From contig CAVRVP010000002.1 of NCBI GenBank assembly GCA_963724675.1, forward strand, positions 340,776 to 404,775: DNA of 64,000 nt, given 5' to 3'. Origin of the DNA: an uncultured Actinomycetes bacterium (GTDB taxonomy: Bacteria; Actinomycetota; Thermoleophilia; Gaiellales; Gaiellaceae). Of the stretch, positions 1 through 64,000 are shown piece after piece. Each line of letters starts with the position of its first letter. The stretch's first letter is position 1. The notes under the pieces were generated by a model. The model made no database searches. It saw nothing but the letters and a program-made list of their open reading frames with translations, and was not told where the DNA came from. The position numbers were made by a program, and so were the translations under genes.

Positions 1-1527
1 CAGGTCGAGCCCCTCGCGAAGGAGGTTGACGCCGACGAGCACGTCGTAGTCACCGAGCCGTAGCTCGCGGATGATCGAGATCCGCTCGAGCGTGTCGATC
101 TCCGAGTGGAGGTAGCGCGCCCGCACGCCGGCCTCGAGCAGGTAGTCGGTCAGGTCCTCCGCCATCTTCTTCGTCAGCGTCGTGACGAGGACGCGCTCGC
201 CGGCGTCCTCGCGGCGGCGGATCTCGTTGAGCAGGTCGTCGATCTGGTTCTGCGTCGGCCGCAGCTCGACGTCGGGATCGACGACGAACGTCGGCCGGAT
301 CAGCTGCTCGGCCACGACCGCCGACTGCCGGAGCTCGTACGGCCCGGGCGTCGCCGAGACGAAGACGAGCTGCGGCACCTTCTCGAGGAACTCGTCGAAG
401 CGGAGCGGGCGGTTGTCGATCGCCGACGGCAGGCGGAAGCCGTAGTCGACGAGCGTCTGCTTGCGCGAGCGGTCGCCCTCCGACATGCCGCCGATCTGGG
501 GGATCGTCTGGTGCGACTCGTCGACGAAGCAGACGAAGTCGCCGCCGAAGTAGTCGATCAGCGTGAACGGGTGCGTCCCCTCCTCGCGTCCCTCGAGATG
601 CCGCGAGTAGTTCTCGATCCCCGAGCAGAACCCGAGCTCCTTCAGCATCTCCAGGTCGTAGTCCGTCCGCTGCTTCAGGCGGTGCGCCTCGAGCATCTTT
701 CCCTGCTCCTCGAACAGCCCGACCTGCTCGGCGAGCTCGGCGCGAATGTCGTCGACGGCGCGCTCGATCGAGGGCGTCGACGTGACGTACTCCGTCGCCG
801 GCCAGATGACGAGGTTGTCGAGCGGCCCGTACACCTCGCCGGTGAGCGGATCGAAGTGCGTGATCGACTCGATGTCGTCGCCGAAGAACGACACGCGGTA
901 GGCCGTCTCCGCGTTGGCCGGCTGCACCTCGAGCACGTCTCCTCGCACGCGGAAGCGGCCGCGCCCGAGCACGGAGTCGTTGCGCACGTACTGGCTCGCG
1001 ATCAGCTTGCGGAGCGCATCGTCGCGCTCGTGCGTCTCCCCCGCCTCGAGGATGAGCACGCGGTCGCGCCACTCCTCCGGCGAGCCGATGCCGTAGATGC
1101 ACGAGACGGAGGCGACGATGACGACGTCCTTCCGCGTCATGAGCGCGGACGTCGCGGCGAGCCGGAGGCGCGAGATGTCCTCGTTCTGGGACGAGTCCTT
1201 CTCGATGTAGAGGTCGGCCTGGGGCACGTACGCCTCGGGCTGGTAGTAGTCGTAGTACGAGACGAAGTACTCGACCGCGTTGTCGGGGAAGAACTCGCGG
1301 AACTCGTTGCAGAGCTGCGCGGCGAGCGTCTTGTTGTGCGCGATCACGAGCGCCGGCTTGCCGACCTTCTCGATCGTCCACGCCATCGTCGCCGTCTTCC
1401 CCGTGCCCGTCGCGCCGAGCAGCGTCTGGAAGCGGTTGCCCGCGTCGATGCTCTCCGCGAGCAGGTCGATCGCCTGAGGCTGATCGCCCGTCGGGAGGTA
1501 CAGGTCAGACGTCTGGAACTCGGCCAC
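1..1527 (-). CDS. uvrB: Excinuclease ABC subunit B (UvrB), first 509 codons; C-terminus lies left of the window
   Basis: Absent from the ORF track because the frame is open to the window edge. Hand translation of the minus strand from GTG 1525-1527 gives [37 protein letters not shown] (Walker A)..[28 protein letters not shown], collinear with UvrB. Confidence 0.9.
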
Positions 1528-1544
1528 GCGCGAAGCGTAGCCGT

Positions 1545-2757
1545 CTACCCCTCCAGCGCCGGCACGGGCTCCCGGAGATGTCGCGCGATGACGGCGACGA
1601 ACATCAGGGAGGCCGCCGTGAAGCCTGCGGCGACGGCGTAGAAGACGGCAGACGTCCCGATCTGCTCGATCACCTGGCCGGCGACGAGGAAGCCCAACGG
1701 GGCCGCGATCGTGTTGACCGCGATGATGGCGGTCATCGCCTTCGGCCGGATCTCCGGTGTCATGCGAGCCGTGAGGACGCCCATGATCGGGCCGTTGACG
1801 AACGGCGTGAAGAACATCGCCGTGAACAGCGCCGCGGTGAACGCCCAGGTGGGAAGATCCATGCCGAGGAGCCACAACGGCAGCGTCACGCCGAGGATCG
1901 CCATGGCGGCGAGCCGCAACGGCTGCACGTGCCGCATGATGCCGACGGCGAGGACGGTGCCGATCAACGCGCCTGCTCCGAGGGCGCTGTAGAAGAGCCC
2001 CGCAACGCGCGGGCTGTCGAAGTCGAGGTACGCGTGCACCGGCAACGCTGCCGACAGCGCCGAGCCGAAGAATCCGAAGACGACGAGCGTCACGACGAGC
2101 GAGCCGATGAACGGGTCGCGCATCACGTAGCGGATCCCGTCGAGCACGCCTCCTTGCGCGCGCTCGCCGAGCGGCTTCGGACGCGGGACGAAGATGAACA
2201 CGAGTAGGAAGGCGACGAGATACGTACCGGCGTCGATGTAGAGGACGTTGGATGCGCCGATCAGGGGAATGAGAATCCCGGCGAGCGCCGGCCCGATCAG
2301 CGAGGCGGCTGCCGTGCCGCCCTCGATGAGCGAGTTCGCCTGCGACATGAGCGTGACGTCCTCGCCGACGAGCTCGGGCAGGATCACGCGCTGTGACGCG
2401 GCGTACGGCGGCATGAACGCACCGAGCGCCGCCACGATCGCCAGGAGAAGGCCGAACGACAGCATGCCCGGCGCTGTAGAGAATCGGGAGCGATGCGATG
2501 AGCGGCGCACGCGCGAGGTCGGCCGTGAGCATCGTCGTCCGCGACCCGAAGCGCTGGACGAACGACCCGCTCGGAATGCCGAGGATCGCCATCGGGAGGA
2601 TCTGGACGGCGAGGACGACGCTCATCTTCGCCGCCGAGCCCGTCGTGACGAGCACGAACCACGGCAGCGCGAGGTACGTCATGCGCGAGCCGAGCGTCGA
2701 GATCAGCTCGGCGGCGACGAGCGCGCCGACAGCCGTCTTGTTCACGCCGCTGTTCAT
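1545..2757 (-). CDS. MFS transporter, reading frame broken once near 2468
   Basis: The C-terminal 321 aa is track ORF 1545..2510. The N-terminus ([40 protein letters not shown]...LYSAG) is in another frame starting at ATG 2755-2757. It is collinear with the intact paralogue at 12153..13382, and one extra base at ...gccggg[c]atgctg... explains the shift. Confidence 0.8.
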
Positions 2758-2768
2758 GTCGATAATAT

Positions 2769-2786
2769 AAAACGTCCGTACGTTTT
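2769..2786. promoter_or_regulatory. Near-perfect 18-bp palindrome, putative TetR operator in the divergent MFS/tetR intergenic region
   Basis: AAAACGTCCGTACGTTTT matches its reverse complement at 16 of 18 positions. It sits in the only AT-rich 43 bp between ATG 2757(-) and ATG 2801(+). It is flanked by -10-like TATATT (minus strand) and TAAAGT (plus strand), each about 6 nt from its ATG. Confidence 0.5.
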
Positions 2787-2800
2787 TGTAAAGTACGACT

Positions 2801-3352
2801 ATGCCGAAGGTCACGGAAGCGCACAAGGAGCTTCGCCGGGAGCAGATCCTCGAAGGCGCACGCCGCTGCTTCGCGCGCCACGGATACGAGGGAGCGACGG
2901 TCGCCCGTCTCGAGGACGAGATCGGCCTGTCGCGCGGCGCGATCTTCAGCTACTACGCGAGCAAGGACGAGCTCTTCGTCGAGATCGCGCTCGAGACATC
3001 GCGGCGCCTCACGGACATCTGGCTGAACGAGGGCTTCCGCGCCGTGCTGGACGCGATTGCCGACGAGGATCCGGACTGGCTCTCCGTCCAGTTCGAGGCG
3101 ACGCGCCGGGTGCGCACGGACGAGGGCTTCCGGCAGCTGATCGAGAAGCGCGAGGAGGAGCTCAAGAAGACGATGGACGAGCGGCTGAAGCGACTCCGCC
3201 CCCACGTCCGCGGTGACGTGCCGATTGTCGGGTGCGCGATGTTCCTCGGCCTCGTCGCGAACGGCCTCGCGCTGCGGCAGTCGATGGGCGATCCGCTTCC
3301 CGACCTCGACGTCGTCGCGCAGCTCGTCGACGAAGGCGTCGCCCCCCGCTAG
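2801..3352 (+). CDS. TetR/AcrR family transcriptional regulator
   Basis: Track ORF of 183 aa. The N-terminal HTH reads [44 protein letters not shown]. It is divergent from an MFS gene. Confidence 0.9.
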
Positions 3353-6300
3353 CCGCCGATCCCGTACCGCTCGCGCTCGTCCGCGGTCAGCGTGCGGCCG
3401 CTCAGCATCAGTTGAGTCTTGGCCAACGCGAGCATGGAATCGAGATCGCCGCAGACGACGCACTCTGCCCTTCGGACCGTGCCATCGGTCGACGCCGACA
3501 GGACGAATCTGCTCGTCGGATCGAAGACGGCGCTCGTGAGAAGCGGCTTGTGGCCACCGAAGCCGTAGGGAAGGATCGGCTCCCGCACGCCGGGCTTCCA
3601 GAGCAGGACGGTGGCTGGGCCTGCAGTCACGATCCAGCGTCCGTCGGGGCTGAAGGACGCATCGGCGACGCTGCCGAAGTGCGCGCGCAGCACTTGCATC
3701 AGGTCACCGGTCTCCGCATTCCACAGTCGGCCGTCGTGGTCTCGGCTTGCAGTTACGAGGAGACGCCCATCCGGGCTGTAGGCGACAGACGTCACGCCGT
3801 CGCGGTGCCCCTTCAGCGCCCGGAGCAACTTTCCGGTCTTCGCGTCCCAGATCCTGGCTGACTTGTCCTTCGACGATGTTGCGATGCGCAGTCCATCCGG
3901 GCTGAAGGCCACATCGGTGATCGGCGCGGTATGGCCGCGCAACCCGCGAAGCGGTCGTCCGTCGGCGGACCAGATCCGCGCGATCCCGTCGCTCCCGCCG
4001 CCGGCAATCGCGGAACCATCGGGCGAGACGGCGACAGCCGCTGCTCCAGGCAAGCCGATCTCGCGCTGCGATCCCCCTCGCCGGATGACCGTGACGCCGC
4101 CGGCGGCGGCGGCGGCAACTGTCCGTCCGTCGGCGCTGGAGGCAACTGCCTTGACCGGTCCCCGAAAGGCGATGGATCGAAGGAACCGGCCATCCGCCGT
4201 GTGCCACCTCAACCGATTGCCGGCGGCTACGACGATGCTCTGGCCGGACGGCAGGTACTCGGCTTCAGCAACGGGCACGCGGGTGCGAACGACAACCTCG
4301 AGCTGCGGTTGCGTCCGCGGATCCCACAGGCGAGCCGTACCGTCGTTGCTCCCCGTCAGCACCGCGGAGCCATCGGGGCTAAACGCGACGCTGCGAATCG
4401 AGTCCTCGTGGCCGTCGAGCCATGCCCGTGCGTCGCCGTTGTCCGCTTTCGAGACGCGGGCGGTGCGATCGTCGCTGCCGGTGACGACGAAGTTCCCATC
4501 CGGGCTGAAAGCGACGGCGCGGACGATGCCCGCGTGACCGACGAGAGACGCGACAAGCGCCCCGGTGCTCACATCCCAGATGCGGCCGGTGCCGTCGGCA
4601 CTGGCGGTCGCCACGCGTGATCCACCCGGGCTAAAGGCGGCATCGAGCACGCTCCCACGGTGACCCTTGAGCTCGTGGAGCAGCGCGCCGTCTCGCAACC
4701 GCCAGATGCGCGCAGTGTCGTTCACACCCGTCGTGACCAACAACCGCGGCCCGTTGCTGAACGCCGCGCTCGTCACGATGTCACCCTGGTCGAACGTCGC
4801 AACGAGACGTCCGTCGACAGCGTCGTACATCCGTGCGCGACGCGGTCGTTGCTCACGACGACGAGACGGCTCCCGTCCGGGTTGAAGGAGACACGCGTTA
4901 CCGGCTTGTCCGAGCGAAGAGTCGCCACTTCGGTGCCATCGACTCTCCAGAGCGTGACGCTGCGCCCTCCGGCCGTCGCCACTCTCACGCCTGGCGGGTC
5001 AATCGCTGCGGCACGGATCGGCGGCCCGTGCCGAAACGTGCGAAGGGGCGTCCCTCTCGTCCACCGACCACAGACGCGCGATGCCATCCGCACCTGCGGT
5101 CAAGACAGAGTGGCTCGATCCGTCGAACGCGGCATCCGCCAGGCGCGCGCCGTGATCGAGCTCGCTCCGGAGCCGGTGCGTCGCAGCGTCGTAGATCCGC
5201 GCGCTGCCGTCCGCGCTCGCGACGACCACGAGCTTGCCGTCGGGAGCTGAATCGTGCGGCCGACACGGCGCCACCCGCGGGAAGGACCGCGCGGCGGCGA
5301 TCGGCGAGGTACGCGCCTCGCAGCGTCGCTTCGGTCTCTTCAGTCGGATCGAGCCGCGCCGCCTCGGCGGCCAAGCTGAGGCTGAGTGACGGATCGCTCG
5401 CCAGGGCAGACACCGCCGATGCCGTGAGCTGCCGCGCTTGTGCTTGGCGAGCCTGCGTCTGCGCTTCGCTGCGCTGGCTGAAGGCGAATGCCGTTACCCC
5501 CGCCATCGCTGCGAGCAGGACGCTGCCCACGACGATCACCCCGAGCAGTCGCCGGTGACGCCGGTGAGACGCCTGCCTCTCGTGCTCGACCTCTCGCTCC
5601 GCTTCGTGGCCGTTTCGCCACGCGAGCACGGCCGTTCCGAGCACGTCGTGGTAGATCTCATACCGGGGCGCACCCCCATTCGGCGCTACGGGCCGGAGGA
5701 TGCGCTCGCGCACGAGCCGAGCCAAGACCGGCTGAAGCTCATCGCCATCTACTTCCGCATACCGCGCGAGATCCGGCTCTGCGTGCGCGATCTTCGTTCC
5801 CGACGGCGTAACGAGCTGATTGAAGATCGACGAGGCGAGGTCGCGCTGGTCGGGCGTCAGCGTCGCGAGCGCACGGTCGAGATGTGTGCGGACGATCTGC
5901 TCGGCGCCCCCTAGCTCGTCGAGCGTGGCTCGCCGAAGCGTGCGAGAGCCGGCCTCGTGCTCAGCGTCCCACAGGCGTTCCATGACAAGCTGAAGAAACG
6001 GCGTCTCTATTCGCGCGCGTGTCTCTGTATCGGCATAGGCGACAGCGCCTTGCCCGCTGTCGCCGAGCGCCACCTTGCCCGCCGCCACCTGGTCGAGCAC
6101 GGCCTCGACGAGCGCTGGCTCGATGGCGACAGGCGGGCCCTCGCCGTCGAGCTCGTTGTATCGCGTGACGGGTCCCACGATCGCCTCGCGGGCGGCATCG
6201 CGGTCGAGATGCTCGAGGCGCAAGTAGTTCGCGAAGAGGCCGGGGATAGTGGCCTTGAACCGGTCGATCTTCGCCAGGGCATCTTCCCGAAGCGCCATGA

Positions 6301-6775
6301 GGAAGCTCGCGCGAAGGCTCGCGCGCCGGATCGCCTCGGGAAACTCCTCGGCAAACGTCCCGGCTCCTTCCTCGTCTTCGTGGTAGAGGAAGTACTCCTC
6401 GAAGCCGTCGAGCACGACAAAGACGTCTCCTCCGAGCCGCGCCGAGCCTGCCTCCAGCATGTCTGCCAGCGTTCCGGCCACGTCAACACCAGTGGCTTCC
6501 GACACGGCGGCGCTCAAGCCCGCTACCGGATCGTCCTTCCAGTTGTCGAAGACGACAACTGCGTGGGCGCCGGCCTTTCGCCGCATCTCGTGAGCCACGC
6601 CCGCACGGAGGACCGAGCTCTTCCCGACACCCGTCTCGCCGTAGAGGACCGTGAGTCGCGACGCCATGAGGTTGGCGCAGATGACTTCCGTCTCGCGCTC
6701 GCGGCCGAAGAAGAACCCCACGTCACGCTCGGAGTCATCGAACGGCGCCAGACCCTTGAACGGAGAGGATCTCAT
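3349..6775 (-). CDS. nSTAND-type P-loop NTPase, one TM helix, about 14-15 WD40 blades; frame broken about 3 times (near 5247, 5055, 4832)
   Basis: The ATG at 6775 (Met44 of track ORF 4985..6904) overlaps the upstream stop as ATGA. Motifs: FKGLAPFDDSERDVGFFFGRERE, Walker A GETGVGKSS, Walker B VFVVLDGFEE, TM LLGVIVVGSVLLAAMAGVTAFAF. WD40 repeats (GH..V..vAFSPDG...S.D.TARIWD) continue through track ORFs 4999..5274, 4773..5093 and 3349..4830. Confidence 0.8.
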
Positions 6776-8436
6776 CTCGCCGCCTCGACGAGGCGCTCGA
6801 CCAGCTGCGTCACGTACTCCTCGAGTGGGACGTCGAAGACGTCCACGCCTCGCCGGCGCCAGAGCTCGCGCTCCACCGGCGTCGCTCCGTCCTCGACGGC
6901 CCATGACCGGTACGCGACGGTCTCCCGTCCCCAGATGCGATGGAGGAAGACGCGCAGGCCCCAGTCACGCAGCGGGTAGCCGAGGAACAAGAAGTGGCTG
7001 CGCCGGAGCTTCGCCACGAGGGTCACCGGCACGAGGCTGGCGACGTCGGCTTGCGCGAGGTAGTCGATGTGGTCGTCCTCGGTCACCGCAAAGCTCTCCC
7101 ACCGACGGTCGGGCTGGCGATCGACCTGACCGAGCAGTCGCAGGATGACGGCGCGATCCTCGAGCGGTATGCCCGTGTACGCGTTCGGTACGTCGACGAC
7201 GGTCGCGTCGTCGCCCGAGACATGGAGGAAGCGGCCCTGGTGCCGGCCGCGCGCGATGTACGAGACGACGTCCGTATCCACGCCCGCTGCCGCGAAGGCA
7301 TGCTCGAGCGCGAGATCGAGATTCGTCGTCACGACGAGGGGGCATGGACCGCCGCGACCGGCCATCAGCCGAGCAACATCCGCCAGAGCGCGGTGAACTG
7401 GGCCAGGCTCGAAGTCGCGGTTCAGCAGATCGTGGAGCTCGTCATACAGAGGTCCGACTCCTCTCATCAGCTCGACGTACTCCGAGACGCGAGCGAGGTC
7501 GCGATGTTCAGGGGGTGAACCGAAGGCGTCAGCGAGATACGCGGCGATGTCGTCGAGACCGGGGATTGGCCGCTGCCCGCCGGCGCCCCGGTTGGCGTCT
7601 GCGCCAACGACCGGTACGACACGCCCGGCAAGGATCGCTTCGGCGATCTCCGCGAGGTGGTCCGTCAACGGCGACGTTGACGGCGTAGGCACGAGTACCG
7701 ACTCCTGCCGCAGGATCGACGAGTAGAGCTGCTGAAGCTTCGGGCCGGGATCGATACCGAGCTCGTCCGACAGCGTCTTGCGCGCATCGTGGTAGACATC
7801 GAGTGCCTCCGCCTGACGGCCGGACCGGTACAGGGCGAGCATGAGCTGTGCGCGCGGACGCTCGCGCAAGGGAAACGCCGCGACGAGAGCTTCCAGTTCC
7901 GCGACGAGCGTCGAGCTTTCGCCCAGGTCGAGCTGAGCCTCCACGCGTTCCTCGACTGCGTCGAGTCGAAGCTCCTCGAGCCGGCGGATCTCACCTTGCG
8001 CGAACGTTTCGAACGCGAGATCGGCGAGAGGCGGCCCACGCCACAGGCTCAGCGCCCGATCGAGCAGCTCGGCTCGCTCAGCGGCGTCGGCAGATCGTGC
8101 CGCCGTCACGAGCCGCTCGAAGCGCGCAAGGTCAAGACTCTCGGAGTCGATCTCGAGGACATAGCCCGGGGGCCGCGTGACGATCGCGTCGGCTCCCAGC
8201 AGCTTGCGCAGCTGCGAAACGTGATTCTGGAGCGACGTGGTCGCCGTTCTTGGCGGCTGCTCACCCCAGAGCTGGTCGACGAGCCGCTCGGTGGCTACCA
8301 CCTCTCCGGCGCGCATGAGCAGAAGGCCGAGCAGCGCCCGCTGCTTCTGTCCGCCTAGCGAGATCGAGCCATCCTCGCCAACGACCTCGAGCGGTCCGAG
8401 GATCCGAAAGTCTGGCATCTGAGCGGGTTGTACCAC
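6772..8436 (-). CDS. SARP-family regulator module (OmpR-type winged helix + BTAD) fused to a C-terminal SIR2-like (SIR2_2 type) domain
   Basis: Intact track ORF of 554 aa. wHTH: FRILGPLEVVG..LVDQLWGE..TRPPGYVLEI. BTAD: LWRGPPLADL..RAQLMLALYRSGRQAEALDVYHDARKTL. SIR2-like: GRVVPVVGAD, PLVVTTNLDLALEHAF, SHFLFLGYPLRDWGLRVF. An alternative start is Met7 at 8418. Confidence 0.8.
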   Translation of the reverse strand: MVQPAQMPDFRILGPLEVVGEDGSISLGGQKQRALLGLLLMRAGEVVATERLVDQLWGEQPPRTATTSLQNHVSQLRKLLGADAIVTRPPGYVLEIDSESLDLARFERLVTAARSADAAERAELLDRALSLWRGPPLADLAFETFAQGEIRRLEELRLDAVEERVEAQLDLGESSTLVAELEALVAAFPLRERPRAQLMLALYRSGRQAEALDVYHDARKTLSDELGIDPGPKLQQLYSSILRQESVLVPTPSTSPLTDHLAEIAEAILAGRVVPVVGADANRGAGGQRPIPGLDDIAAYLADAFGSPPEHRDLARVSEYVELMRGVGPLYDELHDLLNRDFEPGPVHRALADVARLMAGRGGPCPLVVTTNLDLALEHAFAAAGVDTDVVSYIARGRHQGRFLHVSGDDATVVDVPNAYTGIPLEDRAVILRLLGQVDRQPDRRWESFAVTEDDHIDYLAQADVASLVPVTLVAKLRRSHFLFLGYPLRDWGLRVFLHRIWGRETVAYRSWAVEDGATPVERELWRRRGVDVFDVPLEEYVTQLVERLVEAAR

Positions 8437-8521
8437 CCCTCACTGCCGCTGCCTAGGTGCCGTTAGCGGCTCATTAGGTCGTCGTGACCGAGCGATTTGG
8501 GCCCCGCCCGACGGTGGGGCC

Positions 8522-9849
8522 ATGCTCAATCTCAACACCCACATCCGTCGCGGTGAGCGCACCCGCACGCTACTTCTCCTCGCAGCACTCAGCCTTGCTG
8601 TCAGTTCCTTCGTCGTCTCGGCGGCCTGCCCCGCCCACCGCTTCGAGCTCTCGTTCGAGGAAGAGGAGGAGCTCGAAGGCAGGGCGCCGACGGTCGTCGA
8701 GCTGACGCCGGGCGTCGAGGCCGCCTTCCCGCGCGAGAGCTACGCGCCGCGCAGCACTGCCGAGCTCCGGTTGTACACGCGCGAGCAAAGCCTGCGGCTC
8801 CAGATCTTCCACTCAGGCCCCGAGGGGACTCGAACGATCGACAACATCACGATGCATGGCGAGCCGATGACGAAGCCGGTCGCGGTCGGCAAGGGCCGCC
8901 GGACAATCCGCGTTCGTATCGGTGCGTGGCCGAGCGGCCTGTACTTCGCCAGGCTCGCGGCCGCCGACGGACGGCTCGGGTTTGCGCCCTTCGTCGTTCA
9001 CCCGAGGCGACTCGGACAGCACCGCATCGCCGTCGTACTGCCGACACGAACGTGGCAGGCGTACAACCTCCGCGACATGGACCGCGACGGCATCGGCGAC
9101 ACCTGGTACGCGAGCTGGAACCACATGACCGTCGACCTCACCCGGCCGTTCTTGAATCGCGGAGTCCCGAACTACTTCCGCCGGTACGACCTCCCCTTCC
9201 TCCACTGGCTCAGTTGGACACATCGCGACGTCGATTACCTGTCGCAGATCCGACCTCGAGTCGGCGCCCAGCGCGGTCAGGGCTCGCGAAGGCCTATGAC
9301 CTGATCATCTTCCCGGGTCATCACGAGTACGTGACGACCCGCGAGTACGACCTCGTCGAGGGCTACCGCGACCTGGGCGGAAACCTCATGTTCCTCTCCG
9401 CGAACAACTTCTTCTGGCGCGTGATCAAGCGCGGCAACATCATCGAGAAGACGAAGCGCTGGCGCGACCTCGGTCGGCCCGAGGCGGCCTTGCTAGGTGT
9501 CCAGTACCGCGGCAACGACAACGGCGGGCACCGGGGTCGGTGGGTGCTGCGCAGCACCCCTTCGTCCCGGTGGATCTTCGCTCGCACCGGTCTCCACGCA
9601 GGCGACCTGTTCGGAAGCGGAAGCATCGAGATCGACCAGATGTCGGAGGCCTCACCTCACGGAACGCAGGTGCTGGCGGAGATCCCGAACCTGTTCGGGC
9701 CGGGCTTCACCGCGCAGATGACGTATTACGAGACCGCCAGCGGAGCGAAGGTCTTCGCGGCCGGCGCATTCACGCTGGCGGGCGCCGTCTACCGCCCGGA
9801 GGTCAAGAAGGTCGTCGAGAACCTCTGGACGAAGCTCTCGACGCCGTGA
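8522..9849 (+). CDS. N,N-dimethylformamidase beta-subunit-like (DUF6605-type) protein with N-terminal signal/TM; frame broken twice (near 9247 and 9277)
   Basis: Joins track ORFs 8522..9304 and 8926..9849 through a short third-frame piece (SDLESAPSAVR). Motifs: WQAYN, LIIFPGHHEYVT, GGNLMFLSANNFFWRV, GVQYRG. Confidence 0.6.
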
Positions 9850-9861
9850 CGTCAAGCCGCG

Positions 9862-10292
9862 CTACGGGGCCTCGACCGGACCGTCGGCGAGGATCGCGAG
9901 CGGGATCTCGCGGTCTGTCTTCTCCTGGTACGCCCGGTAGCCGTCGTAGGTCTCCACGATCCGCGGCCAGAGGCGCGCGCGCTCCTCCGGCGTCGCGCGC
10001 CGCGCGGTCATCTGCCGCGACTCGCCGCGGATCCCACCTCGACGGCCGGATCGGCGAGGAGGTTCTCGAACCACGCGGGGTTGTGCGGTCGGCCGCCGTA
10101 CGAGGCGACGAGGATGATCGCGTCACCCTCTTCGAAGAACGTGAGCGGCACGGTGCGGCGCTTCCCGCTCCTCCTCCCCACCGTCGTCAGCAGGAGGACG
10201 GGCATGCCGGCGATCCGGTTGCCGACCCGCCCTCCGCTCGCGGAGTAGATCCCGCGGTGGAGCGCCGAGAGCGCCTTCACCCTCAGCGACAT
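9862..10292 (-). CDS. Deazaflavin (F420)-dependent nitroreductase family protein (DUF385 type); frame broken near 10030
   Basis: Joins track ORFs 10008..10292 (GMPVLLLTTVGRRSGKRRTVPLTFFEEGDAIILVASYGGRPHNPAWFENL) and 9862..10074 (ARRATPEERARLWPRIVETYDGYRAYQEKTDREIPLAIL). Confidence 0.65.
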
Positions 10293-11077
10293 GCGAGATC
10301 GCGAAGCGCCGCCTGGAGCGCCTGCGCAACGTCACCGGGCTTGCCGTCGCCGATCGGCTCTCCGTCGAGCGCGACGACAGGCATCACCTCGCGCACCGAC
10401 GATGTCGTGAAGGCTTCGTCTGCGGCGGCGAGGTCGGCAACAGGGAAGCGGCCCTCCTCGACGTCGTGCCCGAGCGCCCGCGCCTCTGCGAGCAGCACGC
10501 TGCGTGTGACGCCCGGAAGGATGCCCGTGTCGACGGCGGGCGTCCGAAGCCGCGTTCCCGTCCGCCACCACACGTTCGAGGTCGTCGCCTCGAGGACGAT
10601 GCGATCCTCGCCGAGAAAGACCGCGTCGTCCGCGCCGGCCGCCCGCGCAGCGTCGACGGCCATCATGTTCAGCGCGTAGCTCGTCGACTTGACCCCGCCG
10701 ATGAGGTCGGAGGGCCGGAATTCGACGGCGATGAGGGCGATGCCGCGCGCGCGAAGGTCGTCGAGATCGGGCGGAAGCTCAGAGACGGCCACGAAGGCTC
10801 GCGCCCCGTCACCTCGCCCCGGTGTCGCGTAGACGCGGAGCATGGCGTCCGGGCTATCCGCCTCGCCGAGCGCGAGCTCGACGAGCTCTTCGATCTCCGC
10901 GCTCGCGGGCGGCACGAACCCGAGGCGCGTACACGACGCCTCGAGCCGTTCGAGATGGTCGCCGAGCCGGAACGGCGCTCCGCCGTACACACGCGTCGTC
11001 TCGAACGCCCCCCGTCCACGCATGAACGCCTCGTCGTCCGCGTGAACGACGGGCTCGTTCGGCGGCGACGAGCCCAC
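10283..11077 (-). CDS. pabC: Class IV aminotransferase family protein, likely aminodeoxychorismate lyase
   Basis: Intact track ORF of 264 aa (RGRGAFETTRVYGG..FRLGDHLERL..GGVKSTSYALNMMA..GILPGVTR). It lies directly downstream of a chorismate-binding enzyme gene. Confidence 0.7.
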   Translation of the reverse strand: MGSSPPNEPVVHADDEAFMRGRGAFETTRVYGGAPFRLGDHLERLEASCTRLGFVPPASAEIEELVELALGEADSPDAMLRVYATPGRGDGARAFVAVSELPPDLDDLRARGIALIAVEFRPSDLIGGVKSTSYALNMMAVDAARAAGADDAVFLGEDRIVLEATTSNVWWRTGTRLRTPAVDTGILPGVTRSVLLAEARALGHDVEEGRFPVADLAAADEAFTTSSVREVMPVVALDGEPIGDGKPGDVAQALQAALRDLACR

Positions 11078-11101
11078 GACCGGAGACGGCGAGCGCCCGG
11101 A

Positions 11102-12148
11102 TCACCCGCGCACCCTCTCATAGAGCGGCGCGCCGACGGCGGCCAGCAGCGGCCGCGCCTTGACCCACGACTCCTCGATCTCGCCGTCGGGATCGGAGTC
11201 CCAGACGATCCCGCCGCCCACCCAGAGGTGGATGCGCCCGTCGGCGACTGCAAAGGTGCGGATCGTCAGCGCGAGGTCGAAGTCGCCGTTCTGCCGGATC
11301 ACCCCGAGCGCGCCCATCGAGGCGCCGCGACCGACGGGCTCGAGCGACGCGATCAGATCGAGCGCGGCGATCTTCGGCGCGCCCGTGACCGAGCCGCCCG
11401 GGAACGTCGCTTCGAGCACGTCGGTCAGCGTCACGTCCTCGCGAAGCGTTCCCTCGACCCGCGACACGAGATGCTCTACGCCGGCGAGCGAGCGGGGCTC
11501 CATCAGCTCGGGCCACGTGACCGTGCCGTGCTCGCAGACCCGCGCGAGGTCGTTCCGCTCGAGGTCGACGATCATCACGTGCTCTGCGGCGTCCTTCGTG
11601 GACTCGACGAGCTCGTCCGAGCCGGCCGGCCGCGTGCCCTTGATCGGCATTGTCGAGATGCGCCGTCCGCGGCGCGAGAGGAAGAGCTCGGGCGACGCGG
11701 ACACGATCGCCCAGCCGTCCCCGATCAACGGCCTCGCGTGGAGCGGGCCGAGCGGTGCGAGCCGGTCGGCGAGAGCCCTGGGGTCACCTTCGAAGCGGGC
11801 ATCGAGATGCTGGACGAGGTTGACCTGGTAGACGTCGCCGGCCGCAATCGCCTGGCGCACGGCCTCGACCGCGTCTGCGTACTCGCGCGGGTCCCACGTC
11901 GTCTCCCACGGCCCGATCCGGTACGAACCTGGTGCGCCCGTCCGCTCGGCGCCGGCCGCGCGGACGTCGATTGCGGCGGCGGGAAGCCGGCACGGCTCGG
12001 GAGGAGCACTCTGAGCGCTCCGACGCATGGCGTTCGAAAGCCCGTAGCCGAGATAGACGTCGGCCGTGAGCCCACGGTCCTCGCCTTCGAAGAAGCCGTT
12101 CGCCCGGAGCGCATCCTCCACCTCGGCGAGCGAGCCGACCTCGACCAT
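11102..12148 (-). CDS. pabB: Chorismate-binding enzyme, aminodeoxychorismate synthase component I-like (short form)
   Basis: Intact track ORF of 348 aa. Motifs: GDVYQVNLVQ, SASPELFLSRRG..ISTMPIKGTRP, EHVMIVDLERNDL, FPGGSVTGAPK, GGGIVWDSDP. Confidence 0.75.
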   Translation of the reverse strand: MVEVGSLAEVEDALRANGFFEGEDRGLTADVYLGYGLSNAMRRSAQSAPPEPCRLPAAAIDVRAAGAERTGAPGSYRIGPWETTWDPREYADAVEAVRQAIAAGDVYQVNLVQHLDARFEGDPRALADRLAPLGPLHARPLIGDGWAIVSASPELFLSRRGRRISTMPIKGTRPAGSDELVESTKDAAEHVMIVDLERNDLARVCEHGTVTWPELMEPRSLAGVEHLVSRVEGTLREDVTLTDVLEATFPGGSVTGAPKIAALDLIASLEPVGRGASMGALGVIRQNGDFDLALTIRTFAVADGRIHLWVGGGIVWDSDPDGEIEESWVKARPLLAAVGAPLYERVRG

Positions 12149-12152
12149 GCTC

Positions 12153-13382
12153 TTACGCTAGCGCCTCCCCGGGCGCTGCCGGAGCGGGCGGATCGGCTCG
12201 CCTCGGCACGACCGCGGCGAAGACGACCGCCATGGCGACTCGACCGATCGCAAGGCCGAGCAGCACCGTGCGCACGTCGACGCTTTCGAGCAGACGTCCG
12301 ATGACGAGAACCGTGAGCGGGCCAGAGATGGTGATGAGCGTGATGACCGCGGTCAGCACCTTGGGGCGAAGCTCGTCCGGCGCGCGGGTGGTGAGGATCG
12401 CCATCAGCGGCGCCGTCGCGACGGCGCCGAGGCCGGCCGCGAACATCACCGCCATCACGCCGACAGACGGCAAGTCCATCCCGAGCAGGAGCAGCGGAAA
12501 CGAGACCCAGAGGATCCCGAACGTCGCGAGCCGCATCGGCGGAACGACCTTTGCGAGAGGGATTGCAGCGAGGCTGCCGATCACCGAGCCGGCGCCGAAG
12601 GCGCCGAACAGGAGGCCGGCCGTCCTTGCGCTCGCGTCGAAGTGGTCGTAGGCGAGAACGGGCAGCGAGATGAAGATCGCCTGCGCGAACATGTGGAGGA
12701 AGACGGCGGTCAGGAGCATCGGCCTGAGCAGCGAGTCGCGGAACACGAACTTCAGCCCGGCGAGGAGCCCGTGGCTCTCGGCCGAAACGGGCAGCGGGCG
12801 TCGGCGAGGCACGAAGGCGAGGAGCAGGATGAACGACACCGCGTACGTGGCCGCGTCGATGTAGAGGACGTTGGTGGAGCCGACCCAGGCGATGAGAAGC
12901 CCGGCCGCGACGGGCCCGAGCAGGATCGTCAGCCGTGCGCCCGCCTCGACCACCGCGTTCGCCTGCGTCAGCACAGCCCTGTCCTCGCCGACCAGCTCGG
13001 GAAGCACGAGGCGCTGCGCCGAGAAGTACGGCGCGATGAAGGTCCCGAGGAGGAACACGAGGACGAGGAGGAGGCCGAACGAGAGCATGCCCGCGCTGTA
13101 GAGCAGCGGGATCGAGATCATCAGCGGCACGCGCAAGGCGTCGGCCACGAGCATCGTGCGCACGGCTCCGAGGCGCGCGACGATCGTGCCGCTCGGGATG
13201 CCGAGCAGCGCGATCGGCAGGAGCTCGGCAGCGAGCACGATTCCCATGCGCGTCGTCGATCCGGTCGTCGTCAGGACGAACCACGGCAGCGCGAGGAACG
13301 TCATCTGCGAGCCGAGCGACGAGATCACCTCGGCACTGAGCAGCGCGAGGATGCCGCGCTGAAGGAGCGGCGAACGCGTCAC
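12153..13382 (-). CDS. MFS transporter
   Basis: Intact track ORF of 409 aa with about 12 hydrophobic segments. It is a paralogue of 1545..2757. Confidence 0.85.
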   Translation of the reverse strand: MTRSPLLQRGILALLSAEVISSLGSQMTFLALPWFVLTTTGSTTRMGIVLAAELLPIALLGIPSGTIVARLGAVRTMLVADALRVPLMISIPLLYSAGMLSFGLLLVLVFLLGTFIAPYFSAQRLVLPELVGEDRAVLTQANAVVEAGARLTILLGPVAAGLLIAWVGSTNVLYIDAATYAVSFILLLAFVPRRRPLPVSAESHGLLAGLKFVFRDSLLRPMLLTAVFLHMFAQAIFISLPVLAYDHFDASARTAGLLFGAFGAGSVIGSLAAIPLAKVVPPMRLATFGILWVSFPLLLLGMDLPSVGVMAVMFAAGLGAVATAPLMAILTTRAPDELRPKVLTAVITLITISGPLTVLVIGRLLESVDVRTVLLGLAIGRVAMAVVFAAVVPRRADPPAPAAPGEALA

Positions 13383-14710
13383 GCGACGTCGGCCGCGGCC
13401 GGGACGTGCCCCGGTGCGAGCGCGCCGCCTTCACCTTCGATCTCGGCGAGCGGATCGGCGACGGGCTCGGGCATCTCGCGGATCGAGCGAACGGGCGAGA
13501 GCGCGACGGGGAGGAACGCGAACGACATGCCGACGGCCCCGATCCAGATCGCAGTGCGGAGATCGACCGCAGAGGCAATTGCGCCGCCTACGATCGTGCC
13601 GAGAGGCATGACGCCCCAGACGATGAACCGCATCACGGAGTTCATCCTGCCCTGAAGCCGCTCCGGAGTGATCGCCTGGCGCATGCTCAGCTGAGTGACG
13701 TTGTAGACGACGACGCCGAAGCCCATCACGAGCTGGGCGACGATGAGAAACGGGATCGGGTCGTTCGTCGGCGCGAGCGGGATGAGCAGTGCCGCGATAC
13801 CCGTGGCCGCGCCGAGCACGATCGTCCTGCCGACGCCGATGCGCGTGGCAACCCGGCCCGACGTTATGGCCCCGAGGAGATAGCCGAGGTTCCCGATCGC
13901 GAGCACGAAGCCGATCGTCCCCGCGGACATGCCGAGCGTCCGCACGGCGTAGACGAGGAAGATCGACCACATGACGCTGCCGAAGAAGTTGAAGGTGGCG
14001 GTCGAGGCTGCGATCCAGCGGAGGTACCTGTGACCGACGACGTAACGCACTCCTTCCGACAGCTCCCCGCGCATGCCGTGGAGCGGCGACTTCCCGGGCG
14101 TGCGTTCCGGCACGTCCTCGCGCTTGCGAATCCGCAGGACGAAGAGCCCGGATGCGACGAAGCTGACGGCATCGATGAGGACGGCGACAGGTGCGGTCAG
14201 GGCTTGCACGAGCAGCCCGGCCGCGGCCGGGCCGGCGAGCTGGGCGCCGGAGCGTGAGATCTCGAGCTTCCCGTTTCCGTCGACGAGGTTCTCGCGATCG
14301 ACGAGCGACGGGAGGTACGACTGGTAGGCGACGTCGAAGAAGACCGTGAGGATGCCGACGGCGAACGCGACGATGTACAGCTGCCCCATCGCCAGGACGT
14401 CGGCCGCGTAGGCGAGCGGGATCGACGCGTAGAGCAGGGCTCGCCCGAGATCGCCCACGATGAGAATCGGCCGCCGCGGCAGGCGATCGACCCAGACACC
14501 GGCCGGGAGGCTGATCAACACGAACGGCGCGAACTGGACGACGCCGAGCAGCGCCACCTCGAACGCGCTGGCGTGGAGCGTCACGATCGCGACGAACGGA
14601 ACCGCCAGGCCGCCGATCTGCGAGCCGAGCTGGCTGATCGTCTCGGCCGACCAGAGCTTCAGGAAATCGGGATGGCGCCAGAGCCCGCCGCGTGGCCAGA
14701 TCGCACGCAT
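13379..14710 (-). CDS. MFS transporter
   Basis: Track ORF 13379..14842, with the start moved to Met45 (MRAIWPRGGLWRHPDFLKLWSAETISQLGSQ). Its stop overlaps the next MFS start by 4 nt. Confidence 0.8.
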   Translation of the reverse strand: MRAIWPRGGLWRHPDFLKLWSAETISQLGSQIGGLAVPFVAIVTLHASAFEVALLGVVQFAPFVLISLPAGVWVDRLPRRPILIVGDLGRALLYASIPLAYAADVLAMGQLYIVAFAVGILTVFFDVAYQSYLPSLVDRENLVDGNGKLEISRSGAQLAGPAAAGLLVQALTAPVAVLIDAVSFVASGLFVLRIRKREDVPERTPGKSPLHGMRGELSEGVRYVVGHRYLRWIAASTATFNFFGSVMWSIFLVYAVRTLGMSAGTIGFVLAIGNLGYLLGAITSGRVATRIGVGRTIVLGAATGIAALLIPLAPTNDPIPFLIVAQLVMGFGVVVYNVTQLSMRQAITPERLQGRMNSVMRFIVWGVMPLGTIVGGAIASAVDLRTAIWIGAVGMSFAFLPVALSPVRSIREMPEPVADPLAEIEGEGGALAPGHVPAAADVA

Positions 14711-14729
14711 GTCGCTACGTGCCTGCCTG

Positions 14730-15563
14730 CTACGCCCGCACGATGCGGATGTCGCCGGAGACGGACTTGGCGGTGACTTCCACCATCGGCCCCCCGTTGA
14801 CGGGTGGCTCGTCGCCGAGCTTGAGCTCCGACGACGTGTCACCGCTCGTCGACCTCGCGTCGACCCAGAGCTTCGAGCCCGCGCGCACGCCGACCGTGAG
14901 GTCGCCAGACACGGACTGCATCGTCACCGTGCCCTGCGCGGCCGATGCGACGCGCGCGTCGCCCGAGATGGTCTTCATGTGCACCGACGAGCTCGCCGCT
15001 CCCACCTCGATGTCGCCCGACACCGAGTGGACGGTGGCCGCGCCGACGACGGCGTCGATCTTCGCGTCTCCTGACACCGAGCTCACGGACGCCTTGCCGC
15101 CGATCTCCGCGACCGCAACGTCGCCCGACACGGACTTGATGTTCGCCTCGCCGGCGATCTCGTCGAAGCGGAGGTCCCCGGCTGCGCTCCGCACGTCGGC
15201 GGTTGCGAACGCGCCGGTGCCGCGAACGTCGGCCGAGTCGGTTGAGACGTCGAGCGTCGACCCGGGAGGAACGCGAACCGCGACGCGCACCTCCGGCCCG
15301 CGGCCGAACACGACGCTCAGCCTCGGGCCGCGCCGTCCGCCGACGCGAAAGCCGTGCTGGATGTCGACGACGAGCTCCTGGCGGGCTCCGCCTTGCCGCA
15401 GCTCGACCACAGCCTCGGCCACCGCCCGCGCACTGCCGTCGTCCTTCGGAACGATCTCGACGACCGCTTCCGACGTGTCGACGGCCTCGATCTCGACGAG
15501 GCCGGCGGGGGCGCGGACCACCAGGTCCACCGCTCCCGCCACGGCGAAGGCCTCGCGCCTCAT
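14730..15563 (-). CDS. DUF4097-type beta-strand repeat protein (putative adhesin-like fold)
   Basis: Track ORF 14730..15728 taken from Met56 (MRREAFAVAGAVDLVVRAPAGLVEIEAVD). It has repeated SVSGD-x-x-V units. Confidence 0.7.
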   Translation of the reverse strand: MRREAFAVAGAVDLVVRAPAGLVEIEAVDTSEAVVEIVPKDDGSARAVAEAVVELRQGGARQELVVDIQHGFRVGGRRGPRLSVVFGRGPEVRVAVRVPPGSTLDVSTDSADVRGTGAFATADVRSAAGDLRFDEIAGEANIKSVSGDVAVAEIGGKASVSSVSGDAKIDAVVGAATVHSVSGDIEVGAASSSVHMKTISGDARVASAAQGTVTMQSVSGDLTVGVRAGSKLWVDARSTSGDTSSELKLGDEPPVNGGPMVEVTAKSVSGDIRIVRA

Positions 15564-15679
15564 CGACGCCACCCGCCGACGCCCCTCGGCCGGCGAACTG
15601 GGGTCGGCAGCGTGTGCTTCTGCGGCCGCCGGTCGCCGATGAGTTGTACGTAGTCCGGATACGTGAGCCTGAAGTCCAT
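15560..15679 (-). CDS. Candidate 39-aa small protein (MDFRLTYPDYVQLIGDRRPQKHTLPTPVRRPRGVGGWRR), or a frame-shifted N-terminus of the DUF4097 gene
   Basis: An AGGAGG sits 6-7 nt upstream of the ATG at 15679. The stop overlaps the DUF4097 ATG as ATGA. No homology recognised. Confidence 0.3.
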   Translation of the reverse strand: MDFRLTYPDYVQLIGDRRPQKHTLPTPVRRPRGVGGWRR

Positions 15680-15693
15680 GCCTGTCCCCTCCT

Positions 15694-16155
15694 CTAGCCC
15701 TCGGAGAATCCCGTGAGCCTGTTGCCAAAACCCTTGGGTGAGCTGCCGCGGTGAAGGGCGCGCTTGAGCTCGCGCACGAGCCACGCGTTCACCGAGATGC
15801 CTTCGCGTGCCGCCGCATCGTCGATCGCCGTCTTCAGCGAGTCGGGAAGCCGCAGCGAGATGCGGGCTGCCATCGTGTCGTCGGCCGCCGCTGGTGATCC
15901 CCACTCCTCGGTTCGCTCCTCGACGTAGACGAGCGACGGCTCCTGCCCGACGAGCCTGATCTCGACGTGGCCAGAGGGAATCTGGCCCGAGATCTCGAGC
16001 GTCACTTCCGACAGGAGGTCGAGGAGCCGCAGGCGTGCCGAGCCGCGGAGCGTCTCGCTGAGCCTGTCGGCGGCCTCGGCCACTGCGTCGTCGCCCAGAC
16101 CGGCCGTCGTGGCGAGATCGGCGATGAGCGCGTCGATGTGGTTGCTCAGCTGCAT
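15694..16155 (-). CDS. Ribbon-helix-helix (Arc/HicB-antitoxin-like) domain protein
   Basis: Intact track ORF of 153 aa with a C-terminal RHH: ARISLRLPDSLKTAIDDAAAREGISVNAWLVRELKRAL. Confidence 0.6.
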   Translation of the reverse strand: MQLSNHIDALIADLATTAGLGDDAVAEAADRLSETLRGSARLRLLDLLSEVTLEISGQIPSGHVEIRLVGQEPSLVYVEERTEEWGSPAAADDTMAARISLRLPDSLKTAIDDAAAREGISVNAWLVRELKRALHRGSSPKGFGNRLTGFSEG

Positions 16156-16165
16156 CGTGACGTCA

Positions 16166-16873
16166 TTATGACGTCACTCTGACATTTGTCAAGCATCTCT
16201 TTGCAGTCGCGTCAAGAACGGCTTGAACAAAGGCGTCGAGCGCCTCCAGTGTGCCGTCGTTCACGAACGAGAAGTCCGCCCTGTGCACCTTTTCGTCTTC
16301 GGAGAGCAGGCGAGCGGCGCGCTCGTCGACCTGCGCGCCCCGCCGCTCGCGACGCACGTCCTCTGAAGCGGTGACGACGACGACCCTGTCGAACACCGCG
16401 TCCGCGCCCGTCTCGTAGAGCAGTGGAATCTCCACGACCGCCACTTCCGCCTCGACGTCTTCGAGCCAGTCGATGTACGCCGCGCGTACACGCGGGTGAA
16501 TCAGCGCTTCGAGCCAGGCGAGCTCGCCCGGCTCGCGGAACACGACCTCCGCTATCGCGGCACGATCGATCGTGCCGTAGCGCTCCTCGAGGCCCGCGCG
16601 GAGCTCGGCGTCCTCGGCATAGAGCCGATGGACGACCTCGTCAGTGGAGAGCGTCGCCGCGCCGTGACGGCGAAACGCCTCGAGTGCCTCGCTCTTGCCG
16701 GCGCCGATGCCGCCGGTGAGAGCGACCCTAACCGGCGTCTTCGTCGTCTCCCGCGCTCGCCGCGGCCGGGTCTGCGACGGCTTCGACGAGCTCGGCCTCG
16801 TCCACCTCGGCCTCGATCTCGGCCTCCACCTCGGCTTCGGTCTCGACCTCCACCTCGGCTTCCTCAGCCTCAC
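16166..16873 (-). CDS. coaE: Dephospho-CoA kinase; start uncertain
   Basis: Motifs: VRVALTGGIGAGKSE (P-loop), IHPRV, EIPLLYE. No in-frame ATG, GTG or TTG lies between the track start (16873) and the P-loop. The first ~47 codons would then overlap the rpsA tail in another frame. Confidence 0.75.
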   Translation of the reverse strand: MRLRKPRWRSRPKPRWRPRSRPRWTRPSSSKPSQTRPRRARETTKTPVRVALTGGIGAGKSEALEAFRRHGAATLSTDEVVHRLYAEDAELRAGLEERYGTIDRAAIAEVVFREPGELAWLEALIHPRVRAAYIDWLEDVEAEVAVVEIPLLYETGADAVFDRVVVVTASEDVRRERRGAQVDERAARLLSEDEKVHRADFSFVNDGTLEALDAFVQAVLDATAKRCLTNVRVTS

Positions 16874-18149
16874 CGTCCACGACCTCCGTCGCTTCGGCTT
16901 CGGCCTCCACCACGACGTCCTCGGCCATCTCCTCTACCGACTCGTCGTCGAGAAGCGGTGGCACGTCGTCTGTGAAGACCTCTTCGGAGAGCGCGAGCGG
17001 CGGCGCGCCCTCCGGGCGCGGCTGCGGTGCCTCTCCGTCCTCGATCCGCTTCAAGGAGAGCGAAAGACGGCGGCGCTCGGCGTCCATCTCGATGATCTTC
17101 ACCTGCACGACCTGGCCCTGAGCGACCACTTCGCGCGGGTTTTCGACGTGATGCTGTGCGAGCTCCGAGATGTGCACGAGCCCCTCGACGCCGGGAAGGA
17201 TCTCGACGAACGCGCCGAACGTGACGACCTTCGTCACCTTGCCCTCGACGACGTCCGAGACCGAGTAGCTGTCGAGAACCTGCTGCCACGGATCGCTCTG
17301 CGTCTGCTTCAAGCCGAGCGAGATCCGCTGGCGCTCGCGGTCGATGTCCAGCACCTTCACCTGGACGTCCTGGCCGATCTCGAGCACCTCCGACGGGTGG
17401 TTGACGTGGCCCCACGAGAGCTCCGAGATGTGGATCAGCCCGTCCATGCCGTCGAGGTCGACGAAGGCGCCGAAGTCGACGATGTTCGAGATCGTGCCGT
17501 CGACGACGTCGCCGGGGTTGAGACGGTCGAGGATCGCCTGGCGCATCTCCTTGCGCTCGTCCTCGAGGACGGCGCGGCGCGAAAGCACGACGTTGTTCCG
17601 CGACCGGTTGAGCTCGATCACCTTGCAGCGGAGCTCCTGCCCGAGGAACTCGTCGAGGTCCTGCACACGCCTGATGTCGACGAGCGACGCCGGGAGGAAG
17701 CCGCGGACGCCGAGGTCGAGGATCAGGCCGCCCTTCACGACCTCGATCACCTTCCCGTTGATCGGTTCGCCGCTGTCCGCCTTGCGCTCGATCTCCTTCC
17801 ACGCGAGCTCGAAGCGCGCGCGCTTCTTCGAGAGGATGAGGCGGCCCTCGCTGTCCTCCTTCGTCATCACGAGCGCGTCGATCTCGTCGCCGACGACGAC
17901 CTCGTCATCCGGGTTGATCGAGCGGCGGATCGACAGCTCGGAGACGGGGATCACGCCTTCCGACTTGTAGCCGATGTCGACGAGCACCTCGTCCTTGTCC
18001 ACGCGGACGACCGTGCCGTGCACGACCTCGCCCTCCGTGATCTCGGGGAAGGTGGCCTCGTAGTCGGGAATGAGCTCGCCGTCCGGACCGGTGATCCAGA
18101 CGCCGGGCTCGGCGGTTACTGCTTCGGTGTCGATCGTGTCGTTGGCCAT
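16728..18149 (-). CDS. rpsA: 30S ribosomal protein S1 with acidic low-complexity C-terminal tail
   Basis: Met287 of track ORF 16728..19007 (MANDTIDTEAV..). Four S1 domains (GTVVRVDKDEVLVDIGYKSEGVIP, GKVIEVVKGGLILDLG, GTISNIVDFGAFVDL, GKVTKVVTFGAFVEI). The tail is EAEAEATEVVDGEAEEAEVEVETEAEVEAEIEAEVDEAE. Confidence 0.9.
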   Translation of the reverse strand: MANDTIDTEAVTAEPGVWITGPDGELIPDYEATFPEITEGEVVHGTVVRVDKDEVLVDIGYKSEGVIPVSELSIRRSINPDDEVVVGDEIDALVMTKEDSEGRLILSKKRARFELAWKEIERKADSGEPINGKVIEVVKGGLILDLGVRGFLPASLVDIRRVQDLDEFLGQELRCKVIELNRSRNNVVLSRRAVLEDERKEMRQAILDRLNPGDVVDGTISNIVDFGAFVDLDGMDGLIHISELSWGHVNHPSEVLEIGQDVQVKVLDIDRERQRISLGLKQTQSDPWQQVLDSYSVSDVVEGKVTKVVTFGAFVEILPGVEGLVHISELAQHHVENPREVVAQGQVVQVKIIEMDAERRRLSLSLKRIEDGEAPQPRPEGAPPLALSEEVFTDDVPPLLDDESVEEMAEDVVVEAEAEATEVVDGEAEEAEVEVETEAEVEAEIEAEVDEAELVEAVADPAAASAGDDEDAG

Positions 18150-18164
18150 GCGAAAAGGCCGTCC

Positions 18165-18170
18165 AGTATA
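18165..18170 (-). promoter_or_regulatory. -10-like TATACT box 15 nt upstream of the rpsA ATG
   Basis: The minus strand reads ggcTATACTggacggccttttcgcATG with no Shine-Dalgarno between. This implies a very short leader. Confidence 0.3.
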
Positions 18171-18218
18171 GCCGCGGTGCCGAATTCGGCCCGAACTGGC
18201 GTACGGTAGAACCTCGAC

Positions 18219-18932
18219 GTGCAAATCACCCTCGTCCGCAACGCCACGCTGATCGTCGAGATCGCCGGAAAGCGGCTGCTCGTCGACCCAATGCTCGACG
18301 ACGCAGGGGCGCGACCGCCGATCGAGAACACGGCCAACCCTGTCCGCAATCCGACGGTGGAGCTGCCGTTCCCTGCAGAGGAGATTGTTCGCGACCTCGA
18401 CGCCGTGCTCGTCACCCATCGCCATCGCGATCACTTCGATACACGGGCCGAGGAGCTCCTGCCGCGCAGCGTGCCCGTCTTCTGCCAGCCCGAGGACGAC
18501 GAGGCTCTGCGCGCGCTCGGCTTCGACACGCGGCCGGTCGGCGACACCGTCGATTGGGACGGCGTCCACATCGTCCGGACGCCGGCGCGTCACGGCTCGG
18601 GCAGGATCGCCGAGCTGCTCGCGCCCGTCAGCGGCTTCGTCCTCGACGACCTCTACCTCGCAGGTGACACCGTCTGGTACGAGGCCGTCGCCGAGACGAT
18701 CGAGCGCTACCAGCCACGCGTCGCCGTCGTGCATGCCGGCGGCGCCGAGTTCACCGAAGGCGGACTGATCGTCATGGGAATCGACGATGTGCGCGAGGTC
18801 GCGGCTCGCGTGCCGACGGTGGTTGCGACACACATGGAGGCGATCAACCACTGCTTCCTCTCGCGCGCCGCGCTGCGCGAGGCCGTGCCGGGTGTCCTCG
18901 TGCCCGAGGACGGCGAGACGCTCGACCTCTAG
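18219..18932 (+). CDS. MBL-fold metallo-hydrolase
   Basis: Intact track ORF of 237 aa with the motif VLVTHRHRDHFD. Confidence 0.8.
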   Translation: MQITLVRNATLIVEIAGKRLLVDPMLDDAGARPPIENTANPVRNPTVELPFPAEEIVRDLDAVLVTHRHRDHFDTRAEELLPRSVPVFCQPEDDEALRALGFDTRPVGDTVDWDGVHIVRTPARHGSGRIAELLAPVSGFVLDDLYLAGDTVWYEAVAETIERYQPRVAVVHAGGAEFTEGGLIVMGIDDVREVAARVPTVVATHMEAINHCFLSRAALREAVPGVLVPEDGETLDL

Positions 18933-21481
18933 CTCTTCGCGTCCGTCCAGCTCTCGCCGGCGCCGACGTCGACCGCAAGCGGCGGGTCGAGGTCGAACGC
19001 GCCGCACATCTCCTCGCGCACGAGCGTCTTGATCGCCGACAGCTCCGCGTCCGGGGCCTCGAGCAGCAGCTCGTCGTGCACCTGCAGGACGAGACGCGAC
19101 GCGCGCCCCTCGTCTCGGAGCCGCTTATGGATCCCGAGCATCGCGACCTTGATGATGTCGGCGTTCGAGCCCTGCATGACGAAGTTGACGGCGAGGCGCT
19201 CGCCGAGCGCCCGTGTCTGGCGGCTCGACGTCCGGAGCTCGGGCACCGGTCGGCGGCGACCCAGAAGGCTCGTTGCGTAGCCGTCGCGGATCGCCTGCTC
19301 GATCGTCCGCGCGATGAAGTCCTGGACGTGCGGGAAGCGTGCGAGGTAGCGGTCGATGTACTGCTGCGCCTCGTCGCGCGGGATGCGGAGGTTCTCCGAG
19401 AGCCCGTACGCCGAGATGCCGTAGACGATCCCGAAGTTGATCATCTTCGCGATGTCCCGTTCGTCGCGGGTGAGCTCGGCCGGATCCTTGCCGAGCACTT
19501 CGGCAGCGGTCGCCCGGTGGATGTCCTCGCCACGCGCGAACGCCTCCTTCAGCTTCGGCTCGCCCGAGACGTGCGCGAGGATCCGGAGCTCGATCTGCGA
19601 GTAGTCGGCGGAGATGAGCGCGTGACCCTCCTCTGCGACGAACGCCGATCGAATCTCCCGGCCGAGCTCGGTGCGCACGGGGATGGCCTGGAGATTCGGG
19701 TTCGACGTCGAGAGGCGCCCGGTGGCAGCCACGGTCTGGTTGAACGTCGTGTGCAGCCGCCCGTCCGACCCGAGCATCTCGGGCAGCGGGCCGAGATACG
19801 TGTTGACGAGCTTCGTCAGCTCACGCCACTCCTCGAGCACGGGCACGATCTCGTGCTCGTCGCGGATCGACTGGAGAACGCGCGTGTCGGTCGAGTAACC
19901 CGTCTTCCCTTTCCGGCCCGGAGTGAGCCCGAGTGTCTCGAAGAGGACGCGCGCCACCTGCTGCGTCGAGCCGAGCATGAACTCCTCGCCCGCGAGCTCG
20001 TGCGCTTTCGCCTCGAGCTCCTCGATGCGCTCGGCAAGCCGCGCGGTGATCTCGCCCATGCGATACGTGTCGATCTGGACACCCGCGTCCTCCATCGCGG
20101 CGAGAACGCCTTCGAGCGGAAGCTCGACAGTGTCGTAGAGGTCTTCCAGCCCGCGCTCGCGCAGCCGGCTGCGCATGACGGGCGCGAGACGAAGCGGGAG
20201 AGCAGCGGCGCGGATCAGCGCGGTCGTCTCCTCGTCGGTCGCCGGCGAAGGATCGAGCGCGACGCCGTACTCTGCCCCGAGGTCGTCGAGCTCGTATCCG
20301 GAGCGCCCCGGCTCGATCAGATAGGCGGCCACGAGCGTGTCGTCGGCAGCCGTCACGCGGAGCGCCTTCGCGTCGTGGCACGCGATCGACCCGTCGAGCT
20401 TCTCGGGCTTCGCCGAGAGAGTCACCTCGGCGCCCACGGCGACCGCGCAGCGATCCCCGTCCGCCGCATACCCGAAGGCGCCGTCGGGATGCGGCAGCTC
20501 TCCCTCCCGCCAGGCGATCTCCTCGCCCGCTACCTCGGGGCGCTCGGCCGCGGGAAGTGCCTCGTCCAGCTGGTCGATGCGCTGAAGCAGTGCACGGAAC
20601 TCGAGCTTGCGGAACATCTCCTGAAGCTGAGATCTATCCGGCGGTGCGAGCACGAGCTCGGAGGGATCGCAGTCGATGTCGAGGTCGCGTCGCATCGTGG
20701 CGAGCACCTTCGAGCTCCGTGCCTGGTCCGCGTGCTCGGCGATCGCCTTCGCCCGCGCCGGCGAGAGCTCGGACGCGTGTTCGAGCACGTTCTCGAGGGT
20801 GCCGTACTTCTCCATCAGCTGCGCGGCCGTCTTGTCGCCGATCCCGGGAATGCCGGGAATCGAGTCGGAGGTGTCGCCCTTCAGTCCGATCAGGTCGGGC
20901 ACTTTCTCCGGCGGCACGCCCAGTCGTGCCTCCACCTGCGCCGGCGTGTACACGTGGACGTCCGCCACCCCGCGCGGAGTCATCATCAGACACACGTTGT
21001 CCGTCACGAGCTGGAAGGCGTCACGATCGGTGGAGACGACACACGTGGGGATCGCTGCCGCATCGGCACGCGTAGCGAGGGTCGCGATCACGTCGTCCGC
21101 CTCCCAGCCTTCGAACTCGAGATTGCGGTAGCCAAATGCCTCCACGAGCGGGCGGAAGTACGGAAACTGCTCGCGCAGCAGGTCCGGCATCGGGCGGCGG
21201 TCGGACTTGTAGTCCTCGGAGATGGCTGCGCGGTGCACCGGCTTCGTGTCCCAGGCCACGGCGACGCCCTTGGGGCGATAGTCGCTGAGGAGCTTCACGA
21301 GCATGTTCGTGAAGCCGAGCAGCGCGTTCGTCGGAAAGCCTTCGCTCGTCACGAGCTCCTCGGGGAGCGCGAAGAACGCGCGGTACGCGAGGTTGTTGCC
21401 GTCGACGAGAAAGAGGTCGGCGGCGCGCGCGGGACCGTCTGAGAGGTCGAGCTCCTCGCCGGTGACGGACTTCGGACTCAC
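18929..21481 (-). CDS. polA: DNA polymerase I
   Basis: Intact track ORF of 850 aa. 5' nuclease N-terminus (LFLVDGNNLAYRAFFAL), polymerase motifs (LISADYSQIELRILAH, RDIAKMINFGIVYG, LQVHDELLLE). Confidence 0.95.
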   Translation of the reverse strand: MSPKSVTGEELDLSDGPARAADLFLVDGNNLAYRAFFALPEELVTSEGFPTNALLGFTNMLVKLLSDYRPKGVAVAWDTKPVHRAAISEDYKSDRRPMPDLLREQFPYFRPLVEAFGYRNLEFEGWEADDVIATLATRADAAAIPTCVVSTDRDAFQLVTDNVCLMMTPRGVADVHVYTPAQVEARLGVPPEKVPDLIGLKGDTSDSIPGIPGIGDKTAAQLMEKYGTLENVLEHASELSPARAKAIAEHADQARSSKVLATMRRDLDIDCDPSELVLAPPDRSQLQEMFRKLEFRALLQRIDQLDEALPAAERPEVAGEEIAWREGELPHPDGAFGYAADGDRCAVAVGAEVTLSAKPEKLDGSIACHDAKALRVTAADDTLVAAYLIEPGRSGYELDDLGAEYGVALDPSPATDEETTALIRAAALPLRLAPVMRSRLRERGLEDLYDTVELPLEGVLAAMEDAGVQIDTYRMGEITARLAERIEELEAKAHELAGEEFMLGSTQQVARVLFETLGLTPGRKGKTGYSTDTRVLQSIRDEHEIVPVLEEWRELTKLVNTYLGPLPEMLGSDGRLHTTFNQTVAATGRLSTSNPNLQAIPVRTELGREIRSAFVAEEGHALISADYSQIELRILAHVSGEPKLKEAFARGEDIHRATAAEVLGKDPAELTRDERDIAKMINFGIVYGISAYGLSENLRIPRDEAQQYIDRYLARFPHVQDFIARTIEQAIRDGYATSLLGRRRPVPELRTSSRQTRALGERLAVNFVMQGSNADIIKVAMLGIHKRLRDEGRASRLVLQVHDELLLEAPDAELSAIKTLVREEMCGAFDLDPPLAVDVGAGESWTDAKS

Positions 21482-21503
21482 GTTGCGAGTCTAGTGTGGA
21501 GGG

Positions 21504-23003
21504 ATGCGCGTCCCGCTCCTCTCGGGCACCCGGCTGCTCGTCGTCAACGCGCCCGACGACGCGATCGTGCTGGCACCGCCCGCGCCGCCACCGCAGGCGA
21601 TCACGGACGTCGGCGCCGCCGTGCGGGACGCCCTTCGCTTCCCGCTGGCCGGGCCACCGCTCCATGCCCTCGTTCCCCGTGGGGCGCGGGCGGCGATCGT
21701 CACCAACGTGCCCGCGTTGCCGATGCCGAGCGCGCCCGTCGATGCCCGACGCGCGGCCGTTGGCGCCGCGGTCCAGGAACTGCGGAACCTCGGCGTGCCC
21801 GACGAGCAACAGACGATCCTCGTGACGGCCGGGCTTGCGCGACGGCCCGGCCGCAGGGAGCTCGATCACATGTTTGCGCCCGCATTCGCACGGGCGTTCC
21901 ACGGTCGCGTGCGGGTGCACGACGTCGAAGACCCTGATCTCGTCGATCTCGGCGAGCACGACGGAATACGCCTCCGCGTCGCACCGGCTATTGCCGACGC
22001 CGATGTCGTCGTCGTCGTCAGCGCCGCCGAGACGGTGCTGCATGGCGGACCGGCGACTCTCCTGGCCGCGGCCGGGCCGGACGCGCTTCGAGCAGCCGGC
22101 GACAGTCTCACTGCTCGAGGCACGAGGCTCGTCCGGCTGGAGCCTCGCGCTCGCAGTGGAGCGCGCGCTCGGTCAGCGGGCCGCGCTGATGGGCGTCTCG
22201 CTCACTCTCGACCACCCGCGGATCTCCGACACTGCATTCGGCTACCCCTACGACCCGGCGTCGGCAGAGCGCATCGCACGGTCGAAGGCCGCCCGCCTCT
22301 TTCAGCTCCTGCCCGGGACCGCTCCGCCTGCGCATCCTTCGCTCGCTGCCGGCGACCCTGACGGCAGCGGCGGCGTTTGCAGGGCCCCCGTCCGTCGCTC
22401 ACGCAGAGGCCCTCGTCAGGGCGATCGACCTCCGAACAGTGGAGCTCGACGGACCCCTCGACGCGCTCTGCCTCGGCATCCCGCGCATCACGCCACACCT
22501 TCCACGAGAGCGCCCGAACCCTCTCCTCGCCGCGTATCTCGGCCTGGGCGTCGCACTACGAATGTGGCGCGACCGGCCACCCGGTGGTGGACGGAGGGAC
22601 GGTGATCCTCGCCCACCGCTTCCATCGACGTTTCAGCCATCCCACACAACAGCCCTACCGCGCGTTCTTCGGAGCGGTCCGGGGCGGCCTCGACCCGCAG
22701 GTGATCTCGGCCGCCGAGCATGCCGCCGCTGCCGACGCCCGCGCGATCGACCGCTACCGCGGAGGGCGCACGTGCCACCCGCGACTGCCGTTCGCCGACT
22801 GGGCCGCCGTGCAACCGGAAGCCGACCGTCTCGGCGCCGTGATCGTGGCCGGCTGCCGAGACGCGACTGCCGCGCGCCAGCTCGGCTTCATTCCGTCTCA
22901 GAGCGTTCCCGCGGCCATCGAGCTCGCGCTCGGCCGTGCTGGAGAAGGCGCCCGCGTGGGCTTCCTCCTCTCCCCGCCCTATCCCCCGATTCGAACTGCC
23001 TGA
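21504..23003 (+). CDS. LarA-like (lactate racemase N-terminal domain, DUF2088 family) protein; frame broken about 3 times (near 22110, 22323, 22574)
   Basis: Joins track ORFs 21504.., 21835.., 22439.. and 22377..23003. Motifs: TILVTAGLARRPGRRELDHMF, VRVHDVEDPDLVDLGE, AETVLHGGPATL, GGTVILAHRF. Confidence 0.5.
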
Positions 23004-23014
23004 GCGGCTCGGGC

Positions 23015-23746
23015 CTACGCAATCCCCAAATACGCCTTCTGCACCGCGTCGTTGGCGGCGAGCTCCTTCGCATCGCCTTCGAGCGCGATCGTCCCCGTCT
23101 CGAGCACGTAGCCACGATTCGCCACGTCGAGGGCCATGAGCGCGTTCTGCTCGACGAGCAGCACGGGCGTTCCCTCCTTGTTGATGGCGACGATCGTCTC
23201 GAAGATGCGGTCGACGAAGATCGGCGCGAGCCCCATCGACGGCTCGTCGAGCATGAGCAGGCGCGGCTCGCGCCATCATGGCGCGACCGATGGCGCACAT
23301 CTGCTGCTCGCCACCGGACATCGTCCCGGCTGCCTGGCGTCCGCCGCTCGGCGAGCCGGGGGAAGAGCTCGAAGACGTGGTCCATGTCCTCCTGAATGCC
23401 CAGCCTTGTCCTTGCGCTGAAACGCGCCCATCTCGAGGTTCTCGACCACGGACATCCGAGGAAAGAGCTTGCGGCCCTCGGGTGACTGGGAGATGCCGCG
23501 CTTGACGATCGTGTGGGCGGGCTCGTTCGTGATGTCGTCGCCCATGAATCGGATCGTCCCGTGGCGCGGGCGGTTGAGACCGTTGATGGAGCGGAGGGTC
23601 GTCGACTTGCCGGCGCCGTTCGAGCCGATGAGCGTGACGATCTCCCCCTCGTTGACAATCAGCGAGACGCCCTTGATCGCCTCGATCGTCCCGTAGAACG
23701 TCCTGACGCCCTCGAGCTCGAGGATCGGCTTCGCGGCGGCGTTCAT
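23015..23746 (-). CDS. livF: Branched-chain amino acid ABC transporter ATP-binding protein (LivF type); frame broken about 3 times (near 23398, 23335, 23266)
   Basis: Motifs: GSNGAGKSTT (Walker A), MSGGEQQMCAIGRAMMAR (signature), LLMLDEPSMGLAP (Walker B). These are spread over four track frames. Confidence 0.8.
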
Positions 23747-24527
23747 ACCTTCGCCGCTGCTCCCGTCCCAAGGTATGCCTCGATCACGCGTGGGTCACTC
23801 TGAACGTCCTTCGGTGCGCCCTCGGCGATCTTCTCGCCGTAGTCGAGCACCGTGATCCGCTCGGACACGCCCATGACGACCTTCATGTCGTGCTCGATGA
23901 TGAGGATGGTCACTCCCTCCTCGTCGCGCAGCTTGTGCACGAACACGGTGAACGCTGCCGACTCCTGCGGGTTCATGCCGGCGGTCGGCTCGTCGAGCAG
24001 GAGCAGCTTGGGCTGTGTGGCGAGCGCTCGCGCAACCTCGAGCCGTCGCTGGTCGCCGTAGGAGAGGTTCCGCGCGTAGTCGTCCGCGACACCGTGCGAG
24101 CGCGCAGTACGCGAGCAGCTCGTGCGCGCGCTCGCGGGCCGTGCGCTCCTCACGCCGGATGCGCGGCGTCCGCAGGATGCTGCCGATGATGCCGCCCTTG
24201 ATCCGGCAGTGCATGCCAACGAGGACGTTCTCGAGGGCCGTCATCTCCTGAAACAGGCGGATGTTCTGGAACGTCCGGCCGATCCCGCGTTCGGTCACGT
24301 AATGCGGCGGACGGCCCGTGATGTCCTCGCCGGCGAGCTCGATGACGCCCGCGGTCGGCTTGTAGACGCCCGTGAGCATGTTGAAGAACGTCGTCTTGCC
24401 TGCACCGTTCGGCCCGATCGAGCGCGACGATCGAGCCTTGCGGGATCGTGAAGTCGACGTCGTTCACGGCCGTGAGCCCGCCGAACTCCTTGCGCAGCGC
24501 GGCCGTCGTGAGCAGGTTCGCGGCCAC
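23743..24527 (-). CDS. livG: Branched-chain amino acid ABC transporter ATP-binding protein (LivG type); frame broken twice (near 24419 and 24100)
   Basis: Motifs: GSIVAL[I]GPNGAGKTTFFNMLTG, LSYGDQRRLEVARALA, LLLLDEPTAGMNP. At 24419 a single extra g explains the shift. Confidence 0.8.
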
Positions 24528-24528
24528 G

Positions 24529-26008
24529 CTACTCCTCCGGCCCGCCGCGCACGTCCATCAGCGGCTGATCGTGGACGCCGACCTCGAACTCCTGCTTGCG
24601 CCTCGCCTCGGGGAAGAGCCCGTACGGGCCGGAAGAGCATGACGACCACGAGAATGACGCCGTAGATCCCGAACTGGACGGCGGGAACGTCGACGCAGCC
24701 GTTCGAGATCACTTGCCCGGCCTCCGGCGAGCTCCCGCAGGGGAGAACGTGCTCGTTCAGCCAGCCGCCGAGGTTCGCGAGGCCTTCGGTGTTGAGGTAC
24801 GAGAGGAAGGCCGCGCCCGCGATGACACCCCAGACGTTGCCCATGCCGCCGAGGATGACCATGCAGAGGATGAAGATCGAGACGTTGAAGTTGAACGAGT
24901 CCGGAAACACGCCTTGCTGATACGTCGCGAACCATGCACCGGCGACGCCGCCGAAGAACGCGCCCGACGCGTACGACCATGTCTTCGTGCGCATGAGCGG
25001 GATGCCCATCGCGGCGGCGGCCGTCTCGTCCTCGCGGATCGCGATCCAGGCCCGGCCGAGGCGTGAGTCGCGTAGGCGGATCGAGCAGAACAGCGTGATC
25101 AGGACGAGCGCGAGCGCGCCCCAGTAGACGAGATCGACGAAGTCGCCGACGAAGTCGCCGTTCTTGCCTTCGAACCAGCCGATGGACGTCGAGGAAGTTC
25201 GCCGGTAGAAAGACCTTGTCGTGCAGCCACGAGCCGAATCCCGGCGGGTCGATCGGGTTGATCCCCGGCGGGCCGTTCGTGAGGTTGAAGCCGAAGCCAC
25301 CTTCGTCGCCGTTGCGGGCGACCTGCGCGACCATCTCTCCGAAGCCCAGCGTGACGATGGCGAGGTAGTCACCGCGTAGACGCAGCGTCGGCAGCCCGAT
25401 GACGATCGCCGGCGAAGGCCGTGATGATGGCGCCGATCAGCAGGACGAGCCAGATGGAGATATGGATGCCGCCGACACCCGGGAACACGCCGACCGCGCC
25501 GAACGAGAAGTCGAGGCTCGGCTTGCCGGTGAACGACGTCCGGGCCCGCGAAGTGCGGCGAGGCGAACCACGCGGCCGTGTACGCGCCAATGGCGTAGAA
25601 GGCGACGTAGCCGAGGTCGAGGAGGCCCGCGTAGCCGACGACCATGTTCAGGCCGAGAGCCATCATCGTGAAGATGGCCATGATCACCATCGTGTCCATG
25701 CTCGGCAACGTGCTGAAGATCGGGATGTCGAACAGCCAGTCCTCGGCGACGAGAAACGGGTAGATGACGGCAATCACGAGCGCCGTGACCGGCAGCGCGG
25801 TCCGGCGCCAGCGCCGCGGCATCAGGTAGAGCGCGTACGTGATGGCGAGCAGGACGACGAGCGTCAGGCTGAGCGTTGCTCCCAGCGCAAGCGAAACACG
25901 CACCACGACAGCCGCGACGACGACCGGCGGTATTGCCTTGCGCCAGAACGGGCTGCGGACGCCGATCGCGTCGAGAGCGCGACCGCTCAGCTGGGACAAC
26001 CGTGACAC
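24529..26008 (-). CDS. livM: Branched-chain amino acid ABC transporter permease (LivM type); frame broken about 4 times (near 25543, 25405, 25187, 24628)
   Basis: Hydrophobic permease segments pass through track ORFs 24464..26008, 25369..25590 and 24558..25334, then return. The final frame ends ..[20 protein letters not shown] at TAG 24529-24531. Confidence 0.7.
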
Positions 26009-26014
26009 CGGGAG

Positions 26015-27073
26015 CTAGCTCCCCTCCGGAACGTGCTCCCCGAGGATGCCCTGCGGCCGGAAGACGAGGATGAGGATGAGGATCCCGAAGATGATCGACG
26101 TCGTCCACGCCGGGCCGGGCGCGTTCCACGAGAGCCCATTGTTGAAGGCCTCGATCAGGCCGATCAGCAACGCGCCGAGCACCGCCCCTGGGAGGTTGCC
26201 GATACCTCCGAGCACGGCTGCGGTGAACGCGATCAGGCCCAGCGTGAAGCCGTTATCGAAGCGCACCGTCGTGAAGTAGAAGGCAAAGATCACGCCTGCC
26301 GCGCCGGCCAGTCCGCCGGCGATGAGGAACGTGAACGAGATCGTCCGGTTGACGTCGATCCCCATCATCGCGGCGGCGTCCTTGTCCTGCGCGGTCGCGC
26401 GCATCGCCTTCCCTTGCCGCGTGTACTGCACGAGCCACATGAGGGCGAACGAGCACCGGCACGGTCACGAGCACGACGAACAGCCGGTCCCACGTGTACG
26501 ACACGCTGCCGATCGCGAAGATCTTCCCCGTCCGGCAGCGTCTTGTCGACCGAGGTCGTCTCCGTCCCCTTCCAGACGATGGCGACGTTCTGGAGGATGA
26601 ACGACATGCCGATCGCAGTGATCAACGGCGCGAGACGCGGCGCGTTTCGCAGCGGCTTGTAGGCGATCCGTTCGACCGACACGTTGATGAGCCCGCACCC
26701 GATCATGGCCACAGCGAGCGAGATGAGGATGACGGGCAGGACGGATCCGAACGACGACGCCTCGGTCAGACCGAAGGCGGTGATCAGCGAGGCGGCCATC
26801 ATCGCGCCGAGCATGAACACGTCGCCGTGGGCGAAGTTGATCAGCTCGAGAATGCCGTACACAAGCGTGTAGCCGAGCGCGACGAGAGCGTAGAGCGCGC
26901 CGTTCGTCACCCCGATCAGGAAGACGCGGAACCACTGCTCGGGTGCGAGGTACGAGGTTGTAGCCGAGCCAGACGAGAACGATCGCGACGAGCGAGAGGC
27001 CGATGACGGGAATGACGTACTCGGACGGCCTCCGCCGGTGCGTCACGTGCTCTGCGTGTGCCTGGGTCGCCAT
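26015..27073 (-). CDS. livH: Branched-chain amino acid ABC transporter permease (LivH type); frame broken about 3 times (near 26953, 26526, 26448)
   Basis: Joins track ORFs 26465..27073 (N-terminus), 26365..26910 (TNGALYALVALGYTLVYGILELINFAHGD), 26253..26504 and 26015..26440 (KAMRATAQDKDAAAMMGIDVNR). Confidence 0.75.
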
Positions 27074-27087
27074 CGATCACATCCTCG

Positions 27088-27125
27088 GAAAACAGCTGGG
27101 GGAGGACTCTAACGCCCTCCCCCAG
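27088..27125 (-). terminator. Intra-operon hairpin with U-run between the binding-protein gene and the permease genes
   Basis: The minus strand reads CTGGGGGAGG-gcgttagagt-CCTCCCCCAG followed by CTGTTTTCC: a 10-bp perfect stem in the 83-nt gap. Confidence 0.5.
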
Positions 27126-27156
27126 CGGCAAGCGAGTACTACCTACGACGAAGCTC

Positions 27157-28456
27157 CTAGCAGGCCGCCTTCACCTGGACATATGAGTAGAACTTGCCCG
27201 CGGTGCCGACGAGCCTGTCGAAGCTGATCGTCTTGAACGGGCAGATATCCCCGTTCTTGTCGAACTGGAACGTGCCCATGATGCCGTCCTTCACCTTCGT
27301 CTTGAAGACGTTCCTGACGACGGAGAGGCGGTTGCCGGTCGAAGCCGCGATCGCGCTGAGCATGATGTCAGCGGTCTGCGCGGCGTACACGGCGTACGGA
27401 TCGACGACAGAGCGGCCCTGGTACTTCGCGAACGCCTTCAGGAACGCCTTGCCGTTCTTGCCCAGCAACGAGATCGGGAGGCCGGCGTAGGAGATGTACA
27501 TCCCCTGCGCGGCCGCGCCGGCTGCCGCGGTCGCCGAGTACGGCGTGAAGCCGTCCGGAGCGGCGAGCGTGACGCCCTTGCCGAGCACTGCGCCGATGTC
27601 CTTGATCAGCTTGACGCCGTTGTTGCAGACGATGCCGGCGAGGTAGACCGACTGCGCGCCGGTCGCCTTGATGCGCTCACCGATCGCCTCGTAGCTCGCC
27701 GCCTTCGCGTCCCATGGCTCGAAGCCCGACACTGTCAGGCCGATCTTCTGAGCCCTCGTCCGGAAGGCGTTGGCGACGCCCTTCCCGAACGACTGGTTGT
27801 CGTGAAGGATGTAGACGCTCTTCTTCTTGAGCTTCTTGAGCAGATCCGCGGCGAACGGGCCCTGGTAGTCGTCGGACGTCGCCACGCGGGCGTAGTTGCG
27901 GATCTTCGTCGGGTAGTAGATGTTCGGCTCGCCGGGATCGTTCCACGGCGCGAAGTGGGTGAGGCCCACGTTCGTGTTCGCGGAGCTGATCATCGCCACC
28001 GGCCCGCCGGCTGCCCTGTTCAGGATCGGCACTTCGAGCTTCGCGCACCCGGAGTTGAACGTCCCGAGCACACCTATGACCGTCCTGTCGGCTGCATATG
28101 CCCGCGCGTTGGCCGTGCACTTCTCGGGAGCCCAGCCACCCTGCTGTGCGGTGGAGTCGTCGCAGGACTGGTAGCCGACGGTGTACGGCCCGGCGTGGAA
28201 CCCGTACTTCTTCTCGAGCACGTACTGGATGGCCTTGACCATCGACAGCGGCTGTGCACGTCCGGCGCCCTGAAGCGGCAGGTCGGACGCGATGATGAAC
28301 CTCGGGCTAGCCGCGATCCCTTGTAGAAGATCGGCGTACACGACGACGCGGCAGCTTCGCCGCCGCGGTCGGGCCGGTCTTGCCGACGGCTGAACCCGCG
28401 ACGGCCAGCGAGACAGCTGCCGCGATCGGGATCACCGCCAAGAATGCCTTCTTCAC
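27157..28456 (-). CDS. livJ: ABC transporter substrate-binding protein (Leu/Ile/Val-binding family) with signal peptide; frame broken near 28345
   Basis: The GTG at 28456 is preceded by GGAGG and opens VKKAFLAVIPIAAAVSLAVAGSAVG. The gene continues in track ORF 27157..28341 (periplasmic binding protein type 1 pattern, VIGVLGTFNSG, SSANTN). Confidence 0.75.
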
Positions 28457-28534
28457 AGAACCTCCTTCTCTCCCTCGACGCTCGATACAGAAGCAGAGAA
28501 GTATTAGCCCTACGACTCGTGATTGCAACTCGGC

Positions 28535-28562
28535 TTCTTGCAGCGCGGGCGCGCTCTATCCT
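28535..28562 (+). promoter_or_regulatory. Possible tRNA-Leu promoter (TTCTTG - 16 nt - TATCCT)
   Basis: The -10-like TATCCT ends 8 nt before the mature tRNA 5' end. The -35 match is weak. Confidence 0.3.
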
Positions 28563-28570
28563 GAGATCGC

Positions 28571-28654
28571 GCCGAAGTGGCGGAACTGGCAGACGCGCCG
28601 GACTCAAAATCCGGTGGGGGAAACCCCGTGAGGGTTCGAGTCCCTCCTTCGGCA
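28571..28654 (+). tRNA. tRNA-Leu, anticodon CAA, class II (long variable arm), no encoded CCA
   Basis: Folded by hand. Acceptor GCCGAAG/CTTCGGC; anticodon stem CCGGA/TCCGG with loop CTCAAAA; variable arm TGGGGGAAACCCCGTG; T arm GAGGG-TTCGAGT-CCCTC; discriminator A. Confidence 0.9.
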
Positions 28655-28698
28655 TCGGCATCCGCCGCGCCTCGGCTCGTGGGCTACGGTGCCCTGCC

Positions 28699-29550
28699 AT
28701 GTCCGACTTCGGCTGCCGGACGATGACCGGGACGCTGCGCCGCGTGCTCGTGCGACCGCCGAGCCGGGCAGCGACCGCGCTGTGGGAACCCTTCGGTTGG
28801 CGCTCCGAGCCCGATCCCCAGAGGCTGGCTGCCGAGCACGAAGCGTTCTGCGCGACGCTCGAAGCCGCCGGCGCGGAGCTCGTCCTCGCCGATCCGCTCG
28901 ACGACGATCCGGACGCCGTCTATGCCTTCGACCCGTGCGTCGTGACCGAGCTCGGCGCGCTGCTCATGCGGCCCGGGAAGGATGCGCGCCGCCGAGAAGT
29001 GGCGGCCGTGGAAGGCGACCTATCCCGCCTCGGCGTCCCCGTGGCGGCGCGCATCGAGGAGCCGGCGACGGCCGAGGGCGGCGACTTCATCCGGCTCGAC
29101 GAGCGCACCCTGCTCGCTGGGCGGGGGTACAGGACGACCGACGCCGGGATCGCGACCATCGCCGACGCACTCCCGGGAGTCGACCTCCACTCCTTCGATC
29201 TGCCGTACTGGCAGGGCCGAGACGAGGTGATGCACCTGCTCTCGCTCCTCTCGCCGCTCGACGCCGACCTTGCCGTCGGGTACCTCCCGCTCCTGCCCGT
29301 GCGGCTCGCCGAGCTTCTCTCCGAGCGCGGTATCGAGGTCGTCCCGGTCCCCGACGAGGAGTTCGAGACGATGGGGACGAACGTCCTCGCGCTCGCGCCG
29401 CGCGTCGCGCTCTGTCTCGACGGGAACCGCGAGACCCGCCGCCGACTGGAGGCCGCCGGCGTGGACGTGGTCGTCTACCGCGGCGACGAGCTGTCGCTCA
29501 AGGGCGACGGCGGGCCGACCTGTCTGACCATGCCCTTGCTACGCGACTAG
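28699..29550 (+). CDS. Amidinotransferase-superfamily enzyme (dimethylarginine dimethylaminohydrolase / arginine deiminase-like)
   Basis: Met86 of track ORF 28444..29550; the upstream part of that ORF runs across the tRNA. The C-terminal catalytic-Cys motif is GDGGPTCLTMPL. Confidence 0.65.
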   Translation: MSDFGCRTMTGTLRRVLVRPPSRAATALWEPFGWRSEPDPQRLAAEHEAFCATLEAAGAELVLADPLDDDPDAVYAFDPCVVTELGALLMRPGKDARRREVAAVEGDLSRLGVPVAARIEEPATAEGGDFIRLDERTLLAGRGYRTTDAGIATIADALPGVDLHSFDLPYWQGRDEVMHLLSLLSPLDADLAVGYLPLLPVRLAELLSERGIEVVPVPDEEFETMGTNVLALAPRVALCLDGNRETRRRLEAAGVDVVVYRGDELSLKGDGGPTCLTMPLLRD

Positions 29551-30966
29551 GACGCGAGTAGCTCGGCGAGCGGGAACGACCGGTGCTGCCGCGGCGGCAC
29601 GAGGAAGTTCTGCCGGTGCGTCGTCTCGAGGACGATGTTGAAGCCCTGTTCGCGCGAGTGGTCCTCGAACTCGAGCGTCGTGCCGTCCGGCAGCACGCCG
29701 TCCATGGCCAGGCGGTTGCGGCGAAAGTCGTCGCTCGAGGGGTTGAAGACGGCGAAGTGGAGCCCGGCGGCCGGCTCTGCGCTGAAGGCGTCACGCGCGC
29801 GATCGGCGGTCCAGAAGAAGGGGTTGTCGAGCGTGTTGAAGTCGGCACGTTGCGGGATGCGCCGTGCCCTTCGGGTAGCGCGTCCCGTCAGGCCCCGTGA
29901 CCTCGGCCGCGAGGCGTGACGACGGCTGGATCGAGCCCGAGTGGCCAATCCGCTTGTACGACGCATAGTCGGCCGACACCTGTTGTGCGCTCTGTACGTC
30001 GTCGGGACCTTGGGCGACGGTCAGCGTGCCCTCCGCGACGTCGAGCCCCGGCCTGAACGTCGTGTCGACCCGCTCCTGGTGGTTGAACTGGAGGTACCAG
30101 AACTCGAGATCCTCGAAGAGGTGCGAGAGGTGCATGTTCGTCCCGTGGGCGAAGTAGCCCGCCGGGCCGAGGTCGATCCAGCCCAGAGTCTCGAAGTTCG
30201 CGATGCGGGTCGGCCCGAGGCCCTGCTTCTGCGTCGACGTGAAGCCGAGGAAGAGCTCGGACGTAGCGGGAATGAGATCCGCGCCGGGAATGCCTGCTGC
30301 CGTCGCCATCTGCTTCGGCAACCCGACCGAGCCGTCGAAGCCGCCGCCGGCGAATCCCTTGCGGATGCTCGTGATCGTGAACAGATCGTCCCCGTCCGGG
30401 AAGATCGTCTTCGCGCCCTCGCTGATCGCATCGAGCGTGTCGCTGCGCAGGAGCACGGCGACGTCGTTCGCTTCGAGGATCGTCCCGGACGGATCGCTCG
30501 GGAAGCGCTCCGCGTCGGCGAGGGCACGTACGGTCTTCGACGACGACGCCGTCGCGCGCTGGTCGACCGGAAGATGTCGCTGGGCCTGACCGCTCACGTA
30601 CCGGTCGAAGTACGGCAGTCCCCAGGCGACAGTCACTCCGAGACCGGCCGGCGTCGCCTCGAAGCGCTCGTCGAGCGCCCGCAACCGGTCCTCGAGCTCG
30701 GCCTGCGCGGCCCTCAGCTCGGCCGGCCGCTCGCCCACACGCACGGTCGCCGTGACGATCTGATGATGGAGCGGGGGCACGAGCACCTCGACGTCGTTGT
30801 CGACCACGACCCTGACGCCGTCGAGCAGGTGCTGCTCCGGCGTCAGCCCACCGGCTGCCGGCCTCGGAGGGGCGTCGGCGAGCTGGTCGACGAGCTCGTA
30901 GATGCCTGCCGCCGCCAGCGCCCCCGCCGCGGCGCCGCCGATGAGTTGACGGCGTGTGAGGCGCAC
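29547..30966 (-). CDS. Tat-signal exported protein, DyP-type peroxidase-like (EfeB-like, tentative); frame broken near 29860
   Basis: The GTG at 30966 opens VRLTRRQLIGGAAAGALAAAG (twin-arginine motif). AGYFAHGTNMHLSHLFEDLEFW and RIGHSGSIQPSSR resemble DyP C-terminal motifs. The tail is in track ORF 29547..29966. Confidence 0.45.
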
Positions 30967-30974
30967 GTGCGGCG

Positions 30975-31613
30975 TCAGACGGTCGGCTCGAGCGGTGCGA
31001 GCCGGCGCGCCATGCGATCGAGGTTCCGCACGACGTCCTTGTACGTGTACGGCGCGACGACGTGCTCGGAGATCGTGTACAGGGTGCCGTTCTTCCGCCA
31101 TGCGTAGAGCACGTGCCAGGCGTCGATGCCCTGATTCACGGTGTAGACGGTCGCCGTGAGGCCGCCGACCCTTCGCGTCTCGCGCTTGTCCGAGAAGCAC
31201 GGAACCGGCTTCCGCGACGTCTTGCCGCCGACCGTGAGCGTCTCCTCACAGGTCGGGATCGTCGTCCGTCCGGGATACCCGCGGAGGTTCACGTGCACCT
31301 CGCGCGAGACGCCCCCGTCGCTGTCGACCCAGAGGAAGCTGACGAGGTAGGACGAGTCCTTCTCGTCCACCCAGCGGCCGTTGTCGTACGAGCCGTCCAT
31401 GTCGCCGTCGAGCGGATACGGCAGCCAGCCCGGGCAGTAGACGGTCGCGCCGACGTCGTTCGCGAGTCGCTGCCAGTCGGCTCGCCATGCCTTCGGGCAC
31501 GACACGTGCTCGGCGGCGGTCGCGGATCCTGACGACGAGCCGCTGCCGCCACACCCCGCGATCGCGCCTGCCAGCGCTATGGCCAGCGTTGCAGTGACGA
31601 GCGCGCCTTTCAC
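30975..31613 (-). CDS. Lipoprotein of unknown function
   Basis: Intact track ORF of 212 aa with lipobox LAGAIAGC. It lies immediately upstream of, and co-oriented with, the Tat protein gene. Confidence 0.6.
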   Translation of the reverse strand: MKGALVTATLAIALAGAIAGCGGSGSSSGSATAAEHVSCPKAWRADWQRLANDVGATVYCPGWLPYPLDGDMDGSYDNGRWVDEKDSSYLVSFLWVDSDGGVSREVHVNLRGYPGRTTIPTCEETLTVGGKTSRKPVPCFSDKRETRRVGGLTATVYTVNQGIDAWHVLYAWRKNGTLYTISEHVVAPYTYKDVVRNLDRMARRLAPLEPTV

Positions 31614-31654
31614 GTGCGAAGAGGGTAGCCCCAGCGAACCGGCGGGGCCGGGTG

Positions 31655-32176
31655 CTACGAGCGGATGAGCACGGCGTCGACCCCCGCGCGTTCGAGCGCG
31701 TTGACGTCGTCCTCCGTCGGCGCAAGCAGTTCTGCGACGGCGAGCTTCCCGGCGGGGACGTCCGGGAGCAGCTCCAGCACGCGGTCGACGGCATCGGCGT
31801 CAGGCTCGACGTCGCGGGTCGAGAGCAAGACGATCTCGGGATCGAGCTCGGCGAGCACACGCTCGAGCTCTTCCTCGTCCCGGACGTCGACGACGCATTC
31901 CAACCCGAGGGCGAGCGCCTCCTCGTAGCGATCGACGAGCGCGTCACCGTGGCTCTCCGCGACCAGGAGCCAGGCATCGGCACCCGCCCGCTCGGCGTCG
32001 GCCGGCGAGTCCCCTCGCGCCACAACCGGCACTGCCGACGTGGCCGGGACCGCATGCGGCGCCGCGACGAACGCCCTCGCATCGAGATCGGCGACATCGC
32101 CACCGTCGAGCTCGACGAGGATCGAGATGCCGTCTCCCTCGGAGATCGACTCGCTCAGGCGACGCCTACCGGGCAC
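31655..32176 (-). CDS. Short indole-3-glycerol-phosphate-synthase-like (TrpC-like TIM-barrel fragment) protein; start uncertain
   Basis: This is the C-terminal part of track ORF 31655..33019, taken from the in-frame GTG at 32176. Motifs: GADAWLLVAE, LGLECVVDVRDEEELERVL, EIVLLSTRDV, AGVDAVLIRS. Confidence 0.4.
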   Translation of the reverse strand: MPGRRRLSESISEGDGISILVELDGGDVADLDARAFVAAPHAVPATSAVPVVARGDSPADAERAGADAWLLVAESHGDALVDRYEEALALGLECVVDVRDEEELERVLAELDPEIVLLSTRDVEPDADAVDRVLELLPDVPAGKLAVAELLAPTEDDVNALERAGVDAVLIRS

Positions 32177-32205
32177 GAACGACGGATCGTAGACGGCCGG
32201 GCCGC

Positions 32206-33003
32206 TCAGCGCCCGATCGGGTGCCAGACGGTCTTCAGCTCGAGGAACGCCGCGATCTCCCACAGGCTCTGATCGCCGGCCGGCCCCCGAACGACGCGCT
32301 TGACGTTCTCCGCAGCGGCGCGTTCCAGGTCTTCCGTCAGGCCGTCTGCACCGGCGAGGTCGATGGCGTTCACGTCCATGTGCGACGCGAGCCACGGCGC
32401 GAGCTCCGCCTTCAGGCCGGTGAGGATGTTGACGACGCCACCCGGCAGATCGGACGTCGCGAGCACCTCCGCGAGCTCCATCGCCGCCAGCGGATGGCGT
32501 TCGGACGCGACGGCCACGACGGCGTTCCCGCTGACGATCGCCGGCGCGAGGCGCGCGACGATGCCCGCAAGCGGTGGCTCCTCGGGGCAGAGCGTTCCCA
32601 CGACCCCGGTCGGCTCGGGAACCGTGAAGTTGAAGTACGGCCCGGACACCGGGTTCGCCGAGCCCAGGGCCTGGGCGAGCTTGTCGGCCCAGCCGGCGTA
32701 CCAGACCATCGTGTCGACGGCCGCGTCGACCTCCTCCGGCCCCGACGACACGGCGGCGAGGTCGGCCCTTCGCGCCTCCATCATCTCGGCGGCGCGGTAG
32801 AGGATCTGCCCACGGTTGTAGGCGGTGCGCCCGGACCAGCCGGGGAACGCCTCGCGCGCGGCTCGCACCGCATCCCGCACGTCCTTGCGCGACGCGCGCG
32901 CGATGTTCTGCCCTTCGACCTCGAGCGAGCGTCCCGACTCGGAGCGCGGAAAGGCGCCGCCGATGTAGAGCTTGTACGTCTTCTTGACGGGAAGTCGGGT
33001 CAT
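32206..33003 (-). CDS. Truncated aldehyde dehydrogenase-family protein (NAD-binding half plus C-terminal tail, no catalytic Cys/Glu region)
   Basis: Starts at the ATG at 33003 in the frame of track ORF 32206..33597. Motifs: MTRLPVKKTYKLYIGGAF.., LCPEEPPLAGIVARLAPAIVSGNAVV, LPGGVVNILTG, ending LELKTVWHPIGR. Only 265 aa. Confidence 0.6.
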   Translation of the reverse strand: MTRLPVKKTYKLYIGGAFPRSESGRSLEVEGQNIARASRKDVRDAVRAAREAFPGWSGRTAYNRGQILYRAAEMMEARRADLAAVSSGPEEVDAAVDTMVWYAGWADKLAQALGSANPVSGPYFNFTVPEPTGVVGTLCPEEPPLAGIVARLAPAIVSGNAVVAVASERHPLAAMELAEVLATSDLPGGVVNILTGLKAELAPWLASHMDVNAIDLAGADGLTEDLERAAAENVKRVVRGPAGDQSLWEIAAFLELKTVWHPIGR

Positions 33004-33110
33004 TGGCCCTTCTGGACACCTGCGTAGGTACCCGTGACCTCCTCCCCGCGTCGATCGTAGCGCCGCTCGACGCGCGCGCCGGTCGCGACTTCGTGCCGAG
33101 TCTGCGCCAT
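33000..33110 (-). CDS. Candidate 36-aa small ORF (MAQTRHEVATGARVERRYDRRGEEVTGTYAGVQKGQ)
   Basis: It fills the 118-nt gap between the two ALDH genes. Its TGA overlaps the downstream ATG as ATGA. The SD is weak and no homology is recognised. Confidence 0.2.
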   Translation of the reverse strand: MAQTRHEVATGARVERRYDRRGEEVTGTYAGVQKGQ

Positions 33111-33121
33111 TCGCCGCTCGG

Positions 33122-34597
33122 TCACTCGAACTCCAGGTACGGCTCCAGGCCGTGCAGGCCGCCCTCGCGCCCGAACCCCGACTCCTTGTAGCCGCCGAAC
33201 GGCGACGCGGGGTCGAAGCGGTTGTACGTGTTCGCCCAGACCACGCCGGCGCGGAGCCGCTCTGCCATCCAGAGGATGCGCGAGCCCTTGTCCGTCCAGA
33301 CGCCGGCCGACAGGCCGTACGGCGTGTTGTTCGCCTTCTCCACGGCCTCGTCCGGCGTCCGGAACGTGAGGACGGAGAGCACCGGGCCGAAGATCTCCTC
33401 CTGGGCGATCCGGTAGCTCTGCGCAACGTCTGTGAAGACCGTCGGCGCGAACCAGTAGCCGCGCTCGGGGAGCCGGCACGGCGGCTGGAAGATCTCCGCG
33501 CCCTCCTCCTCCCCCGCCCGCACGAGCTCGGCGATCTTGTCGAGCTGCTGCCGCGAGTTGATGGCGCCGATGTCCGTGTTCTTGTCGAGCGGGTCACCGA
33601 CGCGAAGCGTCCCCATGCGGCGCTTGAGCTTGCGGATGACGTCCTCGTAGACCGACTCCTGCACGAGCAAGCGGCTGCCCGCGCAGCAGACGTGTCCCTG
33701 GTTGAAGTAGATGCCGTTGACGATGCCCTCGACCGCCTGGTCGAGAGGGGCGTCGTCGAAGATGACGTTCGCCGCCTTGCCGCCGAGCTCGAGCGTGAGC
33801 TTCTTGGCCGTGCCGGCGACCTGGCGCCGGATCGCCTTGCCGACCTCGGTCGAGCCCGTGAACGCGATCTTGGCCACGTCCGACTCGACGAGATCCGCTC
33901 CCGTGCGGCCGTCGCCGGTGACGATGTTGACGACGCCGGCGGGGATCTCGGCCTGGCGGAGCACGTCGCAGAAGAGAAGCGCCGTGAGCGGCGTCGTCTC
34001 TGCGGGCTTCAGCACGACGGTGTTGCCCGTCGCGAGCGCGGGAGCGATCTTCCAGGCGAGCATGAGGAGCGGGAAGTTCCACGGGATGATCTGGCCGGCG
34101 ACACCGAGCGGGCGTGGGATGCGATTCGGGAACGCGTACTCGAGCTTGTCCGCCCACCCGGCGTAGTAGAAGAAGTGCGCCGCGGCGAGTGGGAGATCGA
34201 CGTCGCGCGACTCGCGGATCGGCTTGCCGCCGTTCAGCGACTCGAGCACCGCGAACTCGCGGGAGCGCTCCTGGAGGATGCGCGCGATCCGGAACAGGTA
34301 CTTGGCCCGCTCCGAGCCGGGCAGCGCCGACCAGCCGTCCTCGAAGGCCGACTGCGCGGCGTCCACCGCGAGGCGCACGTCCTCTGGGCCTGCGTGGGCG
34401 ATCTCGGCGAGGGGCTCCTCGGTGGCGGGGCTGATCGTGGTGTACCACTCGCCCGACCGCGGCTCGAGCCACTGGCCGCCGATGAAGAGGCCGTAGCGCT
34501 CGTCGATCGAGACGATCTCGCGCGCCTCGGGGGCGTCGGCGTAGTCCCAACCGGCCGGGACCGGCGTCGCAGTCTGCGTCTTCTCGAGGTCAGTCAA
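33122..34597 (-). CDS. Aldehyde dehydrogenase family protein (NAD(P)-dependent)
   Basis: Intact track ORF of 491 aa. Motifs: IIPWNFPLLMLAWKIAPALATGNTVVLKPAE, LELGGKA, NQGHVCCAGSRLLV, EEIFGPV. Confidence 0.9.
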   Translation of the reverse strand: MTDLEKTQTATPVPAGWDYADAPEAREIVSIDERYGLFIGGQWLEPRSGEWYTTISPATEEPLAEIAHAGPEDVRLAVDAAQSAFEDGWSALPGSERAKYLFRIARILQERSREFAVLESLNGGKPIRESRDVDLPLAAAHFFYYAGWADKLEYAFPNRIPRPLGVAGQIIPWNFPLLMLAWKIAPALATGNTVVLKPAETTPLTALLFCDVLRQAEIPAGVVNIVTGDGRTGADLVESDVAKIAFTGSTEVGKAIRRQVAGTAKKLTLELGGKAANVIFDDAPLDQAVEGIVNGIYFNQGHVCCAGSRLLVQESVYEDVIRKLKRRMGTLRVGDPLDKNTDIGAINSRQQLDKIAELVRAGEEEGAEIFQPPCRLPERGYWFAPTVFTDVAQSYRIAQEEIFGPVLSVLTFRTPDEAVEKANNTPYGLSAGVWTDKGSRILWMAERLRAGVVWANTYNRFDPASPFGGYKESGFGREGGLHGLEPYLEFE

Positions 34598-35529
34598 CGG
34601 TGAAGTAGTCCGGGCCCTGGTAGTGCCCCGTCTTCTCCTTGTGGATCTGCATCAGCACGTCGTTGAGGAGCGACGATGCTCCCAGGCGGTAGAGGTCGGG
34701 CGTCAGCCAGTCGGGGCCGAGTGTCTCGTAGAGCTGCACGAGGTACTGCACAGCCTGCTTCGCGCGCCGGATGCCGCCGGCCGGCTTCATGCCCACCATC
34801 CGACCGGTCTCGTCGTACACGTCCCGGATCGCCTCGAGCATGACGAGCGTCACGGGAAGCGTCGCGGCCTGCGGAAGCTTGCCGGTCGACGTCTTGATGA
34901 AGTCGGCGCCCGCCGCCATGGCGAGGATCGAGGCGCGCCGGACGTTGTCGTACGTGCCGAGCTCGCCGACCTCGAGGATCACCTTCAGGTGCGCGTCACC
35001 GGCTGCGGCCTTCACGCGACATGATCTCGTCGTACACACGCGCGTACCGGCCGGAGAGGAAGGCACCGCGGTCGATGACCATGTCGACCTCGTCCGCCCC
35101 CATCGCGACGACCTCCTCCGTCTCGCGCACCTTCACGTCGATCGGAGACTGGCCCGACGGGAACGCCGTGGCCACGGACGCAACCTTCACGCCCGTGCCG
35201 CGCAGCCGCTCGACGGCCGTCGGCACGAGATTCGGGTAGACGCACACGGCGGCCACCGACGGCGTCGTCGGGTCGGACGGATCCGGCCGGACGGCCTTGG
35301 AACAGATCGCGCTGACCTTGCCAGGGGTGTCCTGGCCCTCGAGCGTCGTGAGATCCATCATGCGGATCGCGAGCTCGAGCGCGAAGAGCTTCGACTCCCG
35401 TTTGATCGAGCGCGACGCGAGCGCCGCCGCGCGCGCTTCGACCGCAACTTCGTCGATCGAGCCGATGCGGGGCAGGCGCGGCTCGAGCGGCAGCTCGAAT
35501 CCACGGGCGAGCACGGGGCTCTGGGCCAT
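34590..35529 (-). CDS. deoC: Deoxyribose-phosphate aldolase; frame broken near 35017
   Basis: The ATG at 35529 opens MAQSPVLARGF..MDLTTLEG..VAAVCVYP..VATAFPSG in track ORF 34996..35715. The gene continues as LKVILEVGEL..ADFIKTSTGK (Schiff-base Lys)..GMKPAGGIR in 34590..35066. Confidence 0.85.
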
Positions 35530-35581
35530 GCCCTGAGTGTAGTCCTGGGCGGGCGCCACACGGCCGGCCGGGTTCGGGCAT

Positions 35582-36106
35582 ATGCTCCGCCGACTACCCA
35601 CCAATCGCCGGAGGGCACCAGTGAAGAACGCAGCAGCCATCCTCATCGTCCTTGTCAGCGCAATCGCCATCGCCGGATGCGGCGGCGGCGGAGGCAGTAG
35701 CGACGCGCTGTCCAAGGAGGACTACGAGTCACAGATGCAGGCGCTCCAGGCCGACCTCAGCACGACCGGGGACGAGCTCCAGCAGGCGTTCTCCGACCCA
35801 TCGGACGTCAACGCGATGGCTGACGGGCTGAACAAGGCGGCCGATCTGCTCGACGAGGCATCGACGAGCCTCGCAGACATCACCCCGCCGGACGACGTGG
35901 CCGAGCCTCACCAGGCGATGATCGACCAGTCTGCGGCAGCCGCGGACAAGATTCGGGAGTTCGCGAACGACGTGAAGACGAAGCCGCTGGCGGAGCTCCA
36001 GTCCTCGCTCGCCGAGTTCGGCAACCTCGAGGAGTTCGCGGCGCTCCAGAAAGCCGTGAGCGACATCCAGGCGAAGGGCTACGACATCGGCGGCACGGGA
36101 AGCTGA
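35582..36106 (+). CDS. Lipoprotein of unknown function
   Basis: Intact track ORF of 174 aa with lipobox AIAGCGGGGG. An alternative GTG start is at about 35621. Confidence 0.55.
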   Translation: MLRRLPTNRRRAPVKNAAAILIVLVSAIAIAGCGGGGGSSDALSKEDYESQMQALQADLSTTGDELQQAFSDPSDVNAMADGLNKAADLLDEASTSLADITPPDDVAEPHQAMIDQSAAAADKIREFANDVKTKPLAELQSSLAEFGNLEEFAALQKAVSDIQAKGYDIGGTGS

Positions 36107-36146
36107 ACGGATCGGCTCGGGCTCTGGGCTCGCCTTCTGGGCACGC

Positions 36147-37007
36147 CTAGAGTCCGAGCCGCTCCAGCAACGCCTCGTCACGACGCCAGCGTGGGCGCAC
36201 CTTGACGAGCAAGTCGAGGTAGACCTCTCGGCCGAGCAGCTGCTCGATCTCGGGGCGCGCGCGAATGCCGATCTCCTTCACGATGCGGCCGCCCTTCCCG
36301 ACGACGATCTGCTTCTGAGACTCCGTCTCGACGACGACCGCGGCGCGCACGAGCGCGTCCGTCACCTCCTCGACATCCACGTAGATCGCGTGCGGCACCT
36401 CCTCCCGCGTGAGCGCAAGCGCCTTCTCGCGCACGAGCTCGGCGATCTGCGTCTCCGTGGACAGGTCCGTACGCGAGTCGGTCGCGAAGTACGCGGGGCC
36501 TTCAGCGAGCAGCGAGATGAGCTCGTCGCGGAGCTCACCGATGCCGTCACCCGTCTTCGCGCTCACGGGATGGAGGGCGTGGAACGACCCGAGCTTTGCC
36601 GCCGCCATCATCTGCTGAGCGACGTGGCTCGGCTTGAGCCGGTCGACCTTGTTGACGACGATCACGACGGGCACGCCGAGCCCGAACACCCGCTCGGCGA
36701 TGAAGCGGTCGCCGGCGCCGATCCGCTCGCGGCAGTCGACGACGAAGGCCACGGCGTCGACGTCCTCGAAACCTCGGTCGACAGTCCTCTGCATCCGCTC
36801 CGTCAACGCGTCGCGCGGGCGCTGGAAGCCCGGAAGGTCCGACAGCACGAGCTGGTAGCCGTCGCCGTTCGCGACGCCGAAGATCCGCCTTCGCGTCGTC
36901 TGCGGCTTGTCGGAGACGATCGCCACCTTGCCGCCGCACAGCGCGTTCACGAGCGTCGACTTGCCGACGTTGGGCCGTCCCGCGACGGCGACGAAGCCCG
37001 ATCTCAC
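36147..37007 (-). CDS. era: GTPase Era
   Basis: Starts at the GTG at 37007, overlapping the cdd stop (GTGA). Motifs: GRPNVGKSTL, DLPG, NKVD, and a KH domain VVGKGGRIVKEIG. Confidence 0.9.
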   Translation of the reverse strand: MRSGFVAVAGRPNVGKSTLVNALCGGKVAIVSDKPQTTRRRIFGVANGDGYQLVLSDLPGFQRPRDALTERMQRTVDRGFEDVDAVAFVVDCRERIGAGDRFIAERVFGLGVPVVIVVNKVDRLKPSHVAQQMMAAAKLGSFHALHPVSAKTGDGIGELRDELISLLAEGPAYFATDSRTDLSTETQIAELVREKALALTREEVPHAIYVDVEEVTDALVRAAVVVETESQKQIVVGKGGRIVKEIGIRARPEIEQLLGREVYLDLLVKVRPRWRRDEALLERLGL

Positions 37008-37381
37008 AGCTCGAACGTGTCGGGCAGGAGATCGGCGGGCGTCGCGACGACGAGCTCGCCGCCCGCCCGCGCGTAGACGACCCGGTCGAGGCCGAGCTCG
37101 TGGAGCCACTGGCGGCAGCCGCCGCACGGCGACGCCGTGATCGCGATCAGCTCGAAGTCGCCTGCGTGGCAGCCGGCCGTGATCGCACCCGTGAGCGCCG
37201 ACTTCTCCGCGCAGACGCCGAGCGGGTACGCGGCGTTCTCGACGTTGACACCGAGGAACACCCGGCCGTCACGCGTCCGCACGGCCGCGCCGACGAGGAA
37301 TCGCGAGTACGGGGCATACGCGTTGCTCGCAACCTCGACCGCGGCGTCGTAGAGCGACCGGTCGGCAGCGTCGATCGCCAT
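37004..37381 (-). CDS. cdd: Cytidine deaminase
   Basis: Last 125 codons of track ORF 37004..38113. Motifs: MAIDAADRS.., VENAAYPLGVCAEKSA, PCGGCRQWL. Confidence 0.85.
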   Translation of the reverse strand: MAIDAADRSLYDAAVEVASNAYAPYSRFLVGAAVRTRDGRVFLGVNVENAAYPLGVCAEKSALTGAITAGCHAGDFELIAITASPCGGCRQWLHELGLDRVVYARAGGELVVATPADLLPDTFEL

Positions 37382-38097
37382 CAGTCGAAGAACAGCTGGA
37401 AGACGACGAGCGTGACGAGCGCGCCGAGCAGGGCGCCGTACGTCACCTCGAGCGCCGAGTGGAAGCCGGCTTCGACACGCGTCTGGGCTACGAGGAGAGC
37501 CATGAGCAGCATGATCGACGAGACGAGGAATCGGTGCTCCCCTTCGCCGACGATGTACGTCACGGCCATCCAGCCGGCGAACGCGATCGCAGCGTGCCCG
37601 GACGGGAGGCCGCCGCGCAGCGGCGTGCCGCGCCCCGTCCACGCTTTCGTCGCGACGACGACGAGCGTCACGAGCACGAGGGCGGCCGCGGTCATGGTCA
37701 CCGGCGCGTTGCGAAGCCGGTCGAGCGCGCTCGTCGCGGGATCTGAGATCTGCCGGGCGAACACGAGATACCCCACGCCGACGGCGGTGATCGCGGCGAT
37801 CAGGACGGCCCCGGCGGCGATGTCCTTCGCGAGCTTCGCCAGCGGGTCGAACGAGGTCGTCGAGACGTCGATCGCCTGCTCGACGGCGGAGTTGATCATC
37901 TCCGCGACGAGGACGAACGAGATGGCGATCATGAGCGCGATCAGCTCGAAGCGCGTGACGCCCTCCCAGACGGCGGCCACGAGAACGATGATCGCGACGG
38001 CGAAGTGGATGCGCATGTTCCGGTGCGTCCGGAGGACGTGGATGATCCCCTCGATCGCGTGGTTGAAGCTCTCGATCAGCGACAGGCTTCGCCTCAC
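37381..38097 (-). CDS. dgkA: Fusion of a DgkA-type (diacylglycerol/undecaprenol) kinase domain and a PAP2 phosphatase domain
   Basis: Intact track ORF of 238 aa. N-terminal SFNHAIEGIIHVLRTHRNMRIH..AEMINSAVE; C-terminal PAP2 motifs PSGHAA and TRVEAGFHSALEV. Confidence 0.8.
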   Translation of the reverse strand: MRRSLSLIESFNHAIEGIIHVLRTHRNMRIHFAVAIIVLVAAVWEGVTRFELIALMIAISFVLVAEMINSAVEQAIDVSTTSFDPLAKLAKDIAAGAVLIAAITAVGVGYLVFARQISDPATSALDRLRNAPVTMTAAALVLVTLVVVATKAWTGRGTPLRGGLPSGHAAIAFAGWMAVTYIVGEGEHRFLVSSIMLLMALLVAQTRVEAGFHSALEVTYGALLGALVTLVVFQLFFD

Positions 38098-38468
38098 GCG
38101 TATCGCTCCTCACGCGCCGTCATCTCCGCTCCGTGGTCGTACCCGAGCAGGTGGAGCGCCCCGTGGACGAGCCGCGGCTGCCACGCGTCGCCTGTCACCG
38201 CGGGGCAGATGACACAGTCGCCGAGCTGGCGCGGCAGGCCTGCGGGGAGGTCGTCGCGGCCGTCGATCGGGAACGACAGGACGTCCGTCGTCTCGTCGAT
38301 TCCGAGATGGTCGCGTTTGAGCGAGCGCATCTCGTCCGGGCCGACGAACGCGACCCCGAGCTCGCCTTCCTCGACTCCCTCGCCCTGGAGAACACGCCGG
38401 GCGAGCGCGACCACCGCGGGCTCGTCGATCTCGACCCCGCTCCGATTCACGACCTCGACCACGAGCAC
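38094..38468 (-). CDS. ybeY: rRNA maturation RNase YbeY
   Basis: Starts at the GTG at 38468 within track ORF 38094..39146. The Zn motif is HGALHLLGYDH, and the stop overlaps the dgkA start. Confidence 0.8.
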   Translation of the reverse strand: MLVVEVVNRSGVEIDEPAVVALARRVLQGEGVEEGELGVAFVGPDEMRSLKRDHLGIDETTDVLSFPIDGRDDLPAGLPRQLGDCVICPAVTGDAWQPRLVHGALHLLGYDHGAEMTAREERYA

Positions 38469-39433
38469 GAATCTACCGCCGGTTGTCTGAGCCGGACTCC
38501 TCGGCGTGGAGCACGGTACGCCTCGACGATCCGCTGGACGATCTTGTGACGCACGACGTCCTCGTGGCCGAAGCGGACGAAGGCGATCCCTTCGATCACG
38601 CCGAGGATGCCCTCGACCGTCAGGAGGCCGGAGCCCTGCTCGCGCGGCAGGTCGATCTGCGTCGCGTCGCCGGTCACCACCACCTTCGAGCCGAAGCCGA
38701 GCCGGGTGAGGAACATCTGCATTTGCTCCGGGCTCGTGTTCTGCGCCTCGTCGAGGATGATGAACGAGTCGTTGAGCGTGCGCCCGCGCATGAACGCGAG
38801 CGGCGCAACCTCGATCGAGCCCTTGTCCATGTACGCGGTCAGCCGGTCCGCGTCGAGCATGTCGTACAGCGCGTCGTAGAGCGGCCGCAGGTAGGGGTCG
38901 ACCTTCGCAAGGATGTCGCCGGGGAGAAAGCCGAGCCGCTCGCCCGCCTCGACGGCCGGGCGCGTGAGGATGATCCGGCCGACCTCGCGCTCCTGGAGCG
39001 CACGCACGGCGAGCGCCATCGCGAGGTACGTCTTGCCGGTGCCGGCGGGCCCGATCCCGAACGTGATCGTGTGGTCTCGGATCGCGTCCACGTATCGCTT
39101 CTGGTTGACCGTCTTCGGCGCGATCTTCTTGCCGCGATGGCGCCACACGACGTCGTCGAACACGTCGCGGATGTCCGCCGCCTGGTCGAGTGCGCCGAGC
39201 ACGGCGTCCACCGTGCTCGGGCCGATCTCGTGGCCTCCCTCGACGAGGTCGACGAGCTCGTCGACCACCACCTTCGCCTCCGCGACGCGGTCGTCGTCGC
39301 CGTCGAGCGTCAGGCGGTTGCCGCGCAGGTGGATCGAGCAGCCGAGCCGGTCGCGGAGCGAGTCGATGACACCGTCGGAGACGCCGGCCAGCTCCGCGGC
39401 GACGTCGTTCGAGACGGTGAGGACCTCCTGCAT
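38447..39433 (-). CDS. phoH: PhoH-family ATPase
   Basis: Met19 of track ORF 38447..39487. Motifs: GPAGTGKTYLAMA, FIILDEAQN, VVVTGDATQIDLP. Confidence 0.9.
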   Translation of the reverse strand: MQEVLTVSNDVAAELAGVSDGVIDSLRDRLGCSIHLRGNRLTLDGDDDRVAEAKVVVDELVDLVEGGHEIGPSTVDAVLGALDQAADIRDVFDDVVWRHRGKKIAPKTVNQKRYVDAIRDHTITFGIGPAGTGKTYLAMALAVRALQEREVGRIILTRPAVEAGERLGFLPGDILAKVDPYLRPLYDALYDMLDADRLTAYMDKGSIEVAPLAFMRGRTLNDSFIILDEAQNTSPEQMQMFLTRLGFGSKVVVTGDATQIDLPREQGSGLLTVEGILGVIEGIAFVRFGHEDVVRHKIVQRIVEAYRAPRRGVRLRQPAVDSCSWSRS

Positions 39434-39437
39434 CGCC

Positions 39438-39884
39438 TCAGGCGAGCTTCTCGCGGACGAGCTGGCTGACGACGGAGCCGTCGGCACGGCCGGCGATCTG
39501 CGGCATCACGTCCGCCATCACGCGACCGAGGTCGCGCATGCTCGTCGCACCCACCTCCGCGATCGCATCGTCGACGATCTGCTCGAGCTCGTCTTCCGAC
39601 AGCGGCTCCGGCATGAACTCCTCGAGGACGACGAGCTCGCCCTCCTCCTGCTCCGCCTGTGCTTCGCGACCGCCGGCGCGGAACGCCTCGATCGCCTCTT
39701 GTCGCCGCTTCCGCTCGCGCTGGAGCACCTGCAGCTCCTCATCGTCGGACAGGGGCCGCTGAAGATCCTTCTCCGCCGTCCGCAACGCGTTGAGGAGGAG
39801 GCGCAGGGTGTCGCGCCGGTCGGCGTCCTTCTCCTTCATCGCTGTCGTGAGGTCGTCCTCCATGCGCGCGATCAGCGAGCTCAT
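39438..39884 (-). CDS. yqeY: GatB/YqeY domain protein
   Basis: Intact track ORF of 148 aa. Motifs: LTTAMKEKD, LRLLLNAL, G.MRDLGRVMADVMP. Confidence 0.8.
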   Translation of the reverse strand: MSSLIARMEDDLTTAMKEKDADRRDTLRLLLNALRTAEKDLQRPLSDDEELQVLQRERKRRQEAIEAFRAGGREAQAEQEEGELVVLEEFMPEPLSEDELEQIVDDAIAEVGATSMRDLGRVMADVMPQIAGRADGSVVSQLVREKLA

Positions 39885-40213
39885 CCCATCCCTCCGAGCG
39901 AGCGGCCGCCGAGGATGTGCCAGTGCAGGTGGAACACCGTCTGACCGGCCCCCGAGCCGGCGTTCACGACGACGCGGTAGTCGTCGAGCCCTTCCTGCGC
40001 TGCCGTCTCGGCGATGAAGTCGAGCATGTGCTTCGCCTCGGCAGGCTCGAAGTCGGCGATGTCGCGAAAGGTGTCGACGTGGCGCTCGGGGATGACGAGG
40101 AGGTGCGAAGGCGCCCGCGGCGCGATGTCGCGAATCGCGACGACGCCGGGGGCCGCGCGCACGTGCTCGCCCTCGCGCACGAGCCGGCAGAAGAGGCAGT
40201 CAGGCTGCGACAA
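39881..40213 (-). CDS. Histidine triad (HIT) family protein
   Basis: Intact track ORF of 110 aa. Motifs: CLFCRL and the HIT motif HLHWHILGG. Confidence 0.85.
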   Translation of the reverse strand: MSQPDCLFCRLVREGEHVRAAPGVVAIRDIAPRAPSHLLVIPERHVDTFRDIADFEPAEAKHMLDFIAETAAQEGLDDYRVVVNAGSGAGQTVFHLHWHILGGRSLGGMG

Positions 40214-41390
40214 CGCCCTGCTCCGTCACTGCCCGCCCTCGCGCGTGGACGATCTCGCCGACGGCCCCGTCGACGAGCCACGGGACGTAATCGTCGCCGT
40301 AACCCCGGCCGGGGCGGTCGACGAGCACGTCGTCGTGCTCTCCCACCTTCGTCAGCCAGAGCCGCCGCTGCGCGGCGTCCGAGTGCGCGCGAAGGCGCTC
40401 CGAGCGATCCTTCTTGACGGCCGGTGGCACCGGATCGCGATCGGCCGTCCGCGTTCCGGGCCGCGGCGAGTAGGGGAATACGTGCGCCCGCGAGATGCCC
40501 GTCTCCTCGACGAGCTCGAGCGTGCGGCGAAAGGCAGCCTCGTCCTCCGCGGGAAAGCCGACGATCACATCGGTTGTGACGTTGAAATCGCCGACGAGGC
40601 GAAGCCTTCGACGATACGTCGCGGCGTCGTAACGCCGTCCCATGGCCGCGAGCACGCCGTCGTCGCCCGACTGGAGCGGCACGTGAAGGTGGCGCGACAC
40701 GCTCGGCGTCTCCCGGAGCGCAGCGGCGAGGTTCTCGGTGAGGTGATTCACCTCGATCGAGGACAGTCGCAGCCGACGAAGGCCCGGCGTCTCCCCCACC
40801 GCGCGCACGAGCGCCGGCAAGTCGATGCCTGCCTCTCGGTCGCGGTAGCAGCCGAGGTTGATCCCCGTGAGGACGACCTCGGGGTGACCCTGTTCGACGC
40901 GGCGTGCAACCTCAGCAAGCACGGCGGCCGCGCGACGGCTGCGCGAGGCCCCGCGAACGAGCGGGATCACGCAGAAGGCGCAGGAGAAGCTGCAGCCGTC
41001 CTGGACCTTGACGAACGCGCGCACCCGGTCGAGGCGAGCGTCGTCGCGCACACAGCCGATCGCGCCCACGTCGCCGGCAACGAAGGCCGGGGTCTCCTCG
41101 CTCGGGCGACGCACGACGACGACGTTGTCCGCAACGCGCGAGAACGCATCCTCCGGGAGGTTCGCCGCGCACCCCGTGACGTAGACGCGGCCGTGCGTCC
41201 GCGCCAGCCGCCCGACTGCCTTGCGCGACTTCGCAACTGCCTCGTGCGTCACACAACAGGTGCTGACGACGGCGACGTCTGCAGCGCCTTCGCGCTCCTC
41301 GTGCCCATCGGCGAGCAGGTGCTCGCGGACGGCGTGCGCGTCCACATGCGAGACCTTGCAGCCGAGAAAGCCGATCGAGAACGTTGCCAC
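40200..41390 (-). CDS. mtaB: Radical SAM methylthiotransferase, MtaB/MiaB-like
   Basis: Starts at the GTG at 41390 (VATFSIGFLGCKV). The radical SAM cluster is QDGCSFSCAFCVIP and a TRAM-like C-terminus follows. Confidence 0.8.
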   Translation of the reverse strand: MATFSIGFLGCKVSHVDAHAVREHLLADGHEEREGAADVAVVSTCCVTHEAVAKSRKAVGRLARTHGRVYVTGCAANLPEDAFSRVADNVVVVRRPSEETPAFVAGDVGAIGCVRDDARLDRVRAFVKVQDGCSFSCAFCVIPLVRGASRSRRAAAVLAEVARRVEQGHPEVVLTGINLGCYRDREAGIDLPALVRAVGETPGLRRLRLSSIEVNHLTENLAAALRETPSVSRHLHVPLQSGDDGVLAAMGRRYDAATYRRRLRLVGDFNVTTDVIVGFPAEDEAAFRRTLELVEETGISRAHVFPYSPRPGTRTADRDPVPPAVKKDRSERLRAHSDAAQRRLWLTKVGEHDDVLVDRPGRGYGDDYVPWLVDGAVGEIVHARGRAVTEQGVVAA

Positions 41391-41400
41391 CCGCGGAACC

Positions 41401-42173
41401 TTACTCCGCCTCGGATCGCCAGAGATCTGCGGCCCAGCCAGCGGCCGTCCGGCGGGTCTCGTGCGCCCAACCCGCGAGCGGGGTCGCATCCGACTCGAGA
41501 TAGCCCGAGGTGATCAGCTTCCTGGCCCGGAGGCGCGATGCGAGATCGACGACGTCGTCTCGCGTGACGTTCGCGACCACGGCGTCGAACCGGTCGAGCG
41601 GCACCGAGCCGAGGTCGCCGAGCCGCACGTCGACGGGGACCCCGTTGGCCCTGTGCGTTGGCAACCGTGGCTTCGACGGCCGCAGGATCGTTGTCGACGG
41701 CGATGACGGGCGCGTGGCCGAGCCTCGCACCCGCGATGGCGAGGACGCCGGACCCGCAGCCGGCGTCGAGCAGTGAGCCGGGCGGAAGGTCGGCCAGCAG
41801 CTCGAGGCAGAGCCGCGTCGTGGCGTGCGCTCCCGTGCCGAACGCGCGACCAGGGTCGATGACGACTGCCGGCACGCCGGCGGGCGCGCTCTCCCAGGGC
41901 GGGCCAACCCAGAGCGGGCCGACGCGCACGCCCCGGTGGAACGCGCGCCAGTTCTCGGCCCAGCCGTCGTCGACGGGCTCGGTCACGACCTCGCCGAATG
42001 CGGTGCGCAGCGCCACGACCCGCTCCTCTGTCCCATAGGCGACGAGCGTCACCCCGCCCGCAGTCGGGAGCTCCTCGAAGCCTTCCGGGAAGAGATCGAG
42101 GAGCGTTGCCGCGCGCCTCCTCCGCTCTCTCGTCCGCGGCGAAGAACGACGCACGCAGGATGGTCAGCGGAAT
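41401..42173 (-). CDS. prmA: Ribosomal protein L11 methyltransferase; frame broken twice (near 42105 and 41653), start not resolved
   Basis: Motifs: LDLFPEGFEE, GRAFGTGAHATT, LDAGCGSGVLAI, IAVDNDPAAV. The C-terminus is in track ORF 41401..41907. The first codons (LTILRASFFAADERAEEAR) are in a third frame abutting the dnaJ stop, with no canonical start. Confidence 0.7.
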
Positions 42174-43279
42174 CGCGCCTTCAGCCGGTCTACGAACCCT
42201 TCGTCGCTCGCGTACGTGTGCTCGTCCTCGCTGCCCTGGAGCTCCTCGAGCAGCCGCCGCTGCTCGGCCGAAAGCCTGCGCGGCACGAGGACGTTGACGA
42301 GTACCCGATGGTCGCCGCGGCCCGATCCCTGGAGCACCGGCATGCCCTTGCCGCGCAGGACGCGCACGTCGCCCGGCTGGATGCCTTCCTCGAGCTCGAG
42401 CTCGACCTCGCCGTCGATGGTCGGCACGGTGAGCGTCACGCCGAGTGCCGCCTGCGTCAGCGTCAGGTCGACGGACGAATACACGTCGTTGCCGTCGCGT
42501 ACGAACCGCGGATCGGGCCGGACGTGCACGAGCACGTAGACGTCGCCGGCCGTCGCTCCGGGCTCACCCGCATGCCCTTCGCCCGGGAGCCGGATCCGCT
42601 GGCCGTCGTGGATGCCGGGTGGCACATGAACGTCGACCGTTCGCTCCTCCACGATCTGGCCGGAGCCGCGGCAGCTCGGGCAAGGCCGTTCGATCACCGA
42701 GCCAGCCCCCGCGCACTGCGGGCAGGTCTGCGTCCGCACGAACTCGCCGAACGCCGTTCGAGAGACGCGCCGGAGCTGCCCTGCGCCTGAGCACGTGGGA
42801 CACGTGACGGGGCTCGTACCGGGCTCGGCGCCGGAGCCGTCGCATTCGCCACACGCGACGGCGACGTGGAACGCGAGCGGGACGACGGCGCCGCGCGCAG
42901 CGTCGACGAGCTCGATCTCGATCTCTGCACCCGTGTCGGCCCCACGACGGCTGCGCCGTGCCTGTCCCGCGAACAGGTCATCACCGAAGAACGCCGAGAA
43001 GAGGTCGCTGAGGTTTCCGAGGTCGAAGGCCGTCGGAGCGAATCCGCCGTTACGCAGTCCCGCGTGCCCGAAGCGGTCGTAGAGCTCACGCCGCTCAGAG
43101 CTGGACAGCACCTCGTACGCCTCGACGAGCTCCTTGAACTGCTCGTCGGCGTCGGGCGCGTCCGAGACGTCCGGATGACGCTCCCGCGCGAGTCGCCGGA
43201 AGGCCTTCTTGATCTCTGTCTCGTCGGCATCGCGCGCGACGCCGAGCAGCTCGTAGTAGTCGTGCTCGATCGCGGCCAT
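42164..43279 (-). CDS. dnaJ: Molecular chaperone DnaJ
   Basis: Last 371 codons of track ORF 42164..44359. J domain: DYYELLGV..HPD. Four CxxCxGxG zinc motifs. Confidence 0.9.
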   Translation of the reverse strand: MAAIEHDYYELLGVARDADETEIKKAFRRLARERHPDVSDAPDADEQFKELVEAYEVLSSSERRELYDRFGHAGLRNGGFAPTAFDLGNLSDLFSAFFGDDLFAGQARRSRRGADTGAEIEIELVDAARGAVVPLAFHVAVACGECDGSGAEPGTSPVTCPTCSGAGQLRRVSRTAFGEFVRTQTCPQCAGAGSVIERPCPSCRGSGQIVEERTVDVHVPPGIHDGQRIRLPGEGHAGEPGATAGDVYVLVHVRPDPRFVRDGNDVYSSVDLTLTQAALGVTLTVPTIDGEVELELEEGIQPGDVRVLRGKGMPVLQGSGRGDHRVLVNVLVPRRLSAEQRRLLEELQGSEDEHTYASDEGFVDRLKARFR

Positions 43280-44311
43280 CAGTCGGTCTCGAAGACGTCC
43301 TCGGAGAAGCGTGACAGCTCCGAGGCGGCGGACCGCACCGTGCGAATCGCCTTCTCGTAGTCCATCCGAAGCGGGCCGAGCAGGCTCACCGTGCCGAGCG
43401 TCCGGTGCGCGACGCCGTACGTCGCGCCCACGAGCGAAAGCCGCTGGAGCGCGGGGTTCCCGAGCTCGTCGCCGACCCGCACGTAGGGGCGCCCCGCGTC
43501 GAGCGCTCCGGCGAGGACATCGAGCAGCGCACGGCGGCGTTCGAGCAGGGCGAGCAGCCCGCGGTAGGCGCGAAGCTCGTCGGCGGACATCTCGTCGATC
43601 AGGCCCGCGGCACCGCCCACGAAGACGCGCTGCTCCTCCTCTCCCCGGTCGGTGAGAGCTCCGGCGAGTGTCGCGAGGAACGATCGCTCCATGTGCGAGA
43701 GGCTGGGATCGTCGACGCGCTGGCGGAGGACGCGCGATCCGAGACGCAGGCCCCCGAGCTGCTCGTTGAGGTACACGCCCGCCCACTCGACGAGGCCGGG
43801 ATCCACGGGAGCGTCGAATGTGAACAGACCGCTTCGTCACCGAGCCGGATGACGCGATCACCACGACGACGACAACGTGCGGCTGGAGCAGCAGGACCTC
43901 GATACGGCGGACAGTCACACTCTCGAGCGGCGGCGCAGAGACGAGCGCGAGCAGATGCGTCACCTGCGAGAGCATGTCGGTCGTCGACTGGAGCGCAGCC
44001 TCGATCTCGCTCTGCGCGTCGCGAAGGTCGAGCGGAAACGACGGCGGCCGCGGCTCGAGGCGCTCCAGCAGCCGGTCCGCGTAGTACCGGTATCCCTGCT
44101 CGGTGGGCACACGGCCCGCCGACGTGTGCGGATGCGTGAGCAGGCCGAGGCCCTCGAGCTCGGCGAGCTCGTTCCGCACGGTCGACGGTGAGACGCCGAA
44201 CTCGGACCGCTCGACGAGGTTCTTCGATCCGACGGGAGCGCCCGTCGCGATGTACTCCTCGACCACGCGGCGGAGGATCTCGCCCTGCCGTTGGGTGAGC
44301 TGGGTATCCAT
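43279..44311 (-). CDS. hrcA: Heat-inducible transcription repressor HrcA; frame broken near 43828
   Basis: The N-terminus (MDTQLTQRQGEILRRVVEEYIATGAPVGSKNL..STVRNELAELE) is in the 42164..44359 frame. The C-terminus is in track ORF 43279..43806 (LGPLRMDYEKAI). Confidence 0.85.
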
Positions 44312-44330
44312 CAGGCTTCTGAAGGAAAGC

Positions 44331-45443
44331 TTAGGCAACAAGCTCGGCCGTGACGCCACCGCCGAGCCTGCGCCCGCGCGGCGTCAGCCGCACGGCCCCG
44401 TCGACCCGCACGAGAAGCCGGTGTCCCTCGAGCCGCTCGAGCGCGTCGAGATCGACCACGTCGACGACCGTCGCGAGCGGCAGCGGCTCGTCGAGCCGCA
44501 AGCCGAGCATGAGTCGCTCGAACGACTGTGTCGCGGCGTCGAGGATCTCCGTCTCGCGCGGCGGACGCTCGCCCTGGGTCAGCGCATCGACGTACCCGCG
44601 AAGGCTCGGGCGATTTCGACGCCGCACGCCGCGGATGGTCGAGACCGCGCCGATGCCGATGCCGAGGTAGTCGTGTCCTCGCCAGACCGCGAGGTTGTGC
44701 TGCGCTCTGAGATCGCGCCCGCCGGCCGAGGCGTGCTCGCGGCAGAAGTTCGCCGTCTCGTACCAGCGGTACCCGTGACCTTCGAGCACCTCCACGACCG
44801 TCTCGAAGTACCCCTCCATCGCCGCCGCCTGCTCGGTGAGCTCCACCCCGTGCGCATGGGTGAATCGCGTGCCCGGCTTGGCCTCGAGCTCGTAGCACGA
44901 GAGATGCTCGGGCTCGAGCGCGACGGCTTCGGTGAGGTCGCGGCCGAGATCGGCGGGGCTCTGTCCCGGGATGCCGTAGATGAGGTCGAGTGAGATGTTG
45001 TCAATATTGGCATCACGCAGATGATGCACGGCGCGTCGGACGTCATCGGGAGCGGCACGGCGCTCGAGCGTTCGTAGGAGCTCCGGCTGAAAGCTCTGTG
45101 CTCCGAGCGAGACGCGGGTCACGCCGTGGTCTCGCAGCATCACCGCGAGCTCGGGCGTGACCGTCTCCGGGTTTGCCTCGATCGTCGTCTCCGTCGCCGG
45201 GGGAAGACTGTCGAGTAGACGTCCGAGCGCCTCCGTCTCGGTGAAGGTCGGCGTCCCGCCGCCGAGGTACACGGTCTCGAGCGGCTCGGCGAGCTCGTCC
45301 CGCTCGAGCGCGAGCTCGGCGAGGAGCGCGTCCACGTACGCGCCATGCTCCCCGTCGCGCCCGATCGCCGTGACGAAGTCGCAGTAGCCGCACCGGTGCG
45401 CGCAGAAGGGCAGGTGGACGTAGAGGTGCCTGACGGCGCTCAC
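44331..45443 (-). CDS. hemW: Radical SAM heme chaperone HemW (oxygen-independent coproporphyrinogen oxidase-like)
   Basis: Starts at the GTG at 45443, overlapping the lepA stop. Motifs: [24 protein letters not shown]. 370 codons with no frame break. Confidence 0.85.
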
Positions 45444-47229
45444 TTCTTTCCCCCGTCGAGATTGAGGACGGCGAGGAAAGCCTCTTGCGGCACCTCGACG
45501 GAGCCGACCTGCTTCATCCGCTTCTTCCCCGCCTTCTGCTTCTCGAGCAGCTTGCGCTTGCGGGTGACGTCGCCGCCGTAGCACTTCGCCAGCACGTCCT
45601 TCCGCTTCGCCTTGATCGTCTCCCGCGCGATCACGCGCGACCCGATCGCCGCCTGGACGGCGACGTCGAAGTGCTGGCGGGGGATCTCCTCCCGCAAACG
45701 GTCGACGAGCGCCCGGCCGCGCGCATACGCCGCGTCGCGGTGCGCGACGAGCGACAACGCGTCGACCGGCTCGCCCGCGATGAGGACGTCGACGCGGACG
45801 AGCGCGCCCGCCCGGAAGCCGGCGAAGTCGTAGTCGAAGCTCGCGTAGCCGCGCGTCCGCGACTTCAGCTGGTCGTAGTAGTCGAGCACGATCTCGCCGA
45901 GCGGCAGGTCGTAGAGCAGAAGGACGCGGTCCTCGGACAGGTACTCCATGTGGTCGAAGCTCCCCCGGCGCTCGTTCGAGAGCTCCATCACAGGCCCGAC
46001 GTACTCCTTCGGGACGATGATCGACGCGCGGACGTACGGCTCCTCGACCTGCTCGAGCTCGCGCGGCATCTCCGACGGGTTGTGCACCTCGATCTCCTCG
46101 CCCGTCCGCGTCTCGACGCGATAGGCGACGTTCGGCGCCGTCACGAGCAGGTCGAGGTCGAACTCGCGCTCGAGCCGCTCGCGGACGATCTCCATGTGCA
46201 GCAGCCCGAGGAAACCGCAGCGAAACCCGAAGCCGAGCGCCTGTGACGTCTCTGGCTCGTAGAAGAGTGACGCGTCGTTGAGCTTGAGGCGCTCGAGCGC
46301 GTCGCGCAGCTCCGGATACTGGTCGGAGTCCGTCGGGAACAGTCCGGCGAAGACCATCGGCTTGACGTCCTTGTAGCCCGGCAGCGCCTCGGACGCGCCA
46401 GCGCGCGCCGTCGTGAGCGTGTCGCCAACGCGCACGCGGCTCACATCCTTGAGCCCGGTGATCACGTAGCCGACCTCGCCCGCCGTCAAGCGAGGACGTC
46501 GCCGTCATCTCCGGGCCGAGGAATCCGAGCTCCTCCGCATCGAACCGCGTGCCGGCGGCCATCGCCCGCAATCGCCGCCCCGTGCGTGAGCGTTCCGTCG
46601 ACGACGCGGATGAAGGCCACCACACCCCGGTACTGGTCGTACGCCGAGTCGAAGATGAGCGCGCGCGGCGGCGCATCGGGATCCCCGGCGGGCGCCGGAA
46701 TGCGCTCGACGATCGCATCGAGAGCGTCCTCCACTCCTTGCCCGGTCTTGGCGGAGATGCGGAGGACGTGGTCGGGCGTGTCACCGACGAGCTCCGCCAC
46801 CTCGGTCGCGATCTCGTCGGGCCGAGCCTGCTGGAGGTCGATCTTGTTGAGTGCGGGGACGATCTCGAGGTTGTTCTCGATCGCGAGATACGCGTTCGCG
46901 AGCGTCTGTGCCTGGATGCCCTGCGATGCATCGACGACGAGCAGCGCCCCCTCGCACGCGGCGAGCGAGCGCGACACCTCGTACGTGAAGTCGACGTGCC
47001 CCGGCGTGTCGATGAGGTTGAGCTGGACGCCCTTCCACAGGACGCGAACGGCCTGGGCCTTGATCGTGATGCCGCGCTCGCGCTCGAGATCCATCGTGTC
47101 GAGCAGCTGCTCGCGCATCTCGCGTCCCGTGACCGTGTCCGTCAGCTCGAGTATGCGATCGGCGAGCGTCGACTTGCCATGGTCGATGTGCGCGATGATC
47201 GAGAAGTTGCGGATACGGCTCTGGTCCAT
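45440..47229 (-). CDS. lepA: Translation elongation factor 4 (LepA); frame broken twice (near 46570 and 46495)
   Basis: Track ORF 46486..47229 carries [17 protein letters not shown] and NKID. A 25-codon middle piece ([24 protein letters not shown]) is in the 44331..46931 frame. The rest is in 45440..46489. Each shift is explained by one extra base. Confidence 0.85.
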
Positions 47230-47232
47230 GGG

Positions 47233-48844
47233 TTAGCGGGCCTGGCGGCCTCGCATCAACGCTAGCAGCGGCCTGAGCTCATGCACGCGGAGCACCCAGC
47301 ACGCACCCATGTAGGCCACACCGCCCGCGACGAGCGCGATGCAGACCGCGACGAGTTGCGCGACGAAGGAGTCGCCGAAGGCGTCGTCGAGCCCCCACCA
47401 GACGCCGTACGACACGGCCGCGAGGACGATCGAGGCCAGCGTGATCAGGACGAACGCGCGGCTCGTCGCCCGCAGGTCGAGTCGGCCCAGCCGGCGGCGC
47501 AGGAGCCAGACCAGGACGAGTGCGGCCGCCATGTTCGACAGCGAGATGGCGAGCGGGATGCCCCACGTGCCGACGCGGTAAAGCGGGATGTAGAGGAGCG
47601 TGTTCAGGGTGAGGTTGAACGCCGCCACCCAGGTCGGGATCCACGGCGACTGGAGCGCGAAGAACGCCCGGTTCAGCATCAGCATCATCCCGTTGAAGAC
47701 GAGCCCACACGAGAAGGCCGCGAGCGCAGCCGCCACGACGGGCGTCTGGTCGGGCGTGAACTCTCCGCGCTGGTAGAGCAGCCGCACGATCGGCTCGGCG
47801 AGGACGGCCGACGCGACGCTCGCCGGGATCAGGAGGAACGCGATCTGGCGAATGCCCGTCGCCACCGTCCTGCCGAAGGCGGGCATGTCGCCGCGCGCGG
47901 CGATGCGCGACATGGCAGGGAAGAGCACCGTCGCGACGGCGACGGAGAACATCCCCTGCGGGAGCATGTAGATGCGGAAGGCGGCATCGATCGCGCTCGG
48001 CGCGATCCGCGGATCGATGTAGCGCGAGGCGAAGAACGTGCCGATGACGGAGTTGAAGTTGATGAGGCCGAGGCCGAGCGTCACCGGCACCATCAGCACG
48101 AACGTCTGCTTGACCGCAGGGTCGCGCCAGTCGATCAGCAGGCGAAGGCGCCCGTCGAGCTTCATCAGCCACGGGACGGGCAGGAGCACCTGGATCACCG
48201 TCCCGACGAGGATCGAGCCGGCGTAGACGTAGAGCTTTGCGCTCTCCGAGTCCGCCTGGGGCACGCCGATGAACGAGGCCGGCGATGATCGCGAGATTCC
48301 AGAACACCGGCGCCAGCGCGGGCACCGAGAAGTGCTCGTAGCTGTTGAGGATGCCGACGATCACGCCCGACACGCCGAGGAGGACGACGATCGGGAAGAG
48401 GATCCGCGACAGCGTCACCGCGAGGCTGTCGTACTCGGGCGGCAGGCCGAAGGGCGCCATGATCAGCGGCGCGAGCAGCATGCAGAGCGCTGTCACGGCG
48501 GTCAGGCCGAGGAGCAGCAGCCAGAAGACCGTCGATGCGACACGCCAGGCGCGTGCCTTCTCGCCCTTCTCGAGCAGCTCGGAGAAGACCGGCACGAACG
48601 CGGCTGTCAGCGCCGCGTCTGCGACGAGCGCGCGGACGAGGTTCGGGACCTGGAACGCGACCGTGAACGCGTTGATCTCGCCCTCGACGCCGAAGTAGCG
48701 GCGCGTGACGATCTCGCGCACGAGGCCGGCGAGCCGCGACAGGCCGGTGGCGACGCCGAAGATGGCTGCGGCCGCCGACAGGCGGCGCCGGGCGGGCGCT
48801 TCGAGCTCGGCGGAGGGCTCCGGTTCGGCCGTCCCGTCGCTCAC
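47233..48844 (-). CDS. murJ: Lipid II flippase MurJ (MviN family); frame broken near 48271
   Basis: Track ORF 47279..48844 supplies the N-terminus (GLSRLAGLVREIV..GEINAFTVAFQVPNLVRAL). ORF 47233..48264 supplies the C-terminal 340 aa. Confidence 0.8.
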
Positions 48845-48924
48845 AGGCCGACCACGTTCACGGGCCGATCACGCGGCTCAGCATAGGCAGCGGCCCGGAA
48901 CGCCTGGACTGCTACCATCGTCCG

Positions 48925-48947
48925 GCCCGCTGAGCGGGCTCCTTTTT
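48925..48947 (+). promoter_or_regulatory. Hairpin plus T-run in the rpsT 5' leader
   Basis: GCCCGC-TGA-GCGGGC followed by TCCTTTTT, ending 3 nt before the rpsT ATG. The upstream gene is divergent, so this is not a gene-end terminator. Confidence 0.35.
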
Positions 48948-48950
48948 CGT

Positions 48951-49262
48951 ATGCCGAACATCCAACAGCAGAAGAAGCGCGTCCGCAGCGCCGGTCGCCA
49001 GCACGCCGAGAACATCCGCTACCGCTCGACGGTGCGGACGCTCAACCGGCGGCTCCGCGACGCCATTGCCGACGGCGACAAGGACGCGATCGAGACCGCA
49101 CATCGCGATCTCGTCCGCTGGATCGACAGGGCCGCAGCGAAGGGCGCGATCCACCGCAACACCGCCGGCCGCCGCAAGGCGCAGGCCGCCGGCGCTCGTC
49201 GCAGCCGCCTCGTAGCTAGCGCCGCTCGGCCGGCCGCGTCGCCTCGACGAGCGCGCGCGTGA
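48951..49262 (+). CDS. rpsT: 30S ribosomal protein S20; 3' end uncertain
   Basis: Met83 of track ORF 48705..49262 (MPNIQQQKKRVRSAGRQHAENIRYRS..). As read it is 103 aa and overlaps holA by 47 nt. Both other frames have TAG at about 49210-49216, which would give the usual ~87 aa. Confidence 0.8.
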   Translation: MPNIQQQKKRVRSAGRQHAENIRYRSTVRTLNRRLRDAIADGDKDAIETAHRDLVRWIDRAAAKGAIHRNTAGRRKAQAAGARRSRLVASAARPAASPRRARA

Positions 49263-50206
49263 GCTCGAGCGCATCCGGCAGCTTGCTGCCGCCCTTGATC
49301 GCAACATCGAGCTCCGCGAGGCGGACGGTCGCGCTCCGGAGCGCGTCGGCATCCCAGTTCTCGACCTGGCCGAAGGCCTTCCTCACGGGAAACTCGCTGC
49401 GGCGGCCGAGCCGCTTCGCCGCTTCGGCCGACCGGACGCCCTCGGCGGCGAACCTCCCGCACGCGGAGACGAGCGCGGCCTGGTCGGCGAGTGCCCAGGC
49501 GATCCCCGACGGCGTCGAGCCCCGGCGCAGCATCCGCTCGGCAGCGGTGAGCACGGCCGGCACGTCGCGCGCGCCCCACGCGTCGGTCAGCGTCCACGGC
49601 TTCACCGGCCCGCGCGGCATGACCATCTCCTCGACGTGGTCGGCCGTGATCGCCTCCCCCTGCGCCCAGGCGGCCAGCTTCTCCACTTCCAGCCGCAGCT
49701 CGTCCGTCGACTCGCCGACGAGCTCGAGGAGAAGCTGGCGCGCTTCGAGAGTCTGCCGTGACGCCGAGGTCCGTGAATTGCGTCGCAAGCCACGCGGCGA
49801 GCTTCGGCGCCTCGTAGACGAGGACGTCGCCCGCCTTTGCACACGCCTTTCCGAGCGTCGAGTCCTTCTTGAGACCTTCGGCGACGAGGGCGAGGACGGT
49901 GTCGGGCGCAGGCGCGGCGAGGTACGCAACGACGGCGTTCACGTCGGCCGCCTTCCAGCCGCCGACCATGCGGTCGTCGCGGTTCCGGTGACCGTCGACC
50001 TCCGTCACGAGCACGAGGCGTCCGCCGGCGGCGAAGAGACCGAGCGCGTTGCACGCGGCGACGACCTCCTCCCCGCTCGCCTCCTCGGCCGAAAGGTGCT
50101 CCGTGCCCTCCGCGTCGAACCGCGCCCGGAGCCGCTCGATCGTCCGCTGGATCTTCGGCCGGTCGCCGCCCGTGATCAGGTACACGGGCTTCAAGGCGTC
50201 GGCCAT
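49216..50206 (-). CDS. holA: DNA polymerase III delta subunit; frame broken near 49753
   Basis: The N-terminus is in track ORF 49019..50206 (PVYLITGGD..LFAAGRLVLV). The C-terminus is in ORF 49216..49929 (LLLELVGESTDELRLEVEKL). Confidence 0.7.
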
Positions 50207-50286
50207 GGCCGTAGCCTAGTGCTCGGTCGCGACGGTGATGCGATCCCCGTCCGACACAGGCTCGCCTCCTTCCGTACGCTCTCTCG

Positions 50287-51315
50287 ATGCCACTAGGGTC
50301 GGACCCCGGAACCATCGAGCGATCCGACGAGCTCTGCTCGATCACCAGCCGGCTCTGGGCCGCCTGGACGCGCGGCGACGTCGATGCGGTGGTGGGTCGC
50401 TTTTCGTTTCAAGACGGCGTGAGTCGCTTCGGGACGGCCCCTTTCGAGTTCCTCCATGACCCAAGCCAGCTCGAGCGCTACACGAGAGCAGAGTTCGACG
50501 ACTTCGGCGGAGGATGGCCACTCGGTGCGGCTGAGGTCGACGCGTGGGTTGACGGCACCGTCGGGTGGTCGATCGTGCGCTCACAGGTAGTCGCGGACGT
50601 TCCGGAAGGCTCGCAGCCGCTTCGCTGTACCTTCGTCTTCCATCTCGAACAGGACGAGTGGAAGGTCGTTCATCAGCACTGGTCGATCGGGGTTCCGAAC
50701 GAGCCGGTCTTCGGAATTCGCGGGCCGCTCGAGGAGCTCGCCGTGGCTGTGCAGGAGGAGCGGCCGGATCTGACGGCCTCAGCGGCGCCTGACGGAACGC
50801 TGACCATCGCGTTTACCGATATCGAGGACTCCACGAGGCTAAACGCCTCGTTCGGCGACCGCGCGTGGCTCGACGTGCTTCGCGCGCACAACGAAATCGT
50901 TACTCGGCTGACCGCCGACCACGGCGGAACGATCGTGAAGGGAAGCGGGGACGGGTTCATGCTCGCCTTCCCTTCGTCCCGTCGAGGCCTCTCGTGTGCG
51001 CAGTCCATCGAGAAGGAGATGGGTGACGCCTTCAACGATCCCGGATCGCCTATCAAGGTGCGAATCGGCATCCACGTCGGAGAGGTGGTTCACGAGTCGA
51101 ACGACTTCTTCGGCCACGCGGTCAACTACGCCTCGCGAGTCACGAGCGCTGCACGCGGTGGAGAAGTCTTGGTCTCCGCCCTCGTCCACGATCTCGCGAT
51201 GCCGACGGGCGAGTTTGCGTTTGCCGAGTCGCGGCAGATCGACCTGAAGGGGATCGACGGTCAGCAGACCGTGTATCGGCTGGCTCTCCCGGAACGAAGC
51301 GGCCGATCGTGGTGA
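50287..51315 (+). CDS. Class III adenylate/guanylate cyclase with N-terminal NTF2/SnoaL-like domain
   Basis: Intact track ORF of 342 aa. Cyclase core: LTIAFTDIEDSTRL..GGTIVKGSGDGFMLAF..RIGIHVGEV..GHAVNYASRV. Confidence 0.8.
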   Translation: MPLGSDPGTIERSDELCSITSRLWAAWTRGDVDAVVGRFSFQDGVSRFGTAPFEFLHDPSQLERYTRAEFDDFGGGWPLGAAEVDAWVDGTVGWSIVRSQVVADVPEGSQPLRCTFVFHLEQDEWKVVHQHWSIGVPNEPVFGIRGPLEELAVAVQEERPDLTASAAPDGTLTIAFTDIEDSTRLNASFGDRAWLDVLRAHNEIVTRLTADHGGTIVKGSGDGFMLAFPSSRRGLSCAQSIEKEMGDAFNDPGSPIKVRIGIHVGEVVHESNDFFGHAVNYASRVTSAARGGEVLVSALVHDLAMPTGEFAFAESRQIDLKGIDGQQTVYRLALPERSGRSW

Positions 51316-51348
51316 TCGGACTCGTCGGCGCTCGGTGGCTCCGCGGGC

Positions 51349-53586
51349 CTAGTGGTCCGTCGCCACGGTGATACGCCGCCCGTCCGACTCGACCGTGACG
51401 GCGCCGTCCTCGTCCGTCCGGTAGACGGCGAGCTCGGGGCGCGCTGCGAGTGCTGCGAGGGTCTCGGGCGTTGGATGGCCGTACGTGTTCCCCTCGCCGA
51501 CCGAGACGACGGCAACTCTCGGTCGCGTGACGTCGAGCAGCTCGGGAAGCAATGCGTCGGCGGACCCGTGATGGGCAACCTTGAGGATCTCGACCGGCGG
51601 AGGGTGCGCCCGCAGGAGGACCTCGCTCTCTGCGTCCGCCGTGAAGAGCGCGTCGGTCTGGCCGTATGAGACGAGCAGGACGGTCGCGTTCAGGTTCGGG
51701 TCCTCGCTCGCGAGGCCGGGGCCGTCGGGCCACAGCACACGGACTCGCAGCCGACCGATGGCGGTAGATGACACCGGCGACGTGCCGTGTCGACAGGAAT
51801 CTGACGCGCACGAACCACGCAGAGGGTCGGCACGTTCCTCCGGCCCGCGATCGCGCAAGCCTCGGGTCGAGCACTCGATCGACGCGGACGTCACTCACGA
51901 CGTCGGCGCGCCTCCGATGTGGTCGCGCTGCGGGTGCGTGAGCACGACGATCGACAGGTGCCGGACGCCGAGCCGCCGCAGCTGCGCGCTCACGTCGGCC
52001 TCGGGTGGGCCCTGGTCGACGAGGATCGCGCCGTCCCTGGTCTCGACGAGTGCCGCGTCTCCCTGCCCGACATCGAGAAACGTGATCCGCAGCCCGGCGG
52101 GTGGCGGCCGGTGCGCGGCGTGCCTGTCGCGCGCCAGCCGACGGCGATCGCGAGCGCGAGCATCGCGTACAGCGCAATTCGTCCGGACACGAGCCGCCGC
52201 CGGCGAGACACGACGAGTGCAAGCACGCCCGCCGCGATGAGGATGGCACGGAGCCGGGGAAAGTTGGGCATGCGGAAGGTGCGCGACGAAACGCGCGCAC
52301 GCCGTGAGGTATCCAGCGAGCCAGCCGTCGAGCCAGACGAGGAGAGACGCGGCGTCGGCATCGAGAGGTCGCAGCGCTGTCGCCATCAGACCGAGCCCGA
52401 GCAGCGGCGCGACGACCGGGGCGGCGATCGCATTTGCGACAACCGAGTAGGCGGGCACGGAGCCGAACTGCAGGAGGACGATCGGCGCCGTCACGACGCC
52501 GCACGCAGTCGACACCGCGACGACAGCGGCCAGGGGACGCGGCACGGGATACCCCTCGAGTCGGCGCATCAGCGGCTGAACCGCAAGGAAGATGGCGGCA
52601 ACGGCCGCGAACGAGAGCTGGAAGCCCGGATCGAGGAGGCTGTACGGGCTCCAGGCGAGCAGCACGAGCGCTCCGAGCAGGAGGAACCACCAACGATCCG
52701 GCGCGCGCGCAGTGATCCAGGCGAGCGACGCGAGGGCGCCCGCCACTCCCGCTCGGACGACGGACGGCTGCGTGCCGACCGCGAGCACATACGCGCCGAT
52801 GGCGGCGAGCGCTCCACACTCGGCCGCGAGGCGGGGGATCCCGATCAGCCAGGCGACGAGAAGCACGCCGCCCGCGACGAGAGCAACGTTCGACCCCGAT
52901 ACGGCCAGGAGGTGATAGAGCCCCGACGCGCGGAACGCGTCCCTCAGGTCTCGATCGAGGCCTTCGTCCTCGCCGAGCACGACCCCGAGCAGCACCGCGC
53001 GACGTTCGCCGGAGACACCGGAAGACAGCGTCGCGACCATGGACGCGCGCAGGCGATCCACGTAGCCCAGCAGGCCGCCGCGACGACCCACGACGCGCCA
53101 GTCGCGACCGTCGAGAACGGCATGCACGCCGTGTCGCCGGAGCCACGTGCGCTCGTCCCAGCCGCTGTCCGGGCCGCGCGGCTCTGACAGCTTCCCGGTG
53201 AGCTCGAGGAGGGCACCCTGAGGAGGGGCTCGTCCGAGCGGCAGCTCGAGCAGGACCTCGTCGCGGGCTCGACGCGCGCCAAACCGTTCGATGCGAGCGG
53301 GGACTCGCAGCGCGAACGGCGTGCGTCGCGTGGGACCCGTGACGACCACGCGGGCACGAGCCACACGGCCCATGTCTCCGGCCAGCGGCTCCCGGTCGAT
53401 CGCGTCGAGACGCCAGCTGCCGAGCACGCAGCCTGCGACGAGCAGGCCGGCGCAGAGACATGGAAGGCGTGCCCGCGGGTAGACGACGGCGACGACGAAG
53501 AGCACGACGCCTCCGGCGAGCACGCTCTCGCTGACGCGGACGGCATTGGCGGCAGCCAGTCCGGCACACAGCGCGGCCAGCAACAC
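51349..53586 (-). CDS. comEC: DNA internalization competence protein ComEC/Rec2 (membrane domain + MBL domain); at least 4 frame breaks (near 52272, 52127, 51905 and within 51780-51850)
   Basis: Track ORF 51895..53586 gives the membrane part (SGLYHLLAVSGSNVAL) and the MBL start (ITFLDVGQGDAALV..LTHPQRDHIGG). ORF 51349..51894 gives the C-terminus (VAHHGS..VVSVGEGNTYGHP). Confidence 0.75.
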
Positions 53587-53616
53587 GTGCCGACCGTGAG
53601 ACGCTGAGCAACGCCG

Positions 53617-54202
53617 TCACGGCACGACGAGGTCGCGCAGCGTCTCGATGCGCGCGGGGCCGATGCCGGGGACGGAGTCGAGCTCGTCGACGGAGCGGAA
53701 CGCGCCGTGCGCGGTCCGGTAGTCGAGGATCTTCTGGGCGGTGATCGGGCCGACACCGGGCAGGGTGTCGAGATCCTCGAGCGTCGCAGCGCTGAGGCTT
53801 ACAGGGCCGGCCGGCGTCGTGGTCGCGCCACCACTAGGCGAGCCCGCCACCGCGCTCTGGCGCGGAACGAGAACCTGCTGGCCGTCCGCGAGCGGCGCTG
53901 CGAGGTTCAGCGCCTCGACAGACGCCTTCCGCGTCGTGCCGCCGGCGCGTGCGAGCGCATCCGCGACCCGCGCGCCGTCCGCGAGGCGATAGAGACCCGG
54001 ACGTCGCACCGCTCCGGCGACGTGCACGACGAGCTTCGGCCCGGGCCGCGGGTGCCGCACGGAGGCGCACCGGTGCGGCAGATCGCCCGTCGCCCTCCGG
54101 CCGCGCCGAGTGTCCGAGCCATCGAGCGGCCAGGAGCAGGAGAACAGCGAGCGCGAGGGCGACTGTGATCGCCTGGCGCCGCGTGATCGGCAACGACGTC
54201 AC
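53617..54202 (-). CDS. comEA: Competence protein ComEA (TM anchor, SLBB, helix-hairpin-helix); frame broken near 54062
   Basis: The GTG at 54202 opens the TM segment ITVALALAVLLLLAA (track ORF 53834..54202). The rest is in ORF 53617..54060 (VVHVAGAVRRPGLYRL; LPGVGPITAQKILDYR). Confidence 0.75.
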
Positions 54203-54221
54203 GTTGTCTACTGTGACAACG
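54202..54221. promoter_or_regulatory. Palindrome CGTTGTC-N6-GACAACG abutting the comEA start, inside a locally AT-rich spacer
   Basis: 7-bp perfect arms. The octamer TGTCTACT recurs about 54 nt away (about 54260). Confidence 0.25.
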
Positions 54222-54266
54222 AATGTGTTACATGACTGTGCCGGCTACGTGCCGATTGTGTGTCTA

Positions 54267-56673
<2,407 letters not shown>

Positions 56674-56691
56674 CAACCGTCCTCCGGATAC

Positions 56692-56716
56692 AAAAAAGCC
56701 TCTCGTCTGAGAGGCC
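56692..56716 (-). terminator. Intrinsic-terminator-like hairpin with U6 inside the leuS 5' leader
   Basis: The minus strand reads GCCTCTC-AGAC-GAGAGGC-TTTTTT, ending 18 nt before the leuS ATG. The neighbouring gene upstream is divergent. Confidence 0.5.
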
Positions 56717-56719
56717 GTG

Positions 56720-56791
56720 GGAGACTGCCGCGGCGGGGCCGCGTTGTCTCCTGAGCTATGCGAGAAGCTGCCGCATGTCGGCGCGATTGTA
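56720..56791 (-). promoter_or_regulatory. leuS leader: -10 TACAAT (56791-56786), mini-ORF ATG CGG CAG CTT CTC GCA TAG (56776-56756, MRQLLA), GC-rich hairpin (56751-56720)
   Basis: All elements were read directly on the minus strand. Hairpin arms are GGAGAC/GTCTCC with an inner CGCGGC-CCC-GCCGCG. Confidence 0.35.
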
Positions 56792-56812
56792 ACGCCTGCT
56801 AGCGTCGAAGTC

Positions 56813-57178
56813 ATGCGCCTCGTGGATTTTCGACCCGATCGTGCCTGGAGCGTCGACGTCTTCGGCAGCGTAGGTTTGACGCAGGCGCCAATCACGGCGC
56901 CGCTCGCCTTCGGTGGGGTGTTTCAGGCGGCATGCTTCCGCCTCGAGCCGGGTGGCCGTATGGGTCGCCACCCAGCGACCCATCCACACCTGTTCGCGGT
57001 AGTCGAAGGCAAGGGTTGGGTCAGCGGCGCCAACGCTGAGCCCCACACGATCGGTGCGGGCGAGGCCGTCTTCTGGGACGCTGACGAGGACCACGAGATA
57101 TGGACGGACGACGGCCTCACCATGATCGTCATCGAGGCCGGCGACGTTCTGCCCTATGAGCCTCGACCTCTTTCCTGA
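56813..57178 (+). CDS. Cupin domain protein
   Basis: Met33 of track ORF 56717..57178. Contains GRMGRHPATHPHLFAVVEGKGWV..GEAVFW. The upstream part of the ORF would cover the leuS leader. Confidence 0.6.
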   Translation: MRLVDFRPDRAWSVDVFGSVGLTQAPITAPLAFGGVFQAACFRLEPGGRMGRHPATHPHLFAVVEGKGWVSGANAEPHTIGAGEAVFWDADEDHEIWTDDGLTMIVIEAGDVLPYEPRPLS

Positions 57179-58439
57179 CACCGCGGCGGTCGCCGACGGC
57201 GAGCTCGTCGTCGGCGGCCTGATGGCATCGTCGCTCGCGGACATCCACGGCACGCCGCTCGTCGTCTACTGCGACGAGACCCTTCGGGCGCGGGCGCGGG
57301 CGTACTTCGCAGCGGCACCGTCGGCGCGCGTGCTGTACAGCGTGAAGGCGTTCCCCAACGTCGCTCTGCTGCGGCTCTTCGCCGAGGAGGGACTCGGCGC
57401 CGAGGCTTCGACCCTCGGCGAGCTTGCGTACGCCCGCGCCGCGGGCATCCTCGGCAGCAGCATCGTCCTCGACGGCAACAACAAGTCCGACGAGGAGCTG
57501 GCTGCGGCCGCCGAAGCGGGATGCCTCGTCGTGCTCGACGCGCCCGACGACGCCGAGCGCGCGGCCGCAGCCGGAGTGCGCCAGGCGCTCGTGCGCGTCA
57601 CGCCGGGGATCGACGCGGACACACACTGGGCGATCCAGACGGGCCACCGCGGGTCGAAGTTCGGCCTCACCCCCGAGCAGGCGATCGACGCGATCCGGCG
57701 CAGCCTCGACCTCGGCCTCGACGTCGAAGGTCTGCACGTCCACATCGGGTCACAACTCCTCGACCTCGGCGCCGAGCGGATGACGATCGACTGGCTGGCG
57801 GCGTTCGCCGCCGACTGCCGCGCGACGCTCGGCTGGACGCCTGCCGTCGTCGACCTCGGCGGCGGCCTCGGCATCCGCTACACCGCCGACGACGCCTCGC
57901 TCGACGCTCCGCGATTCGTGACGGCGCTGCTCGAGCGGCTCGCCCACGCGTGGGCGCTCCACGACCTCCCCGCTCCCCAGGTGGTGATCGAGCCCGGCCG
58001 TTCCCTCGTCGGCCAGGCGGGGGTCACGCTCTATCGCGTAGGCGCGGTCAAGCAGGCGAGCGAGAGCGTCACGTACGTCGCCGTCGACGGGGGCATGTCG
58101 GACAATCCGCGGCCGCAGCTCTACGGCGCGCGGCACACGGCGCTCCTCGCGAGCCGGGCCTCCGAGAAGCCCGCCGGGACGTTCGCCATCTGCGGCAAGC
58201 ACTGCGAGTCGGCCGACGTGATGATCGAGCGCGCGGCGTTACCCGAGCCTCGGCGCGGAGATGTCCTCGCCGTCGCGGCAACGGGCGCGTACACGCTCGG
58301 CATGAGCTCGAACTACAACGCCGTGCCGCGCCCGGCCGCTGTGCTCGCCTCGAACGGTGAGGCCCGCGTCATCCGCCGCCGCGAGACGGTCGACGACCTT
58401 CTCCGCCGTCGAGCTGTAGGCGCTACACCCCTCGTATGA
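57156..58439 (+). CDS. lysA: Diaminopimelate decarboxylase
   Basis: Intact track ORF of 427 aa. Motifs: YSVKAFPN (PLP Lys), GSKFG, HVHIGSQ, DLGGGLG, CGKHCESAD. Confidence 0.9.
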   Translation: MSLDLFPDTAAVADGELVVGGLMASSLADIHGTPLVVYCDETLRARARAYFAAAPSARVLYSVKAFPNVALLRLFAEEGLGAEASTLGELAYARAAGILGSSIVLDGNNKSDEELAAAAEAGCLVVLDAPDDAERAAAAGVRQALVRVTPGIDADTHWAIQTGHRGSKFGLTPEQAIDAIRRSLDLGLDVEGLHVHIGSQLLDLGAERMTIDWLAAFAADCRATLGWTPAVVDLGGGLGIRYTADDASLDAPRFVTALLERLAHAWALHDLPAPQVVIEPGRSLVGQAGVTLYRVGAVKQASESVTYVAVDGGMSDNPRPQLYGARHTALLASRASEKPAGTFAICGKHCESADVMIERAALPEPRRGDVLAVAATGAYTLGMSSNYNAVPRPAAVLASNGEARVIRRRETVDDLLRRRAVGATPLV

Positions 58440-58467
58440 TCGGAGAAACGACCGGAAGGAAGACTCC

Positions 58468-58887
58468 ATGGATCCTGCAGCGCTGATGCGCAAGGCCTAC
58501 GAGCTCATCAACGCCCATGACATCGACGCGTTCGGCGACATGCTGAGCGACGACTTCGTCGAGCACGAGGCGCTCGAGGGGTTCGCGCCGACGAAGGAAG
58601 GCGTGAAGGAGTTCTTCACGGCGAACATCGCGGCGTTCTCCGACCTGCGCTTCGAGATCGAGGACACGTTTGCGGGCGGCGACAAGGGTGTTGGGCGGTT
58701 TCGGATGGTCGGCACGAACGATGGCGCCTTCATGGGCATGCCGGCCACGGGTAAGCGCGTGGACGTGCCGGGCATCGACATCGTCCGCTTCGGCGAGGAC
58801 GGGCTCGGTGTCGAGCACTGGGGCGCCTTCGACACGATGGCGATGATGCAGCAGCTCGGGCTGGCGCCCGACGCGCCGACCGCATAG
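58468..58887 (+). CDS. SnoaL-like ester cyclase family protein
   Basis: Intact track ORF of 139 aa. Motifs: DDFVEHE, GTNDGAFMGMPATGKRVDVPGIDIVRF. Confidence 0.7.
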   Translation: MDPAALMRKAYELINAHDIDAFGDMLSDDFVEHEALEGFAPTKEGVKEFFTANIAAFSDLRFEIEDTFAGGDKGVGRFRMVGTNDGAFMGMPATGKRVDVPGIDIVRFGEDGLGVEHWGAFDTMAMMQQLGLAPDAPTA

Positions 58888-58896
58888 ACGACGAAG

Positions 58897-58923
58897 GCCG
58901 GCGCCGCGCGAGGCGGCGCCGGC
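58897..58923. terminator. 11-bp perfect GC hairpin between convergent genes
   Basis: GCCGGCGCCGC-gcgag-GCGGCGCCGGC. No T-run, as is common for high-GC bidirectional terminators. Confidence 0.45.
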
Positions 58924-58936
58924 TCGTCGGTCGCTA

Positions 58937-60056
58937 CTAGAAGTCGAGACCCACCTGGACGAGCCTGTAGCCGGCGATGCCGGCGAGCTCGGGGTCGCCC
59001 TTGCGGTACGCCTTGACGAAGAACTGCAGGTTCTGGAACGGCTTCATGTGCTTCATGTCGGCGGTGGGAGGCATCGAGTACTGCACCCAGCCCTCGGTGT
59101 TCGTGGACGCGTTGTCGCCACCGTCCACCACACGAGGCGTCGCCCGGATGAACACGATCGCGCCGCGCACGACGTACCCTTGCGTGCTCCTTCACCTTGA
59201 TCTGCGCAAGCACGTGCTGCGTCGTCGAGATCAGCGGGTTCGGCGAGAACTTCACCTGGTCGACGATCAGCCTCTCTCCCTTGGGGATGTCTTTGACGTC
59301 GATGGACTTGGAGCCGTCAGGGAGGACGATGATGCCGCTGTTCGCGTCCTGGACGACGGCGGTCTGCGGCGAGTAGGCGTCGCTCTGGCCACGCGCGTTC
59401 TTGGCGATCACGCGCGTGCGGAGCGTCTTGCCGAAGTCGGCCTGCTTCAGCGTGTACGACGCCTGCGTCGCGCCGTCGATCACCTTGCAGGCGTTCCCCG
59501 CCTTGTCGCAGCGCAGCCACTTGTACGTGTACGTGATCGGCTGGTCGCCGGTCCAGGTGCCGGTGGTGGTCTTGAGCGCCTGACCGACGAGCGCGCTGCC
59601 GCTGATCACCGGCGGGAATGTCGAGGCCGGCTTGTCGTCCGGCTGCACCACGACGGACGTCGGTCCCGACGTGGCAGTGGTCGAGCCTCCGCTGTTCTTT
59701 GCCTTGACACGGAAGCGGATGCGCTTGCCCAGATCGTCCGAGCGCACCGTGTACGTCACATCCGTCTCGCCGCCGATGTTCCGGCAGGTCGCCGACGAGG
59801 AGTCGCCGGCGGGATCCTTCTTGCACTGGAGCCACTGGTACGCGTACGTGATGTCCTTCGTGCCCTGCCAGAGCCCGCGATTGCCGTACAGCTCACCGCC
59901 GACGACGGCCGGCCCCGAGATCGTGGGCTCGGAGACGACCGTCGGCGCGGCGAGCGAGCGGGCCGAGCCGTTCGCGACACCGAGGAGCGCTATCCCCGCG
60001 ACAGCCACCAGCGCCAGAGTCGAGGTCCGGACGCGTCCGGATCTGAGGATGTTCAC
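58937..60056 (-). CDS. Secreted protein with two ~85-aa Ig-like repeats; frame broken near 59175
   Basis: Signal peptide MNILRSGRVRTSTLALVAVAGIALLGVANG. Repeats of the form P.ISG.A.VG..L....G.W.G...ITY.Y.W..C. The C-terminus is in track ORF 58937..59170. Confidence 0.55.
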
Positions 60057-60091
60057 GAGAGACCCCCCTGTCTATCGATGGCGACGAGTCT

Positions 60092-62049
<1,958 letters not shown>

Positions 62050-62079
62050 GCCGTCACGCTAGCCGTATAGGGTTGCGCC

Positions 62080-62472
62080 ATGGCCGTCGTTCGCAGGATC
62101 TTCACGTGGATCCACTTCATCGCCGCGTCGCTCGTCGTCGTCGGCGTGTTCGTCCAGGTGTACCTCGCCGGCGCCGTGCTGTTCGACGCCACGGACATCT
62201 CGAATCACCAGGACGTCGGCTGGTTGGTCCACGACCTCGAGCTGCTCGTCTTCGTCGCCAGCCTCATCGCGTGGCTGCCGAAGGTCGACATCGCGTGGAG
62301 CGTCGCTCTCGCTGCGGTAGGCACCGGCCAGGTCGCGCTGACGGCGGCCGACGAGTGGGTCGGAGCCCTTCACCCGATGTTCGCGCTCGTCGTGCTCGCG
62401 ATCGCGGCGGTGATCGTCCATCGCGATCTCCGCACCCTCGGGCTCATGCGCAAGCCCGCAGCCGCGCAGTAG
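62080..62472 (+). CDS. Small integral membrane protein (4 TM, DUF6220-like)
   Basis: Intact track ORF of 130 aa with four hydrophobic segments. Confidence 0.5.
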   Translation: MAVVRRIFTWIHFIAASLVVVGVFVQVYLAGAVLFDATDISNHQDVGWLVHDLELLVFVASLIAWLPKVDIAWSVALAAVGTGQVALTAADEWVGALHPMFALVVLAIAAVIVHRDLRTLGLMRKPAAAQ

Positions 62473-62475
62473 CCG

Positions 62476-63072
62476 TCAGTCGACGGTTCCGCGACGGCGC
62501 AGCCAGCGCACGAGCTCGACGCCGCCCGCGACGGCGAACGCGAGCGAGAGAGCGACGATCAGCCCCTTCCACGGTGCGTCCTCGAACCGCTTGCCGCCGA
62601 CGTAGCCGAGGAGCGCGGCGTACGAGGCCCAGATGCTGACGGCAATCGCGTCGTACGTCGCGAAGCGGTGCCACGGCATCTTCAGGCCGCCGGCCGAGAG
62701 CGTCACCACGGTTCGACCGCCGGGGATGAAGCGCGCGACGACGATGATCTCCCCTCCACGCTCGTCGAGCTGGCGATCGGCCCAGTCGAGCCGCTGCTTC
62801 GACTTCTGGGAACGGAAGAAGCGGCGCTTGATCGGCTCGCCGTAGTGGCGCCCGATGAGGTAGGCGGTGTTGTCTCCGAGAAACGCCCCCGTCGCAGCGA
62901 ACAGGATGATGAGCGGCAGGCTCATGTCTCCCGTCGACGAGAGCACGCCGGCCGTGACGACGAGCGTCTCGCTCGGGACGATCGGGATGATGGCGTCGAG
63001 GTAGGAGACGACGAAGAGAACGAGGTACGACCACCACGCGCCCGAGACGAGCTCTGTCAGCCGGTCGAACAT
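62476..63072 (-). CDS. DedA family membrane protein
   Basis: Intact track ORF of 198 aa. Motifs: PIVPSETLVVTAGVL, GDNTAYLIGR, ARFIPGGRT. Confidence 0.8.
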   Translation of the reverse strand: MFDRLTELVSGAWWSYLVLFVVSYLDAIIPIVPSETLVVTAGVLSSTGDMSLPLIILFAATGAFLGDNTAYLIGRHYGEPIKRRFFRSQKSKQRLDWADRQLDERGGEIIVVARFIPGGRTVVTLSAGGLKMPWHRFATYDAIAVSIWASYAALLGYVGGKRFEDAPWKGLIVALSLAFAVAGGVELVRWLRRRGTVD

Positions 63073-64000
63073 GAGTGCGAAAGACTACGCAGCGGTGGAG
63101 TTCCTTCCCCTCTCAGGCGTGCGGGTAATCGACGTCACGACGTCGCTCGCCGGCCCGTACTGCACGGAGGTGCTCGCGGCGCTCGGGGCCGACGTGATCA
63201 AGGTCGAGCCGCTGTCGGGCGACGAGGCGCGCGCGTGGGGCCCCCCGTTCTGGCACGGCGAGAGCACGATGTTCCTGTCGATGAACGCGGGGAAGCGGTC
63301 GATCGCCCTCGATCTCAGGAAGGGCGTCGACGTGCTGCTGCGGCTCGCCGACGGCGCCGACGTCTTCCTCCAGAGTCTCAGGCCGGGCGCGGCCGAGGAG
63401 CGCGGGTTCGGGCCTGACGTACTGCGCGACCGCAACCCGAAGCTCGTCTACACGACGATCGGGGCGTTCGGTCATACGGGCCCCTGGAGCACGAGGCCCG
63501 GCTACGACCCGCTGGCTCAGGCAGCCGGCGGGATCCTCAGCCTGACGGGCGAGGAGGGCCGACCCGGCGTCCGCGTCGGCGTCTCCATGGTCGACCAGGG
63601 CACGGGGATCTGGGCAGCGCTCGCGATCGTCGCGGCGCTGCTCGAACGGGAGCGCACCGGATCGGGGCGCGTGATCGACGTCTCGCTCTACGAGACGACG
63701 CTCGCGCTGCTCGCGTACCAGATCACTGGCTACCTCGCGAGCGGAGACGTCCCCGGCCGCCACGGAACGGCGTTCGCGTCGATCGCGCCGTATCGCGTCT
63801 ACGGGACCGCCGACGGCGAGGTGATGATCGCGGCCGGCAACGACAAGTTGTTCGGAGCGCTCGTCGAGGCGCTCGAGCTCGCGGGAGTTCGCCGACGATC
63901 CGAGGTTCCGCACGAACCCCGACCGCGTCGCACACCGCGGAGCCCTCGACGACGCTGATCGCCGAGGCGACGCGCGGACGGTCGACCGCGGACATCCTCG
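63071..64000 (+). CDS. Family III CoA-transferase (CaiB/BaiF type), runs off the right edge; frame broken near 63887 and probably 63957
   Basis: Track ORF 63071..63958 carries GVRVIDVTTSLAGPYCT..LGADVIKVE..KRSIALDL. After 63887 the family-like sequence continues in another frame (EFADDPRFRTNPDRVAHR). Confidence 0.75.

What the first reader, a model, noticed from the sequence alone, without database searches (positions are those of the whole stretch)
3349..8436. Coupled SARP(wHTH+BTAD)-SIR2 fusion and membrane-anchored nSTAND ATPase-WD40 gene: candidate NAD-targeting conflict/immunity module
Seen in sequence:
- 6772..8436(-) is an intact 554-aa protein. An OmpR-type winged helix plus BTAD (FRILGPLEV, LWRGPPLADL, RAQLMLALYRSGRQAEALDVY) is joined by a short Pro/Ser linker to a SIR2_2-like domain (VVPVVGAD, VVTTNLDLALE, FLFLGYPLRDWGLR).
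- Its TGA overlaps the ATG of the next gene (ATGA at 6772-6775).
- That gene carries FKGLAPFDDSERDVGFFFGRE, Walker A GETGVGKSS, Walker B VFVVLDGFEE, one TM helix and about 14-15 WD40 blades.

Established knowledge:
- SIR2 domains are NAD-consuming effectors in Thoeris, DSR1/DSR2, SIR2-HerA, short-pAgo systems and some Avs-type STAND proteins.
- STAND ATPases with WD40/TPR arrays are the bacterial NLR-like sensors, and nSTAND-WD40 conflict systems have been predicted in multicellular Actinobacteria.
- SARPs are normally antibiotic-cluster activators, and AfsR-type SARP-NTPase-TPR fusions are single polypeptides.

Inference: here the DNA-binding SARP module carries the putative effector, while the sensor ATPase is a separate, translationally coupled, membrane-anchored protein. 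I do not recognise this partition from any named defence system. The pair lies in a variable stretch that interrupts a conserved backbone. I cannot verify novelty without searches.
Basis: partly seen in the sequence, partly recalled or inferred. Interest (0 to 1): 0.8.

Follow-up and report, generated by a model that had tools for sequence, protein, structure and literature searches.

The report
SARP–SIR2-like regulator with membrane STAND partner
A conserved, unnamed two-gene module of soil Actinomycetota pairs a DNA-binding activator carrying a catalytically eroded SIR2 domain with a membrane-anchored STAND ATPase–WD40 protein, so it more likely switches transcription than destroys NAD.

Summary
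Gene A (6772-8418, minus strand) is wHTH + BTAD + SIR2_2. Gene B (3349-6775, minus strand) is nSTAND1 + one TM helix + about 14 WD40 blades. It starts in an ATGA overlap and has three frame breaks.

- **Not a variable insert.** The nSTAND1 gene lies immediately downstream of the SARP-SIR2 gene in 81/81 related loci. The pair sits in conserved synteny (uvrB on one side, a secreted amidase-like gene on the other) and diverges in step with UvrB.
- **SIR2 catalytic site eroded.** The window has Leu at the catalytic His (equivalent to KomC H146) and a degenerate Gly loop. Across the SARP-fused clade, Asn, His or both are often lost. Stand-alone relatives keep the canonical GAG/TTNYD/HG motifs.
- **A wider module.** The same SIR2 subfamily, alone or fused to TIR, CHAT, a kinase or a cyclase, always precedes an nSTAND1-WD40 gene where I could look. 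This is an unnamed [variable head]-SIR2 + nSTAND1 module.
- **Candidate SARP box.** Three heptamers at 11-bp spacing lie upstream of gene A.

Best reading: a STAND-controlled SARP transcription switch derived from a SIR2/STAND conflict system. The frame breaks are probably long-read assembly errors.

The parts
6772..8418 (-). Gene A: SARP-SIR2-like protein, 548 aa from ATG 8418.
   Evidence: ORF. Pfam. Identical public protein P0001 of 548 aa. AF2 model with mean pLDDT 84.5.
8158..8349 (-). OmpR-type winged helix (Trans_reg_C)
   Evidence: Pfam E 5.9e-11. Foldseek to the AfsR SARP module, TM(target) 0.90, 44% identity.
7711..8136 (-). BTAD domain
   Evidence: Pfam E 1e-48. PDB sequence hits to AfsR and EmbR.
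6775..7665 (-). SIR2_2-like domain (residues about 252-548)
   Evidence: Pfam E 2.2e-12. Profile hit to the KomC SIR2 NADase, E 1.4e-11. Foldseek to KomC, ThsA and DSR2, TM(target) about 0.7.
7132..7134 (-). Leu429 at the position of the SIR2 catalytic histidine (KomC H146)
   Evidence: Alignment of the family motif 'klHG' to KomC 'KFHG'. Motif tables. Coordinates.
7591..7620 (-). Degenerate NAD-binding glycine loop (VVPVVGADAN, against FLGAGVN in stand-alone relatives)
7321..7323 (-). Asn366 of TTN(L)D. The catalytic Asn is retained in this copy.
6772..6775 (-). ATGA stop/start overlap of genes A and B
   Evidence: Sequence. The same -4 overlap occurs in 77/81 loci.
3349..6775 (-). Gene B: nSTAND1-TM-WD40. 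It is broken into four frame segments in this assembly. Intact orthologues are 1140-1154 aa.
5633..6763 (-). nSTAND1 NTPase domain, with Walker A at 6614-6640 and Walker B at 6395-6424
   Evidence: Pfam E 2.1e-45. Motif coordinates.
5480..5548 (-). Single predicted transmembrane helix, preceded by RRHRR (5549-5563)
   Evidence: An equivalent helix is present in 47/48 full-length orthologues, with 4-8 K/R on the N-terminal side. It is also present in partners of SARP-less relatives.
3349..5250 (-). WD40 repeat region: about 14 blades (estimated, not counted) plus a C-terminal tail
   Evidence: Pfam WD40 E 8.5e-84 on the last 493 aa, and further blades in the other frames.
5240..5250 (-). Frame break 1: an extra base in AGCTCCCGAC
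5040..5070 (-). Frame break 2, around GAGAGGGAC
4835..4845 (-). Frame break 3: GTCGCGCACGG, apparently 2 extra bases
8459..8487 (-). Three heptamers at 11-bp spacing (TCACGAC / TAATGAG / TAACGGC): a candidate SARP box in the divergent intergenic region
   Evidence: It is the only site scoring at least 16/21 in the 64-kb window on either strand. The orthologous site is present in 35/78 loci, against 0.0018 expected per 260 nt.
8427..8432 (-). -10-like TACAAC (extended TGg) 8 nt before the gene A ATG, which suggests a leaderless or near-leaderless mRNA
   Evidence: Sequence. TGCTACAA is conserved before the start codon in relatives. Inference only.
8522..9304 (+). Divergent gene for a secreted DMFA2_C (amidase/acylase-like) protein, truncated here. 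It is a probable regulatory target and a linked third gene.
   Evidence: Pfam. PDB relatives are N-acetyl-beta-phenylalanine acylase and DMFase. It is linked to the pair in 40/67 loci.

Best explanation
The pair is a lineage-specific signalling module derived from a SIR2 + STAND conflict system.

**Proposed mechanism**
- Gene B is a membrane-anchored STAND ATPase. Its nSTAND1 domain is cytoplasmic. By inference from the single TM helix and the positive-inside rule, its WD40 propellers face outward.
- Gene B senses a cue and changes its nucleotide or oligomeric state.
- It acts on gene A through A's SIR2-like domain. In this clade that domain is kept as a docking or oligomerisation module, not as an NADase.
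- The SARP head of A then binds the three 11-bp-spaced heptamers in the divergent intergenic region. It controls the adjacent secreted amidase-like gene, its own operon, or both.

**Shown**
- Domain content.
- Strict gene coupling.
- Vertical inheritance in conserved synteny.
- Loss of the catalytic His in this copy, and erosion of catalytic motifs across the SARP-fused clade.
- A position-specific direct-repeat motif upstream of gene A.
- A wider [variable head]-SIR2 + nSTAND1-TM-WD40 family.

**Inferred**
- The A-B physical contact.
- The membrane topology.
- DNA binding at the repeats.
- The direction of regulation.

The three frame breaks in gene B are most likely long-read assembly errors.
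For: **Coupling**
- The nSTAND1 gene lies immediately downstream of the SARP-SIR2 gene in 81/81 loci.
- A -4 overlap is kept in 77/81 loci.
- Single-chain nSTAND1-SIR2 fusions exist: P0371, P0377, P0408 and P0415.

**Constant SIR2 with a variable head**
- Every head type examined has an nSTAND1 gene next to it or overlapping it.
- Head types: stand-alone (L083, L084), TIR-SIR2 (L086), CHAT-SIR2 (L088), kinase-SIR2 (L089).

**Catalytic erosion**
- Leu429 aligns with KomC H146.
- In 81 genomic loci the His position is H 72, L 6, Y 2, N 1. The Asn is present in about 25.
- In metagenome proteins both residues are present in 87/208.
- At the 50%-identity cluster level, stand-alone forms are canonical in 66/81 and SARP-fused forms in 3/10.

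**A genuine SARP**
- 44% identity and TM(target) 0.90 to AfsR.
- The repeat motif is at the orthologous position in 35/78 loci, against 0.0018 expected per 260 nt.
- It is the only such site in the 64-kb window.

**Not a mobile island**
- Synteny with uvrB in 43/81 loci and a DMFA2_C gene in 44/81.
- Identity to the window falls in step with UvrB.
- The flanking genes are housekeeping genes.

**TM helix**
- Conserved in 47/48 full-length orthologues, with a basic N-terminal flank.

**Assembly error**
- Frame breaks in the nSTAND1 part occur in 8/36 long-read-type loci and 0/45 other loci.
- The window's MFS gene is also frame-broken.
Against: - No experiment supports any step, and no structural model of the A-B complex could be made.
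- The WD40 region evolves fastest (median 40% identity, against 55% for nSTAND1 and 64% for SARP). Gene B length varies from about 890 to 1360 aa. Both are features typical of immune sensors.
- Relatives carry classical conflict effectors (TIR, CHAT), so a defence role for the family as a whole is plausible.
- Many SARP-fused members keep both Asn and His (87/208) and could still be NADases.
- The distance from the repeats to gene A's -10 is not conserved. No convincing -10 lies between the repeats and the divergent gene.
- The repeat consensus was derived from these same loci. The heptamer-versus-spacer information contrast is therefore circular.
- If the frame breaks are real, gene B is truncated to 596 aa, as the public record annotates it (P0240).
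Confidence: 0.45

Rival explanations
1. One reading: an abortive-infection or conflict module. The nSTAND1-WD40 protein senses an invader and switches on NAD+ hydrolysis by the SIR2 domain of gene A. The SARP head only tethers or autoregulates.
For: - The SIR2 fold is closest to the defence NADases KomC, ThsA and DSR2.
- Stand-alone and TIR- or CHAT-fused relatives have canonical catalytic motifs and the same nSTAND1 partner.
- The WD40 region is fast-evolving and variable in length.
- Asn366 is retained in the window.
Against: - The window and its closest relatives have Leu at the catalytic His, and the Gly loop is degenerate.
- Catalytic positions drift across the SARP-fused clade.
- The locus is vertically inherited, syntenic and set among housekeeping genes.
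- There is no PADLOC hit above noise.
Confidence: 0.17
2. A decaying relic in this genome. The three frame shifts are real, gene B is a pseudogene (or a 596-aa nSTAND1-TM stump), and the module no longer works as a pair here.
For: - There are three independent frame breaks, and the first is uncompensated.
- The public record calls a 596-aa product (P0240).
- None of the three break sites lies in a long homopolymer.
Against: - Every frame segment still reads as clean, conserved WD40 sequence with no internal stops.
- Similar breaks occur only in long-read-type assemblies of relatives: 8/36 against 0/45.
- The neighbouring MFS gene is frame-broken as well, and the DMFA2_C gene is truncated or fragmented.
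- Gene A is intact.
Confidence: 0.15
3. An ordinary pathway-specific SARP activator whose SIR2-like domain is a protein deacylase or a ligand (NAD/ADPR)-binding regulatory domain. The neighbouring STAND gene would be only loosely related.
For: - SARPs are classically cluster-situated activators, and the N-terminal half is AfsR-like.
- A candidate binding site lies next to a secreted enzyme gene.
Against: - Adjacency in 81/81 loci with translational overlap, together with nSTAND1-SIR2 fusions, argues for tight coupling.
- The domain belongs to the SIR2_2 (defence-type) branch, not to the sirtuin deacylases.
- The NAD-binding loop is degenerate.
Confidence: 0.08

Closest known systems
AfsR-type 'large SARP' regulators (SARP-NB-ARC-TPR) of Streptomyces
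   Same: - The SARP head is 44% identical and superposes with TM(target) 0.90.
- A STAND ATPase with a repeat domain is coupled to a SARP output.
- Candidate target repeats have 11-bp periodicity.
   Different: - Two polypeptides instead of one.
- The ATPase is nSTAND1, not NB-ARC.
- The repeats are WD40 behind a TM helix, not cytoplasmic TPR.
- A SIR2-like domain lies between the SARP head and the ATPase partner.
SIR2 NADase defence effectors (ThsA of Thoeris, DSR2, KomC of Kongming; SIR2-STAND/Avs-type fusions)
   Same: - The same SIR2_2 fold.
- The same partnership logic with a sensor NTPase.
- Stand-alone relatives of this subfamily keep the GAG/TTNYD/HG motifs.
   Different: - In the window the catalytic His is Leu and the Gly loop is degenerate.
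- The domain is fused to a DNA-binding SARP.
- The locus is vertically inherited in housekeeping synteny.
- No PADLOC model matches above noise.
nSTAND1 conflict systems predicted by Kaur, Iyer, Burroughs and Aravind (eLife 2021, PMC8195603)
   Same: - The same NTPase clade (Pfam PF20703).
- The same pattern of a constant core with alternative effector heads such as TIR, caspase-like protease and kinase.
   Different: - The section of that paper I read describes nSTAND1 with FGS and EAD contexts.
- It does not describe a SIR2 partner gene, a TM-anchored WD40 array or a SARP head.
Membrane-anchored wHTH regulators and receptor kinases with extracellular beta-propellers (ToxR/CadC; PknD), recalled from general knowledge and not tested here
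   Same: The logic is the same: a cytoplasmic signalling domain, one TM helix and an extracytoplasmic sensor controlling an OmpR-type wHTH output.
   Different: Here the transducer is a STAND ATPase, and the wHTH is on a separate soluble protein. The topology is only inferred.

Membership tests
SARP (Streptomyces antibiotic regulatory protein) family | OmpR-type winged-helix DNA-binding domain | tested here: met
   Trans_reg_C E 5.9e-11. Foldseek to AfsR, TM(target) 0.90.
SARP (Streptomyces antibiotic regulatory protein) family | BTAD helical domain following the wHTH | tested here: met
   BTAD E 1e-48, covering the full model 1-146.
SARP (Streptomyces antibiotic regulatory protein) family | Binds direct heptamer repeats spaced one helical turn (11 bp) apart at target promoters | tested here: inconclusive
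   A three-heptamer, 11-bp-period motif lies at 8459-8487 and at the orthologous site in 35/78 loci. Binding was not tested, and the promoter geometry is unclear.
SIR2 NADase effectors (ThsA/DSR2/KomC type) | SIR2_2 Rossmann-like fold | tested here: met
   Pfam SIR2_2 E 2.2e-12. Foldseek probability 1.0 to KomC, ThsA and DSR2.
SIR2 NADase effectors (ThsA/DSR2/KomC type) | Catalytic histidine of the 'HG' motif (KomC H146, DSR2 H171) | tested here: not met
   The window has Leu429 (ILRLLGQVD). The same Leu is found in the closest relatives.
SIR2 NADase effectors (ThsA/DSR2/KomC type) | Catalytic asparagine of 'TTNYD' | tested here: met
   The window has VVTTNLD with Asn366. This Asn is lost in most other SARP-fused loci.
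SIR2 NADase effectors (ThsA/DSR2/KomC type) | Gly-rich NAD-binding loop (GAGxS/N) | tested here: not met
   The window has VVGADAN. Stand-alone relatives have FLGAGVN.
SIR2 NADase effectors (ThsA/DSR2/KomC type) | NAD+ hydrolysis on activation | not testable with these tools
   This needs an enzyme assay.
nSTAND1 STAND NTPases | Match to the nSTAND1 profile with intact Walker A and Walker B | tested here: met
   PF20703 E 2.1e-45. GETGVGKSS and VFVVLDGFEE are present. Walker A is conserved in orthologues.
nSTAND1 STAND NTPases | C-terminal superstructure-forming repeat sensor on the same polypeptide | tested here: inconclusive
   The WD40 array is present, but in this assembly it is separated from the NTPase by a frame shift. 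It is contiguous in orthologues.
AfsR-type large SARPs | SARP, STAND ATPase and repeats in one polypeptide, with an NB-ARC-type ATPase | tested here: not met
   There are two genes. The ATPase matches nSTAND1, and no NB-ARC hit was found. The NCBIfam AfsR model scores 215 bits against a cut-off of 1430.
Named anti-phage systems (PADLOC-DB v2.0: Thoeris, DSR, Avs, SIR2-HerA and others) | Significant match of the component proteins to a system model | tested here: not met
   Only marginal hits were found (SIR2 E 3e-3, mad8 E 1.7e-5), for the window pair and for a SARP-less pair. DefenseFinder could not be run.
Named anti-phage systems (PADLOC-DB v2.0: Thoeris, DSR, Avs, SIR2-HerA and others) | Patchy, horizontally mobile distribution in defence islands | tested here: not met
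   Synteny with uvrB and DMFA2_C is conserved. Divergence parallels UvrB. The neighbours are housekeeping genes.

The most novel reading that the evidence does not exclude
A widespread, undescribed class of transmembrane NLR-like receptors. An nSTAND1 ATPase sits inside the cell, with WD40 propellers outside. It signals through a dedicated SIR2-family partner domain whose N-terminal head sets the output: NADase alone, TIR, caspase-like protease, kinase, cyclase or SARP.

In the Gaiellaceae-like lineage of this window, the immune-type SIR2 effector has been exapted into a catalytically dead adaptor. It would couple an extracellular cue to SARP-driven transcription of a secreted amidase-like enzyme.
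Probability: 0.3. Interest if true: 0.8.

Novelty: new variant of a known kind. Interest (0 to 1): 0.6.

Why it matters
**For the field.** If correct, a SIR2 'suicide' effector can be repurposed as a signalling adaptor. It would also mean bacterial STAND/NLR-like ATPases can work as membrane receptors with external propellers.

**Scale of the family.**
- The [head]-SIR2 + nSTAND1-TM-WD40 module is not covered by PADLOC-DB v2.0.
- The SIR2 subfamily comprises 565 clusters at E<=1e-30.
- The SARP-fused relatives occur in 317 species-level genomes.

**For annotators.** The catalytic-site analysis warns against labelling every SIR2_2 + STAND pair as NAD-depleting defence.

**For this window.** The practical message is that gene B is probably intact in the organism, and that the pair is core chromosomal rather than an island.

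Tried and rejected
- **Named systems.** PADLOC and NCBIfam scans of both proteins and of a SARP-less pair gave only noise-level hits.
- **Literature.** Searches for SARP/BTAD + SIR2 + nSTAND found nothing describing this pair. I read parts of PMC8195603, PMC7159879, PMC12803255 and PMC13622651.
- **'Fusion' proteins from long-read data.** P0297/L082 and P0226/L085 looked like SIR2-nSTAND1 fusions or SARP-less forms.
  - L085 is a frame-shifted SARP-fused gene.
  - The L082 fusion is a read-through artefact, although L082 does seem to lack a SARP head.
- **A hairpin.** A GGCCCC/GGGGCC hairpin (8500-8521) abuts the start codon of the divergent gene and looked covarying by eye.
  - RNAalifold found no consensus structure.
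  - Pair counts equal the shuffled controls, 59.7% against 58.7% paired.
  - I rejected it as a conserved structure. Rfam found nothing there.
- **Heptamer versus spacer information content**. Heptamers score higher (1.3 against 0.56 bits), but the sites were selected with the heptamer consensus. I give this no weight.
- **Source record.** The look-up of encoding contigs could not retrieve the contig for P0001. The cluster look-up gave no name or organism.
- **A-B complex model.** Not attempted. The tool takes single chains from a restricted set and returns no inter-chain confidence.

Full report
**1. What is in the sequence**

On the minus strand, ORF 6772..8436 (554 aa from GTG) is intact. 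Pfam finds Trans_reg_C (E 5.9e-11), BTAD (1e-48) and SIR2_2 (2.2e-12). The public protein identical to it (P0001) is 548 aa. That corresponds to ATG 8418. A TGgTACAAC extended -10-like element lies 8 nt upstream of this ATG.

The gene's TGA overlaps the ATG of the next gene (ATGA, 6772-6775). That second gene encodes:
- the nSTAND1 domain (E 2.1e-45), with Walker A at 6614-6640 and Walker B at 6395-6424;
- one strongly hydrophobic helix at 5480-5548, preceded by RRHRR;
- WD40 repeats.

The reading frame changes three times, near 5245, 5050 and 4840. Each segment still reads as clean WD40 sequence. Intact orthologues are 1140-1154 aa.

**2. Are the frame breaks real?**

Related loci from long-read-type assemblies (MFD/ERZ records) show frame breaks in the nSTAND1 part in 8 of 36 cases. 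Loci from other assemblies show none in 45. In the window the neighbouring MFS gene is also frame-broken, and the DMFA2_C gene is truncated. The window's proteins sit on a 718,950-bp contig, and the public record calls a 596-aa product for gene B (P0240). I consider assembly error the likelier cause, at roughly 70:30. None of the three break sites is a long homopolymer, so real mutations are not excluded.

**3. Distribution and context**

The three-domain architecture of gene A is common.
- More than 120 protein clusters at 60% identity or above all carry it.
- A scan of one genome per species found 317 stretches encoding a relative.
- The best 80 are all soil or sediment MAGs. Nearly all are labelled Gaiellaceae, Thermoleophilia, Actinomycetes or Actinomycetota. 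One is labelled Pseudomonadota (L057).

In all 81 loci examined, an nSTAND1 homologue lies immediately downstream. A 4-nt overlap is kept in 77 of them.

The pair is not in a variable insert.
- uvrB lies downstream in 43/81 loci, and a DMFA2_C-domain gene is linked in 44/81.
- Among loci with enough upstream flank, the DMFA2_C gene is linked in 40/67.
- The TetR-MFS cassette between the pair and uvrB is the variable element, present in only 13-18/81 loci.
- Identity to the window falls in step with UvrB. Medians are UvrB 82%, SARP 64%, nSTAND1 55%, SIR2-like 52.5% and WD40 40%.

This is the signature of vertical descent, with a fast-evolving sensor region.

**4. The SIR2 domain is eroded**

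The AF2 model (mean pLDDT 84.5) matches AfsR over the N-terminal half (TM(target) 0.90). It matches KomC, ThsA and DSR2 over the C-terminal half (TM(target) about 0.7).

A profile of the SIR2 part aligns to KomC:
- family 'ttnyd' aligns with KomC TTNYD;
- family 'klHG' aligns with KomC KFHG, whose His146 is the residue mutated in the PDB entry 'KomC(H146N)'.

The window has Leu429 at that His, in the motif ILRLLGQVD. Its glycine loop is VVGADAN. Asn366 is retained. The Leu is shared by the closest relatives (L001-L004, L024, and 31-37 metagenome proteins), so it is not a sequencing error.

Erosion is clade-wide:

| Sample | Result |
|---|---|
| 81 genomic loci, His position | H 72, L 6, Y 2, N 1 |
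| 81 genomic loci, Asn position | Asn in about 25; otherwise S, G, H, A, T and others |
| Metagenome proteins | both residues in 87 of 208 |
| Stand-alone (~320 aa) members, 50%-identity clusters | canonical FLGAGVN/TTNYD/KIHG in 66/81 |
| SARP-fused representatives, 50%-identity clusters | canonical in 3/10 |

Other positions stay invariant, for example RRSHFLFLGY, EDDxIDY and GPLYDELH. The fold is therefore under selection, but catalysis evidently is not.

**5. A wider module**

Searching the SIR2-like domain alone against 1.84 billion representative proteins gave 565 clusters at E<=1e-30. Architectures include:
- stand-alone SIR2;
- SARP-SIR2;
- a form with an N-terminal extension of about 220 aa ahead of the SARP head;
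- TIR-SIR2, CHAT-SIR2, Ser/Thr-kinase-SIR2 and cyclase-SIR2;
- single-chain nSTAND1-(HEAT)-SIR2.

Wherever I could read the neighbourhood, an nSTAND1 gene was adjacent or overlapping:
- L083 and L084, stand-alone;
- L086, TIR-SIR2 with a 1426-aa nSTAND1-WD40 partner;
- L088, CHAT-SIR2;
- L089, kinase-SIR2.

The two-gene partners examined (L083, L084 and L086) all have the TM helix. The single-chain nSTAND1-SIR2 fusions do not.

The general pattern is a constant SIR2 domain plus a constant nSTAND1(-TM-WD40) partner, with a variable N-terminal head. This is the organisation typical of predicted conflict systems (PMC8195603). The nSTAND1-SIR2 fusions are Rosetta-stone evidence for direct coupling.

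**6. A candidate SARP box**

The 103-nt region between gene A and the divergent gene (ATG 8522) holds three heptamers at exact 11-bp spacing: TCACGAC, TAATGAG and TAACGGC (8487..8459, minus strand). This is the only site in the 64-kb window, on either strand, that scores at least 16/21 against TAACGGC x3.

The orthologous site, with consensus TCACGGC-N4-TAACGGC-N4-TAACGGC, lies within 260 nt upstream of gene A on the same strand in 35/78 loci. The rate elsewhere in the same loci is 0.0018 per 260 nt. L001 and L004 carry a second copy, apparently ahead of a further DMFA2_C-like paralogue.

Direct heptamers one helical turn apart are the classical SARP target geometry (general knowledge). Binding is untested. 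The consensus comes from these same loci. Shared ancestry inflates the counts.

The divergent gene encodes a protein with a signal-peptide-like N-terminus. It carries a DMFA2_C domain related to N-acetyl-beta-phenylalanine acylase and dimethylformamidase.

**7. Mechanism**

The most economical reading is a STAND-controlled SARP switch.
- The cytoplasmic nSTAND1 ATPase is anchored by one TM helix. Its N-terminal flank is basic in 47/48 orthologues. The WD40 propellers must therefore lie outside, unless the helix does not span the membrane. This is an inference.
- The SIR2-like domain of gene A is the module that meets nSTAND1. This is inferred from strict coupling and from the fusions.
- The SARP head delivers the output at the repeat site. 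This is also an inference.

Whether the STAND protein sequesters gene A or activates it cannot be decided from sequence.

The origin from a SIR2 NADase + STAND conflict system is supported by the canonical stand-alone and TIR/CHAT relatives.

Rivals:
- A still-active NAD-depleting defence. It is weakened by Leu429, the degenerate Gly loop, vertical synteny and the lack of PADLOC hits.
- A decaying pseudogene pair in this genome.
- An ordinary SARP only loosely linked to the STAND gene. Adjacency in 81/81 loci contradicts this.

**8. Comparison with known systems**

- It works like an AfsR-type large SARP split into two proteins. It fails membership: two polypeptides, nSTAND1 rather than NB-ARC, and an NCBIfam AfsR score far below the cut-off.
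- It shares fold and partner logic with ThsA, DSR2, KomC and SIR2-STAND defence proteins. It fails two of three catalytic-motif tests.
- Gene B is a member of nSTAND1.
- No named defence system matches. DefenseFinder could not be run.
- I found no paper describing SARP-SIR2 or SIR2 + nSTAND1-TM-WD40 pairs in the library available. That is not proof of absence.

**9. Verdict**

- Novelty: a new variant of a known kind (STAND + SIR2/effector modules; SARP-STAND regulators).
- Interest is moderate to high, at 0.6. The family is large, uncharacterised and architecturally unusual. It offers testable cases of effector-to-adaptor exaptation and of a transmembrane STAND receptor. Every mechanistic step beyond the anatomy is still inference.

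Noticed in passing
window 1545-2770 (-) and 8522-9304 (+): The MFS transporter gene downstream of the TetR gene is frame-broken (tblastn pieces 2724-2464 and 2468-1623). The DMFA2_C gene is only a 260-aa fragment, against 442 aa in L032. Both fit a generally indel-prone assembly.
   Followed up: partly
window 8500-8521: A 6-bp GGCCCC/GGGGCC hairpin abuts the start codon of the divergent gene. It looked covarying by eye, but RNAalifold found no consensus and pair counts equal the shuffled controls. The conserved element there is the sequence CGACGGTGG (probably the RBS region), plus a T-rich TTTGG(G) element 8 nt from the proximal heptamer.
   Followed up: yes
P0066, P0090 (751-753 aa); L009 and L037 upstream of position 8001: Some family members carry an extra N-terminal region of about 220 aa ahead of the SARP head. 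JGI names it a class 3 adenylate cyclase, but Pfam did not call it at E<=1e-4 in P0066. Separate cyclase-SIR2 proteins without a SARP head also exist (P0380, P0203, P0218).
   Followed up: partly
L086 771-8513; L088 6001-9440; L089 206-2166: The same SIR2 subfamily is fused to TIR_2, CHAT (caspase-like) or Ser/Thr kinase heads. Each is followed by an nSTAND1 gene. L086 also has an extra stand-alone TIR_2 gene and a small 105-aa ORF between the two genes.
   Followed up: partly
P0371, P0377, P0408, P0415 (950-1080 aa): These are single-chain nSTAND1-(HEAT-like linker)-SIR2_2 proteins without a TM helix. Several have the catalytic His replaced (KING, KLSG).
   Followed up: partly
L001 about 8760 and L004 about 6759: A second copy of the triple 11-bp-period heptamer motif lies further upstream, apparently ahead of an additional DMFA2_C-like paralogue. 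This hints at a small regulon.
   Followed up: no
window 2801-3352 (+) and 1545-2770 (-); the same position in related loci: The TetR + MFS cassette between the pair and uvrB is present in only 13-18 of 81 loci. It is the variable element at this locus, not the SARP-SIR2/nSTAND1 pair.
   Followed up: partly
window 8427-8436 (-) and the equivalent position in L005, L007, L012, L031-L033: A conserved TGnTACAA element lies 6-8 nt before the start codon of gene A. This suggests an extended -10 promoter and a leaderless or near-leaderless transcript.
   Followed up: no
L082 3927-5510 (-): A SARP-less SIR2/nSTAND1 locus has a divergent Ser/Thr protein kinase gene and a nearby DMFA2_C gene. The amidase-like gene may therefore be linked to the module even without the SARP head.
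   Followed up: no
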